This document shows positions 1 through 60,633 of a DNA stretch of 60,633 nt, piece after piece. The notes beneath the pieces were generated by a model that had not been told where the DNA came from, made no database searches, and saw only the letters and a list, made by a program, of their open reading frames with translations. Each line of letters starts with the position of its first letter. The first letter of the stretch is position 1. Source of the DNA: Escherichia phage Dru_SM1; sequence record PP596835.1, one strand, 5' to 3'. Both the position numbers and the translations under genes were made by a program.

Positions 1-11
1 AGGGGGCTTCC

Positions 12-569
12 ATGAACGGGGCAAGTCAAGAGCAATATGATCGTGACTGGACGAATTACATCCAGTATGCAAATAGCTTGTCCGCTGAAGAGATGGCAAT
101 ACGTGACAAAGTTGTTGCTGAGTACATGTTCGACTACAATTGGACTAACGCTTGCATGAGATGCGGGTTCAATGCTATGTTTGCACAGGAGCTTGGCCAA
201 CGCTTTGCCACGGACTGTTATGTTCGATGGAAGCTCAAGGAGATTGAAAGATCCCGTGTTCAACGTACTTCTGAGCAAGCTAACATTGAAGCAGACCTTG
301 AGCGTCAGCATATCATTGAAGCATTAAAACGTGAAGCTCATTATACAGGACCGGGATCTTCTCAAGCTGCTAGAGTCGCCGCATTGGGCAAGCTTGCACA
401 AATTTATGATTTGGATGCTCCCAAGAAGGCTAAGATTGATGTTACTAACAGAGGCGGCGTAATGATAGTCCCTGCTGTAGCAAATATTGACGAATGGGAA
501 AAAACTGCATCCGAGTCTCAACAACGACTAGTTAAAGAGACTGAAGATGGAGCTAAACCGACAACCTGA
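12..569 (+). CDS. putative terminase small subunit
   Basis: 185-aa ORF directly upstream of and overlapping the large terminase gene; AGGGGG RBS before ATG at 12; assigned by position only. Confidence 0.45.
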   Translation: MNGASQEQYDRDWTNYIQYANSLSAEEMAIRDKVVAEYMFDYNWTNACMRCGFNAMFAQELGQRFATDCYVRWKLKEIERSRVQRTSEQANIEADLERQHIIEALKREAHYTGPGSSQAARVAALGKLAQIYDLDAPKKAKIDVTNRGGVMIVPAVANIDEWEKTASESQQRLVKETEDGAKPTT

Positions 570-2106
570 TAACATGCCGCGAGTCGTCTGGAAACCACAT
601 CCAGGTTCACAGACACTCGCTCTATCCTGCCCCGCTGATATTATCTTATACCATGGAACTCGCGGTCCTGGAAAAACGGACTGCCAGCTTATGCGTTTCC
701 GTAAGAATGTTGGTGTAGGGTACGGTAAATTTTGGAAGGGTATTATATTCGACCGTGAATATAAAAACCTTGATGACCTTGTAACTAAATCCCAGCGTTG
801 GTTTCCTGAATTTAAAGACGGGGCTAAATTCCTTAGTTCTAAGTCTGATTATAAATGGGTTTGGCCTACTGGTGAAGAGCTACTGTTCCGCGTTGCTTGT
901 AAAGAAAAGGATTACTGGTCTTATCACGGTCACGAATACCCATTTATCGGATGGAACGAATTGACAAAATATCCGGACGGGCGTTTGTTTGAAGCTATGA
1001 TGTCCTGTAACCGTTCATCTTTCCTACCAGAAGATAACCCAATTATCAATCCAGATGGTACGGTTACATATTTACCGGATATCCCTCTTGAAGTGTTTGC
1101 TACCAGTAACCCGTTCGGTGCGGGGCATAACTGGGTTAAGAAACGCTTCATTGACGCTGCACCGATGGGTAAAATACTCAGGAAGACTACGCGAGTGTTT
1201 AACCCGAGGACGCAGAAAGACGAAGATGTGGTTACGACGCAATGCCATATCTTTGGTTCGTACCGTGAAAACAAAAACCTAAGTCCAAAATATATTGCAG
1301 AACTTATGTCTATCACAGACCCGAACAAGCGTGCTGCATGGTTGGGCGGGAGCTGGGATATTACATCCGGTGGTATGTTCGATGATCTGTGGCGTAGCAC
1401 TGTTCACAAAGTACGTCCATTCCCGATTCCATCAAGCTGGAAGATTACACGTTCTTTCGACTGGGGTTCTTCAAAACCATTCTCCGTTGGCTGGTGGGCT
1501 ATTAGTGATGGTTCGGATGTTGTACGTGAAGATGGTACTACATTCTCTACTGTACGCGGTGACTTGTTCCGTATTAACGAGTGGTACGGCACTAACGGTA
1601 AAACAAACGAAGGTCTACATTTGCTGGACTCAGAGATTGCAAGCGGTATACTGGAGCGGGAATTGGCCTGGGGTATACACGACCGTGTAGTTCCTGGACC
1701 TGCGGATAACTCTATTTGGGATCTGGAGAACAATAACTCTACCGCTGCAACAATGGCGAAGAAAATCCGTCTTAACGGCAAGCTGTATAACGGTATCCAT
1801 TGGAAGAGAAGTGATAAATCTGCTGGGTCGCGTAAACGCGGATGGCAGAAAATGCGTGAGTTTCTTAAAGCTGCATTGCGGGAAGATGCAAACGGTAAAC
1901 CTTTGCCCGGTCCGCGCGAGAATCCAGCAATGTACATTTTTGATAACTGCAACTATTTCTTTGAGCTGGTTCCAAGTCTGCCTCGCGATGAAGTGGATCA
2001 GGACGACGTTGATACGGAATGTGAAGACCATATGGGTGATGAAGTTCGTTATATGGTTCTGGATCAAGCTGTTTATACAGGTGTTGGCAAAACTATCGGT
2101 ATTTAA
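547..2106 (+). CDS. terL: terminase large subunit
   Basis: 519-aa ORF; N-terminal P-loop-like ATPase motif (YHGTRGPGKTD); acidic C-terminal region; sits between putative small subunit and portal. Confidence 0.8.
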   Translation: MELNRQPDNMPRVVWKPHPGSQTLALSCPADIILYHGTRGPGKTDCQLMRFRKNVGVGYGKFWKGIIFDREYKNLDDLVTKSQRWFPEFKDGAKFLSSKSDYKWVWPTGEELLFRVACKEKDYWSYHGHEYPFIGWNELTKYPDGRLFEAMMSCNRSSFLPEDNPIINPDGTVTYLPDIPLEVFATSNPFGAGHNWVKKRFIDAAPMGKILRKTTRVFNPRTQKDEDVVTTQCHIFGSYRENKNLSPKYIAELMSITDPNKRAAWLGGSWDITSGGMFDDLWRSTVHKVRPFPIPSSWKITRSFDWGSSKPFSVGWWAISDGSDVVREDGTTFSTVRGDLFRINEWYGTNGKTNEGLHLLDSEIASGILERELAWGIHDRVVPGPADNSIWDLENNNSTAATMAKKIRLNGKLYNGIHWKRSDKSAGSRKRGWQKMREFLKAALREDANGKPLPGPRENPAMYIFDNCNYFFELVPSLPRDEVDQDDVDTECEDHMGDEVRYMVLDQAVYTGVGKTIGI

Positions 2107-2117
2107 CTGGAGGGTAT

Positions 2118-3614
2118 ATGGGTATTGATGCAACTCACCCGCTATATGACAAGTGGAAGGACGCATGGGTTAAGTGCAACGACTGCTATGAGGGTGAAGA
2201 TAAAATTAAGGAAGAAGGTGTTAAATATCTACCACCTTTAGCTTCCATGATTATTGATGGGATGAATAATCCTAATGATTTGGGCTTTCAACGTTGGCTC
2301 GCTTATCGTCTGCGTGCTAACTTCCCTGACGATTATTCAAGTGCGGTTACAAACAATTTAGGTCTGCTACACCAGAAGCCTCCTACAATCCAGCTCCCAC
2401 CTGAAATGGAATACATGCGGGAGCTGTGTACTGCGGACGGTGAAGACATTATTGCTCTGCTACGTCGCATCAATGAAATGCAGTTAAAAAATGGACGTTT
2501 GGGCCTGCTGCTGGACTTGCCGAAAGGTGAGGATGTAAATAACAGACCTTATATTAGCGTTTATGATGCGTTATCCATTATCAACTGGGATGATGGTAAA
2601 GATGAATTGGGCAATATCAACTTGAACATGGTTGTTCTGGATGAAAGCGGTCCTGTACGTGTCAATCAGTTTGACTGGAAAGAAGAGAAGCGTTATCGCG
2701 TTCTACAATTAGGTCCAATGGACACAGATGAAGTAGCAGGTGGAGCAGTCTACTCCCAACATCTGTTTATTAACAATACCAATTATGATGAAGGGCAAAT
2801 GATTGCTCCTTATTATAAAGGTAATACGCTGGATGAAATTCCTTTCCAGTTTGTCAATACAACAGATATTACCCCAGCACCGGAAGCGCCGCCATTGTTG
2901 GGTCTTGCTAACATTTGTCTAAGCATGTACCGAAGTGACGCGGATTACCGCCAATGCTTGCATATGCAGGGTCAGGATACTTTAGTTGTTGTTGGTGGTT
3001 CCATGGAAAATGGAGATAAAGCCCCTCAGCGTATTGGTCCTGGCGCTGTCATTAACGTTGCTATTGGTGGTGACGCTAAATATGTAGGTGTTAGCGGTGA
3101 CGGTTTGTCCGAGCAACGTCTCGCACTGGCAGCGGATAAGCAGGAAGCCCAAATTAAAGCCGGGCAAATGGTAAACAACACCAAGAGCACGCAGGAATCA
3201 GGCGAAGCTATGAAAACGCGTATTGCTGCGCGTACAGCTAGCCTGATTCGAATTGCGTATACTGGTGCGGCAGGTTTGGAAAACTTGCTGAAGGTTTGCG
3301 CTAAATGGATGGGTGCTGATCCAGAGAAAGTTGTGGTTAAGCCTAATCTTGAATTTACCAAGAGCATGTTTAACGGTCAGGACTTTGTTCAAATTATTAC
3401 TGCACGCAACCTTAAGGCTCCACTCAGCTTGCAGTCTATCCATGGCTGGCTTGTTGATCAGGGCTTAACCACACTAAGCTTTGAAGAAGAAATGGCAATT
3501 CTTGAAGAAGAGCTTAAGAAGTGGCCTCTGCCCGATGATGCTAAGGCTGATTTAAACGCAGAGCAGCAAGTAAACAAAGATCCTAAGGAAGACGACGCTT
3601 CCGATAAAGAATAG
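2118..3614 (+). CDS. portal protein
   Basis: 498-aa ORF immediately after terL with GGAGGG RBS; size, acidic C-terminus and position typical of portal proteins. Confidence 0.65.
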   Translation: MGIDATHPLYDKWKDAWVKCNDCYEGEDKIKEEGVKYLPPLASMIIDGMNNPNDLGFQRWLAYRLRANFPDDYSSAVTNNLGLLHQKPPTIQLPPEMEYMRELCTADGEDIIALLRRINEMQLKNGRLGLLLDLPKGEDVNNRPYISVYDALSIINWDDGKDELGNINLNMVVLDESGPVRVNQFDWKEEKRYRVLQLGPMDTDEVAGGAVYSQHLFINNTNYDEGQMIAPYYKGNTLDEIPFQFVNTTDITPAPEAPPLLGLANICLSMYRSDADYRQCLHMQGQDTLVVVGGSMENGDKAPQRIGPGAVINVAIGGDAKYVGVSGDGLSEQRLALAADKQEAQIKAGQMVNNTKSTQESGEAMKTRIAARTASLIRIAYTGAAGLENLLKVCAKWMGADPEKVVVKPNLEFTKSMFNGQDFVQIITARNLKAPLSLQSIHGWLVDQGLTTLSFEEEMAILEEELKKWPLPDDAKADLNAEQQVNKDPKEDDASDKE

Positions 3615-3710
3615 TTGCAACTTCCAAATTGATTGGTTTATATTAACGAACACGGGGCTGGGACGGCTCAGCTCCAAAAAACGTCACACGGGTGACAACG
3701 GAGATAAGAA

Positions 3711-4583
3711 ATGAAAAAGAGTTCTGTAGCTATTAATGTTGGTATGGCTTTGATTAATCCACGCGCTCGCGGTGAAGGTGATGTGGAACTGGAATACGAA
3801 TATGCATCTGCGGAAGAGATCCCGGCAGAGTTTGCTGCTCTTTACGCAGAGCAGGGTGGTAAATACGTTCTTGCAAAAGTTAAAGGTGTAGCCCCTGCTG
3901 ATAGCGTTCGTCGTCTGGAGAGTGCATTAGCAAAAGAACGTAACGATCATCGTCAGGTGAAGCAACAGATTAGCGCACTTGGGCGTCCGGTTGAAGAAGT
4001 CCTTGCGGACCTTGATCGTATCCCTCAACTGGAAGCTGCTGCTAACGGTAAAGGTACTCCGGAAGACATCGAAAAGATGATTAAAGCCCGTCTTGCTCCG
4101 CTCGAGCGTCAATTGCAAACTGTAGCAGCTGAACGCGATTCCGTTAAACAGGAAATTGAAGGCTACCGCACTCGCGAAACTAAAGCGAAGATTAAAGATG
4201 CAGTTATTGCCGCTGCTTCTGGTGCTAAATTGCGTCCATCTGCTATCGAAGACGCTGTAACTTATGCACAGTTGCAGATGACCGTCGACGAGAACGGCAA
4301 TGTGGTTACGAAAGATGGGGCTGGTGTAACTCCATACCTAACTCCGGCGGATTGGCTTAACGAGATCCTCCCGAAACGTCCTCACTGGGTTGAAGGTTCT
4401 GCTGGTGGCGGTGCATCTGGTCCTGGCGCTGGCGGCCATCACGGTGAAGACCCATACAGTCACGACGGTTGGAACATCTCTAAGCAGATGAACCTCTGGA
4501 AAACTAACCAATCTTTAGCTAAACGCTTAGCTGAAAAGAATGGCGTAGATCCGCTGAAGCCTGTACGTCCTGCTAAGAAATAA
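3711..4583 (+). CDS. putative scaffolding protein
   Basis: 290-aa charged Ala/Glu/Lys-rich protein between portal and major capsid genes; Gly-rich C-terminal segment. Confidence 0.45.
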   Translation: MKKSSVAINVGMALINPRARGEGDVELEYEYASAEEIPAEFAALYAEQGGKYVLAKVKGVAPADSVRRLESALAKERNDHRQVKQQISALGRPVEEVLADLDRIPQLEAAANGKGTPEDIEKMIKARLAPLERQLQTVAAERDSVKQEIEGYRTRETKAKIKDAVIAAASGAKLRPSAIEDAVTYAQLQMTVDENGNVVTKDGAGVTPYLTPADWLNEILPKRPHWVEGSAGGGASGPGAGGHHGEDPYSHDGWNISKQMNLWKTNQSLAKRLAEKNGVDPLKPVRPAKK

Positions 4584-4597
4584 GTTGACATCCCGAC

Positions 4598-4630
4598 GTC
4601 CCTGATGTTAAGTTTCAACACATCAGGGAC
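4598..4630 (+). other. stem-loop between scaffold and capsid genes (10-bp stem GTCCCTGATG / CATCAGGGAC), preceded by TTGACA at 4585-4590; no U-tract
   Basis: inverted repeat read directly from sequence; function not established. Confidence 0.5.
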
Positions 4631-4705
4631 ACGGGTTCCTAAACAGCCTTCCACGGGGAAAGGCTACCAACAGTAAACAAATCAATCCTTTTCCTGGAGA
4701 CAAGT

Positions 4706-5767
4706 ATGTCTAAATCTAAAATTATTCTACCATTTGGTCGTGGTGAAACTGACCTGACTCGTTTGAAGGATGTCATTGTCCCTGAAATCTTCACTGGTTA
4801 TGTGCAGACGCAGACCGCTGAACTTTCTGCTCTGATTCAATCCGGTGCAGTTGTAATGGACGAGCGTTTATCTGCTAACCTTGCTGGTGCAGGTTTGACT
4901 TTTAACGAGCCGTTCTATAACGACCTGAAAGATGAAGACGAAGATATCGCGGTTGATAAAGGTAATCCGTCCAAACCGTCAAATATCACTACCGGATCTG
5001 AAGTTCAGGTTCGTATGAGTCGTTCAAAATCCTGGGGTTCTGCGGATCTGGTATCTGCTTTGATTGGTAACGACCCAATGACCGCTATCGGCAACCGCGT
5101 GTCTGCGTGGTGGGTTCGCCGTCTGCAAGCTGCATACATCGCAACCTGGAAAGGTGTATTTGCTAATGCGAAGGAATCCCATAACGACGATTTGACTTTC
5201 GATATTTCCGGTTCTTCGTTTGTAAACAACCAGACCAACTTTACCGCGTCTAACTTCATCAACGCAACGGCAACGATGGGTGATGCTGCTCGTGGTCTGA
5301 CCATGATTATGGTACACTCTACCGTTCGTAACCGTATGCGTCAGTTGAACCTGATCGACTTCATTCCGGATGCTCGCGGTGAAACTCAGTTTGAGTATTA
5401 TCAGGGTCTGCGTATTATTGAAGATGACTCCATGCCGCACAATCCGACTACTGGTGTGTTTGAAAGCTGGCTGTTCGGTCCGGGCGCAACTGCAATGGGT
5501 GCTGGTTCACCGAAAGTACCGACTGCGGTTGTTCGTGACGAAGCTGCTAACAATGGCGCTGGTGAAGAAGTTCTTCACAACCGTGTTGAATGGATTCTGC
5601 ATCCAGTCGGTCATGCTTGGGCTGCTGCTCAAACTGCTAAAGGTGGTCCGTCTAACGCTGCAACTACTAACAACCTGGCCCATGCAGATTCCTGGCGTCG
5701 TGCGTTCCCTGAGCGCAAGCAGCTTAAAGTTGCTCGCCTGATTACTCGTGAGTATCAGGGTTCCTAA
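4706..5767 (+). CDS. major capsid protein
   Basis: 353-aa ORF after scaffold gene, GGAGA RBS, followed by a strong terminator; order and size typical of HK97-fold capsid proteins. Confidence 0.65.
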   Translation: MSKSKIILPFGRGETDLTRLKDVIVPEIFTGYVQTQTAELSALIQSGAVVMDERLSANLAGAGLTFNEPFYNDLKDEDEDIAVDKGNPSKPSNITTGSEVQVRMSRSKSWGSADLVSALIGNDPMTAIGNRVSAWWVRRLQAAYIATWKGVFANAKESHNDDLTFDISGSSFVNNQTNFTASNFINATATMGDAARGLTMIMVHSTVRNRMRQLNLIDFIPDARGETQFEYYQGLRIIEDDSMPHNPTTGVFESWLFGPGATAMGAGSPKVPTAVVRDEAANNGAGEEVLHNRVEWILHPVGHAWAAAQTAKGGPSNAATTNNLAHADSWRRAFPERKQLKVARLITREYQGS

Positions 5768-5798
5768 GGCTTCACTCAACGCCGCGCTGTAGTATTTT

Positions 5799-5825
5799 GG
5801 GGACATCTTATGTCCCCTTTTTTAT
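5799..5825 (+). terminator. rho-independent terminator after major capsid gene
   Basis: perfect hairpin GGGGACAT-CTT-ATGTCCCC followed by TTTTTTAT. Confidence 0.7.
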
Positions 5826-5836
5826 AGAGGTGAATT

Positions 5837-6187
5837 ATGAGATACGAACGCTATGCACATAAACGTCAATACAAACGTTATGAGCGTCATACTTCTGAAA
5901 TTGTTCCGCCCCCAGCACCACTTCCGGTCTTTACTTCACAGCCTCAATCTGTTAGCGTAAATGAAGGCGAGCAGATTACTTTAACTGCTACTGCTGAGAA
6001 CGCTAAAAGCTATAAATGGGAAAAAGATAGTGTTCCGATGGAAAGTCAGACAACTAACACTTTAACCATTGCTTCAGCTACAACAAGTGATGCTGGAAGT
6101 TATCAGCTTGTAGCAGCTAATTCAGAAGGTAAGACTACTCGCTCTAATAAAGCAACAGTAACGGTGACTCCGACTGGCGTAGTTTAA
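5837..6187 (+). CDS. Ig-like domain protein (possible capsid decoration protein)
   Basis: 116-aa ORF; C-terminal ~85 aa have the beta-strand pattern of bacterial Ig-like domains (SVSVNEGEQITLTATAE ... DAGSYQLVAANSEG ... ATVTVTP); GAGGTG RBS. Confidence 0.5.
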   Translation: MRYERYAHKRQYKRYERHTSEIVPPPAPLPVFTSQPQSVSVNEGEQITLTATAENAKSYKWEKDSVPMESQTTNTLTIASATTSDAGSYQLVAANSEGKTTRSNKATVTVTPTGVV

Positions 6188-6251
6188 GAAACATTGACCT
6201 TACTGTTAAGTTAAACGATAATTTAAGCGGTTGTAACAAAGGAATAAATCA

Positions 6252-6905
6252 ATGAAAACACTAATTGAAGCACTGTTAGAACTCGATCCGGATAACCCGA
6301 ATCATTGGACTAACGATGGTTTACCTAAAGTAGACGCTCTTCGTTTTGCTACTGCTAACCCGTCTTTGACCCGCGACGATATTACGTCCGCTGCTCCACT
6401 GTTTACTCGCGACAACCGCGTGCTGGAAGAACCGGAACCTGTTGAACCAGTTAAATCCGCTGATCCAGTTTTACATGAAGCTGTTAAACAGGAGAAAGCT
6501 CATGAGGAACAAAAGAAAATCGCGGTTGCAACGATGCAAATCGAAGTTAAGATTAGCGAAGCACTGCGTGCTCTTCTGGAGCCGGAAAAAATCGGTGACA
6601 CTTCCAGCCTAAGCGATGAAGAGCTAAAAGTGAAGAGCGAAAAGCTCGGCAATGTGGTTAAAGAGATTGCTGACACCAAGCACGCGCTGGAGCTTGCTAT
6701 TGCAGACGTTCAATCGGATCTGGATAAGATTATCGTTGAGCAGGAGCGTCGTCGTCCTAAGTCCGGTCTTACTGCAACTCAGATGTATCTTGAAGCGCAG
6801 AAAAAACGTAAACCTGAAGACATGCTTTCTGACCATCGCTTCCAGAACCCTATTGACGATCCGGTTGCCCGTATGGTTGCACGTAATATGATGCGTCGAG
6901 GTTAA
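6252..6905 (+). CDS. hypothetical head-module protein
   Basis: 217-aa acidic ORF with RBS in the head gene block. Confidence 0.4.
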   Translation: MKTLIEALLELDPDNPNHWTNDGLPKVDALRFATANPSLTRDDITSAAPLFTRDNRVLEEPEPVEPVKSADPVLHEAVKQEKAHEEQKKIAVATMQIEVKISEALRALLEPEKIGDTSSLSDEELKVKSEKLGNVVKEIADTKHALELAIADVQSDLDKIIVEQERRRPKSGLTATQMYLEAQKKRKPEDMLSDHRFQNPIDDPVARMVARNMMRRG

Positions 6906-7043
6906 CCATGGAAATGAGCCATAGACAATATGTGTTGTGGCTCCTCCGACGTAATAGAAAACGGCGTCAAGAAGACGCCGTTTCTGTTCCTGAAGAAGAG
7001 CTCCCGCCACTTATCCCTACAACCATCGCAATGAGGAAGAAAG

Positions 7044-7550
7044 ATGGAGATTCCACTGATAGTTGAAGATGGTACTGGTGTACCGGACGCCAACAGTTAT
7101 GTGACCATTGAACAAGTCCGCATGTATGCCGCAATGCGAGGTATTGTACTTCCAAGTGAAGATGAAGATCTAAAGACAAAGATCTTCGACGCTATGGATT
7201 TTGTGGAAGGGTACGGTCAACGGTTTAAGGGTTACAAAATGGACCCACAGCAACCGCTAAATTGGCCACGCTACGGGGTGTTTGTGGACGGGTTCGAGCT
7301 ACCCCAAAGCCCTTTGCCAAAGGCGCTTATAAACGCGGTTTGCCAGCTTACAGCGGACTCAGCCACCGGCGGTCCTCTTAATGGAAAAACTACTGCATAT
7401 GCAGTCAAAAGAACTAAAGTAGAAGGGCTTGAGATTGAATATGCAACTGGTAGTACCGCGCAATCCGGACCAGCAAAGACTTACGATAAAGCAATGACGT
7501 TTTTATCACCTTTGCTGGGTTATCAAATGGGTAACAGATTAATACGGTGA
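7044..7550 (+). CDS. putative head-tail connector/adaptor protein
   Basis: 168-aa ORF between head and tail genes; position-based. Confidence 0.35.
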   Translation: MEIPLIVEDGTGVPDANSYVTIEQVRMYAAMRGIVLPSEDEDLKTKIFDAMDFVEGYGQRFKGYKMDPQQPLNWPRYGVFVDGFELPQSPLPKALINAVCQLTADSATGGPLNGKTTAYAVKRTKVEGLEIEYATGSTAQSGPAKTYDKAMTFLSPLLGYQMGNRLIR

Positions 7551-7553
7551 TTT

Positions 7554-7934
7554 ATGAGCTTTCCTTATGAGCAGTTAGTTGAAGCTGCAAAGCAAATGAT
7601 TAACGACGCTGGCGTGAACTGTACCCTTGTGGTCATGGAAGAAGGAGAAGGTCAAGATGAGTGGGACGATCCTAGTGTTGAAAAACGCTACCCATTTATT
7701 GGAGCTTTTCTTTCTCCGAAGGAAAAAATGATCGGTGGGAGCCTTGTTTCTGCTGGCGAATTGAAAGTCTTAACCTATCCAATGACTCCGCCATTGACAC
7801 GCGATAAGGCAATGACTGCACGCATTGAGCGTATGTCACCGGATGGGGAACTGGAAGTGTGGACCATAAATGAGTTTGTTGATACACGACCAGCTAACGT
7901 TTCTGTTCTTTACACTTTTAAGGTGACGCGATAA
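7554..7934 (+). CDS. putative head closure / head-tail joining protein
   Basis: 126-aa ORF, tightly packed in the neck gene block. Confidence 0.3.
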   Translation: MSFPYEQLVEAAKQMINDAGVNCTLVVMEEGEGQDEWDDPSVEKRYPFIGAFLSPKEKMIGGSLVSAGELKVLTYPMTPPLTRDKAMTARIERMSPDGELEVWTINEFVDTRPANVSVLYTFKVTR

Positions 7935-8341
7935 TGGGATTCGGGGCGGATATTCGACGTGCAAGTCAGAAGGTACTTGTTCAGACAAGCGAACAGGCCA
8001 AAAAAGTCGTTGTCAAGTTCACAGAGAACGTGATACAGGATACTCCTGTTAAGACCGGACGCACAAAAGGTGGTTGGCGGTCATCCATTGGTGCGCCGTA
8101 TGCAACGGAAACTATCCGCCTCGATCCTACTGGAGAGATGGCTAAAGCTGAAGCCCGAGTTGTTGCACGTCAACTACCTAATGATAAAGACTGGACTTTT
8201 TATTTTAGCAACATGACTCCATATGCTGGCAAATTGGAGTTCTTAGGTTGGTCACAGCAAGCCCCGAACGGTATGGTTCGTATTAACGTAGCGAAGCTTC
8301 CAATGTTGATACGTCAAGCTATAGCAGAAGGAAAACTATAA
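7934..8341 (+). CDS. putative neck protein (HK97 gp10-like)
   Basis: 135-aa ORF; KTGRTKGGWRS segment resembles the gp10-family neck proteins; overlapping start/stop with neighbours. Confidence 0.4.
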   Translation: MGFGADIRRASQKVLVQTSEQAKKVVVKFTENVIQDTPVKTGRTKGGWRSSIGAPYATETIRLDPTGEMAKAEARVVARQLPNDKDWTFYFSNMTPYAGKLEFLGWSQQAPNGMVRINVAKLPMLIRQAIAEGKL

Positions 8342-8790
8342 TGCTTGGATACGATTTCATTAATGATGCATTTAATAAGATGCTACGCGAAGCAGTTGGA
8401 CCGGATATTGGTATAGCGTGGAAGAATAAGAAGTTCACACCTAAAGCCAACCAGATGTGGTTAAGGGCAATCAATGCTCCCGCTTCCACTTACGCAGCAA
8501 CGCTAGGTGATAACGGTCTGAATGAAATTCCTGGTTTCTACCAAATTACAGTATATAGCCCTTTAAACACTGGAACGTCTAAGCAGAATCAAATCTTGGA
8601 TTCTATTCGGAAAAAGTTTAAACTGGGCTTGCGTATCCCGTGCCCGGATGACCACACGTTACGGATTGTCAGTTTAGACTTTTCGCAAGGTGGACAAACT
8701 TCGCTGAACGATTTTACCAAAGGCGGGGTTGAAGATAACTGGGACGTTAACTTTATCACAATCTATTGGTCGGCTCGTGAGCCGAGGTAA
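8341..8790 (+). CDS. putative tail terminator / tail completion protein
   Basis: 149-aa ORF immediately upstream of major tail protein gene. Confidence 0.35.
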   Translation: MLGYDFINDAFNKMLREAVGPDIGIAWKNKKFTPKANQMWLRAINAPASTYAATLGDNGLNEIPGFYQITVYSPLNTGTSKQNQILDSIRKKFKLGLRIPCPDDHTLRIVSLDFSQGGQTSLNDFTKGGVEDNWDVNFITIYWSAREPR

Positions 8791-8804
8791 GAGAGGATCT
8801 AAAT

Positions 8805-9740
8805 ATGGCTACAGGTTCACGTTATTCGTGTTACTACGTCAAAGAAGATGTAAGCAACACTACGCCAGCGAGTGCGGAGTTTACTCCGTTCCGTGTGACC
8901 AGCTCCGGTCTGGACATTAATATTGCAACGCTGGAATCTGAAGAACTGCGCGATGACGCTGAAACTGCGGACTTCCGCCTCGGTGCTCGCAGTGTTGAAG
9001 GTACAGTAACGGGCGAAATGTCCTTCGGCACCTTCGATGATCTTATTGCTGCTGCACTTCGTGGGGAGTGGCAAGACAACGTCCTTAAAGGCGGTATTGT
9101 CCGTCAGTCATTTACTTTCGTAGACTATAACGCAGATCTGCCGTCAGGTAAATATACAATTTATCGCGGTTGCGAAGTTAATAGCATGACTTTCTCATTG
9201 TCTGCGGAAAACATGACCACAGTGGAATTCGGTATTGTTGGTCGCTCGATGGAGATTGCGGAATCGCTCCCATCTGGTGCAACTATCAAAGACCGTACGA
9301 CTACTTCACCGATGGATGGCTTCTCCGGTCGCTTGCTGGAAAACAACAAAGAAATCAGCGTTATTACGGAAATCGGTCTTACCGTTGAAAACGATATCTC
9401 TCCGCGCTTCGTTGTTGGCTCGAAGTTCTCCATTGAACCGTCTGCTGGTCGCCGTGCTGTAACTGGTACAGCTAACGTTTACTTCCTGGATAACAAACTG
9501 CGTAAGAAGTATCTGGATGAAGTGGAAACTTCAATCAAGTTTGATCTGATTGACCCAAGCAATCCGCAACAAAAATACACTGTGGAAATCCCTCGCGTGA
9601 AATTCACTGAAGCTCCGCGTCCTATTGACGGTGAAGGGGATATCATGCTTAATATGGGCTACCGCGGATTGCTGGACCCAACAACCGCAAGTTCCATCAA
9701 AATTACCCGCGTTCTAGCGGCAAATAAGGATAAGAGATGA
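8805..9740 (+). CDS. major tail (tube) protein
   Basis: 311-aa ORF with AGAGGA RBS, immediately upstream of the chaperone/tape-measure pair. Confidence 0.6.
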   Translation: MATGSRYSCYYVKEDVSNTTPASAEFTPFRVTSSGLDINIATLESEELRDDAETADFRLGARSVEGTVTGEMSFGTFDDLIAAALRGEWQDNVLKGGIVRQSFTFVDYNADLPSGKYTIYRGCEVNSMTFSLSAENMTTVEFGIVGRSMEIAESLPSGATIKDRTTTSPMDGFSGRLLENNKEISVITEIGLTVENDISPRFVVGSKFSIEPSAGRRAVTGTANVYFLDNKLRKKYLDEVETSIKFDLIDPSNPQQKYTVEIPRVKFTEAPRPIDGEGDIMLNMGYRGLLDPTTASSIKITRVLAANKDKR

Positions 9741-10144
9741 CCGACACCAAAAAAGCCAAAGTTGCAGTAGCTAAAAGCTTCCGTGATTTTAAAACTGTGA
9801 GCCGGGCAAACGACCCAGCAAACACTAAGCCGATGAATGTGGTTATTCCTGGTGTAGGCGACACGGGCGAAAAACTCTACATTCGTAGCCGTTACTGCAC
9901 AGAGTACCGTGATGCTGAACTGAAAGCACAGCGTCAACTGTTGGCGCTTATGCAGGGTAAAGACGGTGAAGTAACGGATGCTATGAAGGAAGATATCCTT
10001 ACCCGTTCACTGTGTAATCTTGTAGCAGGTTGGACTTTTGACGAGCCACCGACTGTTGACAACGTGTTTGAGTTCTTAACGGAGAACCCAACTGTCCGAG
10101 AAGACCTTAACGTATTTGCCGCTAAAGATAGTAATTTTTTCTAA
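9737..10144 (+). CDS. tail assembly chaperone (G-like)
   Basis: 135-aa acidic ORF between major tail protein and tape measure genes; ends at a slippery heptamer. Confidence 0.65.
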   Translation: MTDTKKAKVAVAKSFRDFKTVSRANDPANTKPMNVVIPGVGDTGEKLYIRSRYCTEYRDAELKAQRQLLALMQGKDGEVTDAMKEDILTRSLCNLVAGWTFDEPPTVDNVFEFLTENPTVREDLNVFAAKDSNFF

Positions 10145-10542
10145 AAGCGCGCAGACAGTTAATTGATAAAAAGATCCTCCAATGGGAACTAAATAGTAAA
10201 GTCCCCGGCGGGGGATCTTCTTTATTATCGCAACTGCAAAAGGTTGAGGAACAGTCTGGTAAGACGCCACCTAAGCTTAAAGAATATCGGGAAAAGGAAA
10301 TACCGGTTTGCTTTGAATACCTGTCTACTTTATTTGATGATATCTACACTGGAGGGGATTTTAGTTATACAGAATTGCACAGCTATCAAGTGACAATGGG
10401 CTTACGTCTTCAACCGTACGAATGCGAAATACTGCGGCAGCTATGGCTTGAAAAGCGCGTGTCAGAAGCTGAACAAAATGCTAAACTCATGGAAAGTCAA
10501 ATGCAAAATCAAAATAAAGGTAGAAGAAAAAGGAGAAGATAA
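9737..10542 (+). CDS. tail assembly chaperone, -1 frameshift fusion product (GT-like)
   Basis: -1 frame from 10141 is open for 133 codons with no stop until TAA at 10540-10542, which overlaps the tape measure ATG; extension has no ATG or RBS of its own. Confidence 0.5.
10135..10141 (+). other. candidate -1 programmed frameshift slippery site T_TTT_TTC
   Basis: heptamer XXXYYYZ at the last two codons of the chaperone gene; the -1 frame opens exactly here after a TAA at 10132-10134. Confidence 0.5.
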
Positions 10543-13500
10543 TGGCCGAAACCGCTTCGCTAGTAATCAGAGTTGACGCGAGAGGGATTAGTACCGCGGA
10601 CTCCATGTTGCGGAACTTAGCGCGTACAGGTGACACAGCGGAGCGGTCTGCTCAACGTGTTACCTCCAGCTATAAAACATTGTCTAACACATCTAACGAA
10701 CTTGCAACTGTCACAAGTCGTTTAGATGCTGCAATTGTAGGAATGATTAGCGTTGACACCATTAATCGTGTTATTTCGCTGTCTGACTCCTGGACCATCC
10801 TTACCAACAAACTTGAACTAGCTCGTATGGGTAATGAAACCGTTGCGGATTCCCAGCAACGTGTGTTTGATATTGCCCAGCGGTCGCGTACAAGCTTGGA
10901 AGCAACTGCAACTCTATATTCCCGTCTCCAGCGTGCAATGAAGAATACTGGTATGACGGGTATGGAGCTTGGACGTATCACTGAAACGATCAACAAAGCG
11001 ATGATTGTTTCCGGTGCAACGTCACATGAAGCAAGCGCTGCCCTTATTCAGTTTTCGCAAGCGATGGTATCCGGTGTTTTGCGCGGGGATGAATTCCGAT
11101 CTGTTGCGGAACAAGCTCCACGCTTAACTCAAATCATGTCCGATTCGTTAGGCGTTACCATTGGACAATTGCGTGAGCTGGCCTACAGCGGCAAGTTAAC
11201 CTCAGATGTGGTTATCAAATCGTTGTCTGGTGCTGCGGATACAATTGATAAAGAATTTAGCCGCACTATGCCAACGTTCAACCAGCAATGGACAGTTGCA
11301 ACAAACAACCTGACTAAGTTTATGGGCGAATCCCAAAAGACTCAAGGTGCGGTCGCTGCATTGGGGCAGACGTTTGTTGCGTTATCCAAAAACTTAGGAA
11401 CGGTTGTAACGGTTGGTTCAGCTTTAGCCACAGTAATTACCGCCCGTATCATTACGGCAATGCTTGCTAAGACTAAAGCGTCTATAGCTGCTGCAAAAGC
11501 ATCTCAGATGGAAGCTGCACAAACGGCGGCAACTACTGCGGTGATGCAAAGCTCTATTGGCGTTACTGCACAGAAAGCGGCTGCGGATCGTGCTGCTTCG
11601 CTTGCAGCGTTACAGGTTGCTCGCGGGTCATTAGCGGTTGCTAAAGGTACGGCAGCGGAAGCAGGCGCACGTCTTGCTCTTATTAACGCTACCCGTGCGC
11701 ATTCTGCGGCAATTATGGCGGACGTACAAGCGCGGCAAGCGCTCAATGCTGCGCTCAATGCAACTGTACCAGCCGCAAGCCGGGCAGCTACAGCAATGAG
11801 CGTGCTGCGCGGTGCTATGGGGTTAATTGGCGGTCCTGTTGGTGTAGCAATGCTGGCAGCGGGTGCAATTTACTCTTATAAGGCATCGCTGGAAGCTGGT
11901 CGTGCGGAAAACAATCAGTTTGCGGATAGTGTTGGTTCTGTACGCGAGAAACTGATGCAGATGACAGAAGCTCAGTTGGCAGCTAACGCAGTTAAAGCTC
12001 GCGCAATTCTCCCCGAACTTGAAGAGCAAATGAAACGGGAACAAACTGCTCTTAAATCTGCAACGGAAACGCAGAAGTTCTATGAAGCACAATTAAAACG
12101 TCGTGCTGCGTCCGGTCGTGATACAGCTAGTGCCGAGAAGAACTTACAAATTGCAACGGATAACGTCAAGCTTGCTGCCGAGCGTGCTGAAGAAGCTCAA
12201 CGCCGTTACAACAATGTCTTAGAAATGACAAGCCCCGCTATCGAGAAGATAATCCCTCTAGCGCGTCAGCTTGCTGCTGATATGAAGGCCGTTCTTAACA
12301 TCAAATCCGGTCCGCTTATTGACGAAAAAGTATTGGATCGCTTTAAAGGTCAACTCGGGGACGTTAACCGTGAGATCGACGTTAACACGGTTAAAGGTGC
12401 TGGTAACGCTCGCCAGGCTGCAATCCTTAGCGGGCTGTATCAAACTCTAGGCAAGGATGCAGACACATATGGAAGTCTAATCCGCAAAGTAGCTATGGGG
12501 CAGGATGTTAGCTCTGAAGCAACAAGCGAGTCCGCAAAAGAACTTGTTAAATATGCTCAAGAGCTAGCGGAAGCTTACGGCAAGAATTATGATCTCGAGG
12601 AAGCGGAGAGGAACCGAACTAAAGCGACAAAAGACGGTATTAAAGCAGAACAACAGAACGCCAAAGTTATTGACGATTTACGCAACAAGCTTAACGAAGT
12701 AACCACAGGGGTTAAGGAAAACGCTAAAGCTAAAGCGCAAGCTGTGGCACTCAATAAGTTAAATGCGTCCGCAACGGCTGCGGAAAAAGCAGAAGTTGTT
12801 AGTCTTGCTGCTGCAATTTACGATGCAGAAGAAGCTCAAAAGAAACTGGACGAGCGTAAGAAGAATCGTAAGTTTGCTCAGGGTCTGTTAGATGAAGGTA
12901 TGACAGACTATGAAAAAATCGCGTACGAGCAAAATACAAAGATTGCAGAGCTTAACGCAAAACAGCGAGCCGATGATTTAGCTTACTATCAGCTTTACGA
13001 AGATGCTAAAACCCAAGTGCTGAAAAAAGCAAGCATGGAAAGGGAAAACCTGGATAAAGTTCTTATGAACCGAATGATATCCTTTTCTCAGGAATCGTTG
13101 GGTATTATACTGTCAGGGCTGGAAGAAGGTGTTAGTAAGCAGAACTTTATTTATAAGGCAATGTTTGCCGCACAGAAAGCAATGCAAATCCCATCAATCC
13201 TTGCTAACACGGAAACCGCGGCATCTGCGGCGCTTGCGTGGGGTACACAGCAAGGCGGTGCTACAATGGGCGCAGCTATGGCTGGGATTGTTAAAGCTAT
13301 GGGTTATGCGTCAGCTGCTACTGTGGGTGGCTTAGCAATCGCTGGCATGGCACACGATGGTATTGATAATGTTCCACGCGAAGGTACATGGTTATTGGAT
13401 AAAGGTGAACGCGTACTTAATGCTCCGTCTAATGACAAGTTAAACCGCTTCCTGGATAGCCAAGCTTCACAACAAGGTGGCGTGAATATGTCTGGTGGTG

Positions 13501-13658
13501 TTAGCATTGTCCAGTATATCACGGTGCAAGGGAATGGCGATGCTGCACTCACGCAAGCCATGCAGCAAGCGGCTCGTGATGGTGCGGAGCAGGGATATAA
13601 TAAAGTTCTTACAGACTTTGCATCCCGAGGAACAATTCGTAGAACTGCAATGGGGTAA
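10542..13658 (+). CDS. tail tape measure protein
   Basis: 1038-aa Ala/Gln-rich helical protein with Gly-rich C-terminal region; position after chaperone genes. Confidence 0.85.
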   Translation: MAETASLVIRVDARGISTADSMLRNLARTGDTAERSAQRVTSSYKTLSNTSNELATVTSRLDAAIVGMISVDTINRVISLSDSWTILTNKLELARMGNETVADSQQRVFDIAQRSRTSLEATATLYSRLQRAMKNTGMTGMELGRITETINKAMIVSGATSHEASAALIQFSQAMVSGVLRGDEFRSVAEQAPRLTQIMSDSLGVTIGQLRELAYSGKLTSDVVIKSLSGAADTIDKEFSRTMPTFNQQWTVATNNLTKFMGESQKTQGAVAALGQTFVALSKNLGTVVTVGSALATVITARIITAMLAKTKASIAAAKASQMEAAQTAATTAVMQSSIGVTAQKAAADRAASLAALQVARGSLAVAKGTAAEAGARLALINATRAHSAAIMADVQARQALNAALNATVPAASRAATAMSVLRGAMGLIGGPVGVAMLAAGAIYSYKASLEAGRAENNQFADSVGSVREKLMQMTEAQLAANAVKARAILPELEEQMKREQTALKSATETQKFYEAQLKRRAASGRDTASAEKNLQIATDNVKLAAERAEEAQRRYNNVLEMTSPAIEKIIPLARQLAADMKAVLNIKSGPLIDEKVLDRFKGQLGDVNREIDVNTVKGAGNARQAAILSGLYQTLGKDADTYGSLIRKVAMGQDVSSEATSESAKELVKYAQELAEAYGKNYDLEEAERNRTKATKDGIKAEQQNAKVIDDLRNKLNEVTTGVKENAKAKAQAVALNKLNASATAAEKAEVVSLAAAIYDAEEAQKKLDERKKNRKFAQGLLDEGMTDYEKIAYEQNTKIAELNAKQRADDLAYYQLYEDAKTQVLKKASMERENLDKVLMNRMISFSQESLGIILSGLEEGVSKQNFIYKAMFAAQKAMQIPSILANTETAASAALAWGTQQGGATMGAAMAGIVKAMGYASAATVGGLAIAGMAHDGIDNVPREGTWLLDKGERVLNAPSNDKLNRFLDSQASQQGGVNMSGGVSIVQYITVQGNGDAALTQAMQQAARDGAEQGYNKVLTDFASRGTIRRTAMG

Positions 13659-13661
13659 TAT

Positions 13662-14246
13662 ATGCTCACTTGGCCCGAAGAGCTTAGACCATCGGAAATG
13701 GAATGGTATCTAGTTTCAAACGCTGTAGAATTTACAAGCCCCTTCAATGGGGCTTCCCAAACTGTGTCATATCCCGGATCTCGTTGGGAAGCGACACTGA
13801 CATTTAGCAACTTAAATGACTGGCAATCCAGAAAGCTTGAATCAACGTTAGCTAAACTTGATGGCAAAGCTGGTCGCATTATGCTTCAGGATTTTGGTCG
13901 CTGGGGTAGGCCTCCAATGGGATTACCTGTGGTTAATGGTGCAAATAACACTGGGACAACTTTATCAACTAAGGGTTGGACTCCTGACCGTAAGGTATTA
14001 TGGGAAGGGGACTATATCGCAGTAAACAATGAATTAAAATTGATAACAGAAGATGCTTGGAGTGATTCTTCTGGTAACGTAATTTTAAACATTGCCCCAA
14101 TGTTAAGAAGCATCCCTCCAAACGGTGTAAAGATTGAAACTCAGAAACCCCAAGGATCTTTCCGTTTAGCCGAAAACACAAATGGAGTTAAACGTCAACC
14201 TGCATTTAATAACTCCTTTACTTTAAAATTCTCGGAGGCGTTCTAA
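13662..14246 (+). CDS. minor tail protein (M-like)
   Basis: 194-aa ORF immediately after tape measure gene; order as in lambda-type tails. Confidence 0.45.
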   Translation: MLTWPEELRPSEMEWYLVSNAVEFTSPFNGASQTVSYPGSRWEATLTFSNLNDWQSRKLESTLAKLDGKAGRIMLQDFGRWGRPPMGLPVVNGANNTGTTLSTKGWTPDRKVLWEGDYIAVNNELKLITEDAWSDSSGNVILNIAPMLRSIPPNGVKIETQKPQGSFRLAENTNGVKRQPAFNNSFTLKFSEAF

Positions 14247-14830
14247 TGTTATTCAGTCCGTTTAGCGATAGCCTTCTTAGCGCAATGGAGCAACCAAACG
14301 TCGCGCTAGTGTTGGCAGCGGAAATAGACTTCCCTTCCGGTATCACCCGCGTGCATACCGGAACAGGAACTGTTATTATCAATGGTCAGACTTTTCTTGG
14401 TGTAGGTACTCTAGGGGATGTTGGATCGGTTACAGAAGAAAACAGCACAAGCTCAAGCACTATGTCCATGGCACTTAGCGGTCTGGATATGAGTCTTGTA
14501 GGGGAGACGTTAAACGAAGAAGTTATTGGCCGCAATGTTATTTGCTATCTTGCGGTTATGAACGATCAAGGCGTTGTCACTGGTGCAAACGTATTATTTG
14601 AAGGGTTTATTACAGATACAGCTTTACAAGCAGGACAACAAAATGCTTTGAGCTATGTTATTGCCAATGTCTTTGAGCGTTGGTCACAAGGTTTACCGGA
14701 TCGCTATACGGATGAAAGTCAACAACGTTTACATCCAGGCGATCGGTTCTTTAGATATGTCGCACAAATGGCTGAACGTTCGATCTTTTGGGGGAGTAAA
14801 AAAGATGCGCCAGGATTCACGTATGAGTAA
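14246..14830 (+). CDS. minor tail protein (L-like)
   Basis: 194-aa ORF in the tail tip block. Confidence 0.45.
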   Translation: MLFSPFSDSLLSAMEQPNVALVLAAEIDFPSGITRVHTGTGTVIINGQTFLGVGTLGDVGSVTEENSTSSSTMSMALSGLDMSLVGETLNEEVIGRNVICYLAVMNDQGVVTGANVLFEGFITDTALQAGQQNALSYVIANVFERWSQGLPDRYTDESQQRLHPGDRFFRYVAQMAERSIFWGSKKDAPGFTYE

Positions 14831-15239
14831 AATGCCAGGATGGCAGACACGTTTATTAACCACAGTAAAGGAGTTGTCATCGACTCCTTTTTCTTGGGGC
14901 GAAAACGATTGCTGTACGTTTGCCGCTAAATGTGTTGATGCACAATACAACACAAATATTTATAATCAGATAGCAGGTAAATATAGCACAGAGCTTGGAA
15001 GCAAGCGATTTTCAATTGAAAAAGTCGGAACAGCTTATCTTCCAACCTTGCTGGATGCTTACCTGAGTGAGCGTGTTGATAAGAACTTTGCACAAAGAGG
15101 AGATGTGGTTACATTTGAGGGAGCATTGGGCTTAACTGCTGGCATATTATGGACGGGATATGTATGGGCTATGGGTCCGAACGGTGTGGAAACATTCCCG
15201 CTTAATAAGATCAAAATTACGGATATTTGGAGGGTCTAA
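14805..15239 (+). CDS. tail assembly protein with NlpC/P60-like motif (K-like)
   Basis: start moved to ATG 14805 (GGGGAG RBS); contains WGENDCCTFAAKCV, resembling the catalytic Cys region of NlpC/P60 domains in K-type tail proteins. Confidence 0.5.
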   Translation: MRQDSRMSKMPGWQTRLLTTVKELSSTPFSWGENDCCTFAAKCVDAQYNTNIYNQIAGKYSTELGSKRFSIEKVGTAYLPTLLDAYLSERVDKNFAQRGDVVTFEGALGLTAGILWTGYVWAMGPNGVETFPLNKIKITDIWRV

Positions 15240-18190
15240 TGCCACCAGCAATAATTGGAGCAGCAATAGCTTTAGGTGCTTCCGCTGCCGCTGCGGCGGG
15301 GTGGATTGCTACGGGCGTAGCTTTAGCTATTGGTATGGCTGCAACTGCGGCGGGTGCTCTTTTAACTAAGACACCTAATATGAACTTTAATGCTTATAAA
15401 GGTCAACAAGAGCGTAAACAGGTTTTACGAGCAGCCGCAGCGTCTCGAACAGTAGTGTATGGCACAACGGTCGCTTCCGGAGTTATGACGTTTGCCGAGG
15501 AGCAGCCCGGAGATCAGGACAAAGACGAACTCCTGCATATGGCGCTTGTTGTAGCTTCACATCCATTGGAGGGGATTGGTGATATTTGGCTTGGGGATGA
15601 TCTTGTACAGACTTTCGAACAGTATGTTACTTGGGAATTTCATAACGACCGTCAGACTGTAGATCCATTCATGTTAAGCAATTGCCCTTCCTGGAAAGAG
15701 GATATGATTGGGAAAGGGATTGCATGGCTTCGCATTAGCTTTAAATTTAATGCGGAAAAATTCCCGTCTGGCTTGCCAAACATTAAGCTTCTTAAAAGAG
15801 GTCGCCGTGTATATGATCCTCGTTCTGGTTATACCATATTTAGCGATAATGCAGCGTTAGTGATACTTGATTACTTCCGCACGTATTTAAAGCGCAAAGA
15901 TGAAGATATTAACTGGGACCAATTCAAAGAAGCGGCTAACATCTGTGATGAATACGTCAATAACGCCGATGGTTCTACAGAGCGCCGTTATAAAATCAAC
16001 GGTGAATTTGAAGTAGATGAAGCCCCATCCAAAATTCTGGATGCTATGTTGCAAGCTTGTGGCGGCGAGCTAACGTATGTAGCGGGTAAACACGGTCTTC
16101 TGGTTGGCGCATATTACGGTCCAGCAACAATGACGCTGGACGAAAGTTGTATTGCTGGGGATATTAAAATTGTTCCAGAGACTTCTTATAAGGAGCGCAC
16201 CAACACCATCACAGGGACATTTATTGATCCAAAGCAAAACTATGTTGAAGCGGACTTCCCCCCAGTTGTGGTTAAGGAATGGGTGGAAAAAGATGGCGGT
16301 GAAATAACTCAGGACATGGATTTCCGATTTGTAACAAGTGAATATCAAGCCCAACGTTTATCTAATATTATTCTACGTCGTAAACGTGTTGGACGCACAA
16401 TTGAGATTCCTTGTAACATGAAGGGTTATAAATTTCGTCCAGGAATGTATGTAAAAGTTACCATTACGCAGATTGGCATGAAGAATGTTGAAATGCGTGT
16501 TACTAAATGGTCCTTTAACCCTAAAGGTGGTGTTAACCTTACCTTACGTCAAGATTTCCTGGAAATGTGGGACGATGCAATTGGTAAGCCTATGGACAGA
16601 CCAGATCTTGTAGACTTGCCAAGTGGTGGTGTTGCCCAACCTCAAAATCTTCAATACCAGATATTGCAGATTAGTGATGTGGTACAGGGGGTATTATCCT
16701 GGACCAACATGGGGCAAGTTGCATATAACCGCGTAGCTGTGCGACAGGGAGGTGTCACTATTTGGACAGCACAAGTCCCCGGCCAAAGCGTTCGTGTCAC
16801 TGGGTTGCTGCGTGGGTCGTATACTGCGCACGTTCAAGCTGTATCGCACAGTGGCGCAATATCACCGGAAGCTTATCTGGAGTTTAATATTCAAGCCCCA
16901 CCGCCGCCTTCATCTGTCGAAATACAGAACGGTTATTTTTCTTTAACTCTTATACCAAAGATTGCAGAGCTCACTAGTGTTAGCACACAATTTGATTTCT
17001 GGACGTCTGGTGAAACAAAACTGCCGTCTGTTAATACAGATGTTGTTGAGCGCGATGCGACCCGTGAAGGTATGGGAACTATATGGCAGAAAAATAACTT
17101 ACTCAATGACCACACTTATTACTGGTATGTAAGAACTATCAATGCCTTTGGGTCGTCCGCGTTTGTGGAAGTTGAAGCTCGTGTATGGGCAGAAACTGCA
17201 CAGATCATAGAAATTATGGATAAAGAGTTTCAAGAAACTGAAACTTTCAAAAACCTCATGGAGACTGTGCAAAAGGTTGATGACGGTGTAACGGAATTGT
17301 CCAAAGTAGTTGAAGGACAAGCTACAAAAATTGAATCGGTTCAGAGTAGTGTGGGTGATGTTGTTGTTACCGTGCAAGAGCAATCACAAGCACTAGCAGA
17401 TCTTAATGGCAAACTTTCCGCTCAATGGGGCCAAAAGGTTCAAATAGACAATAATGGCAACAAATACGTTGCAGGTATGCAGTTAGGTATTGAAGGTAGC
17501 GGAGGACAATTCCAGTCTTACTTTATGGTGAGCGCTGATAACTTTGCTATTTATAATCCTGTAGCGGGGGCTGCAAGCTTAGCGTTTGTTATTAAGAACG
17601 GTCAAACCTTTATTCGTGAAGGCTTTATTGAAGACGGTTCTATCAATAACGCAAAAATTGGTAATATTATTCAATCCTATAACTGGAACGGTAACGATCA
17701 AGGTTGGGCAATTACTAAAGACGGTTATTTCCACGTTAACAACATAATTGCAAGAGGGACTATTTACGCAACCAACGGTGAGTTTAGAGGGACCGTGTAT
17801 GCAACTAATGGTAAATTCACTGGAACTGTTGAAGCTCAAAGCTTTATTGGCGATATTGCAAACATGCACACTGGAACGAACGTTAGTCGAACGGCCAACG
17901 GTGTACTGGAAAAGGTAATAACATACACAGATTCATCCTCCTCAGGTCATGCAAGACACGTCTGTGTCATAGCAAACGTGAGAGGGAATGGTGCAGGTAC
18001 GATAAACATTAACGGATCCGAGGGTTCTTCCAGCGTACAGGATAGAGAACGACTTATTATGCATTCTGCTGTTGTAACTGGTCCAAACGTTACGGTAAGA
18101 ATTACAGTTTCCGCTCAGAACAATAGAGGGGCGTCTATAGCCTCGCCTACTATTATTGTTTCGCACGGATCCGGTTCATTCACTGGTTAA
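15227..18190 (+). CDS. tail tip / host specificity protein (J-like)
   Basis: 987-aa ORF; hydrophobic Ala-rich N-terminus; largest tail-tip gene in lambda-type position; followed by a terminator. Confidence 0.7.
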   Translation: MEGLMPPAIIGAAIALGASAAAAAGWIATGVALAIGMAATAAGALLTKTPNMNFNAYKGQQERKQVLRAAAASRTVVYGTTVASGVMTFAEEQPGDQDKDELLHMALVVASHPLEGIGDIWLGDDLVQTFEQYVTWEFHNDRQTVDPFMLSNCPSWKEDMIGKGIAWLRISFKFNAEKFPSGLPNIKLLKRGRRVYDPRSGYTIFSDNAALVILDYFRTYLKRKDEDINWDQFKEAANICDEYVNNADGSTERRYKINGEFEVDEAPSKILDAMLQACGGELTYVAGKHGLLVGAYYGPATMTLDESCIAGDIKIVPETSYKERTNTITGTFIDPKQNYVEADFPPVVVKEWVEKDGGEITQDMDFRFVTSEYQAQRLSNIILRRKRVGRTIEIPCNMKGYKFRPGMYVKVTITQIGMKNVEMRVTKWSFNPKGGVNLTLRQDFLEMWDDAIGKPMDRPDLVDLPSGGVAQPQNLQYQILQISDVVQGVLSWTNMGQVAYNRVAVRQGGVTIWTAQVPGQSVRVTGLLRGSYTAHVQAVSHSGAISPEAYLEFNIQAPPPPSSVEIQNGYFSLTLIPKIAELTSVSTQFDFWTSGETKLPSVNTDVVERDATREGMGTIWQKNNLLNDHTYYWYVRTINAFGSSAFVEVEARVWAETAQIIEIMDKEFQETETFKNLMETVQKVDDGVTELSKVVEGQATKIESVQSSVGDVVVTVQEQSQALADLNGKLSAQWGQKVQIDNNGNKYVAGMQLGIEGSGGQFQSYFMVSADNFAIYNPVAGAASLAFVIKNGQTFIREGFIEDGSINNAKIGNIIQSYNWNGNDQGWAITKDGYFHVNNIIARGTIYATNGEFRGTVYATNGKFTGTVEAQSFIGDIANMHTGTNVSRTANGVLEKVITYTDSSSSGHARHVCVIANVRGNGAGTININGSEGSSSVQDRERLIMHSAVVTGPNVTVRITVSAQNNRGASIASPTIIVSHGSGSFTG

Positions 18191-18196
18191 ACAAAA

Positions 18197-18220
18197 CCCC
18201 GCTAATGCGGGGTAATTTTT
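18197..18220. terminator. bidirectional rho-independent terminator
   Basis: hairpin CCCCGC-TAAT-GCGGGG flanked by A-run upstream and TAATTTTT downstream; sits between convergent J-like gene and lipoprotein gene. Confidence 0.6.
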
Positions 18221-18452
18221 AGTAATCTATAACACAGTTGGAAGGACTACCAATTCGTCGGTAGTCGTGATCAATCTCATGACACCATTGCCCAGTCATT
18301 GGAAGTTTTTCGGTATCATAGATTAAAGAACCGTTACCGTCACGGTCTAAAGGTTTTGGAATAACACCGGAATTAGGCTTTCCTGTGTCCAGACCAGTAC
18401 CGCAAGCAGCTAACAGAAATGTTAATGCTAAAATTACAATAGAACTTTTCAT
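18219..18452 (-). CDS. small lipoprotein (candidate receptor-blocking superinfection-exclusion protein)
   Basis: 77 aa from ATG at 18452 with AAAGGAG RBS; signal peptide plus lipobox (LTFLLAAC-G); lone opposite-strand gene between tail fiber genes. Confidence 0.6.
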   Translation of the reverse strand: MKSSIVILALTFLLAACGTGLDTGKPNSGVIPKPLDRDGNGSLIYDTEKLPMTGQWCHEIDHDYRRIGSPSNCVIDY

Positions 18453-18489
18453 CGGGACTCCTTTTAGGTTGTTGTCAAGGTTCAAGTTT

Positions 18490-18517
18490 AATATACTTGT
18501 TAGGTTGAGTAAGTCAA
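18490..18517 (-). promoter_or_regulatory. candidate sigma70-type promoter for the lipoprotein gene (TTGACT-N16-TATATT)
   Basis: -35 TTGACT (rc of 18512-18517) and -10 TATATT (rc of 18490-18495), 16-nt spacer, ~40 nt upstream of the start. Confidence 0.4.
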
Positions 18518-18535
18518 TTAAATGTGGGAGAAATT

Positions 18536-20674
18536 ATGGCTACGCGCTTGCACGGCATCTTGCTGGATGGGTTGAATAATCCAATTATTAACGCTACAGT
18601 TGCTCTTATTGCTAAAGGGAACACAATTACCGTTCTTAATGGTAGTGAGGCTATATTTCGCACTGACGGATCCGGTGCGTATAATGTAACTGTCCAGACT
18701 GGTCATTATAAAGTAATCATCGGACCTCAAGGTATTGAGCCTTATAAAGCTGGGGAGATTGTTATTTATGGTGACAGTCCTGAAGGTTCGCTGAACGGAT
18801 ATTTAATTAACGGGGCTCCAGAAGAATTAACTCCAGATGTTATCAAACAAGTCCAGCAACTTGTGGCTAACTCTGAAGAATATGCTTTGCAAGCTGGGCG
18901 TTCTGCTGCGGCAGCAAACGCAGACGCTACGGACGCACGTAACAGTAAAGCGGCGGCTGCAACCTCAGCAAGTGAAGCATTAACTTACAAGAATGATTCT
19001 AAAACTAACGCGGATGCGGCTAAACAAGCCCAGTCCAGTGCTGCTGGTTCTGCTAACACTGCAACCAAAGCTGTAACCACAATAACAAATCTCAAAAAGG
19101 ATGTTGAAAAGTTAAAGTCGGATACACAGACTATTAAGAATAGTTCAGTAAGCGAGACGCAAGCAATTAAGGACGCCGCTGTGTCCGAAACTACCGCGCT
19201 AAAAGACGCTGCCGCTGCTTCAGCTACGAAAGCAGCTAATAGCGCCACCGAAGCCGGAAAACAAGCAGGTAACGCAGGTACAAGCGCAACAAACGCTAAG
19301 AACGATGCAGACCGCGCAAAGACGGAAGCTGACCGTGCGGAATCTGCTGCCAACAATGCACCAGAAATTCAGCCGTTACCTGATGTGTGGATACCGTTTA
19401 ACGATTCTCTAGATATGATTACGGGCTTTTCGCCTTCATATAAAAAGATTGTTATTGGTGACGATGAAATCACAATGCCTGGCGACAAGATTGTTAAGTT
19501 TAAGCGAGCTTCAACTGCGACATATATTAATAAATCGGGTGAATTTGTCGTTGCGAAAATTGATGAACCACGATTTGAACGTGAGGGCCTACTTATTGAG
19601 GGGCAAAGAACGAACTATATTCTTAACTCGCTTACTGTTTCTAAATGGGGTGCATCTTCGTGGTTGACAATTTCATCAAGCGGAGTTGATAGCTTTGGTT
19701 TTACATATGGTCGATTTGATGTTCAGTCTAGTAATGTTGGAAGCACAACATCCGGTAATATTGCCGTGGCTCCTTCACCAAGAGCATTTGACGTTACTGG
19801 TGGTGAGAAGTATTGCACTATATCTTGCCGATGCAAATGTGAATCAGACATAGATATTCGATGCAGACTCCGATTTGAGAACTACGACGGGACTGCCACA
19901 TCCTTCATTGGCGATGCGTACATGAATATGCAGACTTTAGATATAACAACTACAGGTGGCGCGGCAAATAGAATTACAGCTAAAGCGGTCAAGGATAATG
20001 CTACAGGATGGATATTTTTTGAAGCGACAATAAAAGCACTAGATACCGAAAATATGATTGGTGGCCAAGTTCAGATAGCACCATCTCAAAGAGTTGGTTC
20101 TTTTGCAGATGGTGATCATATTATTGTTGCAACGCCGCAATTCGAAGGTGGGGCGACTGCATCGTCATTCATCATATCTGATACAGTTGCAGCAACACGC
20201 GCAAGCGACACGGTAACTGTTCCTATAAAGAATAATATTTACTCCATTCCTTTCACAATACTGTGTGAAGTACATAAGAACTGGTATAAAACGCCAAATG
20301 CAGCGCCACGTGTTTTTGATACCAGCGGTTATCAAACCGGAGCGGCTATTATTCTTGGCTTCGGTCGTTCAACAGATTACGACGGATTTCCTTATTGCGA
20401 TATTGGAAGAGCTAACATCCGGGTAAACGAAAACGCATCGCTTGAAAAAATGGTTATGGGGATGCGTGTAAAAGCAGATCAATTGACATGTGCAATAAGT
20501 AACGGACGTATATCCAGCGAAACAAAAACAACCTGGACTTATATTCAAAGCTCCGCAACTATTCGTATCGGTGGTCAGACAACGACAGGACAACGTCATT
20601 TATTTGGTCATGTCAGAAATTTTCGAGTATGGCATAAAGCATTGACTGACCGTGAATTGAAGGAGTCTGTATGA
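18536..20674 (+). CDS. tail fiber protein
   Basis: ORF 18524-20674; likely start ATG 18536 (GGGAG RBS); Ala/Ser/Thr-rich repetitive central region (AKQAQSSAAGSANTATKAV...) typical of fibrous proteins. Confidence 0.6.
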   Translation: MATRLHGILLDGLNNPIINATVALIAKGNTITVLNGSEAIFRTDGSGAYNVTVQTGHYKVIIGPQGIEPYKAGEIVIYGDSPEGSLNGYLINGAPEELTPDVIKQVQQLVANSEEYALQAGRSAAAANADATDARNSKAAAATSASEALTYKNDSKTNADAAKQAQSSAAGSANTATKAVTTITNLKKDVEKLKSDTQTIKNSSVSETQAIKDAAVSETTALKDAAAASATKAANSATEAGKQAGNAGTSATNAKNDADRAKTEADRAESAANNAPEIQPLPDVWIPFNDSLDMITGFSPSYKKIVIGDDEITMPGDKIVKFKRASTATYINKSGEFVVAKIDEPRFEREGLLIEGQRTNYILNSLTVSKWGASSWLTISSSGVDSFGFTYGRFDVQSSNVGSTTSGNIAVAPSPRAFDVTGGEKYCTISCRCKCESDIDIRCRLRFENYDGTATSFIGDAYMNMQTLDITTTGGAANRITAKAVKDNATGWIFFEATIKALDTENMIGGQVQIAPSQRVGSFADGDHIIVATPQFEGGATASSFIISDTVAATRASDTVTVPIKNNIYSIPFTILCEVHKNWYKTPNAAPRVFDTSGYQTGAAIILGFGRSTDYDGFPYCDIGRANIRVNENASLEKMVMGMRVKADQLTCAISNGRISSETKTTWTYIQSSATIRIGGQTTTGQRHLFGHVRNFRVWHKALTDRELKESV

Positions 20675-20946
20675 AAGACTTAACGATGAAATTTAAGGAT
20701 AAGAAAGCATTTGAAGACTTCCTTGTGGTTATTGATTGGGAAGGCAATGAAACTTTGCAAAATCAAATAATGCTTGATGTTATAGGTTACACCTATACCG
20801 AAGTTGAAAGTTTATCGGATGAACCAACATATATTCAAAATGAAGGATATTATGTAAACGTAAGGGTTATTGATGACTCATTTGATTTTACACAGTACAG
20901 TAACCACAGTGTTATTTTTGATCAACCTTTAAGAGAATGGGCCTAA
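20671..20946 (+). CDS. hypothetical protein (possible fiber accessory)
   Basis: 91-aa acidic ORF overlapping the tail fiber stop. Confidence 0.4.
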   Translation: MKDLTMKFKDKKAFEDFLVVIDWEGNETLQNQIMLDVIGYTYTEVESLSDEPTYIQNEGYYVNVRVIDDSFDFTQYSNHSVIFDQPLREWA

Positions 20947-21049
20947 TTATGACTAAGCAAGTAACAAATATTCCAGCTGACATCAAAACTCTCTTAAAAA
21001 GAGTGCAAACCTGAGCGACTTAGCAGACCGTGCCGCAGCGTGGTTAAAC

Positions 21050-22270
21050 GTGCGCCCGCTTGGGTCTACTCCACTTGCTGGAGATCCCGTTGGAGACTAT
21101 GACGCCGCAACTAAGCGTTGGGTGGAGAATAGGATTAATACTGGTACAGTAGGGCCCACAATGAATGGCGTTATGAATTACGGGGTCGGGGATTTTCATC
21201 TTCGAGATAGCCGTGCGTATATTCAACCGTATGAGGTGGTTTCTGACGGACAGCTTCTTAATAGGGCTGACTGGCCTGAATTGTGGGCGTACGCGCAAAT
21301 GGTTGGGGCCATAGATGATTCAGTTTGGTTAGCAGATAAATTTCAGCGTGGCAGATATTCATTGGGGGATGGAACAACAACCTTTCGTGTTCCAGATAGA
21401 AATGGGGTACAGCAAGGGTCAATACGCGCTCTTTATGGCCGTGGAGATGGTGGGAATAGTGGTGCAAATGGGCAACTGTTCGAATCCGCTGCGCCTAATA
21501 TCTATGGGCGTATTGCTAGTTATTCTGGTTCGTCATACGCTCAGGTATTCAGCGATATCAATCAAGGTGCATTTAGAACAAGTAATGATCTATTCCCTGA
21601 TGCCAGAGGTGATGCAATCCCGATAACTGGTGCAATTGCAATATCCGGGCGTTATAATACTCTTGAGATTGATGCGTCACGTTCAAGCCCTATCTACGGT
21701 GCGTCCACTGATGAAATCCTTACGCGCAACTTTGTTGGTGTGTGGGTAATCCGTGCATCTGGCGGGTTTGTTGCTGCAAACACATCCTGGAGCGTTAAGA
21801 ACTCGGATAAGAGCACACTTCCGCAGAATACCTCCGTTCGCGGCGGTGAGGTGGTTTCGGAATATTCCAACCCAGCAGGTAAGCAATTCGCGCGCATGTA
21901 CTCAAACTCTGTATGGGGTTCTGCTAACGCGGCTGTTATTGAGGCAGAAGGTTCTACTAGACACTCCTACAAATTTTACGAGAATGGCACAGTTGACTTC
22001 CGACAGTCGGGTAGGGTTAACACCTTCCATATGAACACACCTATGGGTACATGGAATGATGCTACTGAGGCCCTAATGAACAACCTTACTACTAATGGCA
22101 TGAATAGGGTTGCCATTGCTAGTGGTTCCGACACACTAGTTCGTGGCTATTCTATCGGGGGGTATCGCCCTAATGGCTACCCAACCAAGGTCGGTTACCA
22201 TATGGATCATTGTAAAAAGCATGTTAAGGGGTATGCTTTACTTCGTAACCAGTTGGTTACATCCGCTTAA
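21050..22270 (+). CDS. tail fiber protein with tail-collar-like motif
   Basis: 406-aa ORF; segment GDGTTTFRVPDRNGVQQGSIRALYGRGDGGNSG resembles the phage tail collar domain; start is GTG at 21050 per ORF track (first in-frame ATG is at codon 38), so start uncertain. Confidence 0.55.
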   Translation: MRPLGSTPLAGDPVGDYDAATKRWVENRINTGTVGPTMNGVMNYGVGDFHLRDSRAYIQPYEVVSDGQLLNRADWPELWAYAQMVGAIDDSVWLADKFQRGRYSLGDGTTTFRVPDRNGVQQGSIRALYGRGDGGNSGANGQLFESAAPNIYGRIASYSGSSYAQVFSDINQGAFRTSNDLFPDARGDAIPITGAIAISGRYNTLEIDASRSSPIYGASTDEILTRNFVGVWVIRASGGFVAANTSWSVKNSDKSTLPQNTSVRGGEVVSEYSNPAGKQFARMYSNSVWGSANAAVIEAEGSTRHSYKFYENGTVDFRQSGRVNTFHMNTPMGTWNDATEALMNNLTTNGMNRVAIASGSDTLVRGYSIGGYRPNGYPTKVGYHMDHCKKHVKGYALLRNQLVTSA

Positions 22271-22295
22271 CAAATCCATATATGGAGATTTTCCT

Positions 22296-23003
22296 ATGTC
22301 TGACATGACTCTTTTACCTACTAATCTCGGTGGCGACGGTTTCGGTGGTGAAGCTGGTGCGGCTGGTATCGGTGGCGCGATCGGTGGTTTGATTGGTTCC
22401 TGGATCGGTAACGGTTGGGGCAGCAATGGTGGTTGGGGTGGTCGCGGTAACTTCGCTGGTCCGGTGGAAGTGCAAGCTTCTGTTGACACCAACGCAATTC
22501 TGCAAGCTATCAACAACGGTACTCTTCAGACCATTCAGGGGCAGAACGGTACTAACCTGACTGTTGAGCGCTCCGCTGCTTCTACCTATAACGGCATAAC
22601 TCAGCAGAACACTCAGAACATGCTGGCTTCCGTTCAGGGTTTTGCTGGTCTGAACACGCAGATCCAGAGCGGCACAAGCCAAGTGCTCGCGGCTCTGTGT
22701 AACAACGAAGCAGCTAATATTACCCGTTCCTTCCAGGCGCAGCTAGAAGCTCAGAAGTGTTGCTGCGAAACCAACCTGAACATCGAGCGTCAAGCAGAAG
22801 CTACTCGTGCGCTCCTGCGCGATCAGCACGCACAAGCGCAAGCTGTTCTGATCTGTGACCTGAAGTCCCAGTTGCAGGAAGCTCGCTTTGCAAACTCTCA
22901 GTTGGCACAAACGGCTGGTCTTACTTGTAAGATCAATCAGGTTGAGCAGTTAGTTAACTTTAAACTGCCAACTCCTCCAACTCCTCCGACTGGCTGCTGC
23001 TAA
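22296..23003 (+). CDS. glycine-rich, Cys-cluster protein of unknown function
   Basis: 235 aa from ATG 22296 (GGAGA RBS); N-terminal Gly/Trp-rich region (GGDGFGGEAGAAGIGGAIGGLIGSWIGNGWGSNGGWGGRGN), internal KCCCE and C-terminal PTPPTPPTGCC. Confidence 0.5.
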   Translation: MSDMTLLPTNLGGDGFGGEAGAAGIGGAIGGLIGSWIGNGWGSNGGWGGRGNFAGPVEVQASVDTNAILQAINNGTLQTIQGQNGTNLTVERSAASTYNGITQQNTQNMLASVQGFAGLNTQIQSGTSQVLAALCNNEAANITRSFQAQLEAQKCCCETNLNIERQAEATRALLRDQHAQAQAVLICDLKSQLQEARFANSQLAQTAGLTCKINQVEQLVNFKLPTPPTPPTGCC

Positions 23004-23073
23004 TCGTTGAAGTGTGGTTAAACTAAAGCGCCTTTCGCTCCTCCGCTTGGGCGCTTTTAACAGAGGTACTATC

Positions 23074-23442
23074 ATGAGCCACATTAAAATTGCAACGATG
23101 GGAATGCCACGGGTCAAATTGCCTAAGGTTGCTTTACCTCGCATTAGCGTAGGTGAGCACCACCATGAACATGAGAAAGAGGAATATAAACATGCTCAAT
23201 CTTATGCTCGAGATCATGAACATATGGCAGCTATGTCAAATGTTCTTGACCGGATGGAAGAACCTCCGCATACGTGGGCGGCGTACCACGACAAGCCCGG
23301 CGGTATGATGTCCATTGTTGAAATGGAATACCGCGAATTAATGGAGTGTAAGAAAGAAGGCGACCGCGCAGGGATCATGAAAGAGTTAACTGATCTTGCC
23401 GCAGCTTGTACTTGCGCTCTTCAAAAAATGAAAGATATGTAA
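23074..23442 (+). CDS. hypothetical protein (weak MazG-like resemblance)
   Basis: 122 aa from ATG 23074; His/Glu-rich; segment VEMEYRELMECKKEGDRAGIMKELTDLAA loosely resembles MazG-type pyrophosphohydrolase helices. Confidence 0.3.
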   Translation: MSHIKIATMGMPRVKLPKVALPRISVGEHHHEHEKEEYKHAQSYARDHEHMAAMSNVLDRMEEPPHTWAAYHDKPGGMMSIVEMEYRELMECKKEGDRAGIMKELTDLAAACTCALQKMKDM

Positions 23443-23457
23443 GAATAGGAAGCCGAC

Positions 23458-23988
23458 ATGCAAAACGTAAACGCAGGAATGGGCGTAACCCAGTTCAACG
23501 GGATGAAACCGAAAAACTCCATCAACATGGGCGGTGTTGATTGGACGTTACGTCGGGACGCTACCGATTCAACTACCATGTTCCCACACCAGAAGGTGAG
23601 CTGGCTTAATGCTGGATGTGAACCTATGGGTGATGGAAGGGTTCATTACTGTTGGATTATGGGAGTGATACCGCCTACGCCGGGCACTATCGAACGACCC
23701 GTGAATGTGATGTATGTCGGCTTCCACCAGTTCAAGATTACAATTGCTCCAAACTCCATTAGTCAATCAGATCTTGATCGTATGCATGTTTACGTCAGCG
23801 ATGGCACAGACTTCGCAGGGGATTTTATTAGTAAGTTTCTTGGTATGCAACCAGAGCAGCCTGTAGAAGCACGCGAGCATATTAGCCCGTGGCCACCCAT
23901 GATTGATCAGGAAGTGCTGCAACCAAAGACCGCTCAAACGGTCCCTCAGAAACCGGAGCAGAAGGTGAAACCAAATGACGAAGAATGA
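23458..23988 (+). CDS. hypothetical protein
   Basis: 176-aa ORF with AGGAAG RBS. Confidence 0.45.
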   Translation: MQNVNAGMGVTQFNGMKPKNSINMGGVDWTLRRDATDSTTMFPHQKVSWLNAGCEPMGDGRVHYCWIMGVIPPTPGTIERPVNVMYVGFHQFKITIAPNSISQSDLDRMHVYVSDGTDFAGDFISKFLGMQPEQPVEAREHISPWPPMIDQEVLQPKTAQTVPQKPEQKVKPNDEE

Positions 23989-24259
23989 AGGTATTGATAA
24001 AGTCGTTGAAGGGCTTTCTATTCGTGCTCATGTTATAGCAGACGAAGGTCATGATCAACTTACAATTATGAAATCTGCATTCAGCGATTTTAAGTCTCTT
24101 GGAAACTTAAGCGGGTTAATGACTGTGGTGTCGACCGGAAAATTAACCCAGCAGCAAATCAGTCTAGCTCAGCGTATTGCTGTTAAAGTTATTGCGGTAC
24201 TTGGGATGATTGAAGCTGAAAAGCCCAGTTCCAAGCAGGATAACGAAAGCGACCTTTAA
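23975..24259 (+). CDS. hypothetical protein
   Basis: 94-aa ORF overlapping upstream gene. Confidence 0.4.
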   Translation: MTKNEGIDKVVEGLSIRAHVIADEGHDQLTIMKSAFSDFKSLGNLSGLMTVVSTGKLTQQQISLAQRIAVKVIAVLGMIEAEKPSSKQDNESDL

Positions 24260-24270
24260 GGAGGTCTACT

Positions 24271-24474
24271 ATGTGTGGTAATACTAACCGTTGCTGTCTA
24301 GGCAGTCCTGCAACACAAGCAGGTATACTTCAGGGGCAATTGGCTCAAGCAGCGTGTAATTGCAAAACTTTTCAACCAGTAGCGCCAACTCCTGTGTTTG
24401 TGAATGCTTTTGCACCGCCTGTTTTCAATACTTTTGGCGTATACCCATACGGTGCTTTCTTTCGTATATTCTAA
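24271..24474 (+). CDS. small Cys-rich protein
   Basis: 67 aa with AAGGAGG RBS; 5 Cys in the first 31 residues (CGNTNRCC ... CNC); followed by a terminator. Confidence 0.4.
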   Translation: MCGNTNRCCLGSPATQAGILQGQLAQAACNCKTFQPVAPTPVFVNAFAPPVFNTFGVYPYGAFFRIF

Positions 24475-24484
24475 GAAGAGAAAA

Positions 24485-24507
24485 GGGGCAAACGCCCCCT
24501 TTCTTTA
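24485..24507. terminator. bidirectional terminator between convergent rightward and leftward gene blocks
   Basis: hairpin GGGGC-AAAC-GCCCC with A-run upstream and T-rich downstream. Confidence 0.5.
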
Positions 24508-24786
24508 ACGCTTATGAAAAGCTGACAGGATTGCAAGTGTTACAGCACCCAATCCGACGACGGTAGCATAAGTGAGTTGGCGTTGAACTTTAACAAAGCC
24601 ATAATAGGTGCTAGGGATGTCTACAATCCCAAACGCCATGGCAAAGCTGGTCGCAAGTAGTGCTACAGCAAGGGCGCGTAATAACGCCCTGCTCATTGCT
24701 GTAAAGCCCTTCTCATTACTATCTCCGGTCATTATAACAACAATGATTAGAAATAGCGAAACGACAACTAATAGATATTCCATCAT
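24505..24786 (-). CDS. small membrane protein
   Basis: 93-aa ORF with two long hydrophobic segments. Confidence 0.45.
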   Translation of the reverse strand: MMEYLLVVVSLFLIIVVIMTGDSNEKGFTAMSRALLRALAVALLATSFAMAFGIVDIPSTYYGFVKVQRQLTYATVVGLGAVTLAILSAFHKR

Positions 24787-24989
24787 TTGCGTCTCCTGTA
24801 CATGTATTGATCATACGCAGTCGCAATAATAGTGACTGGCCAGCAAGCGAGTATACATAGAAGACTTACAATCTTCTCCCAAAGTTTCTTATGGGCTAGC
24901 GCATAATCATAGTTATTCCAACAAAAGAAATAAGTCATTGTTGCAATAACTGCACCAATTACAAAATACATAACCACATATTCATGCAT
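24783..24989 (-). CDS. small membrane protein
   Basis: 68-aa ORF with two hydrophobic segments and basic C-terminus (YRRRK). Confidence 0.45.
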   Translation of the reverse strand: MHEYVVMYFVIGAVIATMTYFFCWNNYDYALAHKKLWEKIVSLLCILACWPVTIIATAYDQYMYRRRK

Positions 24990-25176
24990 CGGTAAACTCC
25001 CAAATCAGATTATAATTATTTCCCGCTGGTACATAGCGCCCTGGACGTGGATCGAAGCTTTTCACTGAAAACTCCAGCGTTCCAGCGCTATATAGTTGCA
25101 CCTTTTGTCCGTCCCACGGTCCGCCGATCAATTTAAAAGTCTGTCGATAACCTTTTGCAGCTTTAGCCATGCTCAC
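24982..25176 (-). CDS. hypothetical protein
   Basis: 64-aa ORF, start/stop overlap with neighbours. Confidence 0.4.
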   Translation of the reverse strand: MSMAKAAKGYRQTFKLIGGPWDGQKVQLYSAGTLEFSVKSFDPRPGRYVPAGNNYNLIWEFTDA

Positions 25177-25212
25177 TCCTTAAATACCCGCGCGAACGCG
25201 GGTATTATTTTA

Positions 25213-25428
25213 TTACGCTTCCGGTGTTTCCGGTGTTTCCGGTGATGGTTCATCAGGAACAACAATAACGTCGGCTAAAACTTTCAACGCTTCTTGTTGC
25301 TCCGCTGTCATATTATTCCAGTAATAGACGTGAATGTAAACTACTGGTTTGTCACCATGTTGCCACGGTTCGCGACTTACTACATCCACACCTAAATCGC
25401 TTGCTACGCTCTTTTCTTTACCGGCCAT
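25213..25428 (-). CDS. hypothetical protein
   Basis: 71-aa ORF with acidic PETPETPEA tail. Confidence 0.4.
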   Translation of the reverse strand: MAGKEKSVASDLGVDVVSREPWQHGDKPVVYIHVYYWNNMTAEQQEALKVLADVIVVPDEPSPETPETPEA

Positions 25429-25460
25429 GCTAATGTACCCCTTTAAAGTTTTACACGCTG

Positions 25461-25754
25461 CTAGCCCCCAAAAGTACCCCTATGATCAAGGGTTCTAATG
25501 CGCTGCTCCAGCCAACGTGCGTTCTTTTCAAAATGTTTATTGGTACGCGCTGCTTTGCACGCATCAATAATACCTAACTCACATCCAAGCTGCGTTTGTC
25601 CCATCACGTAAGAATTGGTTAACATGCTGGATACAAGCTCTTCACATTGTAACTTAATAGGATGGTCTTGGCATAGTTTCTTTGCTGCATCTTTTAAATC
25701 CACAGCTTGGACACCAGGCGCTATCAGCAAAGTTACGAGTAATAAACGTTTCAT
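25461..25754 (-). CDS. secreted protein with signal peptide
   Basis: 97-aa ORF; N-terminal signal peptide (MKRLLLVTLLIAPGVQA-VD) and 4 Cys. Confidence 0.45.
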   Translation of the reverse strand: MKRLLLVTLLIAPGVQAVDLKDAAKKLCQDHPIKLQCEELVSSMLTNSYVMGQTQLGCELGIIDACKAARTNKHFEKNARWLEQRIRTLDHRGTFGG

Positions 25755-26038
25755 TATGCTTTCCCTTTACGACATAAGGCTTGAAGTTCCAGAAGCGCAT
25801 CAATGTCTTCCTGTGGAGTTACACCAACGTGAATTGGATATTTATCGCGGCATTCGTTGCCGACTTCAACAGTGTGGTTAATGTAGCCGTAAACACATCC
25901 ACCAATAACAGTGAAGATAAGCGCAACAATCATTGTAAGGTACTTACCTTGTTTGCGTTCTTCATTTTGTTTATTAAGCTGACGGTTAAGTTCCACCGCG
26001 TCAATTTTACCTTTATTGTAATCGTCTACTAAGCTCAT
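25754..26038 (-). CDS. membrane protein
   Basis: likely start ATG 26038 (AGAGGAGA RBS); one transmembrane segment (LTMIVALIFTVIGGCVYGYI). Confidence 0.45.
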   Translation of the reverse strand: MSLVDDYNKGKIDAVELNRQLNKQNEERKQGKYLTMIVALIFTVIGGCVYGYINHTVEVGNECRDKYPIHVGVTPQEDIDALLELQALCRKGKA

Positions 26039-26102
26039 TTTGTATCTCCTCTTGTTGTATGCATATATTAAAACAGACCCGCGAAGGGTCTGCAAGTAGA
26101 AT

Positions 26103-28088
26103 TTAGGCGTATCCCATGTCTTCGAGATACTTCTCTGCTTTAGCTATATAAGAATCATAATCTATGTCGTCCGGTATTTTATCCGGTAGCGTCATGATCG
26201 GGACACCTCCCGCGCTACCAGCTACACGGTTGCCCGAGTTAGCATAGATTATTTCAGGTGTTTCTTCATTAGTGCTTAAGTACCAGCGTACAACCTTACC
26301 CAAAAATTCGCCATTCCATACCGCGCCGCCTTTTACCGCACGTAGGATAATGAATTTTCTAATATCGTTGCAATTGCGTATAGTACGAGAAACAGGCGTA
26401 CCGTGGGCCAAACATTCACATACAGCTTCCATAATGATCTCACCAGTACAGTTCTTTTGAAGACCTGTCTTGGCAAACCAGCCTTTACGCTTGATTTCAA
26501 CATTTCCTTCCTCGTCAGGTTCTTTTACTGCAACATAGTTATTGACGTTAGCACTGTACAGCTTGTCATAGTAGTTGGATTCCATTTCAAAACCTGTTAC
26601 GGATTCCCACCACTTAATCATGTTATCAACGAAATCCTGCATATGGTCTGGATACTTAACCACAATACCATCCGTGTTAGCTGAGATTACTTTAACACCA
26701 TTCAACTCAAATGCCTCAATAAGCATCAACAGTGAAAGCTGTCCGGTTAATGTAACTTGTATCAATAATTGCGGAGCGTACAGTACGGACCACATAGACC
26801 CCAGCTTACCAAACGATCCGTTGATAACGATCTTCAGCGTGTTGGCTGTGTTCTTGTCCCCTGAGTGCTTAGCTGCAATACGACGATCTACAATACTCTT
26901 ATAAACACGAAGGAACGCTGGTCCCAACTGTTCTGGATATAAGCCCTGATTAAGAATGATTGAAGGATAATAAGACGTTACGTCAATGTCCCGCTTTTTG
27001 ATACCAGGCTCTTTACCGTGACCAGCACACTCTTCGGAGCTATGCAAACCACCAATACCCATACGGTAGACACCGTCCGCAATCTTGATCTCAAGACCTG
27101 TTAATGCAGGAGGTAAGCTGATACCACCGTTATCGCTAACAATAAAGCGACAGTCCCGAACAATATCCAAAACACTATTCATCAAAGGAGTTTGAAAACG
27201 AATAAAGTCTGGTATGTTGTATGCATACTTTGTTCCAGGATAAACTTGCGGACGCTGTGGGCGCACTCCCGTCAACGCTTGGATTTCGTGCTTAATTACG
27301 TCTTCTGCAATCTGTGCATCTGAGCGTGAACGCAGGTCCACACCGTATTCTTGCGACATAATTTCACGCAAGTGAATAGGCTCTTGCAATGCAATAAAAC
27401 ATTCTTCCGTCTGTACAAGGTCGTTAATACAGTACCAGCGCACAATAAGCATCTGGTCTTGCGTCAACATTGTATTAGGCTTGAACGGTAAATCCTGCAT
27501 ACGACGAGTATGTACACGTCCGCCGTATTGTTTCAAACCGCCGGACCCAGGCAGCACTTCCATGATATCGATGTGGTTAACGTTCTGCATACGCTTGAGA
27601 CGGTAACTCTTTAATACATCCGAAGGACGCCAGTCTTCAACGATTATTTTATCAGTTGCGTCTTTAAGCTGAGCATTAGAGCAGCCGTTAAGCGCAAGCG
27701 TAGCAATGGGCATATCGTACCCGTTACCGTTAAAGCTTACGATAAGGAAGTTTGTCATTACCCAGTTAAGTAATAAGCAATTCAAACTACAACCGTGATA
27801 CATCTCGAAGTAGACAACTTTCTTAGTTCGCACTCCGCGAAATGCAATTAAGAAATAATTTGGATAACATTCTATATCATATACAAGCGGTTCGCGGTTA
27901 ATCCATGCTTGAATAAGTTCGTCCTGTGTGTACAGGTTGTATTGGAAGTTCCGCGCTTCCTCAAGATTAGGCAAATAATCCGGGCGCTCCCAAGTGCGTT
28001 CCGGCGGTAAACGTTTAACCTTTTCTTTCTTTGCTTTTGGCTCAGGCGGTAAGTCCTGCCAAAAGAAACCAATAGCATCTGTCCGCAT
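26103..28088 (-). CDS. DNA polymerase, family B
   Basis: Exo I motif YDIECY, motif A DVTSYYPSII, motif B KIVINGSFGKLG, NTDG near C-terminus; start set to ATG 28088, which overlaps the upstream stop (TAATG). Confidence 0.8.
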   Translation of the reverse strand: MRTDAIGFFWQDLPPEPKAKKEKVKRLPPERTWERPDYLPNLEEARNFQYNLYTQDELIQAWINREPLVYDIECYPNYFLIAFRGVRTKKVVYFEMYHGCSLNCLLLNWVMTNFLIVSFNGNGYDMPIATLALNGCSNAQLKDATDKIIVEDWRPSDVLKSYRLKRMQNVNHIDIMEVLPGSGGLKQYGGRVHTRRMQDLPFKPNTMLTQDQMLIVRWYCINDLVQTEECFIALQEPIHLREIMSQEYGVDLRSRSDAQIAEDVIKHEIQALTGVRPQRPQVYPGTKYAYNIPDFIRFQTPLMNSVLDIVRDCRFIVSDNGGISLPPALTGLEIKIADGVYRMGIGGLHSSEECAGHGKEPGIKKRDIDVTSYYPSIILNQGLYPEQLGPAFLRVYKSIVDRRIAAKHSGDKNTANTLKIVINGSFGKLGSMWSVLYAPQLLIQVTLTGQLSLLMLIEAFELNGVKVISANTDGIVVKYPDHMQDFVDNMIKWWESVTGFEMESNYYDKLYSANVNNYVAVKEPDEEGNVEIKRKGWFAKTGLQKNCTGEIIMEAVCECLAHGTPVSRTIRNCNDIRKFIILRAVKGGAVWNGEFLGKVVRWYLSTNEETPEIIYANSGNRVAGSAGGVPIMTLPDKIPDDIDYDSYIAKAEKYLEDMGYA

Positions 28089-29041
28089 TAAACACGTTCT
28101 CCAATTAAAACACCGCGAAGATTTTCCCCAAAGAATGCGCAAGGTTGCGGATACAAACTAAAGTCCGCAGTCTTAACCACATTTTCAAGCAATAGCAGGA
28201 TATCAATATTGTACACTCCCGTTATTGTGCGGTCTTGTAATACGAAGCTCGCACCTTCTGCATCATCGTAATGAGTACGCGCTAGACCGTTTTCAATATA
28301 TACGCGAGGACGATCTTCTGCAAAAGGTTTAATTTTATGCAAACCCTCAAAAAGACCGGGATCAACAGGATGTGCATTGCATTGAACATTTAAAATACGA
28401 CGTATATCCGGCCACTCCGCATCAATAAGCTGTGTTCGCAACCAGCGACCTTCTGGATAATGAAATGTTACATTGTTCTTGCTAACCTGAATATGTGTCG
28501 GGTTAGCTTTAATGCGCAGTATTTCTTTAATAGCAACAGACGGTATTATGCAGTCAATAGGGAATTGATTACCAAACCAATATTCCGCAATGGTGACGTT
28601 ATTTGTAGCAAACAGGCTACCGTTATTAATCAGAATACCGCAAGCCCACGGGCGGGATGCATCTGAGCCTACAAACGGAGCAACGGACTTCACACCATGA
28701 ACGAGGCGAGCCCCATCTATTTCGTATAAATCACCTTCAGGGAATACGTGAGGCGTTTCCTTGTCAATGCAGCGTATAGCAACACGAAACGGTCCGGACT
28801 TAATATTAAGTTTACCGTTAGCCATCATTGTTAACTGTACGGTTTCGTCACAGTTTGAAATAGCTTTAATCATAGGCCCAGCTTCGGGCTTGCAATCAAT
28901 ATCCAGCTCAATAGGGCTACCCAGTGCAATAACACCGTTAAAGCCCTGTACCTGTCCATCACGGATAAGAAAGCTGGTAAGCCCTTCTACCAGTTCCTTT
29001 TTAGCGACGGACCCTTGAACAAATTTAAGAGCGTCTAACAT
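28088..29041 (-). CDS. hypothetical protein (possible polymerase accessory / sliding clamp; unverified)
   Basis: 317-aa ORF translationally coupled to the DNA polymerase gene; function guessed from position only. Confidence 0.3.
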   Translation of the reverse strand: MLDALKFVQGSVAKKELVEGLTSFLIRDGQVQGFNGVIALGSPIELDIDCKPEAGPMIKAISNCDETVQLTMMANGKLNIKSGPFRVAIRCIDKETPHVFPEGDLYEIDGARLVHGVKSVAPFVGSDASRPWACGILINNGSLFATNNVTIAEYWFGNQFPIDCIIPSVAIKEILRIKANPTHIQVSKNNVTFHYPEGRWLRTQLIDAEWPDIRRILNVQCNAHPVDPGLFEGLHKIKPFAEDRPRVYIENGLARTHYDDAEGASFVLQDRTITGVYNIDILLLLENVVKTADFSLYPQPCAFFGENLRGVLIGERV

Positions 29042-29268
29042 TAGCGATCCTCGATTGCTCTAATTGTGGTTAAATCTAATTCGCAGGTTGGAGGGTATCC
29101 ATAAAGTCCCATTTGTTTTCCTTGTGCATTAAACCATGTACCTGACGGATCCTGCCACTGCTTAGGTGTCTTGTGGAGAAATACTACTCTGTTTTCACCG
29201 TAATAATTAATTCTTACTCCTGTGTGAGTATATTTACGTTTACCTTTTGGTCTTCTTAAGTTGGCCAT
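29041..29268 (-). CDS. hypothetical protein
   Basis: 75-aa basic ORF overlapping neighbours. Confidence 0.4.
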   Translation of the reverse strand: MANLRRPKGKRKYTHTGVRINYYGENRVVFLHKTPKQWQDPSGTWFNAQGKQMGLYGYPPTCELDLTTIRAIEDR

Positions 29269-30188
29269 CAGAACAACTCCATTACACGATCACGGAATGT
29301 GCCGTCATGGGTGGCGTTAATGTTTGCAGCAATTACACCATACGCCCATAAGTTGAAGGCAGCACGTGATTCATAGATTGTTGATAAACGTTCGTAAGTG
29401 AAACCGTTTTGCTCAAGGTATTTAAGGACAGCATCCTGTTCAATTTCAGTTAATGTTGAAACATGCTTACCAAAATGATGGCGGTCCGGTGACTTATCTG
29501 ATACGCGCATTGGTCCCCACGGAGGAGTAACCACACTTCCAAACGCTGCCGCTTGAATCCAGGAGGATGAGTCACAGCTATACCACGGATAACGCTCCAT
29601 AATGGTTGTTGACGTAATACCAAACGCATGAAGTTTAATCTTAGCACGCCCGCTACCGTCGCAAATATATTTGTCCCACATGCGGTCAAGCCAAGTTTTA
29701 AGCGTGTCCGTTGAACGCCCTACCATGCCCCCGATGGTGATGTATTCGTAGTTCTTCATGTAGTATTCAAGATAGCGGAAGTCCTCCCCGAAGTGGAAGC
29801 AGGGTAACGGTTTAGCACCGCGTGCTTCCATTTCAAGCTGGTTACGGTAGGTTTGCAACGGATCACCGATACCATCGAGCACCGACGCCATTACTGCACC
29901 ATCTTCTACGCGAAGGATGTCTTTGTTGCGCTTAATGTATTCGCAGTATTCAACAATATCAATGTGAGCACCCAAAGAGTGCGCGGAGAATGCGCCGGAG
30001 TCGAGAAACACTTTAGCCCCGTCCGCACGCATCTGATCAACATACTTTTGACGTCCAACGTAGTGGTATGATTCCAAAATATGGGGCAGATTGCGCGTGA
30101 TATTTTTCTCATGCTCGGATAGCTTTTCGTAACGCTGCTGTCCAGGCATATAACCGTTCGTGTAAACTGCTGCCATAAAAACGTTCAT
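29268..30188 (-). CDS. dpdA: DpdA-like DNA transglycosylase (tRNA-guanine transglycosylase homologue)
   Basis: 306-aa ORF; TGT-like region (KVFLDSGAFSAHSLG), ~300-aa size, and position next to folE/queD/queC/queE. Confidence 0.6.
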   Translation of the reverse strand: MNVFMAAVYTNGYMPGQQRYEKLSEHEKNITRNLPHILESYHYVGRQKYVDQMRADGAKVFLDSGAFSAHSLGAHIDIVEYCEYIKRNKDILRVEDGAVMASVLDGIGDPLQTYRNQLEMEARGAKPLPCFHFGEDFRYLEYYMKNYEYITIGGMVGRSTDTLKTWLDRMWDKYICDGSGRAKIKLHAFGITSTTIMERYPWYSCDSSSWIQAAAFGSVVTPPWGPMRVSDKSPDRHHFGKHVSTLTEIEQDAVLKYLEQNGFTYERLSTIYESRAAFNLWAYGVIAANINATHDGTFRDRVMELF

Positions 30189-30391
30189 TTTTGGAATGGT
30201 CCTCCAAACTGATCAATTAATTCTAAAGTACGCCACGCTTCATTAAATGCTTCGTCCGCTCGATGTTTAGCGTCAATAATCTGCTGCTTTAAAACATCTG
30301 TAGGCGCATCATTCTGTATTGCAGAGCAAGCATCCGCAGTACCTGCTTTAAGCTGGTAGAATGCTGTCTCTAAGATTAGTTGTCTTGACAT
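30185..30391 (-). CDS. hypothetical protein
   Basis: 68 aa from ATG 30391 with GGAGGAAAT RBS. Confidence 0.4.
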   Translation of the reverse strand: MSRQLILETAFYQLKAGTADACSAIQNDAPTDVLKQQIIDAKHRADEAFNEAWRTLELIDQFGGPFQK

Positions 30392-30462
30392 ATTTCCTCC
30401 AATGACTAAAAAGCCCATACCAGTATTATGACCGATATGGGCTTGATCTGTAAAGCTATCTA

Positions 30463-31110
30463 TTATTTACAAGCTTCGAGGAACTCCCGGCGCCAATATG
30501 CACCCATATCGGTTCCCCCCAGCCCCGCGCGTGCGGTGCATCCGCGGAATGCTTTGGTAATAGTAGAGCTGCCGCATACCTGCTTAACACCGCGCGACTC
30601 CATGCACATATGCTTGGCGTCAATATAAACACATACAGCTTTCGGGTTTAAATGCTCCTGAATAGCGTCAGCAATCTGGTTAGTTAGACGCTCTTGCACT
30701 TGCAAGCGACGGCTAAAAGCATCAACCACGCGAGACAGTTTACTGAGCCCCACGATGCGACCGTTAGGAACATACCCCACGACAGCGCGACCGATAATAG
30801 GGGCCATATGGTGTTCACAATGACTGTAAACAGGAATATCACGAACAATGACCATTTCATTGGTGTTTTCCGCCCCATCCTCAAAGGTTTTAAACAGACC
30901 AGCAATATCTACATCGTAACCGCTAAACCATGTAGCATAAGCTTTAGCGACACGGTCTGGAGTCTCTGCTAATCCTGGACGTAATTCAATGCAATCTTCA
31001 ATCTGAGTTAGTAAAGTATGCACCGCGCGAGCAATACGGAATTGAGTACCTTCATTATCAATAGTAAATTTTGGCATGGTTTGCAGTTTCCTTGTTGTTA
31101 ATGTGGTCAT
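30463..31110 (-). CDS. folE: GTP cyclohydrolase I
   Basis: 215-aa ORF; catalytic region CEHHMAPI and [23 protein letters not shown] closely resemble bacterial FolE; start overlaps queD stop. Confidence 0.85.
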
Positions 31111-31111
31111 A

Positions 31112-31633
31112 TTACAGGCTATAGTTTACGTGACATTTCGAAGTTTCTTCGATGGTGCATTCTACAAGTTGAACACCATGTTCGTCAAGCAGTTGTGGCC
31201 CAATTACTTCAACCATGTACGCAGCTAAGTTTTCAGCGGTCGGGTTGAATGGAAGTGACACCAGCGAACCTAAATAATCCATTTGATCCCGATGCGACAT
31301 ATTGTCCATAGTTGTCGTATCTACAAATTTATTTAAGCTCTTAATGAGAGGATCATGCTCCCAGTGCAGGAACTTATGGTCCCAGTTATCTTCCAGCCAC
31401 TGACACAGCGTAGTTTTGACCACACTAAAATCGATCACGCGTCCCACGTCGTCCAGCCCACCTTTTTCGCGAAGTGTGCCACAGCGAATAACTTTAACGT
31501 CCGTACGACCTTTCGGTGCAACCTTAAAGTAAAACTTATAGTTGTGACCGTGAATGTGGCGACATTTGCTTTCATGACCCACAACACGATGTCCGGCGCA
31601 AATCTCATGTGAACGAATTACTGTATAGCTCAT
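31112..31633 (-). CDS. queD: 6-carboxytetrahydropterin synthase
   Basis: 173-aa ORF with QueD/PTPS zinc motifs (CAGHRVVGH ... CRHIHGHNY). Confidence 0.8.
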
Positions 31634-31887
31634 TTTAATACCTCTTTAGATTGTTCAATTTCTAACGCACGCTGTGCAGACGCAATAATGTCTTTCAAAT
31701 CTTCTACAAGATTCTTATGACCGCGTTCGCCAGGCTGCAACGCCTTTTTAATCAAATGTTGTAAAGCTGGGTTAGTTGTCTTCCAAGCTTCCAAGACATC
31801 ATACACGTCCACGATGCATTTTACAACATTCCCGTTTTGATCTTTACCATAAATAACTTTCTGGTATTTATTCAAATTATCTTTCAT
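31630..31887 (-). CDS. hypothetical protein
   Basis: ORF 31630-31932; likely start ATG 31887 abutting the upstream gene. Confidence 0.35.
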   Translation of the reverse strand: MKDNLNKYQKVIYGKDQNGNVVKCIVDVYDVLEAWKTTNPALQHLIKKALQPGERGHKNLVEDLKDIIASAQRALEIEQSKEVLK

Positions 31888-31889
31888 TT

Positions 31890-32369
31890 TTACGCTCTCG
31901 CTGTACGTGAATGAACTTCGTAAACAACCCAAAGGATAGCGGACGCTGTGAATTTACTTAAGCTCATTGCTACCATAGATCCCGGATTAACAATACCTAT
32001 AATACTTAAGAACACAATGGAGTCAATTGGTACAGCTACCAAAGAGCTGATAAATACTCGTTGATGGAAAGGCTTCTTGGTGACCGTGTATACTACATAA
32101 TCCGCAAACTCACTAAGCGCAAAAGACGCAACGGATGCAACTACAACCGCAGGATCTCCGAACACCCAGCTAAGAATGCAACCAACAATCATTGCAGGGA
32201 TAACACCTTTGCCAGCGTTACGCTGTGCGTAATCACGAAGAACAAAGATAATACCTACAAAGAAAGCCATCATAGGGACTACGCCAAGTGGCGTATTAAG
32301 CATCGGAAGGTAGGAAAAGCCCAGGTTTACGAATGTAATTGCAGCCAGATAAGCAACGATAAATTTCAT
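31890..32369 (-). CDS. multi-pass membrane protein (possible queuosine-precursor transporter)
   Basis: 159-aa ORF with ~5 hydrophobic segments inside the que cluster; transporter role inferred from context only. Confidence 0.35.
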   Translation of the reverse strand: MKFIVAYLAAITFVNLGFSYLPMLNTPLGVVPMMAFFVGIIFVLRDYAQRNAGKGVIPAMIVGCILSWVFGDPAVVVASVASFALSEFADYVVYTVTKKPFHQRVFISSLVAVPIDSIVFLSIIGIVNPGSMVAMSLSKFTASAILWVVYEVHSRTARA

Positions 32370-32489
32370 ACTTTTGTTCTCCAGTTTTAACAGCGCTATT
32401 CGCTGGTTGTTGGGTTTAAAAGCTTTAGTAGTATAGTTGGGTTACCGCACCCTAAACAATGCGCTAGCGGTGCGGTTTTCGCGGTAAGA

Positions 32490-33197
32490 TCAAGCTTTGC
32501 TAATAAATTCGCTGTACCCTTTAGCACGCAGTTTGCACGCTGGACATTCCCCGCAACCGTATCCCCAGTCATGCAGAGTACGACGGACGCCATTATAGCA
32601 CGTATGGGACTGCTCAATTACTGTGGTTAAGAAACCAACCTTATCCGCCAGCTCAAACGTTTCTGCTTTATTTAAACGCATAAGCGGAGTAACAAAATGG
32701 ATATCTGTTTCATATCCAACGTTTAAGGTAGCTTCAAGCAAATCTACAAACTGCTGACGGCAATCCGGATAACCGCTATAGTCCGTTTCACAGACGCCCG
32801 TAACCACATATCGGGCTCCAACCTTCTGCGCGTAGGCGTGCGCGGTAGTCAGGAAAAGGGCGTTACGGTTTGGCACAAAGCTTGCTGGAAGGTTGTTGTG
32901 CTGTTCGTGATGTTCGTTAACATCACCTTCGTTTCCGATTAAAGCACTATTGCCGATCTGTTTCAATGCAGGTAATTCAAAGACAACAAACGGAACATTG
33001 TGCTCTTTACAAATTTGATTAGCACAAGCCAGCTCAATGTTATGACGTTGACCGTATGCAAAACCAATAGCGTAGACTTTATCGTAGTTATTCAGTGCAA
33101 GACCTAGACAAGTCACGCTGTCCTGGCCGCCAGACAGGACGACAACGGCGGAGTTATGATTTTTTACAGGGAATACCAGTTTATCTAATTTATTCAT
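32490..33197 (-). CDS. queC: 7-cyano-7-deazaguanine (preQ0) synthase
   Basis: 235-aa ORF; PP-loop VVLSGGQDS; C-terminal zinc Cys cluster (CYNG...GCGECPAC); stand-alone QueC size, no extra domain. Confidence 0.85.
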   Translation of the reverse strand: MNKLDKLVFPVKNHNSAVVVLSGGQDSVTCLGLALNNYDKVYAIGFAYGQRHNIELACANQICKEHNVPFVVFELPALKQIGNSALIGNEGDVNEHHEQHNNLPASFVPNRNALFLTTAHAYAQKVGARYVVTGVCETDYSGYPDCRQQFVDLLEATLNVGYETDIHFVTPLMRLNKAETFELADKVGFLTTVIEQSHTCYNGVRRTLHDWGYGCGECPACKLRAKGYSEFISKA

Positions 33198-33198
33198 T

Positions 33199-33387
33199 TT
33201 AGAAACCTTTAAGGCTAATATTAAGGTTAACGACTACTTGTTCAACTACAGCTTCAGATGTTACCTGACGCTGGTGTATCTCAAGCTCCGAATGTATTTT
33301 CTTGGATGCAGCGCGACAAATAGCGTCATTCAACTCGTCTTGTAAACGTTGAATTTTCTGCATAAGGATTACAGTTTCTTCATTCAT
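33199..33387 (-). CDS. hypothetical protein
   Basis: 62-aa ORF between queC and queE. Confidence 0.35.
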   Translation of the reverse strand: MNEETVILMQKIQRLQDELNDAICRAASKKIHSELEIHQRQVTSEAVVEQVVVNLNISLKGF

Positions 33388-33592
33388 TTACTTCACCTTT
33401 AATATCGCAAGGGTTAATTGTTACGTTAGACATTACAATTGGATGATTGCGCGCTCCAATTGTACTAACGTGATTAATATCCAATTCTACATGCACGCCC
33501 TGCATAGTAGCGTGAGCAATTGAAGAATTAAGTTTTTCTACCAGCTCAGTGATCATTTCCTGATGCTGTTTCGCTTCTTCCAAAGTGACCAT
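33380..33592 (-). CDS. hypothetical protein
   Basis: 70-aa ORF overlapping neighbours. Confidence 0.35.
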   Translation of the reverse strand: MVTLEEAKQHQEMITELVEKLNSSIAHATMQGVHVELDINHVSTIGARNHPIVMSNVTINPCDIKGEVNE

Positions 33593-34299
33593 TATTCCAC
33601 CCCGATATATTTGTGAACCTGAAGCTGCAACGTGTAACCGTGTTTCATACAGCTTTGGACAACGGCTTGGATATTACTGTGGTTAAGGTCTTCATCCTGC
33701 TCGTCCATTGGCTGTAAATATATCTTACCCTTGAAACCCTTCGGAGGTCTAGCGATAAATGGCGTAGCTTGATGATCTAATGCTTGAAGAGGTAAACCGT
33801 CTTCCACGTTTACACAGCACGCTTTAAGTACATATTTAAATGCATTAGCGCGGTACAGCACAGAAGGATGAATCTTTGAAGTCTTGGGACTACATACAAT
33901 CACAGGTAACTGGGAAAAGTTCTTAGGTAAAGGCATAGACCCATTAGTTTCAATTTGCACCAAATAGCCCCGCGATAACAGTTGTTCAATGAAGGGGTTA
34001 ATTTGCTGACGGAACGGTTCACCCCCAGTGATAACCACAAGTGAGGTGCTATTGCCCGATTCCAGCTTACGGCTTTCGATTAAACGCATAATATCAACGA
34101 TATGATAAAGGCTACGACCAACAGTATAATCTGTATCACAGCCAGGACATTGCAGGTTACACCCAGCAAGACGCACAAATACAGCAGGTTGACCGCAGAA
34201 TGGACCTTCACCCTGAATGGTAGAGAATACCGAATGCACGTCTAAATACATATCGTTTTCTTTAGAACGGGACTCGGGAGCTTGTTGATTAATATTCAT
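33592..34299 (-). CDS. queE: 7-carboxy-7-deazaguanine synthase (radical SAM)
   Basis: 235-aa ORF; QueE-type motifs (TIQGEGPFCGQPAVFVRLAGCNLQCPGCDT); AGAGGA RBS. Confidence 0.8.
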   Translation of the reverse strand: MNINQQAPESRSKENDMYLDVHSVFSTIQGEGPFCGQPAVFVRLAGCNLQCPGCDTDYTVGRSLYHIVDIMRLIESRKLESGNSTSLVVITGGEPFRQQINPFIEQLLSRGYLVQIETNGSMPLPKNFSQLPVIVCSPKTSKIHPSVLYRANAFKYVLKACCVNVEDGLPLQALDHQATPFIARPPKGFKGKIYLQPMDEQDEDLNHSNIQAVVQSCMKHGYTLQLQVHKYIGVE

Positions 34300-34311
34300 C
34301 TTAAATCCTCT

Positions 34312-34343
34312 AGTGAAAAAGAAAGCGCCTCATTGGGCGCTTT
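34312..34343 (-). terminator. rho-independent terminator (leftward)
   Basis: hairpin AAAGCGCC-TCATTG-GGCGCTTT followed on the minus strand by a T-run (rc of GTGAAAAAG); lies between the Ala/Lys-rich gene and queE. Confidence 0.5.
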
Positions 34344-34368
34344 CATTATAACGTGATATGTTTTGATA

Positions 34369-35169
34369 TTACAAGCCGTTCAGGGCTTCCGGTACTGGTA
34401 CAGGTACGCGACCAGTCACACCATTAAATTTCTTCCAGCGTGCATACTGGGTTTTAACGGTATCTTCGTTCAGACCATGTCGACCAGCCAGGTTCAGAAC
34501 ATAAGAGATCGGAGCAGGCTGACCCAGCGTAGCGCTAATGTGGTCCATCAGAGCCCAGGCACGACCGCAGGAAGTTTCCGGTTGCGGACGACGAACACCG
34601 TTCTGTTCCGGCATACGATTAGCTTCTTTTTCTTTCTCGCGGAGCTCTTTAGCGCGCGCTTTTTCCGCTTCTTTTTCTGCCTGTTTTGCAGCACGGATCT
34701 TGTCTTTGAAGCCTTTAATAGTAGCTTCCAGACCATCCACCAGGCCCTGAGCAGAAGTTACAGCACCGGACAGGTCTTCACCTTTAGACTTCTTAACAAC
34801 AGCTTTCAGCTCTTTCAGAGCTTCTTTAATGGTCTTCAGGTTTGCAGATCCCTGAGTTTCTGCTTCCGTGATTTGTTCAACAGTGCTTTCGTCGGTGACG
34901 GTAGCCAAAGAGTTTTTCAGAATTTCAGCAGCGTTAGCAATCGCATTAAATTTGTTTTCCGCTTCAGCGCGGATTTCAGCTTGTTTCTTTTCAGCGGCAG
35001 CTTTTTTCTCTGCTTCTTTTTTCTCTTTTGCTACGCGTGCAGCTTCAGCAGCAGCGGCTTTCTTAGCTTCTGCGTCATTCACAGTAGCTTCTTTCTTTGC
35101 AGGTTTAGCAGATTTTGCAGCGGCAGCGGCGGCTGCAGCAGCAGCTTTTTTGTCTTCAATGTTGCTCAT
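34369..35169 (-). CDS. Ala/Lys-rich protein (histone H1-like low-complexity region; possible DNA-binding protein)
   Basis: 266 aa from ATG 35169; N-terminal ~200 aa are Ala/Lys/Glu repeats (KKAAAAAAAAAAKSAKPAKKEA..., AKEKKEAEKKAAAEKK), C-terminal ~70 aa non-repetitive. Confidence 0.5.
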   Translation of the reverse strand: MSNIEDKKAAAAAAAAAAKSAKPAKKEATVNDAEAKKAAAAEAARVAKEKKEAEKKAAAEKKQAEIRAEAENKFNAIANAAEILKNSLATVTDESTVEQITEAETQGSANLKTIKEALKELKAVVKKSKGEDLSGAVTSAQGLVDGLEATIKGFKDKIRAAKQAEKEAEKARAKELREKEKEANRMPEQNGVRRPQPETSCGRAWALMDHISATLGQPAPISYVLNLAGRHGLNEDTVKTQYARWKKFNGVTGRVPVPVPEALNGL

Positions 35170-35295
35170 TCTCTTCACTCCGAATTGTTATGGGTTCGTT
35201 TGTTACCAACGGGTTAAATGTACCAAAGGATTTTGTGACACGCAACCCCTTATCTGAACATTTTTAAAAATATTTTTGATCAAGCTTAGAACTTA

Positions 35296-35790
35296 CTAGC
35301 TCTTTGCCCCTCTTCCCGGCGTCCATGCAGCTTGCAATGCGGGTTGTTCACAAACGACCCGGGCACCGGAAATAATACCACCCTCCCGTTCAGCATCGTA
35401 TTTGACACGGGCAGGTTTCCAAAGTCCTTCATCCATTGACGGAACGTATTGCCCAATTTGAGGTGAGCAAAAGCCTTGGATATCGTATTCCACACAGAAT
35501 TCGGCTTGTGCGCTGATTTGGGCGTGATCCAGGATTGTTTCTGGAAGTTGCGTAAAGTAATCAAACAAAATGCGCTCAACGATTTCCCGTTCATAAGGTG
35601 CAGCTCCTAAATTTTCTGTCAAGTTAATATAAAGCATTTGAAGATCAACATCTTCAAGATCATGTAAATTGTCTACTGGTGTTACCAGTGTCGACTCAGG
35701 GCAACAAATAATTCCAAGTTGGTGTAGTGTCAGCCAATTGGGATGCTTTGCCAAGAGTTCAAATTTATCTGTATCAATTAGGACGTACAT
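35296..35790 (-). CDS. hypothetical protein
   Basis: likely start ATG 35790 with AGGGGA RBS; acidic. Confidence 0.4.
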   Translation of the reverse strand: MYVLIDTDKFELLAKHPNWLTLHQLGIICCPESTLVTPVDNLHDLEDVDLQMLYINLTENLGAAPYEREIVERILFDYFTQLPETILDHAQISAQAEFCVEYDIQGFCSPQIGQYVPSMDEGLWKPARVKYDAEREGGIISGARVVCEQPALQAAWTPGRGAKS

Positions 35791-35848
35791 TGCAATCCCC
35801 TGTAAATAAGTAATGCCCAATAGTAGGAGCATTAGATGTTGAAGTCAA

Positions 35849-37825
35849 TTAGAACGGAACGTAATCCGGATCATCTACTTGTACAGGATTAACCACATTA
35901 TTCACCGTTATACCTTGCGTATTCTGTGAAACAATATCATCCCAGCTCACATCATCGTTATAGCTTGGACCTTCGGTTGTTCCATCCTGCCCGTATACTT
36001 TAACTTGAATAGCTTCGTCGTCCTGTGGAGCTTCAAACTTACCGAAACACGTACCATCATAATCATAGTTCAATATCTCAGGCCATTTCTTATTGGTATG
36101 AACTTTGATGTATTTCGGTGTTTTAAGCATTGCAGCAACATCAAGAGCTTCTTCAATAGTTTGTGGTAAAGGAAGATGCGTCCTTTTCTTCCACCATGCA
36201 ACCGCTTTACGACCTGCCCAGTCGCCATGCAGCAAAGCTACCCATTCGCTAAATATTTTACTACCGCAATAATAAGTCACCTTCATTGTTGGAGGTTTAG
36301 AGCTGTCATTGCGTTTAGTGTGCTTCGCATAAGTAACATGCGTAACTTTAAAGTCTTCAACTACCGGAATGTCCTGCTTGATCAGGGCTTCCGTACTTGC
36401 AGCTTTCTTGAGTTTGGTCTGGAACTTAAACTCATGACCGCAAAAGCCTTCTTTAACGTAATCCGTCCCGCGTAGCCTAAATCCTTTCAGATATAATTGT
36501 TGAACTTGTTCCTGTGTGACGCTGTCCATTGGGATTGGTGCGAAGCCACCGCAATAGCGAGCAGATGCATGATTATACGACCCGCATACATCACATTCTT
36601 TAACCGGAGCAGTACCAGCACCTTTTTCGCCAGGGCGCTTGGGCTTAACAGGGTCGTTAATAGGGCCTAAACGCCGCGTATTACCGCTGAAATCCAGTAC
36701 AAGGCAGTTCTGCTTAGGGCTTGCCGCAATAGCTTGTAAGCGCCCCTCCTGCGTGGAAAGATCAAAGCCCTCCGCGTACACCGGACGCGTACCGCGACCC
36801 AGCATCTGGACCCATAGCACCGCCGACGCAGTGGGGCGAAGCATGATAATCAGATCAAGCATTGGATGGTCGAAACCTGTGGTTAAGACGTTGTTGTTCG
36901 TTAACGCACGAAATTCACCGCGCTTGAACTTTTCAATAATCTCGTCACGCTCTTTTGCATCAAGCTTTGAGTGAATACATCCGCAACTAATACCCATATC
37001 GTTCAGCATATCGCACGCGTCTTTAGCGTGTTCAATACCAGAACAAAATATAAGCCAGCTTTGACGGTCTTCACCACATTCAATCGCTTCCTCAAGTGCG
37101 CGGAGTGTTGCGTCATCGCGATTTACCGCACTTTGCAACTCACTCTGGATAAACTCACCGCCGCGTTTACCTACCCCGTTGAGGTCCAACTCCATCTTTG
37201 TACGCTTCGGCACAACCGGAAGCAAATAACCTTGCTCCAGGAACCAGTTAAAGGCTTCAGGGGTAGTTGCATCAAACGTTACTTTATCAAATAAAGCATC
37301 ATCGTCTTCGTTTTCCTTAACAATTGAGCCGTAACCCAGTCGATAAGGTGTAGCGGTAAGGCCGATAATTTTTAAATACGGGTTAACTTCACGCAATGCT
37401 GCAAAGAACTTCTTATACATTGTTGCATCACGCGGACTAATAAGGTGCGCTTCATCCACAAAGATTAGATCAACCTTGCCGAACTTTTTAGGATGCTTAG
37501 CAACAGATGCAATCCCCGCAAAGGTAATAAGATTGTAGACTTCTTTACGCTTCAAACCTGCGCTGTAAATACCTGCTGGCGCTTCGGGCCAGACTTTCAT
37601 TAATTTATCATAGTTTTGTGCAATTAACTCTTTGACGTGAGTTAACATCATTACGCGCTGGTTTGGATACCATTTGTAAAGCAGATCGAGGAACCCCGCG
37701 ATAACGAGCGATTTTCCTGTCCCTGTTGGTAACAGGATCAAAGGGTTCCCCGCGTTACCCTTTTCAGCGTCAAAATAGCGAAAAACGCTATAGACTGCTT
37801 CCTGTTGATAATCGCGGAGATTCAT
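35849..37825 (-). CDS. SF2 DEAH-box helicase
   Basis: 658-aa ORF; Walker A (LLPTGTGKS), DEAH (FVDEAHLIS), helicase C region (LTTGFD, QMLGRGTRP); Cys cluster CDVCGSYNHASARYCGG. Confidence 0.75.
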   Translation of the reverse strand: MNLRDYQQEAVYSVFRYFDAEKGNAGNPLILLPTGTGKSLVIAGFLDLLYKWYPNQRVMMLTHVKELIAQNYDKLMKVWPEAPAGIYSAGLKRKEVYNLITFAGIASVAKHPKKFGKVDLIFVDEAHLISPRDATMYKKFFAALREVNPYLKIIGLTATPYRLGYGSIVKENEDDDALFDKVTFDATTPEAFNWFLEQGYLLPVVPKRTKMELDLNGVGKRGGEFIQSELQSAVNRDDATLRALEEAIECGEDRQSWLIFCSGIEHAKDACDMLNDMGISCGCIHSKLDAKERDEIIEKFKRGEFRALTNNNVLTTGFDHPMLDLIIMLRPTASAVLWVQMLGRGTRPVYAEGFDLSTQEGRLQAIAASPKQNCLVLDFSGNTRRLGPINDPVKPKRPGEKGAGTAPVKECDVCGSYNHASARYCGGFAPIPMDSVTQEQVQQLYLKGFRLRGTDYVKEGFCGHEFKFQTKLKKAASTEALIKQDIPVVEDFKVTHVTYAKHTKRNDSSKPPTMKVTYYCGSKIFSEWVALLHGDWAGRKAVAWWKKRTHLPLPQTIEEALDVAAMLKTPKYIKVHTNKKWPEILNYDYDGTCFGKFEAPQDDEAIQVKVYGQDGTTEGPSYNDDVSWDDIVSQNTQGITVNNVVNPVQVDDPDYVPF

Positions 37826-37827
37826 AA

Positions 37828-38736
37828 TTAATCTTTCCCGTAATAATTAGCTACTTGATAGTTTTGGCAACCAACTTTCTGACCTTGAGTATCTACTGTA
37901 CTGGAATGGAAATTGCAATACCATGTTCCATCTTCTTTAGGCTCAAGGAATTGGCATGTGCGACAGTTTACTTCCGGCATAGTTTTACGCCAGCATAGTG
38001 AGGAGTGATCGCACCATTTACATTCGAAGAAAGTGGAATCTTTAAATGCGCGGTCCGGAATATCTGTAGCAATAGCAATCTGCACACCACGATCAATATA
38101 CATGTCCGCGGTAACAGGATCAAACGGAATAATTTCTGCGTAAACTTCATCGTCATTCTTGTTTACAGCAAGATATAACGCTGCGCCAAGACCTAGTTTT
38201 CGCATGTACACGTTCATCTGTACATAGTGCTCAGGTTTGGCTTCTTTAACACCTTTAGCTTTCAGCTTTTTAAAAGACTTATCGTTATGCGTCTTCATTT
38301 CGGTGAGCACAGGCATCCCAGGCTGCACGTCCGGACAACCTATAACCACACCATCGCAGGAACCGCCAAAGTGTCCGCCAGCTTCGCTGATACGGAACTG
38401 GTGTCCATTTTCGTCCTGCTGATAGACCTGCATACCTGCTGCAAGAAGCATAGCAATGAAACGCGCTTCTTCCAGATGTCCGCGGTTAAACAGTCGAAGC
38501 TGGCGCCCGTCAAACTCTTTGCGTGTAGCCCAGCGATATCCATAGAAAAGCTTGCGTGCGCATTGCTGCCCAATAAGGGAAGCGCCTAAGTGACTGCGGT
38601 TACCGCTTTCAGGGCGATAAGCGTCTTCAATTGTGGGAATGACTACGCCAAGATACTTACGGTAAGTCCCACCCTGATCTTTTTGCACACCGTCATTGAT
38701 CGCTTGAAGTGTTTTTTCTGCAATATAAATAGCCAT
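37828..38736 (-). CDS. PD-(D/E)XK nuclease, Cas4/RecB-like with Cys cluster
   Basis: 302-aa ORF; one N-terminal Cys and a C-terminal cluster (ECKWCDHSSLC) flank a D...E.K core (DGVVIG...LTEMK). Confidence 0.5.
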   Translation of the reverse strand: MAIYIAEKTLQAINDGVQKDQGGTYRKYLGVVIPTIEDAYRPESGNRSHLGASLIGQQCARKLFYGYRWATRKEFDGRQLRLFNRGHLEEARFIAMLLAAGMQVYQQDENGHQFRISEAGGHFGGSCDGVVIGCPDVQPGMPVLTEMKTHNDKSFKKLKAKGVKEAKPEHYVQMNVYMRKLGLGAALYLAVNKNDDEVYAEIIPFDPVTADMYIDRGVQIAIATDIPDRAFKDSTFFECKWCDHSSLCWRKTMPEVNCRTCQFLEPKEDGTWYCNFHSSTVDTQGQKVGCQNYQVANYYGKD

Positions 38737-38801
38737 TGGAATACCTTAGAAAAATAAGCCGTCGAAAGACGGCTTATGGACACTACAGAGGGAGGGTTAT
38801 C

Positions 38802-39689
38802 TTACTGCTGCCACGGCGGGACTGCTGCTTGTGCCGGATGCGGTTCAGCTTGCTGCTGCGGCTGAGCTTGCTGCTGAGGTGCTGCTGCCTGGCCAGGCTG
38901 TGCTACCTGCTGCGCCCACGGCTGCTGAGCTGCTTCCGGTGCTACTGGCTGTTGTACTGGAGCTTGCTGCACTGGCTGCTGTGGTGCTGCGTTTTGAGCA
39001 GGATTATCCCACGGCTGCGGTGCGGCATTCTGCCACGGTTGTGCTGCTGCGCCCTGCTGTGGTGCTGGTTGCTGCTGCACAGGCTGCTGAACTGGCTGCT
39101 GTTGCTGCACCGGAGCTTGCTGCTGTACAGGCGCTTGCTGTTGCTGAGCAAACGGGTTAGCTGCTGGTTGCTGCGGTGCTGCGCCCGGGAAAGCTGGCTG
39201 CTGAGCTGGCGCACCTGCACCGAACGGGTTAGCTACTGCTGCTTGAGTACCCATTGCTGGAGCACCTGCTTCTTTTTCTGCATACTTAACCGGATCGTTG
39301 ATGTTAGCATAACCGTTAGGCTCGTTGCTGTCTTCATAACCTTCCTGAGAACGAACTTTCAGACGCAGGTTCAGCGGAATGTTATGCAGTTGAGCAGGAG
39401 TATCCCAGCGAATTACGCCAACCGCATGGGAAAGCGCGCCCAGTTGCTCGTAAGCGATACGCACGGTATCTTCGTTATCGTTGATAACGTTATAACGAGC
39501 GAAGATTTTACGGCCTTTAGCAAAACCATCAATGATGCTAAACGTTACCTGGATTGCCATACCGCCATTTTTGGTCGGTTTGAATTCAGATGCTTCAATT
39601 ACTGCTTTATACCAACCTTTCGGCAATGCGCCGTAAGAAGGTGCTTGATAGCTGCTCGCGTCAAAGTGGAAATTAGTTGGCATAGTCAT
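38802..39689 (-). CDS. putative ssDNA-binding protein with Gln/Pro/Ala-rich C-terminal tail
   Basis: 295-aa ORF; N-terminal ~130-aa globular region then low-complexity Q/P/A repeats; sits next to Sak4-like ATPase. Confidence 0.4.
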   Translation of the reverse strand: MTMPTNFHFDASSYQAPSYGALPKGWYKAVIEASEFKPTKNGGMAIQVTFSIIDGFAKGRKIFARYNVINDNEDTVRIAYEQLGALSHAVGVIRWDTPAQLHNIPLNLRLKVRSQEGYEDSNEPNGYANINDPVKYAEKEAGAPAMGTQAAVANPFGAGAPAQQPAFPGAAPQQPAANPFAQQQQAPVQQQAPVQQQQPVQQPVQQQPAPQQGAAAQPWQNAAPQPWDNPAQNAAPQQPVQQAPVQQPVAPEAAQQPWAQQVAQPGQAAAPQQQAQPQQQAEPHPAQAAVPPWQQ

Positions 39690-40417
39690 TAGTTGATACC
39701 TTTCATTTTGTTGATAACAGAACCTAAGTGTGGGACTTCAACCGCATCTAAACGTCCCGAACGATCCTTAGCGATTGTATTAAAGTCCGGTTGAGTTTGC
39801 AAGTAACGATACGAGTTACCTTGCTGATCCTTATTTACATTCAGACGAAACACTTCGTCGAAGAAATAAGGGAGCATTTGCCCCAATTTGGACCCAGGCA
39901 TAGATGGAGCATACGCGGTAACACCGGAGACTTCATCTTTGTCTTTGCCCATTTTAGCAGACATATAAACATGTTTGCCAGGAATATCGCGAAATTTACG
40001 GATTAGATCTTGCATCTTTTCAAGCAAAGTACCATAAGCTTGACGAGGATCTTTTGTTCCTTTTTTCGCATTGTTTAAACATTGTTCAGCAATTTCGCTC
40101 AAGCTGTCAAGCGCAATAGAATCGAAATACTGCTGGTTAGCTGGAGTTACACACCACTGATAAGCAGCTTCAACGTCCTCCAGACATTTAACTTCGATAA
40201 CAGGAATGTCATAAACGATCGGCAATCCCATGTTACCATAAACGCGATTAAGGTTTTCCGCTGCAATAGACAACAGACCGGACTCTGCGCTGATCAAAAT
40301 TGGTTTAGGTAGTGTGGCTACAAGGCTGGTTTTACCCATACCCGCTTCACCGTAAACCAGAATTTTAACGCCTGTGTCTTGCACTACTTGTGAAGACATT
40401 TTAATTTCAATGGCCAT
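39689..40417 (-). CDS. RecA-like ATPase (Sak4-like recombination protein)
   Basis: 242-aa ORF; Walker A LVYGEAGMGKTS; size and neighbourhood typical of Sak4-type proteins. Confidence 0.55.
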   Translation of the reverse strand: MAIEIKMSSQVVQDTGVKILVYGEAGMGKTSLVATLPKPILISAESGLLSIAAENLNRVYGNMGLPIVYDIPVIEVKCLEDVEAAYQWCVTPANQQYFDSIALDSLSEIAEQCLNNAKKGTKDPRQAYGTLLEKMQDLIRKFRDIPGKHVYMSAKMGKDKDEVSGVTAYAPSMPGSKLGQMLPYFFDEVFRLNVNKDQQGNSYRYLQTQPDFNTIAKDRSGRLDAVEVPHLGSVINKMKGIN

Positions 40418-40482
40418 TTAACGCCTCTCTTTTAAGTTCGTGCTCATTGTAACGTAATATACTTTGAACCCTCAATTACTTT

Positions 40483-41397
40483 TTAATCTAATGCCTGATC
40501 ACTTTCATCGCGGAAATGCATAAAGTTAGCAAAACGCGGTTTATCTTTAACACCATGAGGGAAGTGTTTATATGAAATAGTCCGACCTTTAATCTTGTCA
40601 GGGTTATTCCAATAATAAATCTTATCCTCTTGCGTTAATTTACCAGGACTAACGTTGATTGTATTGCCCGTCTTAACGTCTTTACAAACAAGCGTCCCGA
40701 TCATACCGTTAGGAACTTTATTTTCCTGATGTGAAGATCGTGTAGTCCTTCCCAGCTCGTTAACAGTGGCTTCATTAAGATTAGTTTCACCCTCGATAAT
40801 ATCGAGGACAATAGCGTCTTCCTGAATAAAGCGTTTAATACGAAGATATCCACCTTCGCGAACTGTACCTCGCCCATGCTTATAAGGCTTTTCAGGATCG
40901 CGGATAATAATACCTTCATAACCCATATCAAGCCAGATGTTTTCCCAGTAGAGCAGCTCTTGCAAAGACTTAACCACATACATCGGCACAACTTGCAGAT
41001 CGAGCAATTCCCCTTTAGCGTGCTGTGTGGTTATAAAGTCTTTCATCATGTTGTAGCGTGCTTCATAGCCCAGCTCTGCAACACTTTCCGCGCACAGATC
41101 AAAGATGTGCCATTTCAGGAATGGTTCACCTTCAATTGTGTTTACCGCACTGGTTGTTTTACGGCACAGATCCGGGTCCGTTTCAACTCCTGCCGCAAGT
41201 TCACCGTCATAGCCCATGTACTGAGGACCGCTGAAAATTGCGCTTGTATGGCGGTTTTTAAACAGCTTTAAGCTTCGCCCTACTATCCGCCCGTCCGGAT
41301 TTAAACCGCGCACACCGTCGATTTTAGGCAGTATACAGCACGGAAACTTAATCTTTTCTTCAACCGCGTCAGTCGCTAAATGTGGCTTGAATGCCAT
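40483..41397 (-). CDS. ATP-dependent DNA ligase
   Basis: 304-aa ORF; adenylation motif PKIDGVRG (KxDG) and overall size of small phage ligases. Confidence 0.65.
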   Translation of the reverse strand: MAFKPHLATDAVEEKIKFPCCILPKIDGVRGLNPDGRIVGRSLKLFKNRHTSAIFSGPQYMGYDGELAAGVETDPDLCRKTTSAVNTIEGEPFLKWHIFDLCAESVAELGYEARYNMMKDFITTQHAKGELLDLQVVPMYVVKSLQELLYWENIWLDMGYEGIIIRDPEKPYKHGRGTVREGGYLRIKRFIQEDAIVLDIIEGETNLNEATVNELGRTTRSSHQENKVPNGMIGTLVCKDVKTGNTINVSPGKLTQEDKIYYWNNPDKIKGRTISYKHFPHGVKDKPRFANFMHFRDESDQALD

Positions 41398-41406
41398 ATG
41401 CCCTCC

Positions 41407-42060
41407 TTACATTTCATAGTCAAAGTCTGACCAGTCTGAGCGAGTTGTAATTGAATTTACGCCCATACCTTTACCCATAGAACGCCGCCAAACGGTTGCA
41501 GCTTTTTGAGCTTTCTCTTTCATACGAGTATTGCGACGTAAATGTCCGCTGCCCTTTTTAGGTCTATTTTCCTTTTTCTTTGCTTCGGAAATAAGCTCTT
41601 TACATTCCTGCAAACGGATTTTGCTTCTTTCCAATCGCATAGCAGAACGCGCACGTTCATCGCAGAATCTTTGTGCTTTACTACGTTGGTCTTGCGTGCT
41701 CGTATGACCTTTAACGTGGCGGAACTCAATAGTTAGATTATATTTACGCAATTGATCGTTCAACCATTTGAAAGCTACACCTTCCTGTTCACTTTTCCAG
41801 CTTGCTTCTTTATACACTTTAATAGCTGTTGAACAATCTGTTTGCACAATTAAATGATCGCCCGGATGGATTAATTTAGCCTTCATTCCCTCCCAAATAA
41901 CATTACAGATTGCCATTGTTTCAGCTGCATTATTATCAGGAGCTCCGCGTAACGGTCCACCGTTAGCGTTATTTCCACGGTTACACACTACCCATCCACC
42001 GTATCCCGCGGCTTTTGTATTTGGACAAAAACTTGCATCGGATATAATTGTTACTCGCAT
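41407..42060 (-). CDS. ribonuclease H
   Basis: start set to ATG 42060 (AGGAG RBS); RNase H-like segments (TIISDASF ... AAETMAICNVI ... IVQTDCSTAI ... FRHVKGH); basic C-terminal extension. Confidence 0.6.
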   Translation of the reverse strand: MRVTIISDASFCPNTKAAGYGGWVVCNRGNNANGGPLRGAPDNNAAETMAICNVIWEGMKAKLIHPGDHLIVQTDCSTAIKVYKEASWKSEQEGVAFKWLNDQLRKYNLTIEFRHVKGHTSTQDQRSKAQRFCDERARSAMRLERSKIRLQECKELISEAKKKENRPKKGSGHLRRNTRMKEKAQKAATVWRRSMGKGMGVNSITTRSDWSDFDYEM

Positions 42061-42103
42061 AATAACTCCTGTTAAAAAGGGGTCTACTGACCCCTTTAGT
42101 TTA

Positions 42104-42895
42104 TTACAGTTTGTCTTTGAACTCTTCGATATATTGCTCGATCGGATACTGTTTGCGTTTGAAACGATCAAACAAGATTTTAGCTGCGGTTACGTCTTCT
42201 TTATTCTCCTTATTTGCGCCAGGAGCCATAAAATCACGCCACGTGAAACCGTTCAAAGTATGCATGTTTGCAATGTGTTTATTGTAACGACTTTCCCAGT
42301 CCACACGCGGACCTTCCATCTTGCGCAAACCGCGTCCAAGAACTTGGACATATACATCTTTCTGACGTTGTACAGCTTCACCATTATAAGGTCCGGTTTT
42401 AAACTCAACAACACTACCGTTAAGATCTGCACCATCTGCAAAATTTTGCAACAGAGTGTCAATAACGTCATTGAACGTCTGGACCATCACTTTTCCCTGA
42501 GCAATACCTGCCAAATAACCGACGTTTTCTTCACCGTACAACTCAATCAGTTCTTTCTTGGTCGCTTCTGCTTCTTTGATTGCGGACAAAGCCAACATCT
42601 GTTGTTCGAACATGTACTCCTGTTCCAGGAAGTGCGTATATCGCTCTTCATCCACTTTGCAGACAATCCATTTGTATTCAACATCCTTGCTGAAGTCCGG
42701 ATACTGATCTACTTCTACTACTTCCGTAGTAAAGAACTTGCCGTTATATTGAATAACAACTGTATCGCCCGGCTGCAATTCGTCACTTTCCAGAGCACGA
42801 TAGGTATAAAGACGACCACCTGCTTCAAACTTAACTTTGACAGTTACAACGCCTTTTAACAGAGCATGATAAGCTTTCTGAAATTCTTTACGCAT
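42104..42895 (-). CDS. hypothetical protein
   Basis: 263-aa ORF in the replication block. Confidence 0.45.
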   Translation of the reverse strand: MRKEFQKAYHALLKGVVTVKVKFEAGGRLYTYRALESDELQPGDTVVIQYNGKFFTTEVVEVDQYPDFSKDVEYKWIVCKVDEERYTHFLEQEYMFEQQMLALSAIKEAEATKKELIELYGEENVGYLAGIAQGKVMVQTFNDVIDTLLQNFADGADLNGSVVEFKTGPYNGEAVQRQKDVYVQVLGRGLRKMEGPRVDWESRYNKHIANMHTLNGFTWRDFMAPGANKENKEDVTAAKILFDRFKRKQYPIEQYIEEFKDKL

Positions 42896-42936
42896 TTTAG
42901 TTTCCTCTTGGGCGGATTGACCGCCCGTTAATGTGG

Positions 42937-43407
42937 TTAGGCTTTATTTGGCACAATTTCCAGAGACGCGGAACCAACTTTCGATTCAACGCACTGGTTA
43001 AAGACTGCGGCTTGCTCTGCTGTAAGTTTGCGCCAAGCCGCAACTTTCAATACAGGTTTATTTTCTACAAGCTGATCAACGTTAACACCAACTTTAATCA
43101 AATCGCCCAGGATTCCGTTAAGGCTTGGAAGATCAATCTTACGATCAATCTTGTGGGTCATTTTCATAACCCCGCCAGTAATTTCAACTTTATTAGTCCC
43201 CTCAGACGGCGCTGGGAAATAGGACTTAATAATCTTATCACGGAGTGCTCGCTCACGAGCTTGCAGCTTCTGCAATTCCGCTTTAGTTTTATACCACTCA
43301 ATTACATCTGCTTCTGTTGCTTGTACTGCTTTATCTGCGTCGAACATTTTTCTGTCCTCTGTTGTGTTTCGATGTATGTATAGTAGCACATCCATGTGCT
43401 TAGGCAA
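42937..43407 (-). CDS. hypothetical protein
   Basis: 156-aa ORF. Confidence 0.45.
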   Translation of the reverse strand: MPKHMDVLLYIHRNTTEDRKMFDADKAVQATEADVIEWYKTKAELQKLQARERALRDKIIKSYFPAPSEGTNKVEITGGVMKMTHKIDRKIDLPSLNGILGDLIKVGVNVDQLVENKPVLKVAAWRKLTAEQAAVFNQCVESKVGSASLEIVPNKA

Positions 43408-43410
43408 GAC

Positions 43411-44004
43411 TTATTTTTTATCTAAATGACGTGAAATCATGATCGGATGCGTAGCAGCTTCTTCCTCTGATGTAACCACATTGGCAGAAGTACCAGTAGA
43501 CCCGAAGCCATTAGCACCGCGCTCAGTAGTTTTGAGCTCGTCTACTTCTACCAGTTGCACGCAAGGCACCTTAATAAGCATAGCTTGCGCAATACGGTCG
43601 CCATGACTGACTACAAAACCACCATCATTATCAATAGTAAGCTTAACCTTAACTTCCCCAGTGTAATCGCTGTCAATAACACCTACGCAGTTAGCCAAAC
43701 GAACGTCATTTTTGAACCCATGTCCACTCCGGGAGTAGACCATAAGCGCATATCCTTTAGGGATATCAAATGCTAACCCTGTACGGAATACGTGCTCGTA
43801 AGAGAAAATGATTTGTTCACAACCGTCTTCACTTTTGAGATCCGCGTGCAGGTCAAAGCAAGCTGCCCCCGCACTGGCAAACGATGGCAGGATTGCGGTG
43901 TCTGTTAAGCGTTTTACCCCGAGAAGAGTTGGCGCAAAGGATGTAGCAGATATGCTAGAATTAGTTATAGAAATAGTGTGCATGTTATTCAATACGTCAG
44001 TCAT
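43411..44004 (-). CDS. dut: dUTP diphosphatase
   Basis: dUTPase motifs (AGAACFDL, RSGHGFK, GVIDSDYTGE, RGANGFGSTG); N-terminal extent uncertain. Confidence 0.75.
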   Translation of the reverse strand: MTDVLNNMHTISITNSSISATSFAPTLLGVKRLTDTAILPSFASAGAACFDLHADLKSEDGCEQIIFSYEHVFRTGLAFDIPKGYALMVYSRSGHGFKNDVRLANCVGVIDSDYTGEVKVKLTIDNDGGFVVSHGDRIAQAMLIKVPCVQLVEVDELKTTERGANGFGSTGTSANVVTSEEEAATHPIMISRHLDKK

Positions 44005-44016
44005 AATTTCACCTTA

Positions 44017-44481
44017 TTAAGAGTATGTACCTGTTTGAACAATGTGATTAATAGCATGTGCTCTGAAGATTTCCCTAAAATCTTCAAGTTCTATTGTAGC
44101 ACGAATTGGCTCCTTTTTAATATAATAATTGAACTCATTAATATCAAAGACGGAAGGGTTCATACATATAACAACTTTCCAACCCGCTCTAGGAATCTTA
44201 TACATTAAGACTGGGATCTTATTACATTCCTGTGCAGACTTAACAGTTTGCTTCCACCATGTGTTAACAGCAAGAGTTGCATGGTTTTTGATCTCTACAC
44301 AATATTGGCAAGTATTATCAATATCCGCACCACCTACAGCCGATTGATTTTGTCGCCTTTGTGCAATAGGTTTAGGTGGTAACGGTTTACCAATAAGCTT
44401 ATGCACTTCCGCATAAATATCGTTGAAAAAATCGCAAGCTTCCCTTTCAGCTCTCTGACCTTTTTGCCGTATGTTGACCAT
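44017..44481 (-). CDS. putative PD-(D/E)XK nuclease (possible resolvase)
   Basis: ORF 44017-44586; likely start ATG 44481; core GGADIDNTCQYCVEIK matches the D...(D/E)xK pattern. Confidence 0.4.
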   Translation of the reverse strand: MVNIRQKGQRAEREACDFFNDIYAEVHKLIGKPLPPKPIAQRRQNQSAVGGADIDNTCQYCVEIKNHATLAVNTWWKQTVKSAQECNKIPVLMYKIPRAGWKVVICMNPSVFDINEFNYYIKKEPIRATIELEDFREIFRAHAINHIVQTGTYS

Positions 44482-44959
44482 GATTTGCAAATTCCTTATG
44501 TAATTCCAATCTTTTAGTTCTAACCCAAGCTTTAGCAGCTTGCAAACCTTCAGGTGTAAGTTCAAAATATTTTGATACCAAAACACCTTTTACATGTAAG
44601 TTCGCATAATAGACTTGAATGCCATTATGTTTTGTAATAGTTACGCACTTAACACCAGTCTTTGAATCTTTACGAATAACCATATTATAATTGTTCTGTG
44701 AACGATCAGCTAGTCTAAGATTTTCTATTCTGTTATCATCTCGAACTCCGTTAATATGATCAATTATCTTGTCTTCAGGAATATCACCATTGAAGTATTG
44801 CCATATTAACCTGTGAGCGAAATAAAATCTCTTATCAATTTTACCTTGAATGTAACCGTCCTGACGTTTTGTACCAAATGGTCTTTTATTATAACCGTTT
44901 TTATTTCTTTGAAATAATTTGCCATCTATATAAATAAAGCGATCGTTTACATTGATCAT
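44447..44959 (-). CDS. HNH homing endonuclease
   Basis: HNH motif DHINGVRDDNRIENLRL; start likely ATG 44959 (MINVNDRF); 3' end overlaps the downstream nuclease gene. Confidence 0.7.
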   Translation of the reverse strand: MINVNDRFIYIDGKLFQRNKNGYNKRPFGTKRQDGYIQGKIDKRFYFAHRLIWQYFNGDIPEDKIIDHINGVRDDNRIENLRLADRSQNNYNMVIRKDSKTGVKCVTITKHNGIQVYYANLHVKGVLVSKYFELTPEGLQAAKAWVRTKRLELHKEFANHGQHTAKRSES

Positions 44960-45145
44960 GTTTACCTCCTTTATATGTATTTTAATATGAAGTAAAATCA
45001 ATCTCAATAAAAAAGCGCAACGTTTTCACGCTGCGCTTAGTTTAAATAAGGTACTTGACTATTCAGCTTCCCTTATTTCCGGTAAATTATACAGCCTCGC
45101 CAAAGGCTGGTGACGGTTTGGTACATCTGGCGCCGTCGCGTTAAA

Positions 45146-45172
45146 CATCGTTCACATCGTTCACATCGTTCA
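45146..45172. repeat. tandem repeat (CATCGTTCA)x3, with a fourth copy at ~45267
   Basis: three perfect head-to-tail 9-mers inside a 345-bp non-coding gap (45008-45352). Confidence 0.8.
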
Positions 45173-45352
45173 TTAAGTTGCGGGTTTACCCTGTCCGCTC
45201 CAGGAAGCCCAGCGAAAGTAGTTGCTGTAAGGAGGTACAGCTACCGCTTTCAAGGGCTTGAGTTAAGCATCGTTCACTAAGTTAATGTTGTTAAATTGTT
45301 AAACCTCGTTAACTGTGGTTATCTTAAAGGATGCAGTCTTGAATGGCAAGCT

Positions 45353-45670
45353 TCAATTTTGCGCGGTTCCCTTTTCCGCTTTTGGTGCTAAAGTACCATC
45401 ATTTAACATCAACTCAAAACCTGTTACTTGGTCGGTTGGAACAATAGGGTAATTCATAATAGCCATGTGGATACAATGCCCTCCGTCACATTCATCGATG
45501 TATTCATTACCCCAATAGTATAAATGCCCATCTCTTCGAATATCCATTGCTGTCGGGAAGTCTACAAGAATTCTTTTGATTTCTTTTCGTCCTTCTTTAT
45601 GCAGATTAGTTTCAATACGGATAAGCTCCGCATAAATTGCTTCACAGATAGTATTTACAATTCCCATCAC
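45353..45670 (-). CDS. hypothetical protein
   Basis: 105-aa ORF. Confidence 0.4.
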   Translation of the reverse strand: MMGIVNTICEAIYAELIRIETNLHKEGRKEIKRILVDFPTAMDIRRDGHLYYWGNEYIDECDGGHCIHMAIMNYPIVPTDQVTGFELMLNDGTLAPKAEKGTAQN

Positions 45671-45993
45671 CAGTCCGCCTTTTCTGTTTCGTTAATACAT
45701 TTTACAAGTTGATCAATACTTACATCAACGTAAATCTCACTCTGCTCAAGCTCTTTTATAAACTCATCCTCACAGCGGATTGGATTATGAAGCGATCCAA
45801 TTTCATACACTTGAACATGAGGAATAAGCGGTAAAAGATAAGTCCTTACCAGCTTGATCAGGACATGATGTTGATCTCTTTCCTGCAAATCAATATTATT
45901 GTCTTCACAAAAACCATCAATAATATCTCCGTCCCCGAAACCAAATTTACTTGCTAATCCATAAGCTCGTAATCTTAGAACGTTATCGGTCAT
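45667..45993 (-). CDS. hypothetical protein
   Basis: likely start ATG 45993 with GAGGG RBS. Confidence 0.4.
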   Translation of the reverse strand: MTDNVLRLRAYGLASKFGFGDGDIIDGFCEDNNIDLQERDQHHVLIKLVRTYLLPLIPHVQVYEIGSLHNPIRCEDEFIKELEQSEIYVDVSIDQLVKCINETEKADW

Positions 45994-46013
45994 CTTTATC
46001 ACCCTCACAAAAG

Positions 46014-46283
46014 TTACAACTTAAACTTAACTACTCTCTGGTATCTAAGAAGTTGTGTAACAACCTTATCTAATTCCGTGATACGCCGTTTAATTTTGAG
46101 CCTTTTTCGCAATTGACCAATATTATTAATGTTCAGTTTGTCTAATTCTTTTCTTAAATATGACAAAAGATTTAATTGATACTCTATGACAAACCCAATT
46201 CTAAAATAAGACCCAGTAGTAGACTGAGGCGGTATGCAGGCAGGCCACACAGGAAAATCGTCAATGTTCATTTCACACCTCAC
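46014..46283 (-). CDS. hypothetical protein
   Basis: 89-aa ORF. Confidence 0.4.
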   Translation of the reverse strand: MRCEMNIDDFPVWPACIPPQSTTGSYFRIGFVIEYQLNLLSYLRKELDKLNINNIGQLRKRLKIKRRITELDKVVTQLLRYQRVVKFKL

Positions 46284-46512
46284 AGAATGTACATAAACCA
46301 GAAATAACCAGCTACGAAAATAGCACCCGCAAATAATTTTAAAGGCTCAAACATTGTCCCCTCCGTTAACTTTATGCTGTAAGTATAGCAGGACTTACGA
46401 TGTATGCAACAACTTTAGACTTGAAATACATCTATAAAATAGCACGATTTGCCTTTACCTTTGATCCGTCTAGCTGTACTATTAACTCATAAACAGAGCG
46501 GAGGATTACAAA

Positions 46513-46737
46513 ATGGTCATGCTGAATAAAGTATATAGCACAATGGGCGCGGATTATAAAGTTGTACGTCACCCTCGTACTGGCAAATTTGAAGCATATA
46601 TCCGTCCAATGGGTGAAGGTTGGATGTATTACGGTACTTATGACGACGCTGAGCAAGCTTATAAAGAGGCGGAAAGTGCAGCGGAAGCATCCGAAATTAT
46701 GGCAAGGTACGACGTCGATGATTATTACCTTAGCTAA
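46513..46737 (+). CDS. hypothetical small protein encoded opposite to the surrounding leftward genes
   Basis: 74-aa ORF with GGAGG RBS; followed by a hairpin terminator. Confidence 0.45.
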   Translation: MVMLNKVYSTMGADYKVVRHPRTGKFEAYIRPMGEGWMYYGTYDDAEQAYKEAESAAEASEIMARYDVDDYYLS

Positions 46738-46741
46738 CAAT

Positions 46742-49124
<2,383 letters not shown>

Positions 49125-49125
49125 C

Positions 49126-49650
49126 TTATACACCCAATTTGTTACAACCATGGTTCTTGTGAAAATTGTAATCGGTTAATGCTTTACTTACAGCCATTTG
49201 TGCATCTTCAAAAGTATCGTATACTCCAAGATATTTTGAAGTCCCGTCAACGCCTATACGAGCTTGCCATTTATTAGTAGCTTTGTGAAATGTAACTCCA
49301 TTTACTCCAGAGGTATTATTGCGTTTCTTACTTTGATTTCGTCCATTTTCTTTGTGAGTAACAAGACGCAAGTTTTCAATGCGGTCGTCGTAACGAACAT
49401 GATTAATATGGTCAATCTCATACCCTTCGGGAATGGGTCCATTATGCATTTCCCATACTATACGTGAACGACGATATAGTTTACCGTTAAGGGTAATACG
49501 AACATATCCTTTATCTGTAAGCGTACCCGCAACGCAACCTTCTTTCGCTCTTGCGCCCATATCTTTCTTCCAATACAACACTCCTTCATTATATTGGAAT
49601 ATCACCGCCCATTGTGGGAAAGCTTTAATTTCAGCGGGAAACAGTTCCAT
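49126..49650 (-). CDS. HNH homing endonuclease
   Basis: 174-aa ORF; HNH motif IDHINHVRYDDRIENLRL; first 16 residues resemble the primase N-terminus. Confidence 0.7.
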   Translation of the reverse strand: MELFPAEIKAFPQWAVIFQYNEGVLYWKKDMGARAKEGCVAGTLTDKGYVRITLNGKLYRRSRIVWEMHNGPIPEGYEIDHINHVRYDDRIENLRLVTHKENGRNQSKKRNNTSGVNGVTFHKATNKWQARIGVDGTSKYLGVYDTFEDAQMAVSKALTDYNFHKNHGCNKLGV

Positions 49651-49656
49651 ATTTAA

Positions 49657-49860
49657 TTAAGACCTCCGACGCTTATCGCCTTGCATCTTTTCCAGGACGG
49701 GTTCTGCCAATGAACGTTTATAGATGTACACGCTACCGATTTTAATAGCGCCGGGAATGCATTCGCGCATTCTGGAGAGCTTAAATTTTGAAATACCGAA
49801 CTGGTTTTCAATTTCGGTAGTTGTTATATAGTTGTGATTAAATTCTTCGACGTGGGTCAT
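49657..49860 (-). CDS. small DNA-binding protein (helix-turn-helix, excisionase/AlpA-like)
   Basis: 67-aa basic ORF near the start of the leftward block; HTH-like segment. Confidence 0.45.
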   Translation of the reverse strand: MTHVEEFNHNYITTTEIENQFGISKFKLSRMRECIPGAIKIGSVYIYKRSLAEPVLEKMQGDKRRRS

Positions 49861-49921
49861 AGCTCCTCCTTTGTCCGCACACTATACACAGATAAGAGGA
49901 GCCATTGCAATGCGTTTTGCA

Positions 49922-50665
49922 TTATTGGATTTCAGTTCTTTGGTACTGCATCACGATCTGAAATACCTGATCCGGTGTTCGCCCTTCGCGCAACTGTATC
50001 ATCCATTCATCCAACTGTTCTAAACGTGCTTGAGCTTCGTTAATGTCCTTAAACGGCTGCCATGATACGGGGACACAGCCATTAACACTTAGAGTAATTG
50101 ATGTAGTCCCGTTTTCATACACTCTAAGCGCGCAAGTCGGCCAAACGCCACGCTTATCCCATACAGGCGGGTTTTCTACCGATTTATAAGTGCTATACCA
50201 TTTATTGCGAAGCGATGTTCTTTCCTTATCCGTCAACGGAGCGCCTTTAACCCTTTCATGCTCCTCCAGCCAAGCTTTAAATTTTGGGTCCGGTTTGCGC
50301 CCAACTTTTCCACCTTTCCCTTTCGCATGTTCTTTAAAAGCTTGTTCATATGGATCATTGCCATGCGATTTGTGCCAGTTAAACATACCATCATAACGTG
50401 TTATCTCTTTAGCATCCAACTCGCGTCCCAACTTATTGCTTACCCATGCGCGGAAAGCGGCTCGCTCTGGACCCCATTTACCCGTTTTCTGTCTTGTAGC
50501 TTTTTTAACAGGCTGCTCCACATCTTCGTTGAAGTAATTTTCTACCATTGCAAGCGCCTGGCTTTTAGATGGTGCACCGCGCAACCGTGAGCACTCCTGG
50601 ACGATCCATGCAGCGAAGCACAACTCCTTAACCACAGTTTTAGATGCAATCATTTCTTCACTCAT
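49922..50665 (-). CDS. hypothetical protein (first gene of leftward block)
   Basis: 247-aa Lys-rich ORF next to the control region. Confidence 0.45.
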   Translation of the reverse strand: MSEEMIASKTVVKELCFAAWIVQECSRLRGAPSKSQALAMVENYFNEDVEQPVKKATRQKTGKWGPERAAFRAWVSNKLGRELDAKEITRYDGMFNWHKSHGNDPYEQAFKEHAKGKGGKVGRKPDPKFKAWLEEHERVKGAPLTDKERTSLRNKWYSTYKSVENPPVWDKRGVWPTCALRVYENGTTSITLSVNGCVPVSWQPFKDINEAQARLEQLDEWMIQLREGRTPDQVFQIVMQYQRTEIQ

Positions 50666-50760
50666 AATAACACTCCTCGTTATAAGAATAGATTTAAGCC
50701 GTCCACAAAACTTTTACAGTATCGCAAAACCTTTAAAAGTTACGTTATAAGGGAATTATA

Positions 50761-51000
50761 TTAAAAGATAGTGCTAGTGGCAATTATAGTGGCATTACTG
50801 CGTATAGTGCGCCGTTGCTGGCTTTCAATGTCCTGCCACTATAACTGCACAAACGGCTATCACTACTATTTTGTATAAAGTATAAATTTTTGGGTTTTGC
50901 GTTACGTATAAATACCCCCTTTAAACTAAGAATTATAGTAGTAGTGGATAAACATAGTGAAATGCCACTATCACTACTTACTATAATTAATTTAATAAAA
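50761..51000. promoter_or_regulatory. iteron/operator-like repeat cluster (core TATAGTG / CACTAT, at least 8 copies in both orientations)
   Basis: 10-bp inverted repeat TATAGTGGCA (50785-50794) / TGCCACTATA (50833-50842); three direct ATAGTG copies at 17-19-bp spacing; TATCACTACT twice. Confidence 0.5.
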
Positions 51001-51290
51001 AATTGGGGTATCTGTACCAAAAACCTAAAACTTTCAGTCAACAGACTAAAAACGGATAGAAACTAAAAGTTAATAATTAATACCATAAATATATATAAAA
51101 TAAGGTTTTATTAGTAATTTATATAGTACCTATTGGTATTAGTTGACGTTCGCAAGGTCTGCTACAAAAAATCACAAAACTCACAAAAAGTGAAAGTTTG
51201 CAAGTCATGGCAAAATTGTTAATAGAATATAGTGTATGGATATACAGTATTATTCCAGATTCCGGAATAATTGGAATAATGGAATAAATT
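51001..51290. other. AT-rich non-coding region (candidate DNA unwinding element / divergent promoters)
   Basis: ~290 bp ORF-free and strongly AT-rich, with short direct repeats (TCACAAAA x2, GGAATAAT x3); between the two divergent gene blocks. Confidence 0.4.
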
Positions 51291-51456
51291 ATTGAACTAT
51301 TGTGATCGGAAGGTATATCAAGCTATAATCTGCGTTAAGGCAGAGAGGAGTTATTGCAGAGGTCCGGTAACACGGGCAGCCTCCACAGCAATAACAAGTC
51401 TACAGGAGGCTGTCTTACGTAGCGCGCGCAAAATTAAACTATTGTTTGGAGGGAAT

Positions 51457-51786
51457 ATGAGTCTTGAATGGGATTATAAAAAACACTGGTGGAAGAAAGA
51501 GCCAAAATGGAATAAATATTTTGAGTATAAGGATGGAGATTTATTCTGGAAGAAGGACTTTAAGAAATACGGCATATCCAAAGGTGATGAAGTTAAAGAT
51601 GTTTGTGCTCCGCATCTTCATTGTAAAATTTGCTTGGCACCTATTTGCCAAGGTGAAAACCGTAAAGTCTTAAGGGCTCGTGTCGTTTATGAAATGTTCC
51701 ACGGTCCACAGGGTAAAGGAGCTGTCTTCGGGAAGTATATCAACGACCCGAAGAATGACATGATTGAAAATCTTTATCTAAAATAG
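51457..51786 (+). CDS. degenerate HNH endonuclease-like protein
   Basis: ORF 51292-51786; likely start ATG 51457 (GGAGGG RBS); N-terminus matches the intact HNH genes (FEYKDGDLFWKK) but the HNH region is altered (INDPKNDMIENLYLK instead of IDHI(D/N)H...RIENLRL) and the C-terminal domain is missing. Confidence 0.4.
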   Translation: MSLEWDYKKHWWKKEPKWNKYFEYKDGDLFWKKDFKKYGISKGDEVKDVCAPHLHCKICLAPICQGENRKVLRARVVYEMFHGPQGKGAVFGKYINDPKNDMIENLYLK

Positions 51787-51817
51787 GGCTCCCGCAGAAG
51801 CCCGTTGGTTGATGTGG

Positions 51818-51952
51818 TTATAGAACTCGCCAGTTAGTGATTAAGCCTTGCGAGAGCATAAACTTGCCAGTCTGCTCCGCGTCGTAGCGGTTATTGAAAA
51901 CATCTTCTACTTCCCAATCGCTACCAAAATATTTTATTTCTAAAGTGAACAT
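51818..51952 (-). CDS. small hypothetical protein (44 aa)
   Basis: ATG 51952 with AAGGAG RBS at 7-nt spacing; below the ORF-track size cutoff. Confidence 0.3.
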   Translation of the reverse strand: MFTLEIKYFGSDWEVEDVFNNRYDAEQTGKFMLSQGLITNWRVL

Positions 51953-52005
51953 AATAAACTCCTTTGCTGTTAATGATATAATTATAGGTCAGCTTGAAGG
52001 AAAGA

Positions 52006-52620
52006 TCAAGCATCTAAACCATTATATTTGCGCCAGGCGTAGAACTGAATGGCTACCGTTGTTCCGTTGTAAGAAGGCATTGCTGCTTTCATTTCTTTCA
52101 GCTCCGGCGTGCGGCCCAGTTCCTTCAGAAGCTTGTCACCCATTGCCCACACTTCGGCAGTTTTTCCTTTGAGCGGCTTGCGAGCGCCATTTTTGAAATC
52201 GCAGCGAGCAGTTTTTACATCCTGTTTTGGCGCGGCAGCTTTTGGCTCTTCAATTTTGATTTCAGAAACCTGCGTGGCAGCTTTTGCATGTTTCATATCT
52301 TTCTCTTCCTCCTGCTCCAAAGCTTCGAGGCAGCTTTTGACAATTTCCGGATTTACCATCGGGCGCAGTACCGAGACGCTGGAAGCTGGCGCGGCGGTCG
52401 GTGCCGGGACTTTCTGCTCCGGCTGTTGCGCTTTTTTATGGTCGCGCAGTACCTGAAGCACTTCCTTCTCGACGATGTAAAAACCAATCTCGTCCTGATG
52501 GATTAACTGTTCGTGTGCGTCGCGTGCAACCTGACCCCAGCGAGTCTTAAGGGCACGGCGTGCATTCGTTTTCATGGTGTAGCGCATTTTGTCCTGTTCG
52601 CGGTGAGTTACTTTAGACAT
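52006..52620 (-). CDS. hypothetical protein
   Basis: ORF 52006-52665; likely start ATG 52620 with AAAGGAG RBS; Ala/Pro/Lys-rich central linker. Confidence 0.45.
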   Translation of the reverse strand: MSKVTHREQDKMRYTMKTNARRALKTRWGQVARDAHEQLIHQDEIGFYIVEKEVLQVLRDHKKAQQPEQKVPAPTAAPASSVSVLRPMVNPEIVKSCLEALEQEEEKDMKHAKAATQVSEIKIEEPKAAAPKQDVKTARCDFKNGARKPLKGKTAEVWAMGDKLLKELGRTPELKEMKAAMPSYNGTTVAIQFYAWRKYNGLDA

Positions 52621-52693
52621 GGTATAGCTCCTTTCGTTAATATTAGTTTGCTTATTACTGCCCACCGTAATGATGAGCAGTGTATAAGAAAAC

Positions 52694-52942
52694 TTATTGC
52701 ACGATTGCTACGAAATCGGCGGTTGCGATATCCATGCTTGCGAAAGCATGGATGCCATAGTCGGTGTCGTTTTCGGCGTTAAACGCTTTGAGGAACTGCT
52801 GTACTGCCGCTTTATGGTTAAGCGTTACGTCGATAGCATAGTCCCAGCTATAGACTTTGCGCTTGCCAAAACCTTTAACTGCAATGCGTGCGCCTTTGGT
52901 GTTAGTTGGTGCCAAAAATTTGGTGATGATAGAAGTAGCCAT
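52694..52942 (-). CDS. hypothetical protein
   Basis: 82-aa ORF. Confidence 0.4.
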   Translation of the reverse strand: MATSIITKFLAPTNTKGARIAVKGFGKRKVYSWDYAIDVTLNHKAAVQQFLKAFNAENDTDYGIHAFASMDIATADFVAIVQ

Positions 52943-53013
52943 AATGTAATCCTCTTTTTGTTTAAGTTGACTTATTATTGCCCAGTCAGATCAACTAGGC
53001 AAGATATAAATCA

Positions 53014-53177
53014 ACTATTTTCGCTTACATAATCCAGTGCAGCTTCGAGGAAATAAAATTCTTCCTGCTTATATAAGCTGATTGCCCACTCCAGCTGAGC
53101 GCGGGTAAGGTGGCGATATTTGTTGTCGATGCAGTAGCTGCGACCGAAGTACATAATAGTGAAGTATGAGCTGGACA
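53014..53177 (-). CDS. small hypothetical protein (54 aa)
   Basis: ATG 53177 with GGAGG RBS; more protein-like than the overlapping 72-aa ORF in another frame. Confidence 0.3.
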
Positions 53178-53396
53178 TAACGCGCCTCCAAGTGTGGTTA
53201 AGAAGTAGTACCGTGTTGCTATGGGTACATAATAGCGATGCATTGTGATATTGAATAGGCCAAACGTGCTATTTTGATATTGTTTTGCATCTAGTGAAAA
53301 TTATGCTTGCCCTGCATGTTTAGCACTAATGGCCTAACTAACATCACATCATCTGGAGTATTCGCGCAGGCGTACACATGCTTATAAGGTGGTGCC

Positions 53397-53510
53397 GGAT
53401 CGACCAGGTGGGAGCGGTGCACAGGATCGACCAGGGGCATCCGGCGCCCTGCGTGTGCGGAGCCTACCAGGTGGGAGCAGCTCCTGCGTGTGCCGGAAAT
53501 ACCAGGTGCG
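53397..53510. repeat. GC-rich degenerate direct repeats (ACCAGGTGGGAGC x2, GATCGACCAGG x2, CTGCGTGTGC x2)
   Basis: four ACCAGG(T)G units ~26-37 bp apart in a GC-rich island within a divergent intergenic region. Confidence 0.5.
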
Positions 53511-53562
53511 CGCGAGCCCATGCACTTTACAAAATATTTTTATAAAAAGTGCAAAAAGGTGT

Positions 53563-53590
53563 AGACATATGATCGGTCTAGCACTACTAT
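53563..53590 (+). promoter_or_regulatory. candidate promoter for the rightward small genes (TAGACA-N16-TACTAT)
   Basis: -35/-10-like hexamers ~50 nt upstream of the ATG at 53640; weak. Confidence 0.25.
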
Positions 53591-53639
53591 ATACACATAC
53601 CGCAAGGGTACTACAAATTAACTCAAAGGGGTTTACATC

Positions 53640-53843
53640 ATGTCTATTCGTAACGTTATCTGTGTAATGGTTGCAAACAATAATTTTGGTTTCGTAGAAG
53701 GTGCAGAGTATAAAATGGATCTTAAAACTCGTTGCATTATTAAAGGTGAAGAGGAATGGCGTGCAGTAGTAGAAGATTGCGGAGATATCTACATCTATAG
53801 TTCTGATACAATGAAAACTATCGCTGTCTTCGAATTTAACTAA
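53640..53843 (+). CDS. hypothetical protein
   Basis: 67-aa ORF with RBS. Confidence 0.4.
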   Translation: MSIRNVICVMVANNNFGFVEGAEYKMDLKTRCIIKGEEEWRAVVEDCGDIYIYSSDTMKTIAVFEFN

Positions 53844-53911
53844 GCTAACTTATACAATGGGCATTAATACAGTGCCCATTAATAAGCTAACTAATTATAA
53901 CGAGGTGTATT

Positions 53912-54097
53912 ATGTCTACGGACACTGTGAAGTCTGTAAATAATAGCAACAGAACATTTAAAGTTATGTATTATGGTCAGGACGTTGGTCAGGTCAAGGC
54001 GCCCAGCCGTATCGTGGCGGAAGAGTTCGTCCGTACAGAGATGCAACTTGGAATCGCCGATTTTGGCGCCATCGTTAAACTGGTAGAGGTGTACTAA
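53912..54097 (+). CDS. hypothetical protein
   Basis: 61-aa ORF with GAGGTG RBS. Confidence 0.4.
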   Translation: MSTDTVKSVNNSNRTFKVMYYGQDVGQVKAPSRIVAEEFVRTEMQLGIADFGAIVKLVEVY

Positions 54098-54098
54098 T

Positions 54099-54239
54099 AT
54101 GCCACGCAAATACACGCTTACACGCGCACAGCACGCGCTATTAATTGCAGCAATGCGCGCAGAATATGCAGTTCATGGCTGGCATAGTGCCATGATGCGC
54201 GGTAAAAGCATATATGCGGACATGCGCTCGCAAGGATAA
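54099..54239 (+). CDS. small hypothetical protein (46 aa)
   Basis: ATG 54099 directly after the upstream stop; basic; below the ORF-track cutoff. Confidence 0.3.
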   Translation: MPRKYTLTRAQHALLIAAMRAEYAVHGWHSAMMRGKSIYADMRSQG

Positions 54240-54730
54240 CGCACACAGCAGCACCACAGCGAGCTAAAGCTCAAAGGTAATGGTAATGCATTACCAACAC
54301 ACAACGAGCACGCTGTACCCCACAAAGCGGCGCTAATTTCAACACTCACAGGCCGTACGAGTTAACGTACAGCCTGCTCTGCTATATGCACGCCCCATAC
54401 ACAGCCAGCTCACGATATACATTAATATAATAACGAATGAAATAGATTCGTCTGGAAGAATAACAGATCTTGCAGTCACAGACCGGTCCAATGAGCCGAC
54501 TCATAGACCCCACCTAGGATCATCAGGGTACTAATAATCACCCGAGGGCGCCTTATCCATCCTGATAGTAAGTCCACGCCTAAATCTCACCTGTCACATA
54601 GCCTATCCACCTATATGCGAAGGCAGACCCGACCCACCTTAGAATCTACCCTATCAACATATTCATCATTGAAAAATCTGTGGGTTATTGCTAAAATATA
54701 GATGACAAAAAATTGATCGAAGGTATTGAA

Positions 54731-55204
54731 ATGAACTGGAATGATATATTTGAATACAGAGATGGTGTTTTGTATTGGAAGCTGAGTAGGCGATGTATAA
54801 ACGCAGGCGACAGAGCAGGATGTGTTCAAGAGGATGGATACACGAGAATAGTATTTGAAGGTAAGCAATACCTGCGACACCGCATAGTGTGGTTAATGCA
54901 CGGAAGAACTATTCCGAAAGGTATGGAAATTGATCACATTGACCATGACCGCCAAAATGACCGAATTGAAAATTTACGTTTAGTTAGTGCTGTAGTAAAC
55001 TGTCAAAATAAAGGAAAATATATCAGTAACACAAGCGGCGTCACTGGTGTAAGTTGGGACAGAAAGAATTTAAAATGGTTTGTAACTATAAGAGTGAATA
55101 AAAAGAATGTATTTTTAGGTCGTTTTGACAAATTCGATGAAGCAGTTAAGGTACGAAAGGAAGCGGAATTGCTGTATAATTTCCACGAAAATCACGGTAA
55201 ATGA
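54731..55204 (+). CDS. HNH homing endonuclease
   Basis: HNH motif IDHIDHDRQNDRIENLRL; likely start ATG 54731 (GAAGG RBS). Confidence 0.7.
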   Translation: MNWNDIFEYRDGVLYWKLSRRCINAGDRAGCVQEDGYTRIVFEGKQYLRHRIVWLMHGRTIPKGMEIDHIDHDRQNDRIENLRLVSAVVNCQNKGKYISNTSGVTGVSWDRKNLKWFVTIRVNKKNVFLGRFDKFDEAVKVRKEAELLYNFHENHGK

Positions 55205-55223
55205 TGGTTAAGCAGAGGAAATT

Positions 55224-55421
55224 GTGAGACTTGGACCTTATCTTGGTTATTATGGTCGGGCTTTTTGGAATGATGAAACTAAAAGGTTTGAAGGTTGGCT
55301 AATTACACCTGAACGTTTTACATTTCATAGTGTAAAAGAGAAAAATATCGTTCTTAATTTTCAAAAATGTGTCACTAAATATGTAGAGGAGCAAGAAGAA
55401 TGTCTTATGTGTCAGCATTAG
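55224..55421 (+). CDS. hypothetical protein
   Basis: 65-aa ORF. Confidence 0.35.
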   Translation: MRLGPYLGYYGRAFWNDETKRFEGWLITPERFTFHSVKEKNIVLNFQKCVTKYVEEQEECLMCQH

Positions 55422-55765
55422 AAGCTGCTGGATGCGAAGTATTAGATTTTGTTGAGTTTGGTTGTTATCAGGGTGAATGGCTTGCCCTGATAAGAAAAGA
55501 TGGTGTATTGGGAGTTTGCGAAGGGTCTTATGGATCATGCTCTGGTTGCGATTCATTTCAAGCTGAATTTGGCTGGGGTGATGAGGAAAGTCCCGATTAT
55601 CAGAAACGTCTTGCTGAATTTGGTGAAAGTTACTTACCAGCTAACAGCTTTGAAGAAATGATCGCCAAACTTCAAAAGGATATTGAGAATTATGATTGGG
55701 ATGACGATTATAAATCTATGCTAGAAACTGTTCGTGAATGGCAGAAAAATATAGGACAAGTATAA
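55400..55765 (+). CDS. hypothetical protein
   Basis: 121-aa acidic ORF with several Cys (CEGSYGSCSGC). Confidence 0.4.
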   Translation: MSYVSALEAAGCEVLDFVEFGCYQGEWLALIRKDGVLGVCEGSYGSCSGCDSFQAEFGWGDEESPDYQKRLAEFGESYLPANSFEEMIAKLQKDIENYDWDDDYKSMLETVREWQKNIGQV

Positions 55766-55816
55766 TTATCAATCTATAATGGGCTCTACGGAGCCCTTAA
55801 TTATCTGGAGGTTGTT

Positions 55817-56119
55817 ATGCTGTATTTAGGAATGGATTTAAATCGAGAAAAACCGGATATCCCTGCGGTCGATTCTAAAACTGCAATCAAAGTCCTGTTT
55901 TTCGGTCAGGAAATCCCTGTGGCGCCTTGGGCTACTCACATTGCAGTGGACGCTAACGGTGTTGTCCACTGTTATAATAGTAAGCCTAAAGCATATGAAC
56001 AACTTAAAGAATGGCTGCATGATGGTGATAAGAGTCGCTACTGCGGTGAATTTGACCTTGAAGGCGCGGACTGGCGGGATACATTGAAGGAGATTACTAT
56101 ATATGTCACAGAAAAATAA
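55817..56119 (+). CDS. hypothetical protein
   Basis: 100-aa ORF with GGAGG RBS. Confidence 0.4.
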   Translation: MLYLGMDLNREKPDIPAVDSKTAIKVLFFGQEIPVAPWATHIAVDANGVVHCYNSKPKAYEQLKEWLHDGDKSRYCGEFDLEGADWRDTLKEITIYVTEK

Positions 56120-56576
56120 ATGCTATGATTTAGAACGCGACGCTTGTGAATTAGATCAAGCTGGAGGTTATTACTCCCGCCATGTTATGGCAATGACGTC
56201 CGAAGGTTTGCACAGCAAAGGTGATATTGCTGCGGAACTGGGTTATCGTGACATGCGCATTGACCAGTTAGAAGCAAAATGGCGTGCTCAGGAAGAACGT
56301 GCAGAAAATGCTGAGACGGATCTTGTCAACATGCGTGCTGCTGAGCACGCTCTATCTGATTCTTATATTCGTTTGCGTCAAATTGTTGGTGCAATGAATC
56401 CGCCTGGTGTGAGCAGCGAAGAGGTGTGGGCGCATACCGAGAAGAAGGCTCAAGAGTTGCGTGATCGCTGCGAAGCTCTGGAAGCTGTAGCCAAGGACTT
56501 CCTGCGTCGTAATAAATATGGTCCTTTGTTCTATCGTGATTTGTATAACCGTTTTAAGGAGGTTATTGGTGATTGA
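56103..56576 (+). CDS. hypothetical protein
   Basis: 157-aa ORF. Confidence 0.4.
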   Translation: MSQKNKCYDLERDACELDQAGGYYSRHVMAMTSEGLHSKGDIAAELGYRDMRIDQLEAKWRAQEERAENAETDLVNMRAAEHALSDSYIRLRQIVGAMNPPGVSSEEVWAHTEKKAQELRDRCEALEAVAKDFLRRNKYGPLFYRDLYNRFKEVIGD

Positions 56577-56639
56577 AGAAAATATCAAATATTGGAAAGG
56601 TTTTATTGATGAAATGTTGAAACCATTGGAGAAGAAATA

Positions 56640-57032
56640 ATGCTATTAGTCGTCACCGGAGGTCGAGATTTTAAGCATGCGGAGTATATTTATGCTCAAT
56701 TGGATAAGCTGCATATGCAAAGAAGGATAACCACACTTCGCCACGGTGACGCTGACGGTGTTGACCGCATTTGCGCACAGTGGGCAGAGCGCAACGGTAT
56801 TAAGACAGAAGCGTTCCCTGCCCCGTGGGACAATCTTTCCTTACCAAATACCAAGATACGGTATAACGCCAAGGGTGCTTATAATGCACAAGCTGGCGCA
56901 TACCGTAACCAATTAATGCTGAATACTGATCCTAAACCAGATCACGCTATTGTGTTTCCTGGCGGAGCTGGTACTATGGATATGTACAGACGGATTAAAG
57001 CATCCGGTATTCCTTACACATTAGCGGAGTAA
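56640..57032 (+). CDS. SLOG/LOG-like Rossmann protein (DUF2493-like)
   Basis: 130-aa ORF with motifs VVTGGRDF, HGDADGVDRICAQWA and FPGGAGTMD typical of SLOG/LOG-type nucleotide-binding folds. Confidence 0.45.
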   Translation: MLLVVTGGRDFKHAEYIYAQLDKLHMQRRITTLRHGDADGVDRICAQWAERNGIKTEAFPAPWDNLSLPNTKIRYNAKGAYNAQAGAYRNQLMLNTDPKPDHAIVFPGGAGTMDMYRRIKASGIPYTLAE

Positions 57033-57035
57033 ATA

Positions 57036-57506
57036 ATGGCTGACGTTAAAACTATTGTTGATGCAATGGACGAATCCAAAGACTGTCAACTGAAGAAGTC
57101 GTTTGAAGTAAAACAGGTTACAGAGACTCAGTTGGTCTGTAATTTTGCGCGTTATTGTGGACTGGGGCGCGGGAAAGACTGGAACGGGCTTATTGTTATG
57201 CCCACATCACAGATCCTCGTTTACGTCCGCAATATTCTTGAGGATTTATTATATCTTCAAATTGATATTGGTGACGTAGAAATTAACATGACCGCGAGCT
57301 CTACCATTGTGGTTAAATGGCAGTCGGGCGAGACACTGCGTTTGGAAGCGTGTCATTGTGCTAAGAGCTTGCACCACCTGCGCGGCTGTCATTACCAGTT
57401 TGTTGGGTTTGTACATCCGCAAGGGTTAAGCGAGCGTACGGCGCTGGTAGCGCGTTTGCTGCTGCGTCCTTATAATAACGAGCCGGAAGTCATATACGAG
57501 GCATAA
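57036..57506 (+). CDS. hypothetical protein
   Basis: 156-aa ORF. Confidence 0.4.
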   Translation: MADVKTIVDAMDESKDCQLKKSFEVKQVTETQLVCNFARYCGLGRGKDWNGLIVMPTSQILVYVRNILEDLLYLQIDIGDVEINMTASSTIVVKWQSGETLRLEACHCAKSLHHLRGCHYQFVGFVHPQGLSERTALVARLLLRPYNNEPEVIYEA

Positions 57507-57507
57507 G

Positions 57508-57714
57508 ATGGAAACTCCATTAGCTAAACAAATGATAGAGCGTGCGGATCGGGACGGTTTACCGGAAGACCATGCTATGCGTCGAACTGCCCAAGTATTT
57601 GACGAAATTAGCGTTAAATATGCGATGGGTAAGAGCACGCCTAAAGGTTTATTGGGCGCCTGGGCTCGCGCTCGGCGCTGCTGGTGCAACTACACCGGAG
57701 AACCACTTGTATGA
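57508..57714 (+). CDS. hypothetical protein
   Basis: 68-aa ORF, stop overlaps the next start (ATGA). Confidence 0.35.
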   Translation: METPLAKQMIERADRDGLPEDHAMRRTAQVFDEISVKYAMGKSTPKGLLGAWARARRCWCNYTGEPLV

Positions 57715-58133
57715 TTAAACACGTTAAACAGCCAACGTTGAATACATGCGTTTCTGCGTGTTTGGCAATGATCCTTAATAAACCTGTCGAAAAGGTCATT
57801 AAGGAATTTCACAGTCGTTATTATAACAACTGGGAAATCACTATCAGCGAATATTTGACTAAAAACGGCGTCCAGCATCATTGTTCAGAAGGTGGTGGGC
57901 GTGAAACTTTGCATATGGGAGGTTTGTTCCTGTGCACGGTGCCAAGTCTTAATATTCCTGGCGCATTGCACCAGATTGTGATTGATATGACGGATCACAA
58001 GTTTATTGTGCATGATCCAATTAAAGGATGGGAAGGTAAAAAGTTCTATGTTGGTCCGGATCAAGATCCTGAAGAGCCTGGAGCTTTTATCATTCATACT
58101 TGGGTCAAAGACGTTGAAATCCTGCCTTATTAA
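57711..58133 (+). CDS. putative papain-like cysteine peptidase (C39-like)
   Basis: ORF 57684-58133; start ATG 57711; N-terminal QPTLNTCVSACLAMIL (Gln/Cys region of C39-type peptidases) and downstream HKFIVHDP candidate catalytic His. Confidence 0.45.
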   Translation: MIKHVKQPTLNTCVSACLAMILNKPVEKVIKEFHSRYYNNWEITISEYLTKNGVQHHCSEGGGRETLHMGGLFLCTVPSLNIPGALHQIVIDMTDHKFIVHDPIKGWEGKKFYVGPDQDPEEPGAFIIHTWVKDVEILPY

Positions 58134-58195
58134 TTTTCTTGCTATCACATAACCCTTCATTGTATTGTGTACCCATCGAATAAGAGGGGTACACA

Positions 58196-58381
58196 ATGAC
58201 CAAACTATACGCCGGATTGTTTTTATTTGCGACGTTGATGTTCGCTGGGCTTTATACCTATACAGTAGTCGAACAACCTTCCACGGTTATCCGAATCTTT
58301 GCAAGTACAGGGCTTTGCATCTGTCTTATTCTGTTTGTTTTATGCATTGTTATTATCCAAGACCAAAGGAAAGTTAAATGA
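58196..58381 (+). CDS. small membrane protein
   Basis: 61-aa ORF with two hydrophobic segments. Confidence 0.35.
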   Translation: MTKLYAGLFLFATLMFAGLYTYTVVEQPSTVIRIFASTGLCICLILFVLCIVIIQDQRKVK

Positions 58382-58842
58382 CCACAATTGCGTTCGATGG
58401 AAAAGTATTAGCTGCGGACCGTGGAGTTATGCGCGGGGAAGCTGTGACTGCTTATAAGAAAGTTCATAGCGTGAATGGACATCGTGGACGTTTTTTACTG
58501 GGCTTGTGCGGCCTTACAGCATTTACCGATCAGGTGTTGCGTTATTTTAATAGCGCGGAACCTGTTAAGTTCCCTGATATTAAACTTTACAGCAAAGATG
58601 ATGATTACGGGCAAACTTGCGGTCTTGCTGTCACTCCGGAAGGCACTTGCCATTTTATTTATAACGATGGTACTTTGAGCGAACCCATGCTGGATGGATG
58701 GGGATCTGAGGGTAGCGGTTGTGTGTTTGCTGCTGGCGCGTTAGCTGCTGGTGCAAGTGCGAGCGAAGCTATTGAGTTGGCAATTAAACACACCACATGT
58801 GCATTCCTGGGAGTTGATACAATATCATTTGAGGGTTTTTAA
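58378..58842 (+). CDS. HslV/proteasome beta-subunit-like Ntn hydrolase
   Basis: 154-aa ORF; begins MTTI (Thr nucleophile directly after Met, as in HslV); GKVLAADRGVMRGEAV and GSEGSGCVFAAGALAAGASASEAIELA align by eye with HslV conserved blocks. Confidence 0.5.
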   Translation: MTTIAFDGKVLAADRGVMRGEAVTAYKKVHSVNGHRGRFLLGLCGLTAFTDQVLRYFNSAEPVKFPDIKLYSKDDDYGQTCGLAVTPEGTCHFIYNDGTLSEPMLDGWGSEGSGCVFAAGALAAGASASEAIELAIKHTTCAFLGVDTISFEGF

Positions 58843-59103
58843 ATGACTACATTCAGTCACCTGATCCCACCTGCTTATCATAGTAAGGTAGTTGACCACG
58901 GGACGCATGTTGTAATTGGTGGCGAAATCTTTATCACAGATAACGAGGAAATCGCCATTGCAATTATTGACAGCACTCAGCATGACTTTATGGTTATCCT
59001 GCAACACGAACCAGATAACTTCACTTTTTACTCCAGCTACGGGGTCGATAAAGGTGGAAAAAGTCTTGTTGCTTTCTACATTAACGACTGGTTTGACGGG
59101 TAA
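58843..59103 (+). CDS. hypothetical protein
   Basis: 86-aa ORF directly after the HslV-like gene. Confidence 0.4.
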   Translation: MTTFSHLIPPAYHSKVVDHGTHVVIGGEIFITDNEEIAIAIIDSTQHDFMVILQHEPDNFTFYSSYGVDKGGKSLVAFYINDWFDG

Positions 59104-59188
59104 TCTCCTTAGATCAATTCTCCTTGCGCCGTATCAGCCTTCTCTGCTACCCTTCATATGTTCATGTCAAGCGGAGGAGGCTTTAAGC

Positions 59189-59626
59189 ATGGCACTTCAA
59201 CCTCGTGGTATTCGTAATAACAATCCAGGCAATATTCGCTGGGGTGATAATTGGCAGGGCTTAGTTCCTGCTGATAAGCGAACCGATAAATCTTTTGCGC
59301 AATTCACGCAACCGATTTACGGCATTCGTGCACTAGCGAAAATCCTGACAAACTACACCAAACGTGAAGGCTTGCCCAATGTGGGTAAGAAAAACATCGA
59401 CACTGTACGTGAAATTATCGCTCGCTGGGCACCGCCTAACGAAAACGATACGGAAGCGTATATTCGCTCTGTTGCCAAAGCAATTGGTGTTCAACCTAAC
59501 GATCCAATTAATGTCTTCGACAAGGCAATTATGTCAGGATTGGTGAAAGCAATCATTCGTCATGAAAATGGCATGATGCCCTATACCGATGACGTAATTA
59601 ACCGCGCTATTGCAATGGTACTTTAA
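59189..59626 (+). CDS. putative endolysin (family not determined)
   Basis: ORF 58916-59626; likely start ATG 59189 (GGAGGAGG RBS); sits immediately upstream of holin and Rz/Rz1; no catalytic family assigned. Confidence 0.45.
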   Translation: MALQPRGIRNNNPGNIRWGDNWQGLVPADKRTDKSFAQFTQPIYGIRALAKILTNYTKREGLPNVGKKNIDTVREIIARWAPPNENDTEAYIRSVAKAIGVQPNDPINVFDKAIMSGLVKAIIRHENGMMPYTDDVINRAIAMVL

Positions 59627-59662
59627 CTGACGGGGCGTTAGCCCCTTTTATTTGGAGGGAAC

Positions 59663-60007
59663 ATGTTCAATTCACCCAACGAACATTGGGCAGTTCTAGC
59701 GGGGTTTGCGTTTATCTCCCTCATTGGGGGAGCTCTCGGTTATGTCATGCGTACAATAGACGCTGGTAAGAAAGTACGGGCAAGTATTGCGTTTCTTGAA
59801 GGCTTATCCGCCGCTTTCTTTGGCGTTATAATGTATGCGATCTACAGGGAGTTTAACATCAGCCTTTGGTTCGCTTTTGGCCTTGCTGGCCTATTTGCTT
59901 GGGCAGGTTCACGTGCTACGCTAAAAGCCCTAACGTCGCTTATAGCTTCACGGACAGGGATCAAACTCGATTCAGGGGACTGCAAACATGAAAACGATTC
60001 TAAATAA
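59663..60007 (+). CDS. putative holin
   Basis: 114-aa ORF with ~3 transmembrane segments and charged C-terminus, between endolysin and spanin genes. Confidence 0.5.
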   Translation: MFNSPNEHWAVLAGFAFISLIGGALGYVMRTIDAGKKVRASIAFLEGLSAAFFGVIMYAIYREFNISLWFAFGLAGLFAWAGSRATLKALTSLIASRTGIKLDSGDCKHENDSK

Positions 60008-60461
60008 CTTCTTCGGTTTTATAAAAACTAAACCGCGTCTGTTTATCGAGTATTTGATGATCGGCGCGGTTGTGTTTTTATGCGGGGTGGCTGCATACTT
60101 GTGGTCACAGAACGAGCTCAGCAAAACTAATTTAAATCATGCTGAGCAAAGACTAACCGTTGTAGAACGGGACAATGCAAAGCTGGGCGAAGCTGTTGTA
60201 TTTCTTGCATCCCAACGGGAGAAGGATACTGAATCCTATCGAAAATTGGCTTCAGCAATTGAAAGTGAGCAACATAACCACAGGTTGCTTCAGGACAAAT
60301 TAAAAGCACTGGAGAAAAGCAATGCCGACGTCAAAGCTTATCTTAATGAGCGTGTTCCTGATGATTTGCGCAGGCTGCTCGACGGAGATACAACCTCCAC
60401 CGCCGCAGATAGTGAAGATAAAACTTCCAGCTCATCTGTTGGTAGAATGTCGGGAAGTTGA
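59988..60461 (+). CDS. Rz: i-spanin (Rz-like)
   Basis: 157-aa ORF; N-terminal transmembrane anchor then charged coiled-coil-like region; Rz1-like gene embedded in +1 frame. Confidence 0.55.
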   Translation: MKTILNNFFGFIKTKPRLFIEYLMIGAVVFLCGVAAYLWSQNELSKTNLNHAEQRLTVVERDNAKLGEAVVFLASQREKDTESYRKLASAIESEQHNHRLLQDKLKALEKSNADVKAYLNERVPDDLRRLLDGDTTSTAADSEDKTSSSSVGRMSGS

Positions 60462-60624
60462 TAAATATCCTTTGGTTTATACGAGGGATATTATCCAACG
60501 TTTGCAGGATACAGAAACAGCTCTGACTGAATGTAAACTGAGGGTTAAGGAAATCATACGCTATGAAGCTGAAAATGTTTCGCTTGATTTTGTAGGATCA
60601 AGCAATTATATTCAGCCTAAATAG
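60322..60624 (+). CDS. Rz1: o-spanin (Rz1-like lipoprotein)
   Basis: 100-aa ORF inside the Rz gene in another frame; signal peptide with lipobox-like LMICAGC and proline run (QPPPPQ). Confidence 0.55.
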   Translation: MPTSKLILMSVFLMICAGCSTEIQPPPPQIVKIKLPAHLLVECREVDKYPLVYTRDIIQRLQDTETALTECKLRVKEIIRYEAENVSLDFVGSSNYIQPK

Positions 60625-60633
60625 CAATAAGAA

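Follow-up and report, generated by a model that had tools for sequence, protein, structure and literature searches.

A non-coding tract of Escherichia phage Dru_SM1 probably contains the inner edge of a long direct terminal repeat

A physical DNA end of the Nonagvirus 9g was mapped by read starts at position 28,243, in a non-coding region beside divergent promoters, and a direct terminal repeat, its length unknown, was inferred from reads crossing that end (Kulikov et al., PMC4276943). In iggy, another phage of the Queuovirinae, a direct terminal repeat (DTR) of 1,091 bp was mapped with Nanopore reads (PMC10484667). For the related genus Seuratvirus, no account of termini, of transcription or of the tract described here was found in the searchable literature. 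The ends of phages T7 and T5 are made by sequence-specific terminase cuts on concatemers. Arrays of CCTAAAG-like heptamers lie near the ends of T7; in T5, a non-coding zone rich in repeats and palindromes forms the inner edge of the repeat. HNH proteins have also entered the picture of phage packaging: Kala et al. are said to have associated them, in 2014, with the terminase and cos sites of HK97-type phages.

The window analysed here is the 60,633-nucleotide sequence of Escherichia phage Dru_SM1, a complete Seuratvirus (Queuovirinae) genome opened at terS. The non-coding tract under study occupies positions 54240-54712 and begins immediately after the stop codon (TAA, 54237-54239) of the last of three small genes. 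Megablast of the region returned 24 phage records, nearly all of them Escherichia Seuratvirus (e.g. Skure, GottfriedDienst, CAjan and Seurat), and a metagenome scan added 8 close relatives. A host or plasmid source of the tract was sought in 5,426 E. coli genomes and in PLSDB, with 0 matches. The TerL of Dru_SM1 is 67% identical to that of the Nonagvirus JenP2 and 64% identical to that of Pseudomonas phage Knedl, which we take to be iggy-like; its sole Pfam match is Terminase_6N. Synteny with Klebsiella phage Carvaje, which has a downstream protein in common, was uninformative. The layout of the genome and the features of the tract are listed in Table 1.

Table 1. Gene layout of the Dru_SM1 window and features in and around the non-coding tract.
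Feature	Position	Strand	Basis or remark
TerS	12..569		
TerL	547..2106		
Structural genes	1-24.3 kb	+	Gene layout
Replication and 7-deazaguanine genes	24.5-53.2 kb	-	Gene layout
Small genes	53.64-60.6 kb	+	Gene layout
Three small genes 5' of the tract	53640-53843, 53912-54097, 54099-54239	+	Gene layout
Block 1	54240..54296	+	Right after upstream stop; in every Seuratvirus relative fetched, whichever gene lies upstream
Hairpin CAGGCCGTACG-AGTTAA-CGTACAGCCTG	54349..54377	+	Terminator-like, without a proper U tract
Internal sigma-70-like promoter, CAGCCA-N18-TATAAT	54402..54431	+	-10 at 54426-54431; conservation pattern
Three small hairpins	54433-54451, 54452-54475, 54485-54509	+	Single-sequence and alignment folds; downstream of internal promoter
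Last 16 nt of predicted repeat, CACCCGAGGGCGCCTT	54539..54554		Ends of the ECP2304 and yong3 repeats
Motif A-TCCATCCTGATAGTA	54555..54570		Directly outside repeat; candidate terminase recognition/cleavage determinant
Rut-like tract, C-rich, G-poor, structure-poor, untranslated	54555..54660	+	Composition and fold energy
HNH-cassette promoter, TTGAAA-17-TGCTAAAAT, extended -10	54669..54697	+	Promoter scan, 10/12 matches plus TG
Free-standing HNH endonuclease gene	54731..55204	+	Pfam HNH_3

A first-pass annotation, made from the letters of the sequence, had described the tract as lacking open reading frames (ORFs) of 60 aa or more on either strand. This holds for the + strand, on which no ORF of at least 30 aa lies within 54240-54712 and the only one of at least 20 aa encodes 28 aa (54615-54701), but it is not strictly true of both strands, because an 89-aa ORF on the - strand (54611-54880) overlaps the final 100 nt of the tract. 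This ORF runs antisense to the HNH gene and is probably spurious. The tract was rightly called unusually long: its 473 nt are the longest gap in sense-strand ORFs of at least 40 aa in the genome, the runners-up measuring 396 and 345 nt. Its composition (A.336, C.283, G.173, T.207) fits the description as C/A-rich, since A+C reaches 0.62, which lies in the top 0.03% of 473-nt windows genome-wide and is the highest in the genome. The companion description as purine-poor does not fit, the purine fraction of 0.51 being the genome average. The 14-bp palindrome that had been pointed out, GGTAATGCATTACC, is present at 54282-54295 and extends to a perfect 16-mer, TGGTAATGCATTACCA (54281-54296), which exceeds every other perfect palindrome of the genome in length; 2% of shuffles of the region yield a palindrome of 14 bp or more. 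Two further elements listed as neighbours, CGTACG (54354) and GTTAAC (54361), are indeed there and form the stem and loop of a single hairpin, and the three reported CCACCT(A/T) copies (54510, 54607 and 54634) make up 3 of the genome's 13 CCACCT sites. The 14-mers of the tract reappear in the rest of the genome no more than by chance, which argues against a dispersed operator.

The tract occurs in two forms. The long form, of about 375 nt, is found in the window, GottfriedDienst, SA126VB, Skure, SLUR25, SHIN8, ECP2304 and three metagenome contigs; the short form, of about 238 nt, is found in CAjan, Seurat, VogelGryff and many others. Both contain block 1 (54240-54293) and a second block, block 2, that starts at about 54527. 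When the tract is compared with nine long-form relatives, identity is 0.89-0.97, as opposed to 0.885-0.97 at codon positions 1+2 of the neighbouring genes and 0.755-0.87 at position 3. The tract is thus about as conserved as codon positions 1+2 and well above position 3 in the absence of a coding signal, which points to selection on something other than protein, and it appears to be under purifying selection. Variable sites are spread over the codon phases 31:26:20 (long form) and 16:12:15 (short form), i.e. with no 3-periodicity. ORFs that others have annotated across the tract lie on both strands, are of low complexity, end at differing points and tolerate 1-nt indels, and the annotators disagree with one another. 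Considered as coding sequence, the tract was ruled out by this low complexity, by the unstable frame and by the missing codon periodicity. When more distant homologues were sought by scanning IMG/VR with an 18-mer and a 15-mer, nearly all matches were due to chance, the true ones being slur01 and one 60.7-kb contig. Neither the block motifs nor blastn matched the 22-33 kb interval of phage 9g.

We propose that a direct terminal repeat of about 3.6 kb, which would be carried at both ends of the virion DNA, probably has its inner, right-hand edge within the tract. The evidence for a terminus is the assembly of two Seuratvirus GenBank records, ECP2304 and yong3, the window being a single-copy representation opened at terS. 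These records, on which no publication was found, are about 3.5 kb longer than the others and were matched twice by the query; their two ends were compared. In ECP2304, positions 1-3695 are identical to positions 59896-63590 (a 3,695-bp end repeat, 100% identity), and yong3 carries a 3,424-bp repeat at both ends, likewise at 100% identity, although the record is labelled 'circular' despite the duplication. Both repeats stop at the same homologous base, 1 nt before TCCATCCTGATAGTA, which corresponds to 54554/54555 in the window. With a slash marking the edge, the sequence reads ...GAGGGCCCTT/ATCCATCCTGATAG in ECP2304 and ...GGTTGGGAT/GTCCATCCTGATAG in yong3, and the homologous point in the window reads ...GAGGGCGCCTT(54554)/A(54555)TCCATCCTGATAGTAAG. 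The Nonagvirus HdSG1 served as a control: its 3,363-bp end repeat stops at ...GCGGGGCGGCTC/TTAGATC, which is the mapped 9g end to the nucleotide, so that the end duplications in these records appear to report real termini. Because the ends coincide between isolates, overlaps produced as assembly artefacts, which would not coincide, are a poor explanation.

From this agreement we infer that Dru_SM1 has the same ends as ECP2304 and yong3. Its repeat is predicted to run from about 50961 to 54554, with the left edge placed by colinearity with ECP2304, and a repeat that ends at 54554 would make ...CGAGGGCGCCTT the right physical end of the virion DNA. The motif directly outside the predicted repeat has a 12-nt core, ATCCTGATAGTA (54559-54570), that is invariant in 26 of 26 distinct aligned relatives of both the long and the short form, and the 42 nt that precede the boundary region (54500-54541) are invariant in the 10 long-form sequences. 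A terminus at this point accounts for the invariant core and for the invariant 42 nt, and the motif beside the end would then be a terminase cleavage or recognition site. The left boundary of the repeat is poorly conserved, and comparison of ECP2304, yong3 and the window gave no convincing motif common to the left and right boundaries. The candidate TCCNNCNTGATAGNA was rejected in this role; it is present at both ECP2304 boundaries and absent from yong3 and the window. A terminus as such gives no reason for the C/A strand bias, for the 16-bp palindrome and its GGTAAT repeats, or for the CCACCTA copies; these features could be sites for the terminase small subunit, Rho sites or recombination junctions of the HNH cassette. 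Two of the three copies, CCACCTA at 54607 and CCACCTT at 54634, lie outside the predicted repeat, and CCACCTA at 54510 lies just inside it.

Among known systems, the arrangement predicted here comes closest to the DTR ends of 9g and HdSG1 and of iggy. Like Seuratvirus, the two Nonagvirus phages have two divergent transcription halves and a repeat (about 3.4 kb) that holds the divergent promoter region; the right edge lies with the same polarity in a non-coding stretch on the + side, and a GGGGCG-like patch is found 4-7 nt before the end. The boundary sequences themselves are unrelated (...GGCGGCTC/TTAGATCT in 9g and ...GCCTT/ATCCATCCTGATAG in Seuratvirus). The position of the end relative to the genes also differs: in Seuratvirus it is separated from the promoters by three or four small genes plus some 315 nt of non-coding DNA, whereas in 9g it precedes the first + strand gene. 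With T7 and T5, Seuratvirus would share defined, non-permuted ends with a repeat at both, as well as short C-rich repeats near the ends; with T5 it would further share a repeat that carries early genes with host-type promoters. At 3.6 kb, the repeat would be intermediate in length between those of T7 (160 bp) and T5 (10 kb), and there is no sequence similarity to either phage.

The 315 nt of the tract that fall inside the predicted repeat contain several conserved elements. In block 1, two direct GGTAAT copies (54276-54287) and an inverted copy together make the 16-bp palindrome, and 54279-54304 is invariant in the 10 long-form sequences. Short-form relatives differ in that CATTA forms a 9-bp stem with a distal GAGCTAATG, and in the SA80RD record the block 1 element is annotated as a terminator. 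The hairpin built around CGTACG folds as RNA at -17.4 kcal/mol in the window and -21.9 kcal/mol in GottfriedDienst. Its homologue is annotated as a rho-independent terminator in SA126VB, and a terminator scan of the tract called no intrinsic terminator on the + strand, this hairpin included: its tail, UGCUCUGCUAUAU, is not a U tract. The 24 nt at 54351-54374 of the window are exactly reverse-complemented with respect to relatives, an inversion that turns a U-G pair into a C-A mismatch in the + strand RNA. Substitutions in the three small hairpins farther along fall mainly in loops, with 0 compensatory changes.

The suggestion that the tract carries early promoters was supported, as regards promoters, at two predicted sites (Table 1). 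Of the internal promoter, the TATAAT hexamer is invariant in the 10 long-form sequences while the adjacent 54423-54425 and 54432 vary, and 54403-54413 is likewise invariant. The -35 element is CAGCCA in the window, with 3/6 consensus positions, and TAGCCA in most relatives, and a promoter is annotated at the same site in the SA126VB record. The spacers, 18 nt here and 17 nt at the second site, lie within the 16-18 nt of a sigma-70 promoter. The second promoter, just upstream of the HNH gene, is kept along with the HNH cassette in Skure, SA80RD, WildeMaa and phiG7. Between the predicted chromosome end and this second promoter, an 80-nt window at 54573 contains 31 C versus 10 G, the largest sense-strand excess of C over G in the genome, and fold energies of -10.1 and -8.1 kcal/mol put the 100-nt windows at 54561 and 54581 in the least structured 1-2%. 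At least 80 nt are therefore untranslated, C-rich, G-poor and little structured, as in a rut site, and from this composition the approximately 110 nt outside the repeat are probably a Rho-loading (rut) leader limiting read-through from the repeat. In composition only, the stretch resembles lambda nutR-tR1, where a long, untranslated, C-rich, G-poor and weakly structured segment follows short early genes and is followed by more early genes. The likeness ends there: no boxA or boxB was recognised in the tract, where TGCTCT at 54375 agrees with rrn boxA over its first 6 nt alone and is not kept in Skure, and no antiterminator was identified among the proteins encoded upstream. More generally, resemblances to boxA, ops and DnaA boxes were set aside as partial matches that are not conserved in the alignments.

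These signals might be taken to mean that the tract is a transcription-control spacer between operons and nothing else, where hairpins and a Rho-dependent terminator stop early transcription coming from the divergent promoters, new promoters set it going again for the small genes downstream, as in the lambda cro-nutR-tR1-cII interval, and there is no chromosome end. The terminator-like hairpin, the promoter with its invariant -10, the sense strand, where the C>G excess is at its strongest and structure at its least, the strong promoter at 54669-54697 and the position of the tract after three small early-type genes would all suit such a spacer, yet it leaves unexplained why the duplications of two independent records stop at one and the same base beside an invariant motif, and rut sites and terminators seldom need invariant blocks of about 40 nt. 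We therefore regard it as rather unlikely in that form; spacer function as such is compatible with a terminus as an overlaid role, and is a rival only if no terminus exists. An RNA product, which the first-pass annotation had proposed as a structured non-coding RNA, fares less well. Such an RNA, either structured or an unstructured C/A-rich regulatory or decoy RNA, would start near 54438 from the internal promoter. In its favour are the conserved promoter, the conserved region downstream with three small hairpins whose substitutions lie in loops, a single-sequence fold better than shuffles (z -2.8 on the + strand), and a 5-bp hairpin, YURUC-N6-GAUAG, that tolerates U-G/C-G and A-U/G-U changes fitting only the + strand. 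The structural evidence is otherwise unfavourable. Rfam gave 0 matches at the gathering score over the whole window and 0 in the tract even at E<10, and no tRNA or tmRNA was found. Compensatory change was seen at 0 of 78 predicted pairs in the 10 long-form sequences, a comparison of low power given that these are 89-97% identical, and the consensus fold of block 2 (26 distinct sequences) is weak, a single 5-bp hairpin at -3.3 kcal/mol with one-sided changes only. The - strand folds about equally well against shuffles (z -2.2), and better folding of both strands is what is expected of palindrome-rich DNA. Moreover, no intrinsic terminator sets a 3' end, and short-form relatives are without the promoter and the hairpins. 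We consider a functional RNA very doubtful.

Protein binding at the level of DNA, for example at a replication origin, is less probable still. The tract does contain short repeats and palindromes, among them CACAGC and CCACCTA repeats, together with DnaA-box-like TTATCCATC and CTATCCACC, 7/9 matches to TTATCCACA at 54553 and 54603, and an AT-rich patch at 54414-54448. A much better iteron array, however, lies 1 kb upstream (53394-53510), where ACCAGG[TG]G occurs four times and nowhere else in the genome; the array is conserved in the Nonagvirus 9g, and a position weight matrix built from these iterons finds no site in the tract. The short repeats of the tract are degenerate and two-copy, and mostly differ between the long and short forms, so that at least three near-identical direct repeats of about 17-22 bp, as in an iteron array, are not present. 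A link to the upstream iterons through the octamer GGGTACTA (53606 and 54526) and the likeness of CACCTG to CAGGTG was also considered and rejected as coincidental, as it is not conserved across relatives. The remaining alternatives are the least credible of all: a gene in decay, neutral filler whose similarity would be due only to recent common ancestry and recombination, or a landing pad (homing target) for the HNH gene. Several annotators do call ORFs here, and the early region is highly mosaic with short universal linkers, but the called ORFs are of low complexity, differ in their ends, tolerate frameshifts and lack codon periodicity, and conservation of the tract matches codon positions 1+2 and not position 3. 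In favour of a landing pad, the HNH cassettes have their left junctions at CCACCTA-type repeats; against it, the tract is conserved in the majority of relatives, which are without the HNH gene.

The HNH gene that had been noted downstream of the tract was verified by Pfam (HNH_3, E 3e-17), and its start is likely ATG 54731 and not TTG 54713. The cassette is absent from most relatives, and the tract occurs with or without it. In Dru_SM1 it stands in place of the native promoter region and of the 5' part of the next gene (55224-55421), which is without the first 22 positions of phrog_24875, and both cassette types have a CCACCTA-type repeat at the left junction. These comparisons suggest that the HNH gene is a mobile cassette. 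As in the HK97-type systems, it lies close to a chromosome end (less than 180 nt from the predicted one); in contrast to a core packaging factor, it is present in only a minority of Seuratviruses, brings a promoter of its own and cuts the next gene short, as mobile homing endonucleases do.

Taking the terminal repeat as the preferred reading, and by analogy with T7 and T5, replicative concatemers would contain one copy of the repeat per unit, the terminase (TerS and TerL) would recognise the boundary sequences and cut sequence-specifically, and the second copy would be restored by DNA synthesis. The divergent promoters and the iterons would lie inside the repeat, along with several small genes and the tract as far as 54554; these first 315 nt (54240-54554) contain the palindrome/hairpin at the close of the upstream operon, the terminator-like hairpin and the outward-facing sigma-70 promoter. 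In the injected linear chromosome, the left copy of the repeat would be joined to the + strand half of the genome and the right copy to the - strand half; because of the former, the boundary promoter and the rut-like leader could control read-through into the + half. A further, T5-like step is speculative and quite unlikely: the 3.6-kb repeat would be a 'first-entering' pre-early module, and the tract a gate that arrests or delays the entry of DNA, or transcription, into the rest of the genome. The gate would be composed of the longest palindrome, the hairpin, the CCACCTA repeats and the most C-rich unstructured leader, and might act as an injection-stop signal or by Rho-dependent attenuation relieved by a product encoded in the repeat. 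One sequence would then serve as both packaging terminus and developmental switch in a small siphovirus.

The finding introduces no new principle; it is useful for correcting chromosome ends and spurious ORFs in a widely used group of phages. If the end is at 54554/54555, about 3.6 kb of virion DNA is missing from most public Seuratvirus records, which also misplace the ends. Affected records, which are opened at terS or at arbitrary points, would include the BASEL phages Bas21-25 and CAjan, the reference for preQ0-modified DNA. The 'hypothetical proteins' annotated across the tract in CAjan, Seurat (gp70), VogelGryff and KS_W4 would not be genes. Knowing the correct ends is important when these genomes are rebooted or engineered and when coverage is interpreted. 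The invariant motif would be a concrete candidate for the terminase site of a siphovirus with a long DTR, a packaging class in which few recognition sites have been characterised. The region from approximately 50.96 to 54.55 kb would be diploid in the virion, with consequences for gene dosage, and this would bear on which genes are expressed first after DNA entry.

Public records of CAjan, Seurat, VogelGryff and KS_W4 place hypothetical proteins of 92-208 aa over the homologues of the C/A-rich, ORF-free tract that lies 5' of the HNH endonuclease gene. No codon periodicity was detected in these four annotated frames, which are open only because stop codons are few in C/A-rich sequence; in sister phages, the frames are disrupted by 1-nt indels. 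The tract also contains a 24-nt hairpin (54351-54374) that is exactly inverted relative to GottfriedDienst and other relatives, its sequence being the reverse complement of theirs. A template switch seems to have inverted the palindrome, with the sole non-Watson-Crick pair being shifted to the opposite strand. A further 345 nt (45008-45352) within the minus-strand module have no sense-strand ORF that reaches 40 aa.

Features of the Dru_SM1 early region and terminal repeat, and ORFs annotated over the tract in relatives (local coordinates for L004, L005, L006 and L029, the homologous loci)
Feature	Coordinates	Remarks
AT-rich stretch without a convincing gene	about 50666-51290	around the predicted left boundary of the direct terminal repeat, near 50961
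Degenerate HNH endonuclease paralogue ORF	51457-51786	plus strand, within the minus-strand module; 34% identity over 91 aa
Inverted repeat, 39 nt	53197-53235 and 53584-53622	72% complementary; mirrors two divergent promoter/5'-UTR regions
Four iterons, GTGYGCCGGAnnnACCAGG(T/G)G	53394-53510	same orientation; within the divergent intergenic region 53179-53639
Gene 3' of the HNH cassette	55224-55421	GTG start; lacks the first 22 positions of the phrog_24875 profile
CAjan hypothetical protein	L004 1528-1806	public record, over the homologous tract
Seurat gp70, hypothetical protein	L005 1528-1908	public record, over the homologous tract
VogelGryff hypothetical protein	L006 1528-1818	public record, over the homologous tract
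KS_W4 hypothetical protein	L029 1528-2154	public record, over the homologous tract

Insertion of the HNH cassette replaced both the 5' end and the native promoter of the gene that follows it. The degenerate paralogue, in which the IDHIDHD catalytic stretch of the HNH endonuclease is replaced, has no Pfam match, and ECP2304 lacks its segment. The terminal repeat seems to house a second homing-endonuclease cassette here, one that is decaying. The early region (53000-56200) is strongly mosaic: short segments such as 54100-54150, 55350-55400 and 55750-55800, which 15-19 relatives share with 93-99% identity, alternate with segments confined to a few relatives, a sequence pattern suggesting that recombination occurs at conserved linkers.

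Colinearity with ECP2304 places the predicted left boundary of the repeat within the AT-rich stretch, where the ORFs are short and of low complexity only (35, 85 and 58 aa). Seven of the 15 TATAGTR sites in the genome are packed into 450 nt here (50785-51228), and the boundary sequence is poorly conserved among ECP2304, yong3 and Dru_SM1.

In both arms of the inverted repeat, GGTACTAC is located 16 nt downstream of a -10-like hexamer (TATTAT or TACTAT). The iterons are set in a GC-rich island and account for all of the genome's ACCAGG[TG]G sites, which number four. Four copies are present in CAjan, GottfriedDienst and CSP1 and three in Greed and SLUR25; the Nonagvirus 9g has ATACCAGGTA in three copies. 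An annotated CDS overlaps the iterons in the CAjan record. Lying within the terminal repeat, the iterons are candidates for an origin or an operator.

Follow-up and report, generated by a model that had tools for sequence, protein, structure and literature searches.

Gene organization of the locus

The window, that is, the whole stretch of 60,633 nucleotides of Escherichia phage Dru_SM1 (PP596835.1), was found to belong to a Seuratvirus (Queuovirinae) coliphage with approximately 98% identity to CAjan and SA80RD, and CAjan was found to be its near-identical annotated twin. The three open reading frames which the initial annotation had described as a C39-like cysteine peptidase (57711-58133), a small membrane protein (58196-58381) and an HslV-like threonine peptidase (58378-58842) were all present on the plus strand at these positions. 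The last of them is referred to here as the PPH-type protein, after the phage proteasome homologue (PPH) family. The two peptidase genes lie in an otherwise fast-changing accessory block, which is apparently co-transcribed with the endolysin and in four related genera immediately precedes the genes for lysis and packaging (Table 1). The boundaries of the transcription unit are consensus pattern matches only. The hairpin upstream of the SLOG gene is the probable upstream boundary of the unit containing both peptidases, and in the SA80RD record a promoter and a terminator are annotated at the corresponding position.

Table 1. Features of the accessory block and the lysis region of Dru_SM1, with the basis of each assignment
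Feature	Coordinates	Strand	Basis
Terminator-like hairpin, preceded by promoter-like sites	55781..55796	+	Consensus scan, pattern match only
YspA/SLOG-family protein, 130 aa	56640..57032	+	Pfam PF10686, 1.6e-18
Hypothetical protein, 156 aa, Seuratvirus-specific	57036..57506	+	phrog_25149, unknown function
Accessory ORF, 68 aa	57508..57714	+	Annotated in SA80RD; variably present among close relatives
C39-like cysteine peptidase of papain fold, stand-alone, 140 aa	57711..58133	+	Candidate residues Gln7, Cys13, His87, Asp102
Two-hydrophobic-helix protein, 61 aa	58196..58381	+	Hydropathy analysis
PPH-type proteasome/HslV homologue, 154 aa	58378..58842	+	phrog_1040, PDB profile, AF2 model, Foldseek
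Hypothetical protein, 86 aa, Seuratvirus-specific	58843..59103	+	phrog_23528, unknown function
PRD1 P5-like endolysin, ending the unit	59189..59626	+	phrog_873, 1.2e-63; so annotated in CAjan and SA80RD
GC hairpin with a subsequent T run, terminator-like, immediately behind the endolysin gene	59632..59645	+	Consensus scan, pattern match only
Holin	59663-60007	+	Pfam Phage_holin_3_3, 4.8e-10; CAjan/SA80RD annotation
i-spanin	59988-60461	+	CAjan/SA80RD annotation
o-spanin, overlapping the i-spanin	60322-60624	+	Pfam LysC (Rz1-like), 2.9e-12; CAjan/SA80RD annotation

The gene of the 156-aa protein was found to be under purifying selection, and the blocks of Nonagvirus, Vid5 and PSTCR7 contained no homologue of it. 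It was ruled out as an ATPase partner of the PPH-type protein, as it contained no Walker A motif and had no family match. A homologue of the 86-aa protein was likewise absent from the blocks of the other genera; the Walker-A-like GVDKGGKS of this protein was attributed to chance, the protein being too short for an ATPase. The 68-aa ORF was missing in CAjan, where the C39-like gene directly followed gp83, and approximately 200 query bases were absent in roughly half of the matches (those with 93% coverage). When all seven genes of the block were scanned with NCBIfam and PADLOC, the scans returned noise only, with no match to a known defence system or curated family. Transmembrane segments were found in the holin and spanin group.

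The PPH-type proteasome homologue

The 154-aa product of 58378-58842 was found to begin with MTTIAFDG, with four bases shared between its start and the stop of the preceding ORF (61 aa). The resemblance to HslV which had been proposed for it was found to be far beyond chance, as phrog_1040 (peptidase HslV family) matched the protein at 5.4e-32 and a profile of its family retrieved solved HslV from the PDB sequences at 2.5e-9. Against Pfam PF00227 (Proteasome) the protein reached 15.4 bits, below the gathering threshold of 22.4. The AF2 model (pLDDT 95.6) was found to have a proteasome-beta-like Ntn-hydrolase fold, and the best PDB matches of this model in Foldseek were HslV, proteasome beta5 and BPH (E approximately 3e-6, TM 0.6-0.66). 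A fold search of BFVD returned uncharacterised phage proteins only. The first helix pair was represented in the model by a single helix (47-58), which precedes a strand (80-85); after this helix strands only were found until the helices H115-123 and H128-138.

The candidate catalytic set comprised Thr2, which would be N-terminal after removal of the Met, Asp14, Lys28, Gly45 and Gly112-Ser113-Gly114. In the alignment of 22 PPH-type sequences M1, T2, D14, G45, G112 and G114 were invariant and K28 was at least 90% conserved, which bears out the N-terminal Thr arrangement seen in the initial annotation. The gene differed from its counterpart in genome L007 by 22 synonymous and 0 non-synonymous changes, indicating purifying selection. 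The gathered members of the family were 143-169 aa in length, with one at 206 aa, and relatives were found in 140 IMG/VR viral contigs and 59 cultured phage records.

The PPH family, with WP_042125023.1 as its reference sequence, was described in 2021 by Fuchs et al. and was called the first truly viral member of the proteasome family; its viral members are of approximately 140 residues, contain no propeptide and no C-terminal extension, and, like RPC, lack helix H2 (PMC8665760). The protein of the window was found to be similarly small, without a propeptide (it starts with Met-Thr) and with the proteasome catalytic set, its model lacked H2 as published for PPH, and both are carried by tailed phages or prophages. 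It fits the published description of the PPH family.

The Ntn/proteasome-beta fold and the N-terminal Thr were shared with HslV (ClpQ; MEROPS T1B), the proteasome-like peptidase of bacterial HslVU, along with significant profile similarity, and equivalents of Asp17, Lys33 and Gly-Ser-Gly were present. However, HslV is of approximately 175 aa and contains both helix pairs, whereas the protein of the window was approximately 20 residues shorter and without H2, and it was approximately 17-20% identical to the solved chains of HslV and of proteasome beta5. HslU was found neither adjacent to it nor elsewhere in the genome, in agreement with the initial annotation: the ORF scan of the window and the CAjan annotation contained no HslU-like ATPase, and among ORFs of at least 150 aa only terminase L and a Sak4-like protein contained Walker A motifs; the remaining matches to this motif, in ORFs of 55-168 aa, look like chance. 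BPH and Anbu are, like the protein of the window, stand-alone proteasome-beta-like subunits without a dedicated unfoldase, and BPH was among both the fold and the profile matches; BPH is nevertheless of approximately 190-200 aa with both helix pairs, compared with the smaller, phage-borne protein described here.

The C39-like cysteine peptidase

The product of 57711-58133 was found to begin with MIKHVKQPTLNTCVSACLAMIL. An alternative GTG start at 57684 is possible, but in the closest record the gene is annotated from the ATG. The residues Gln7, Cys13, His87 and Asp102 were found in the C39 catalytic order and were all invariant in an alignment of 17 C39-like sequences; in 111 sequences Q7, H87 and D102 were invariant and C13 was at least 90% conserved. 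The candidate catalytic residues of both peptidases were thus conserved. The predicted structure contained a papain-like fold, as had been expected for this protein, and the closest solved structures were C39 double-glycine peptidase domains.

The protein matched Pfam PF03412 (C39) at 13.8 bits, under the cut-off of 22, over residues 3-24 only, and this profile weakly matched 10 of the 17 family members with a best E of 0.005. Profiles built from the 17 and from the 111 sequences gave no significant match to any PDB sequence, solved C39 domains included, so the link to C39 was made by fold comparison only. Other relatives of papain fold, namely the pseudomurein endoisopeptidase PeiR, the C39-like protein 3ERV of B. 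anthracis, AvrRpt2 (C70) and the UfSP/Josephin deconjugases, scored lower in the structural comparison than the C39 domains did, and no link to any of them was found at the sequence level. The family comprised 1076 clusters at 50% identity, spanning Kuttervirus, Vibrio podoviruses and Queuovirinae, and it is listed in PHROG as of unknown function. The protein was found to stand alone, as did most of the best 150 family matches, and the hydropathy scan revealed no transmembrane segment in either the C39-like or the PPH-type protein.

The comparison with leader-peptide-processing peptidases, which the initial annotation had drawn, was not supported as to function. Unlike the C39 domains of the PCAT/AMS transporters (PCAT1, ComA-PEP, LahT), the 140-aa protein was unfused, no ABC transporter was annotated in the genome of the window or in CAjan, the locus contained no conserved double-glycine leader substrate, and the C39-like gene of other phages was found in replication modules. 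No candidate substrate was conserved because the neighbouring small ORFs were not kept across the genera. Gly-Gly or Gly-Ala dipeptides were present in the 86-aa protein (VVIGG), the 68-aa protein (LLGA) and a 63-aa protein of Nonagvirus (CVGG), but the residues preceding them did not match an amphipathic double-glycine leader, and at this protein size chance alone would supply a GG dipeptide. A bacteriocin-like substrate among these ORFs was rejected as unsupported on all of these grounds.

The intervening membrane peptide

The product of 58196-58381 was found to contain hydrophobic segments at residues 7-25 and 28-60, consistent with the two-helix membrane protein reported in the initial annotation, and five synonymous against one non-synonymous change in its gene indicated purifying selection. 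Only two 90%-identity clusters of the peptide were found among 5.8 billion proteins, and it was limited to close Seuratviruses. A 49% identical homologue was present in STP-SP5, and an unrelated 61-aa protein occupied the same place in yong3. Elsewhere, the gene between the peptidases was an HTH gene (Nonagvirus, yong3) or a SLOG gene (Vid5), or no gene was present (PSTCR7). The intervening gene varies among the genera, and therefore the membrane peptide is no part of a system; the trio proposed as one operon-encoded system does not hold, since a conserved third component is ruled out by the genus-limited occurrence. The peptide is a genus-specific passenger.

Conservation and linkage of the two peptidase genes

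The initial annotation had considered the pairing out of the ordinary for such a phage. On the contrary, it was present in every Seuratvirus match and in the Nonagvirus, Vidquintavirus and Craquatrovirus relatives, and it had already been partly annotated: the PPH-type gene carries the GenBank label "peptidase HslV family", other public records name it as a protease, and in ESCO3 (Nonagvirus) the adjacent genes are annotated as papain-like cysteine protease and proteasome subunit. The pair is thus ordinary for the Seuratvirus lineage and partly annotated before, and it is no new kind of system. The initial annotation is supported in part: as to the folds, the conservation of the candidate catalytic residues, the absence of HslU and the two-helix peptide, but not as to the unusualness, the trio and the leader processing.

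The C39-like gene was found to be followed by the PPH gene, always ahead of the lysis cassette, in Seuratvirus, Nonagvirus, Vid5 and PSTCR7, and apart from the lysis genes nothing else in the block was common to all four genera. Outside this lineage no C39-like gene was found within 6 kb in 75 of the 80 IMG/VR loci containing PPH, and PPH was absent near 13 of the 17 IMG/VR loci containing the C39-like gene. There, PPH was part of packaging or head-neck modules, located beside terL or portal or between Ad1 and Hc1. In Kuttervirus, MiCath, BP15 and VP2 the homologues of the C39-like gene were found in replication modules, and the annotated genes of those loci included no lysis gene.

Possible roles of the two peptidases

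Both peptidases are real and probably active, and the PPH-type and C39-like proteins are most likely two cytoplasmic accessory proteases. As an explanation of the locus as a whole, two independent accessory proteases serving intracellular proteolysis was considered moderately probable. The Met1 of the PPH-type protein would be removed, presumably by the host methionine aminopeptidase, exposing the N-terminal Thr nucleophile, which would act with Asp14, Lys28, the Gly-Ser-Gly loop and a Gly serving as oxyanion site. Its homology to HslV and BPH makes it probable that the protein assembles into a ring-shaped homo-oligomer, and it would work without a phage-encoded unfoldase. The C39-like protein would be a cytoplasmic papain-fold endopeptidase with a Gln/Cys/His/Asp active site and without a transporter or bacteriocin-type substrate. 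Either protease would be able to work without the other, and their most likely role would be the intracellular cleavage of host or phage proteins in middle-to-late infection, in host takeover or anti-defence.

The strict order and adjacency in four genera and the overlap of the C39-like stop codon with the PPH start codon in PSTCR7 suggest that the enzymes could cooperate. A single functional module of the C39-like and PPH-type proteins, possibly with SLOG, acting as a two-step cascade, a cut-then-degrade complex or a system against a host defence or regulatory protein, was considered unlikely. It is favoured by the fact that adjacency and order were held at just 28-39% protein identity and with this codon overlap, all other non-lysis genes of the block having turned over, and by the SLOG gene, which was found next to the pair in three of these genera, its homologues in Vid5 (L014:6465-6833) and PSTCR7 (L110:4031-4546) adjoining the two genes. 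The cultured carriers of PPH were also nearly all in host groups carrying the C39-like gene. However, the adjacency may be inherited synteny because the four genera are one lineage, with terL 67% identical, and outside it the genes were unlinked in the IMG/VR loci counted above and their usual contexts differed; in a Vibrio Queuovirinae phage the C39-like gene was part of the replication module, and no PPH was found up to 5 kb away. A more specific version has a slim chance of being correct. In it the tandem, often with the nucleotide-binding SLOG protein beside it, would be a dedicated phage module for proteolysis, made together with the products of the lysis and late genes; a host defence or regulatory protein would receive a specific cut from the Cys protease and would then be destroyed by the ATPase-less PPH, possibly with host HslU. 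If this is true, it would be the first time that a viral proteasome homologue is assigned a function.

A similarly slim prospect was given to both enzymes being auxiliary lysis factors, made with the endolysin and reaching the envelope via the holin lesion, where they would cut peptide links of the wall or envelope or degrade a lysis regulator to time lysis. The pair kept its place next to the lysis genes in Vid5 and PSTCR7 too, where the endolysin has been swapped for one of a different type, and this could indicate a lysis role rather than host takeover. Against it, the homologues of both proteins were found in the replication, packaging and head-neck modules of other phages, without an annotated lysis gene at the C39-like loci, neither peptidase contained a transmembrane segment and the membrane peptide was not conserved. 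No action of proteasome-family enzymes on peptidoglycan is known.

Very improbable is a morphogenesis-linked PPH that would process or clear head, scaffold or connector proteins or be packaged in the virion, with the C39-like protein as an unrelated neighbour. Terminase, portal, major capsid, Ad1 or Neck1 was found within the fetched flanks of 51 of the 80 PPH loci of other phages, with the recurring orders terL-PPH-x-portal and Ad1-PPH-Hc1-Neck1, and the Seuratvirus PPH was located approximately 2.3 kb upstream of terS on the circularised genome. A prohead protease was neither annotated nor detected in the window or in L066-type phages, where only scaffold (phrog_206) and capsid protein (phrog_247) were found. 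However, scaffold-plus-capsid systems of such type generally do without a protease, module boundaries are frequent landing sites of accessory genes, the PPH of the Seuratvirus lineage was located outside the head module, and in the part of the Vid5 virion proteomics text consulted PPH is not named among the 11 identified proteins (PMC6266253).

The literature search revealed no function reported for PPH, for the proteases of Seuratvirus or for C39-like proteases of phages. A paper on Avs2 that names Seuratvirus was unrelated to these proteases. Both genes are present in easily engineered E. coli K-12 phages, namely the Seuratvirus and Nonagvirus isolates of the BASEL collection. The catalytic residues are intact and purifying selection is strong, and the locus is therefore a convenient place to study both protease families.

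Peptidase region of the phage genome

The genes of a threonine peptidase of the phage proteasome homologue (PPH) family, a C39-like cysteine peptidase and a 61-aa membrane peptide were found at the positions proposed in the initial annotation (Table), and the same genes were called in the closest annotated records. The 61-aa product was found to contain two hydrophobic segments, as had been claimed. All three ORFs were under purifying selection against close relatives, with synonymous to non-synonymous changes of 5:1 in the 61-aa ORF and 8:2 in the C39-like gene.

The 3-kb stretch around the peptidases was 96-98.6% identical to vB_EcoS_SA80RD, Greed, CAjan, Seurat, KurtStettler and VogelGryff. 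The matched Escherichia phages were all Seuratvirus (Queuovirinae), and KurtStettler and VogelGryff are BASEL isolates. The window is apparently a whole genome; it contained terS, terL and portal first and the lysis cassette last, and records with another start point contained terS and terL directly after the lysis cassette. A series of tightly packed same-strand genes begins at 55817 and closes with the endolysin gene, between two terminator-like hairpins that are pattern matches only; if these hairpins are real, both peptidases would be co-transcribed with the endolysin. The HNH endonuclease ORF was found to contain a TTG start and matched Pfam HNH_3 at 3.6e-17. Related genomes varied in HNH and homing-endonuclease insertions around it according to record annotations, which suggests mobile-endonuclease traffic in this region.

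Table. Coordinates of features in the window and in related loci
Feature	Locus	Coordinates	Strand	Length
HNH endonuclease ORF	window	54713-55204		
Terminator-like hairpin	window	55781-55796		
YspA/SLOG (Seuratvirus)	window	56640-57032	+	
ORF overlapping the C39-like gene start	window	57508-57714		68 aa
C39-like peptidase	window	57711-58133	+	140 aa
Membrane peptide	window	58196-58381	+	61 aa
PPH peptidase	window	58378-58842	+	154 aa
Endolysin	window	59189-59626		
Terminator-like hairpin	window	59632-59645		
i-spanin	window	59988-60461		
o-spanin	window	60322-60624		
YspA/SLOG (Vid5)	L014	6465-6833		
YspA/SLOG (PSTCR7)	L110	4031-4546		
PPH between Ad1 and Hc1	L066	6001-6516		
C39-like homologue (allotria)	L106	3980-4429		
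HTH gene (Nonagvirus, yong3)	L104; L112	3424-3777; 1902-2276		

The threonine peptidase

The PPH protein matched phrog_1040 ('peptidase HslV family') at 5.4e-32 and scored under the Pfam Proteasome threshold. A profile of 22 relatives reached 2.5e-9 against solved HslV chains; BPH and beta subunits of the proteasome were further matches. The AF2 model (pLDDT 95.6) was found to have HslV, yeast beta5 and BPH as best solved matches, and its first helix pair contained a single helix instead of two. Met1-Thr2, Asp14, Gly45 and Gly112/Gly114 were invariant in the alignment and Lys28 nearly so; these residues correspond to the proteasome-family Thr1, Asp17, Lys33, oxyanion Gly and Gly-Ser-Gly loop. 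The likeness to HslV that had been proposed thus holds for the active site, but the protein is not an HslV, because it is shorter, lacks H2, falls below the Pfam cut-off and, as had been noted, is encoded in a genome without an HslU-like ATPase. The product fits PPH on every feature testable here.

Against the relative locus L007, the PPH gene contained 22 differences, all synonymous, and no non-synonymous change. About 20 Seuratvirus records share one and the same protein (100% identity), with flanking DNA 95-98% identical. Such conservation is unusually strict for a gene of the accessory region.

The cysteine peptidase

The C39-like protein was found in phrog_4049 (category: unknown function). 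Pfam Peptidase_C39 covered just residues 3-24 (E 0.053) and was weakly matched by 10 of the 17 relatives, and profiles of 17 and of 111 sequences matched no solved structure by sequence. Gln7, Cys13, His87 and Asp102 were invariant in the first alignment; among 111 diverse sequences Gln7, His87 and Asp102 remained invariant and Cys13 was at least 90% conserved. Clustering of the family at 50% identity gave 1076 clusters, nearly all of them stand-alone proteins of about 140 aa, and 196 records of cultured phages had a member, among them Kuttervirus, VP2-like Vibrio phages and Erwinia and Pseudomonas phages. The BFVD matches were all 'uncharacterized' except one Bacillus phage 'Peptidase C39 domain' protein.

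The suggested C39-like fold and active site were therefore retained. The protein lies outside the bacteriocin-processing C39 family, because neither a transporter nor a conserved leader-bearing substrate accompanies it and the score is below threshold; the suggested leader-peptide processing is not supported. The 68-aa ORF overlapping the gene start comes and goes as an indel between near-identical phages: SA80RD- and SLUR76-like genomes have it, CAjan and Seurat lack it.

Gene order of the pair

Viral contigs were searched with both peptidase profiles, and co-occurrence was scored by HMMs over a 6-kb distance. Among 80 PPH loci, the C39-like gene was found within 6 kb only in Seuratvirus loci and in Pantoea phage Vid5, and PPH was absent from 13 of the 17 C39-like loci. 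The annotated genomes with the pair belonged to Seuratvirus, Nonagvirus (FritzHoffmann, ESCO3), Vidquintavirus (Vid5) and Craquatrovirus (PSTCR7), which are one lineage, because the PSTCR7 terL is 67% identical to that of the window. The pair was found to be the only non-lysis genes common to the four genera, in the constant order C39-like, PPH, lysis cassette, despite three endolysin types.

The gene between the peptidases was variable: E. coli and Salmonella Seuratviruses carry the 61-aa membrane peptide there, Nonagvirus and Hafnia phage yong3 an HTH protein (followed in yong3 by an unrelated 61-aa ORF), and Vid5 a SLOG protein; PSTCR7 has none, and codons of both its peptidases overlap. 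The trio had been proposed as a possible system; relatives of the membrane peptide were confined to close Seuratviruses, so that it is a passenger and not a component. The HTH gene codes for a small HTH or sigma-70 region-4-like protein by weak Pfam matches. One Klebsiella phage record contained a 'late transcriptional activator' feature adjoining the PPH gene, which may correspond to the HTH gene.

A YspA/SLOG protein adjoined the pair in all but one of the four genera. These copies are stand-alone (Pfam PF10686; PHROGs label 'GTP-binding domain'), and that of PSTCR7 was found to contain a Cys-rich N-terminal extension. SLOG domains in ThsA of Thoeris bind nucleotide-derived signals, so the phage copy could act as a sponge for such signals or as a hydrolase.

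Contexts in other phages and possible functions

Elsewhere PPH is a late-module gene: 51 of the 80 loci are flanked by terminase, portal, capsid, Ad1 or Neck1 genes, and the orders terS-terL-PPH-x-portal and capsid-x-Ad1-PPH-Hc1-Neck1-terminator recur. Two arrangements were noted, with L066, L043, L065, L069, L079 and L081 as the loci concerned. In the L066-type group, environmental siphophages with the capsid (phrog_247) and scaffold (phrog_206) families of the window, PPH is inserted between Ad1 (head-tail adaptor) and Hc1 (head closure). In a second group its neighbours are terL and a small methyltransferase-like gene that precedes portal.

The C39-like gene, judged by its neighbours, is elsewhere a replication-module gene: the two topoisomerase II subunits flank it in Kuttervirus, and it is enclosed by RNase H and ligase in MiCath and by an ATPase and RusA in a Vibrio Queuovirinae phage. 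In VP2 and in metagenomic loci a helicase lies nearby. In Salmonella phage allotria (Kuttervirus) the homologue lies exactly between the large and medium DNA topoisomerase II subunits and reaches 4 bases into the subunit gene that follows. Such a position is odd for a protease and is possibly a clue to its substrate.

The different habitual neighbours argue for separate functions, and we somewhat favour two cytoplasmic accessory proteases. Met removal would expose the PPH Thr, and the protein may assemble as a ring, by analogy with HslV and BPH, and act without a phage unfoldase. The cysteine protease would cut site-specifically, the targets may be a host or phage protein, and the timing would be middle-to-late. 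A cooperating module, to which the constant order could point, is unlikely given these separate contexts. Auxiliary lysis enzymes, as the place ahead of the cassette, kept across endolysin types, might suggest, are rather improbable. A morphogenetic role of PPH, to which its late-module flanks could point, is slightly more doubtful still; the text on Vid5 virion proteomics (PMC6266253) names neither peptidase among the 11 proteins identified, which speaks weakly against a structural role.

PPH is a published family, and existing records already annotate the gene ('peptidase HslV family', 'protease', 'ATP-dependent protease' in GenBank/RefSeq), and the C39-like reading exists in at least one record, phage ESCO3, where the adjacent pair is named 'papain-like cysteine protease' and 'proteasome subunit'. 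Literature searches returned no description of the conserved order across four genera, of the pair as the constant part of an otherwise variable block ahead of the lysis genes, or of how the contexts of the two families differ; these are details of comparative genomics and no new kind of system. The locus is chiefly useful because it lets the function of viral proteasome homologues be approached easily, in phages of E. coli K-12.

Lysis cassette

The endolysin of the window was PRD1 P5-like, and is mislabelled 'structural protein P5', 'capsid protein' or 'capsid and scaffold protein' in some GenBank records. The same position contained a 200-aa muramidase-like endolysin in Vid5 and a CHAP-like one in PSTCR7, and the holin was homologous across related genera while the endolysin type changed. 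The o-spanin (Pfam LysC, Rz1-like) has an N terminus, MPTSKLILMSVFLMICAGCS, that resembles a lipoprotein signal, and its gene shares sequence with the 3' part of the i-spanin gene, read in a different frame. The window ends 9 bases past the o-spanin stop.
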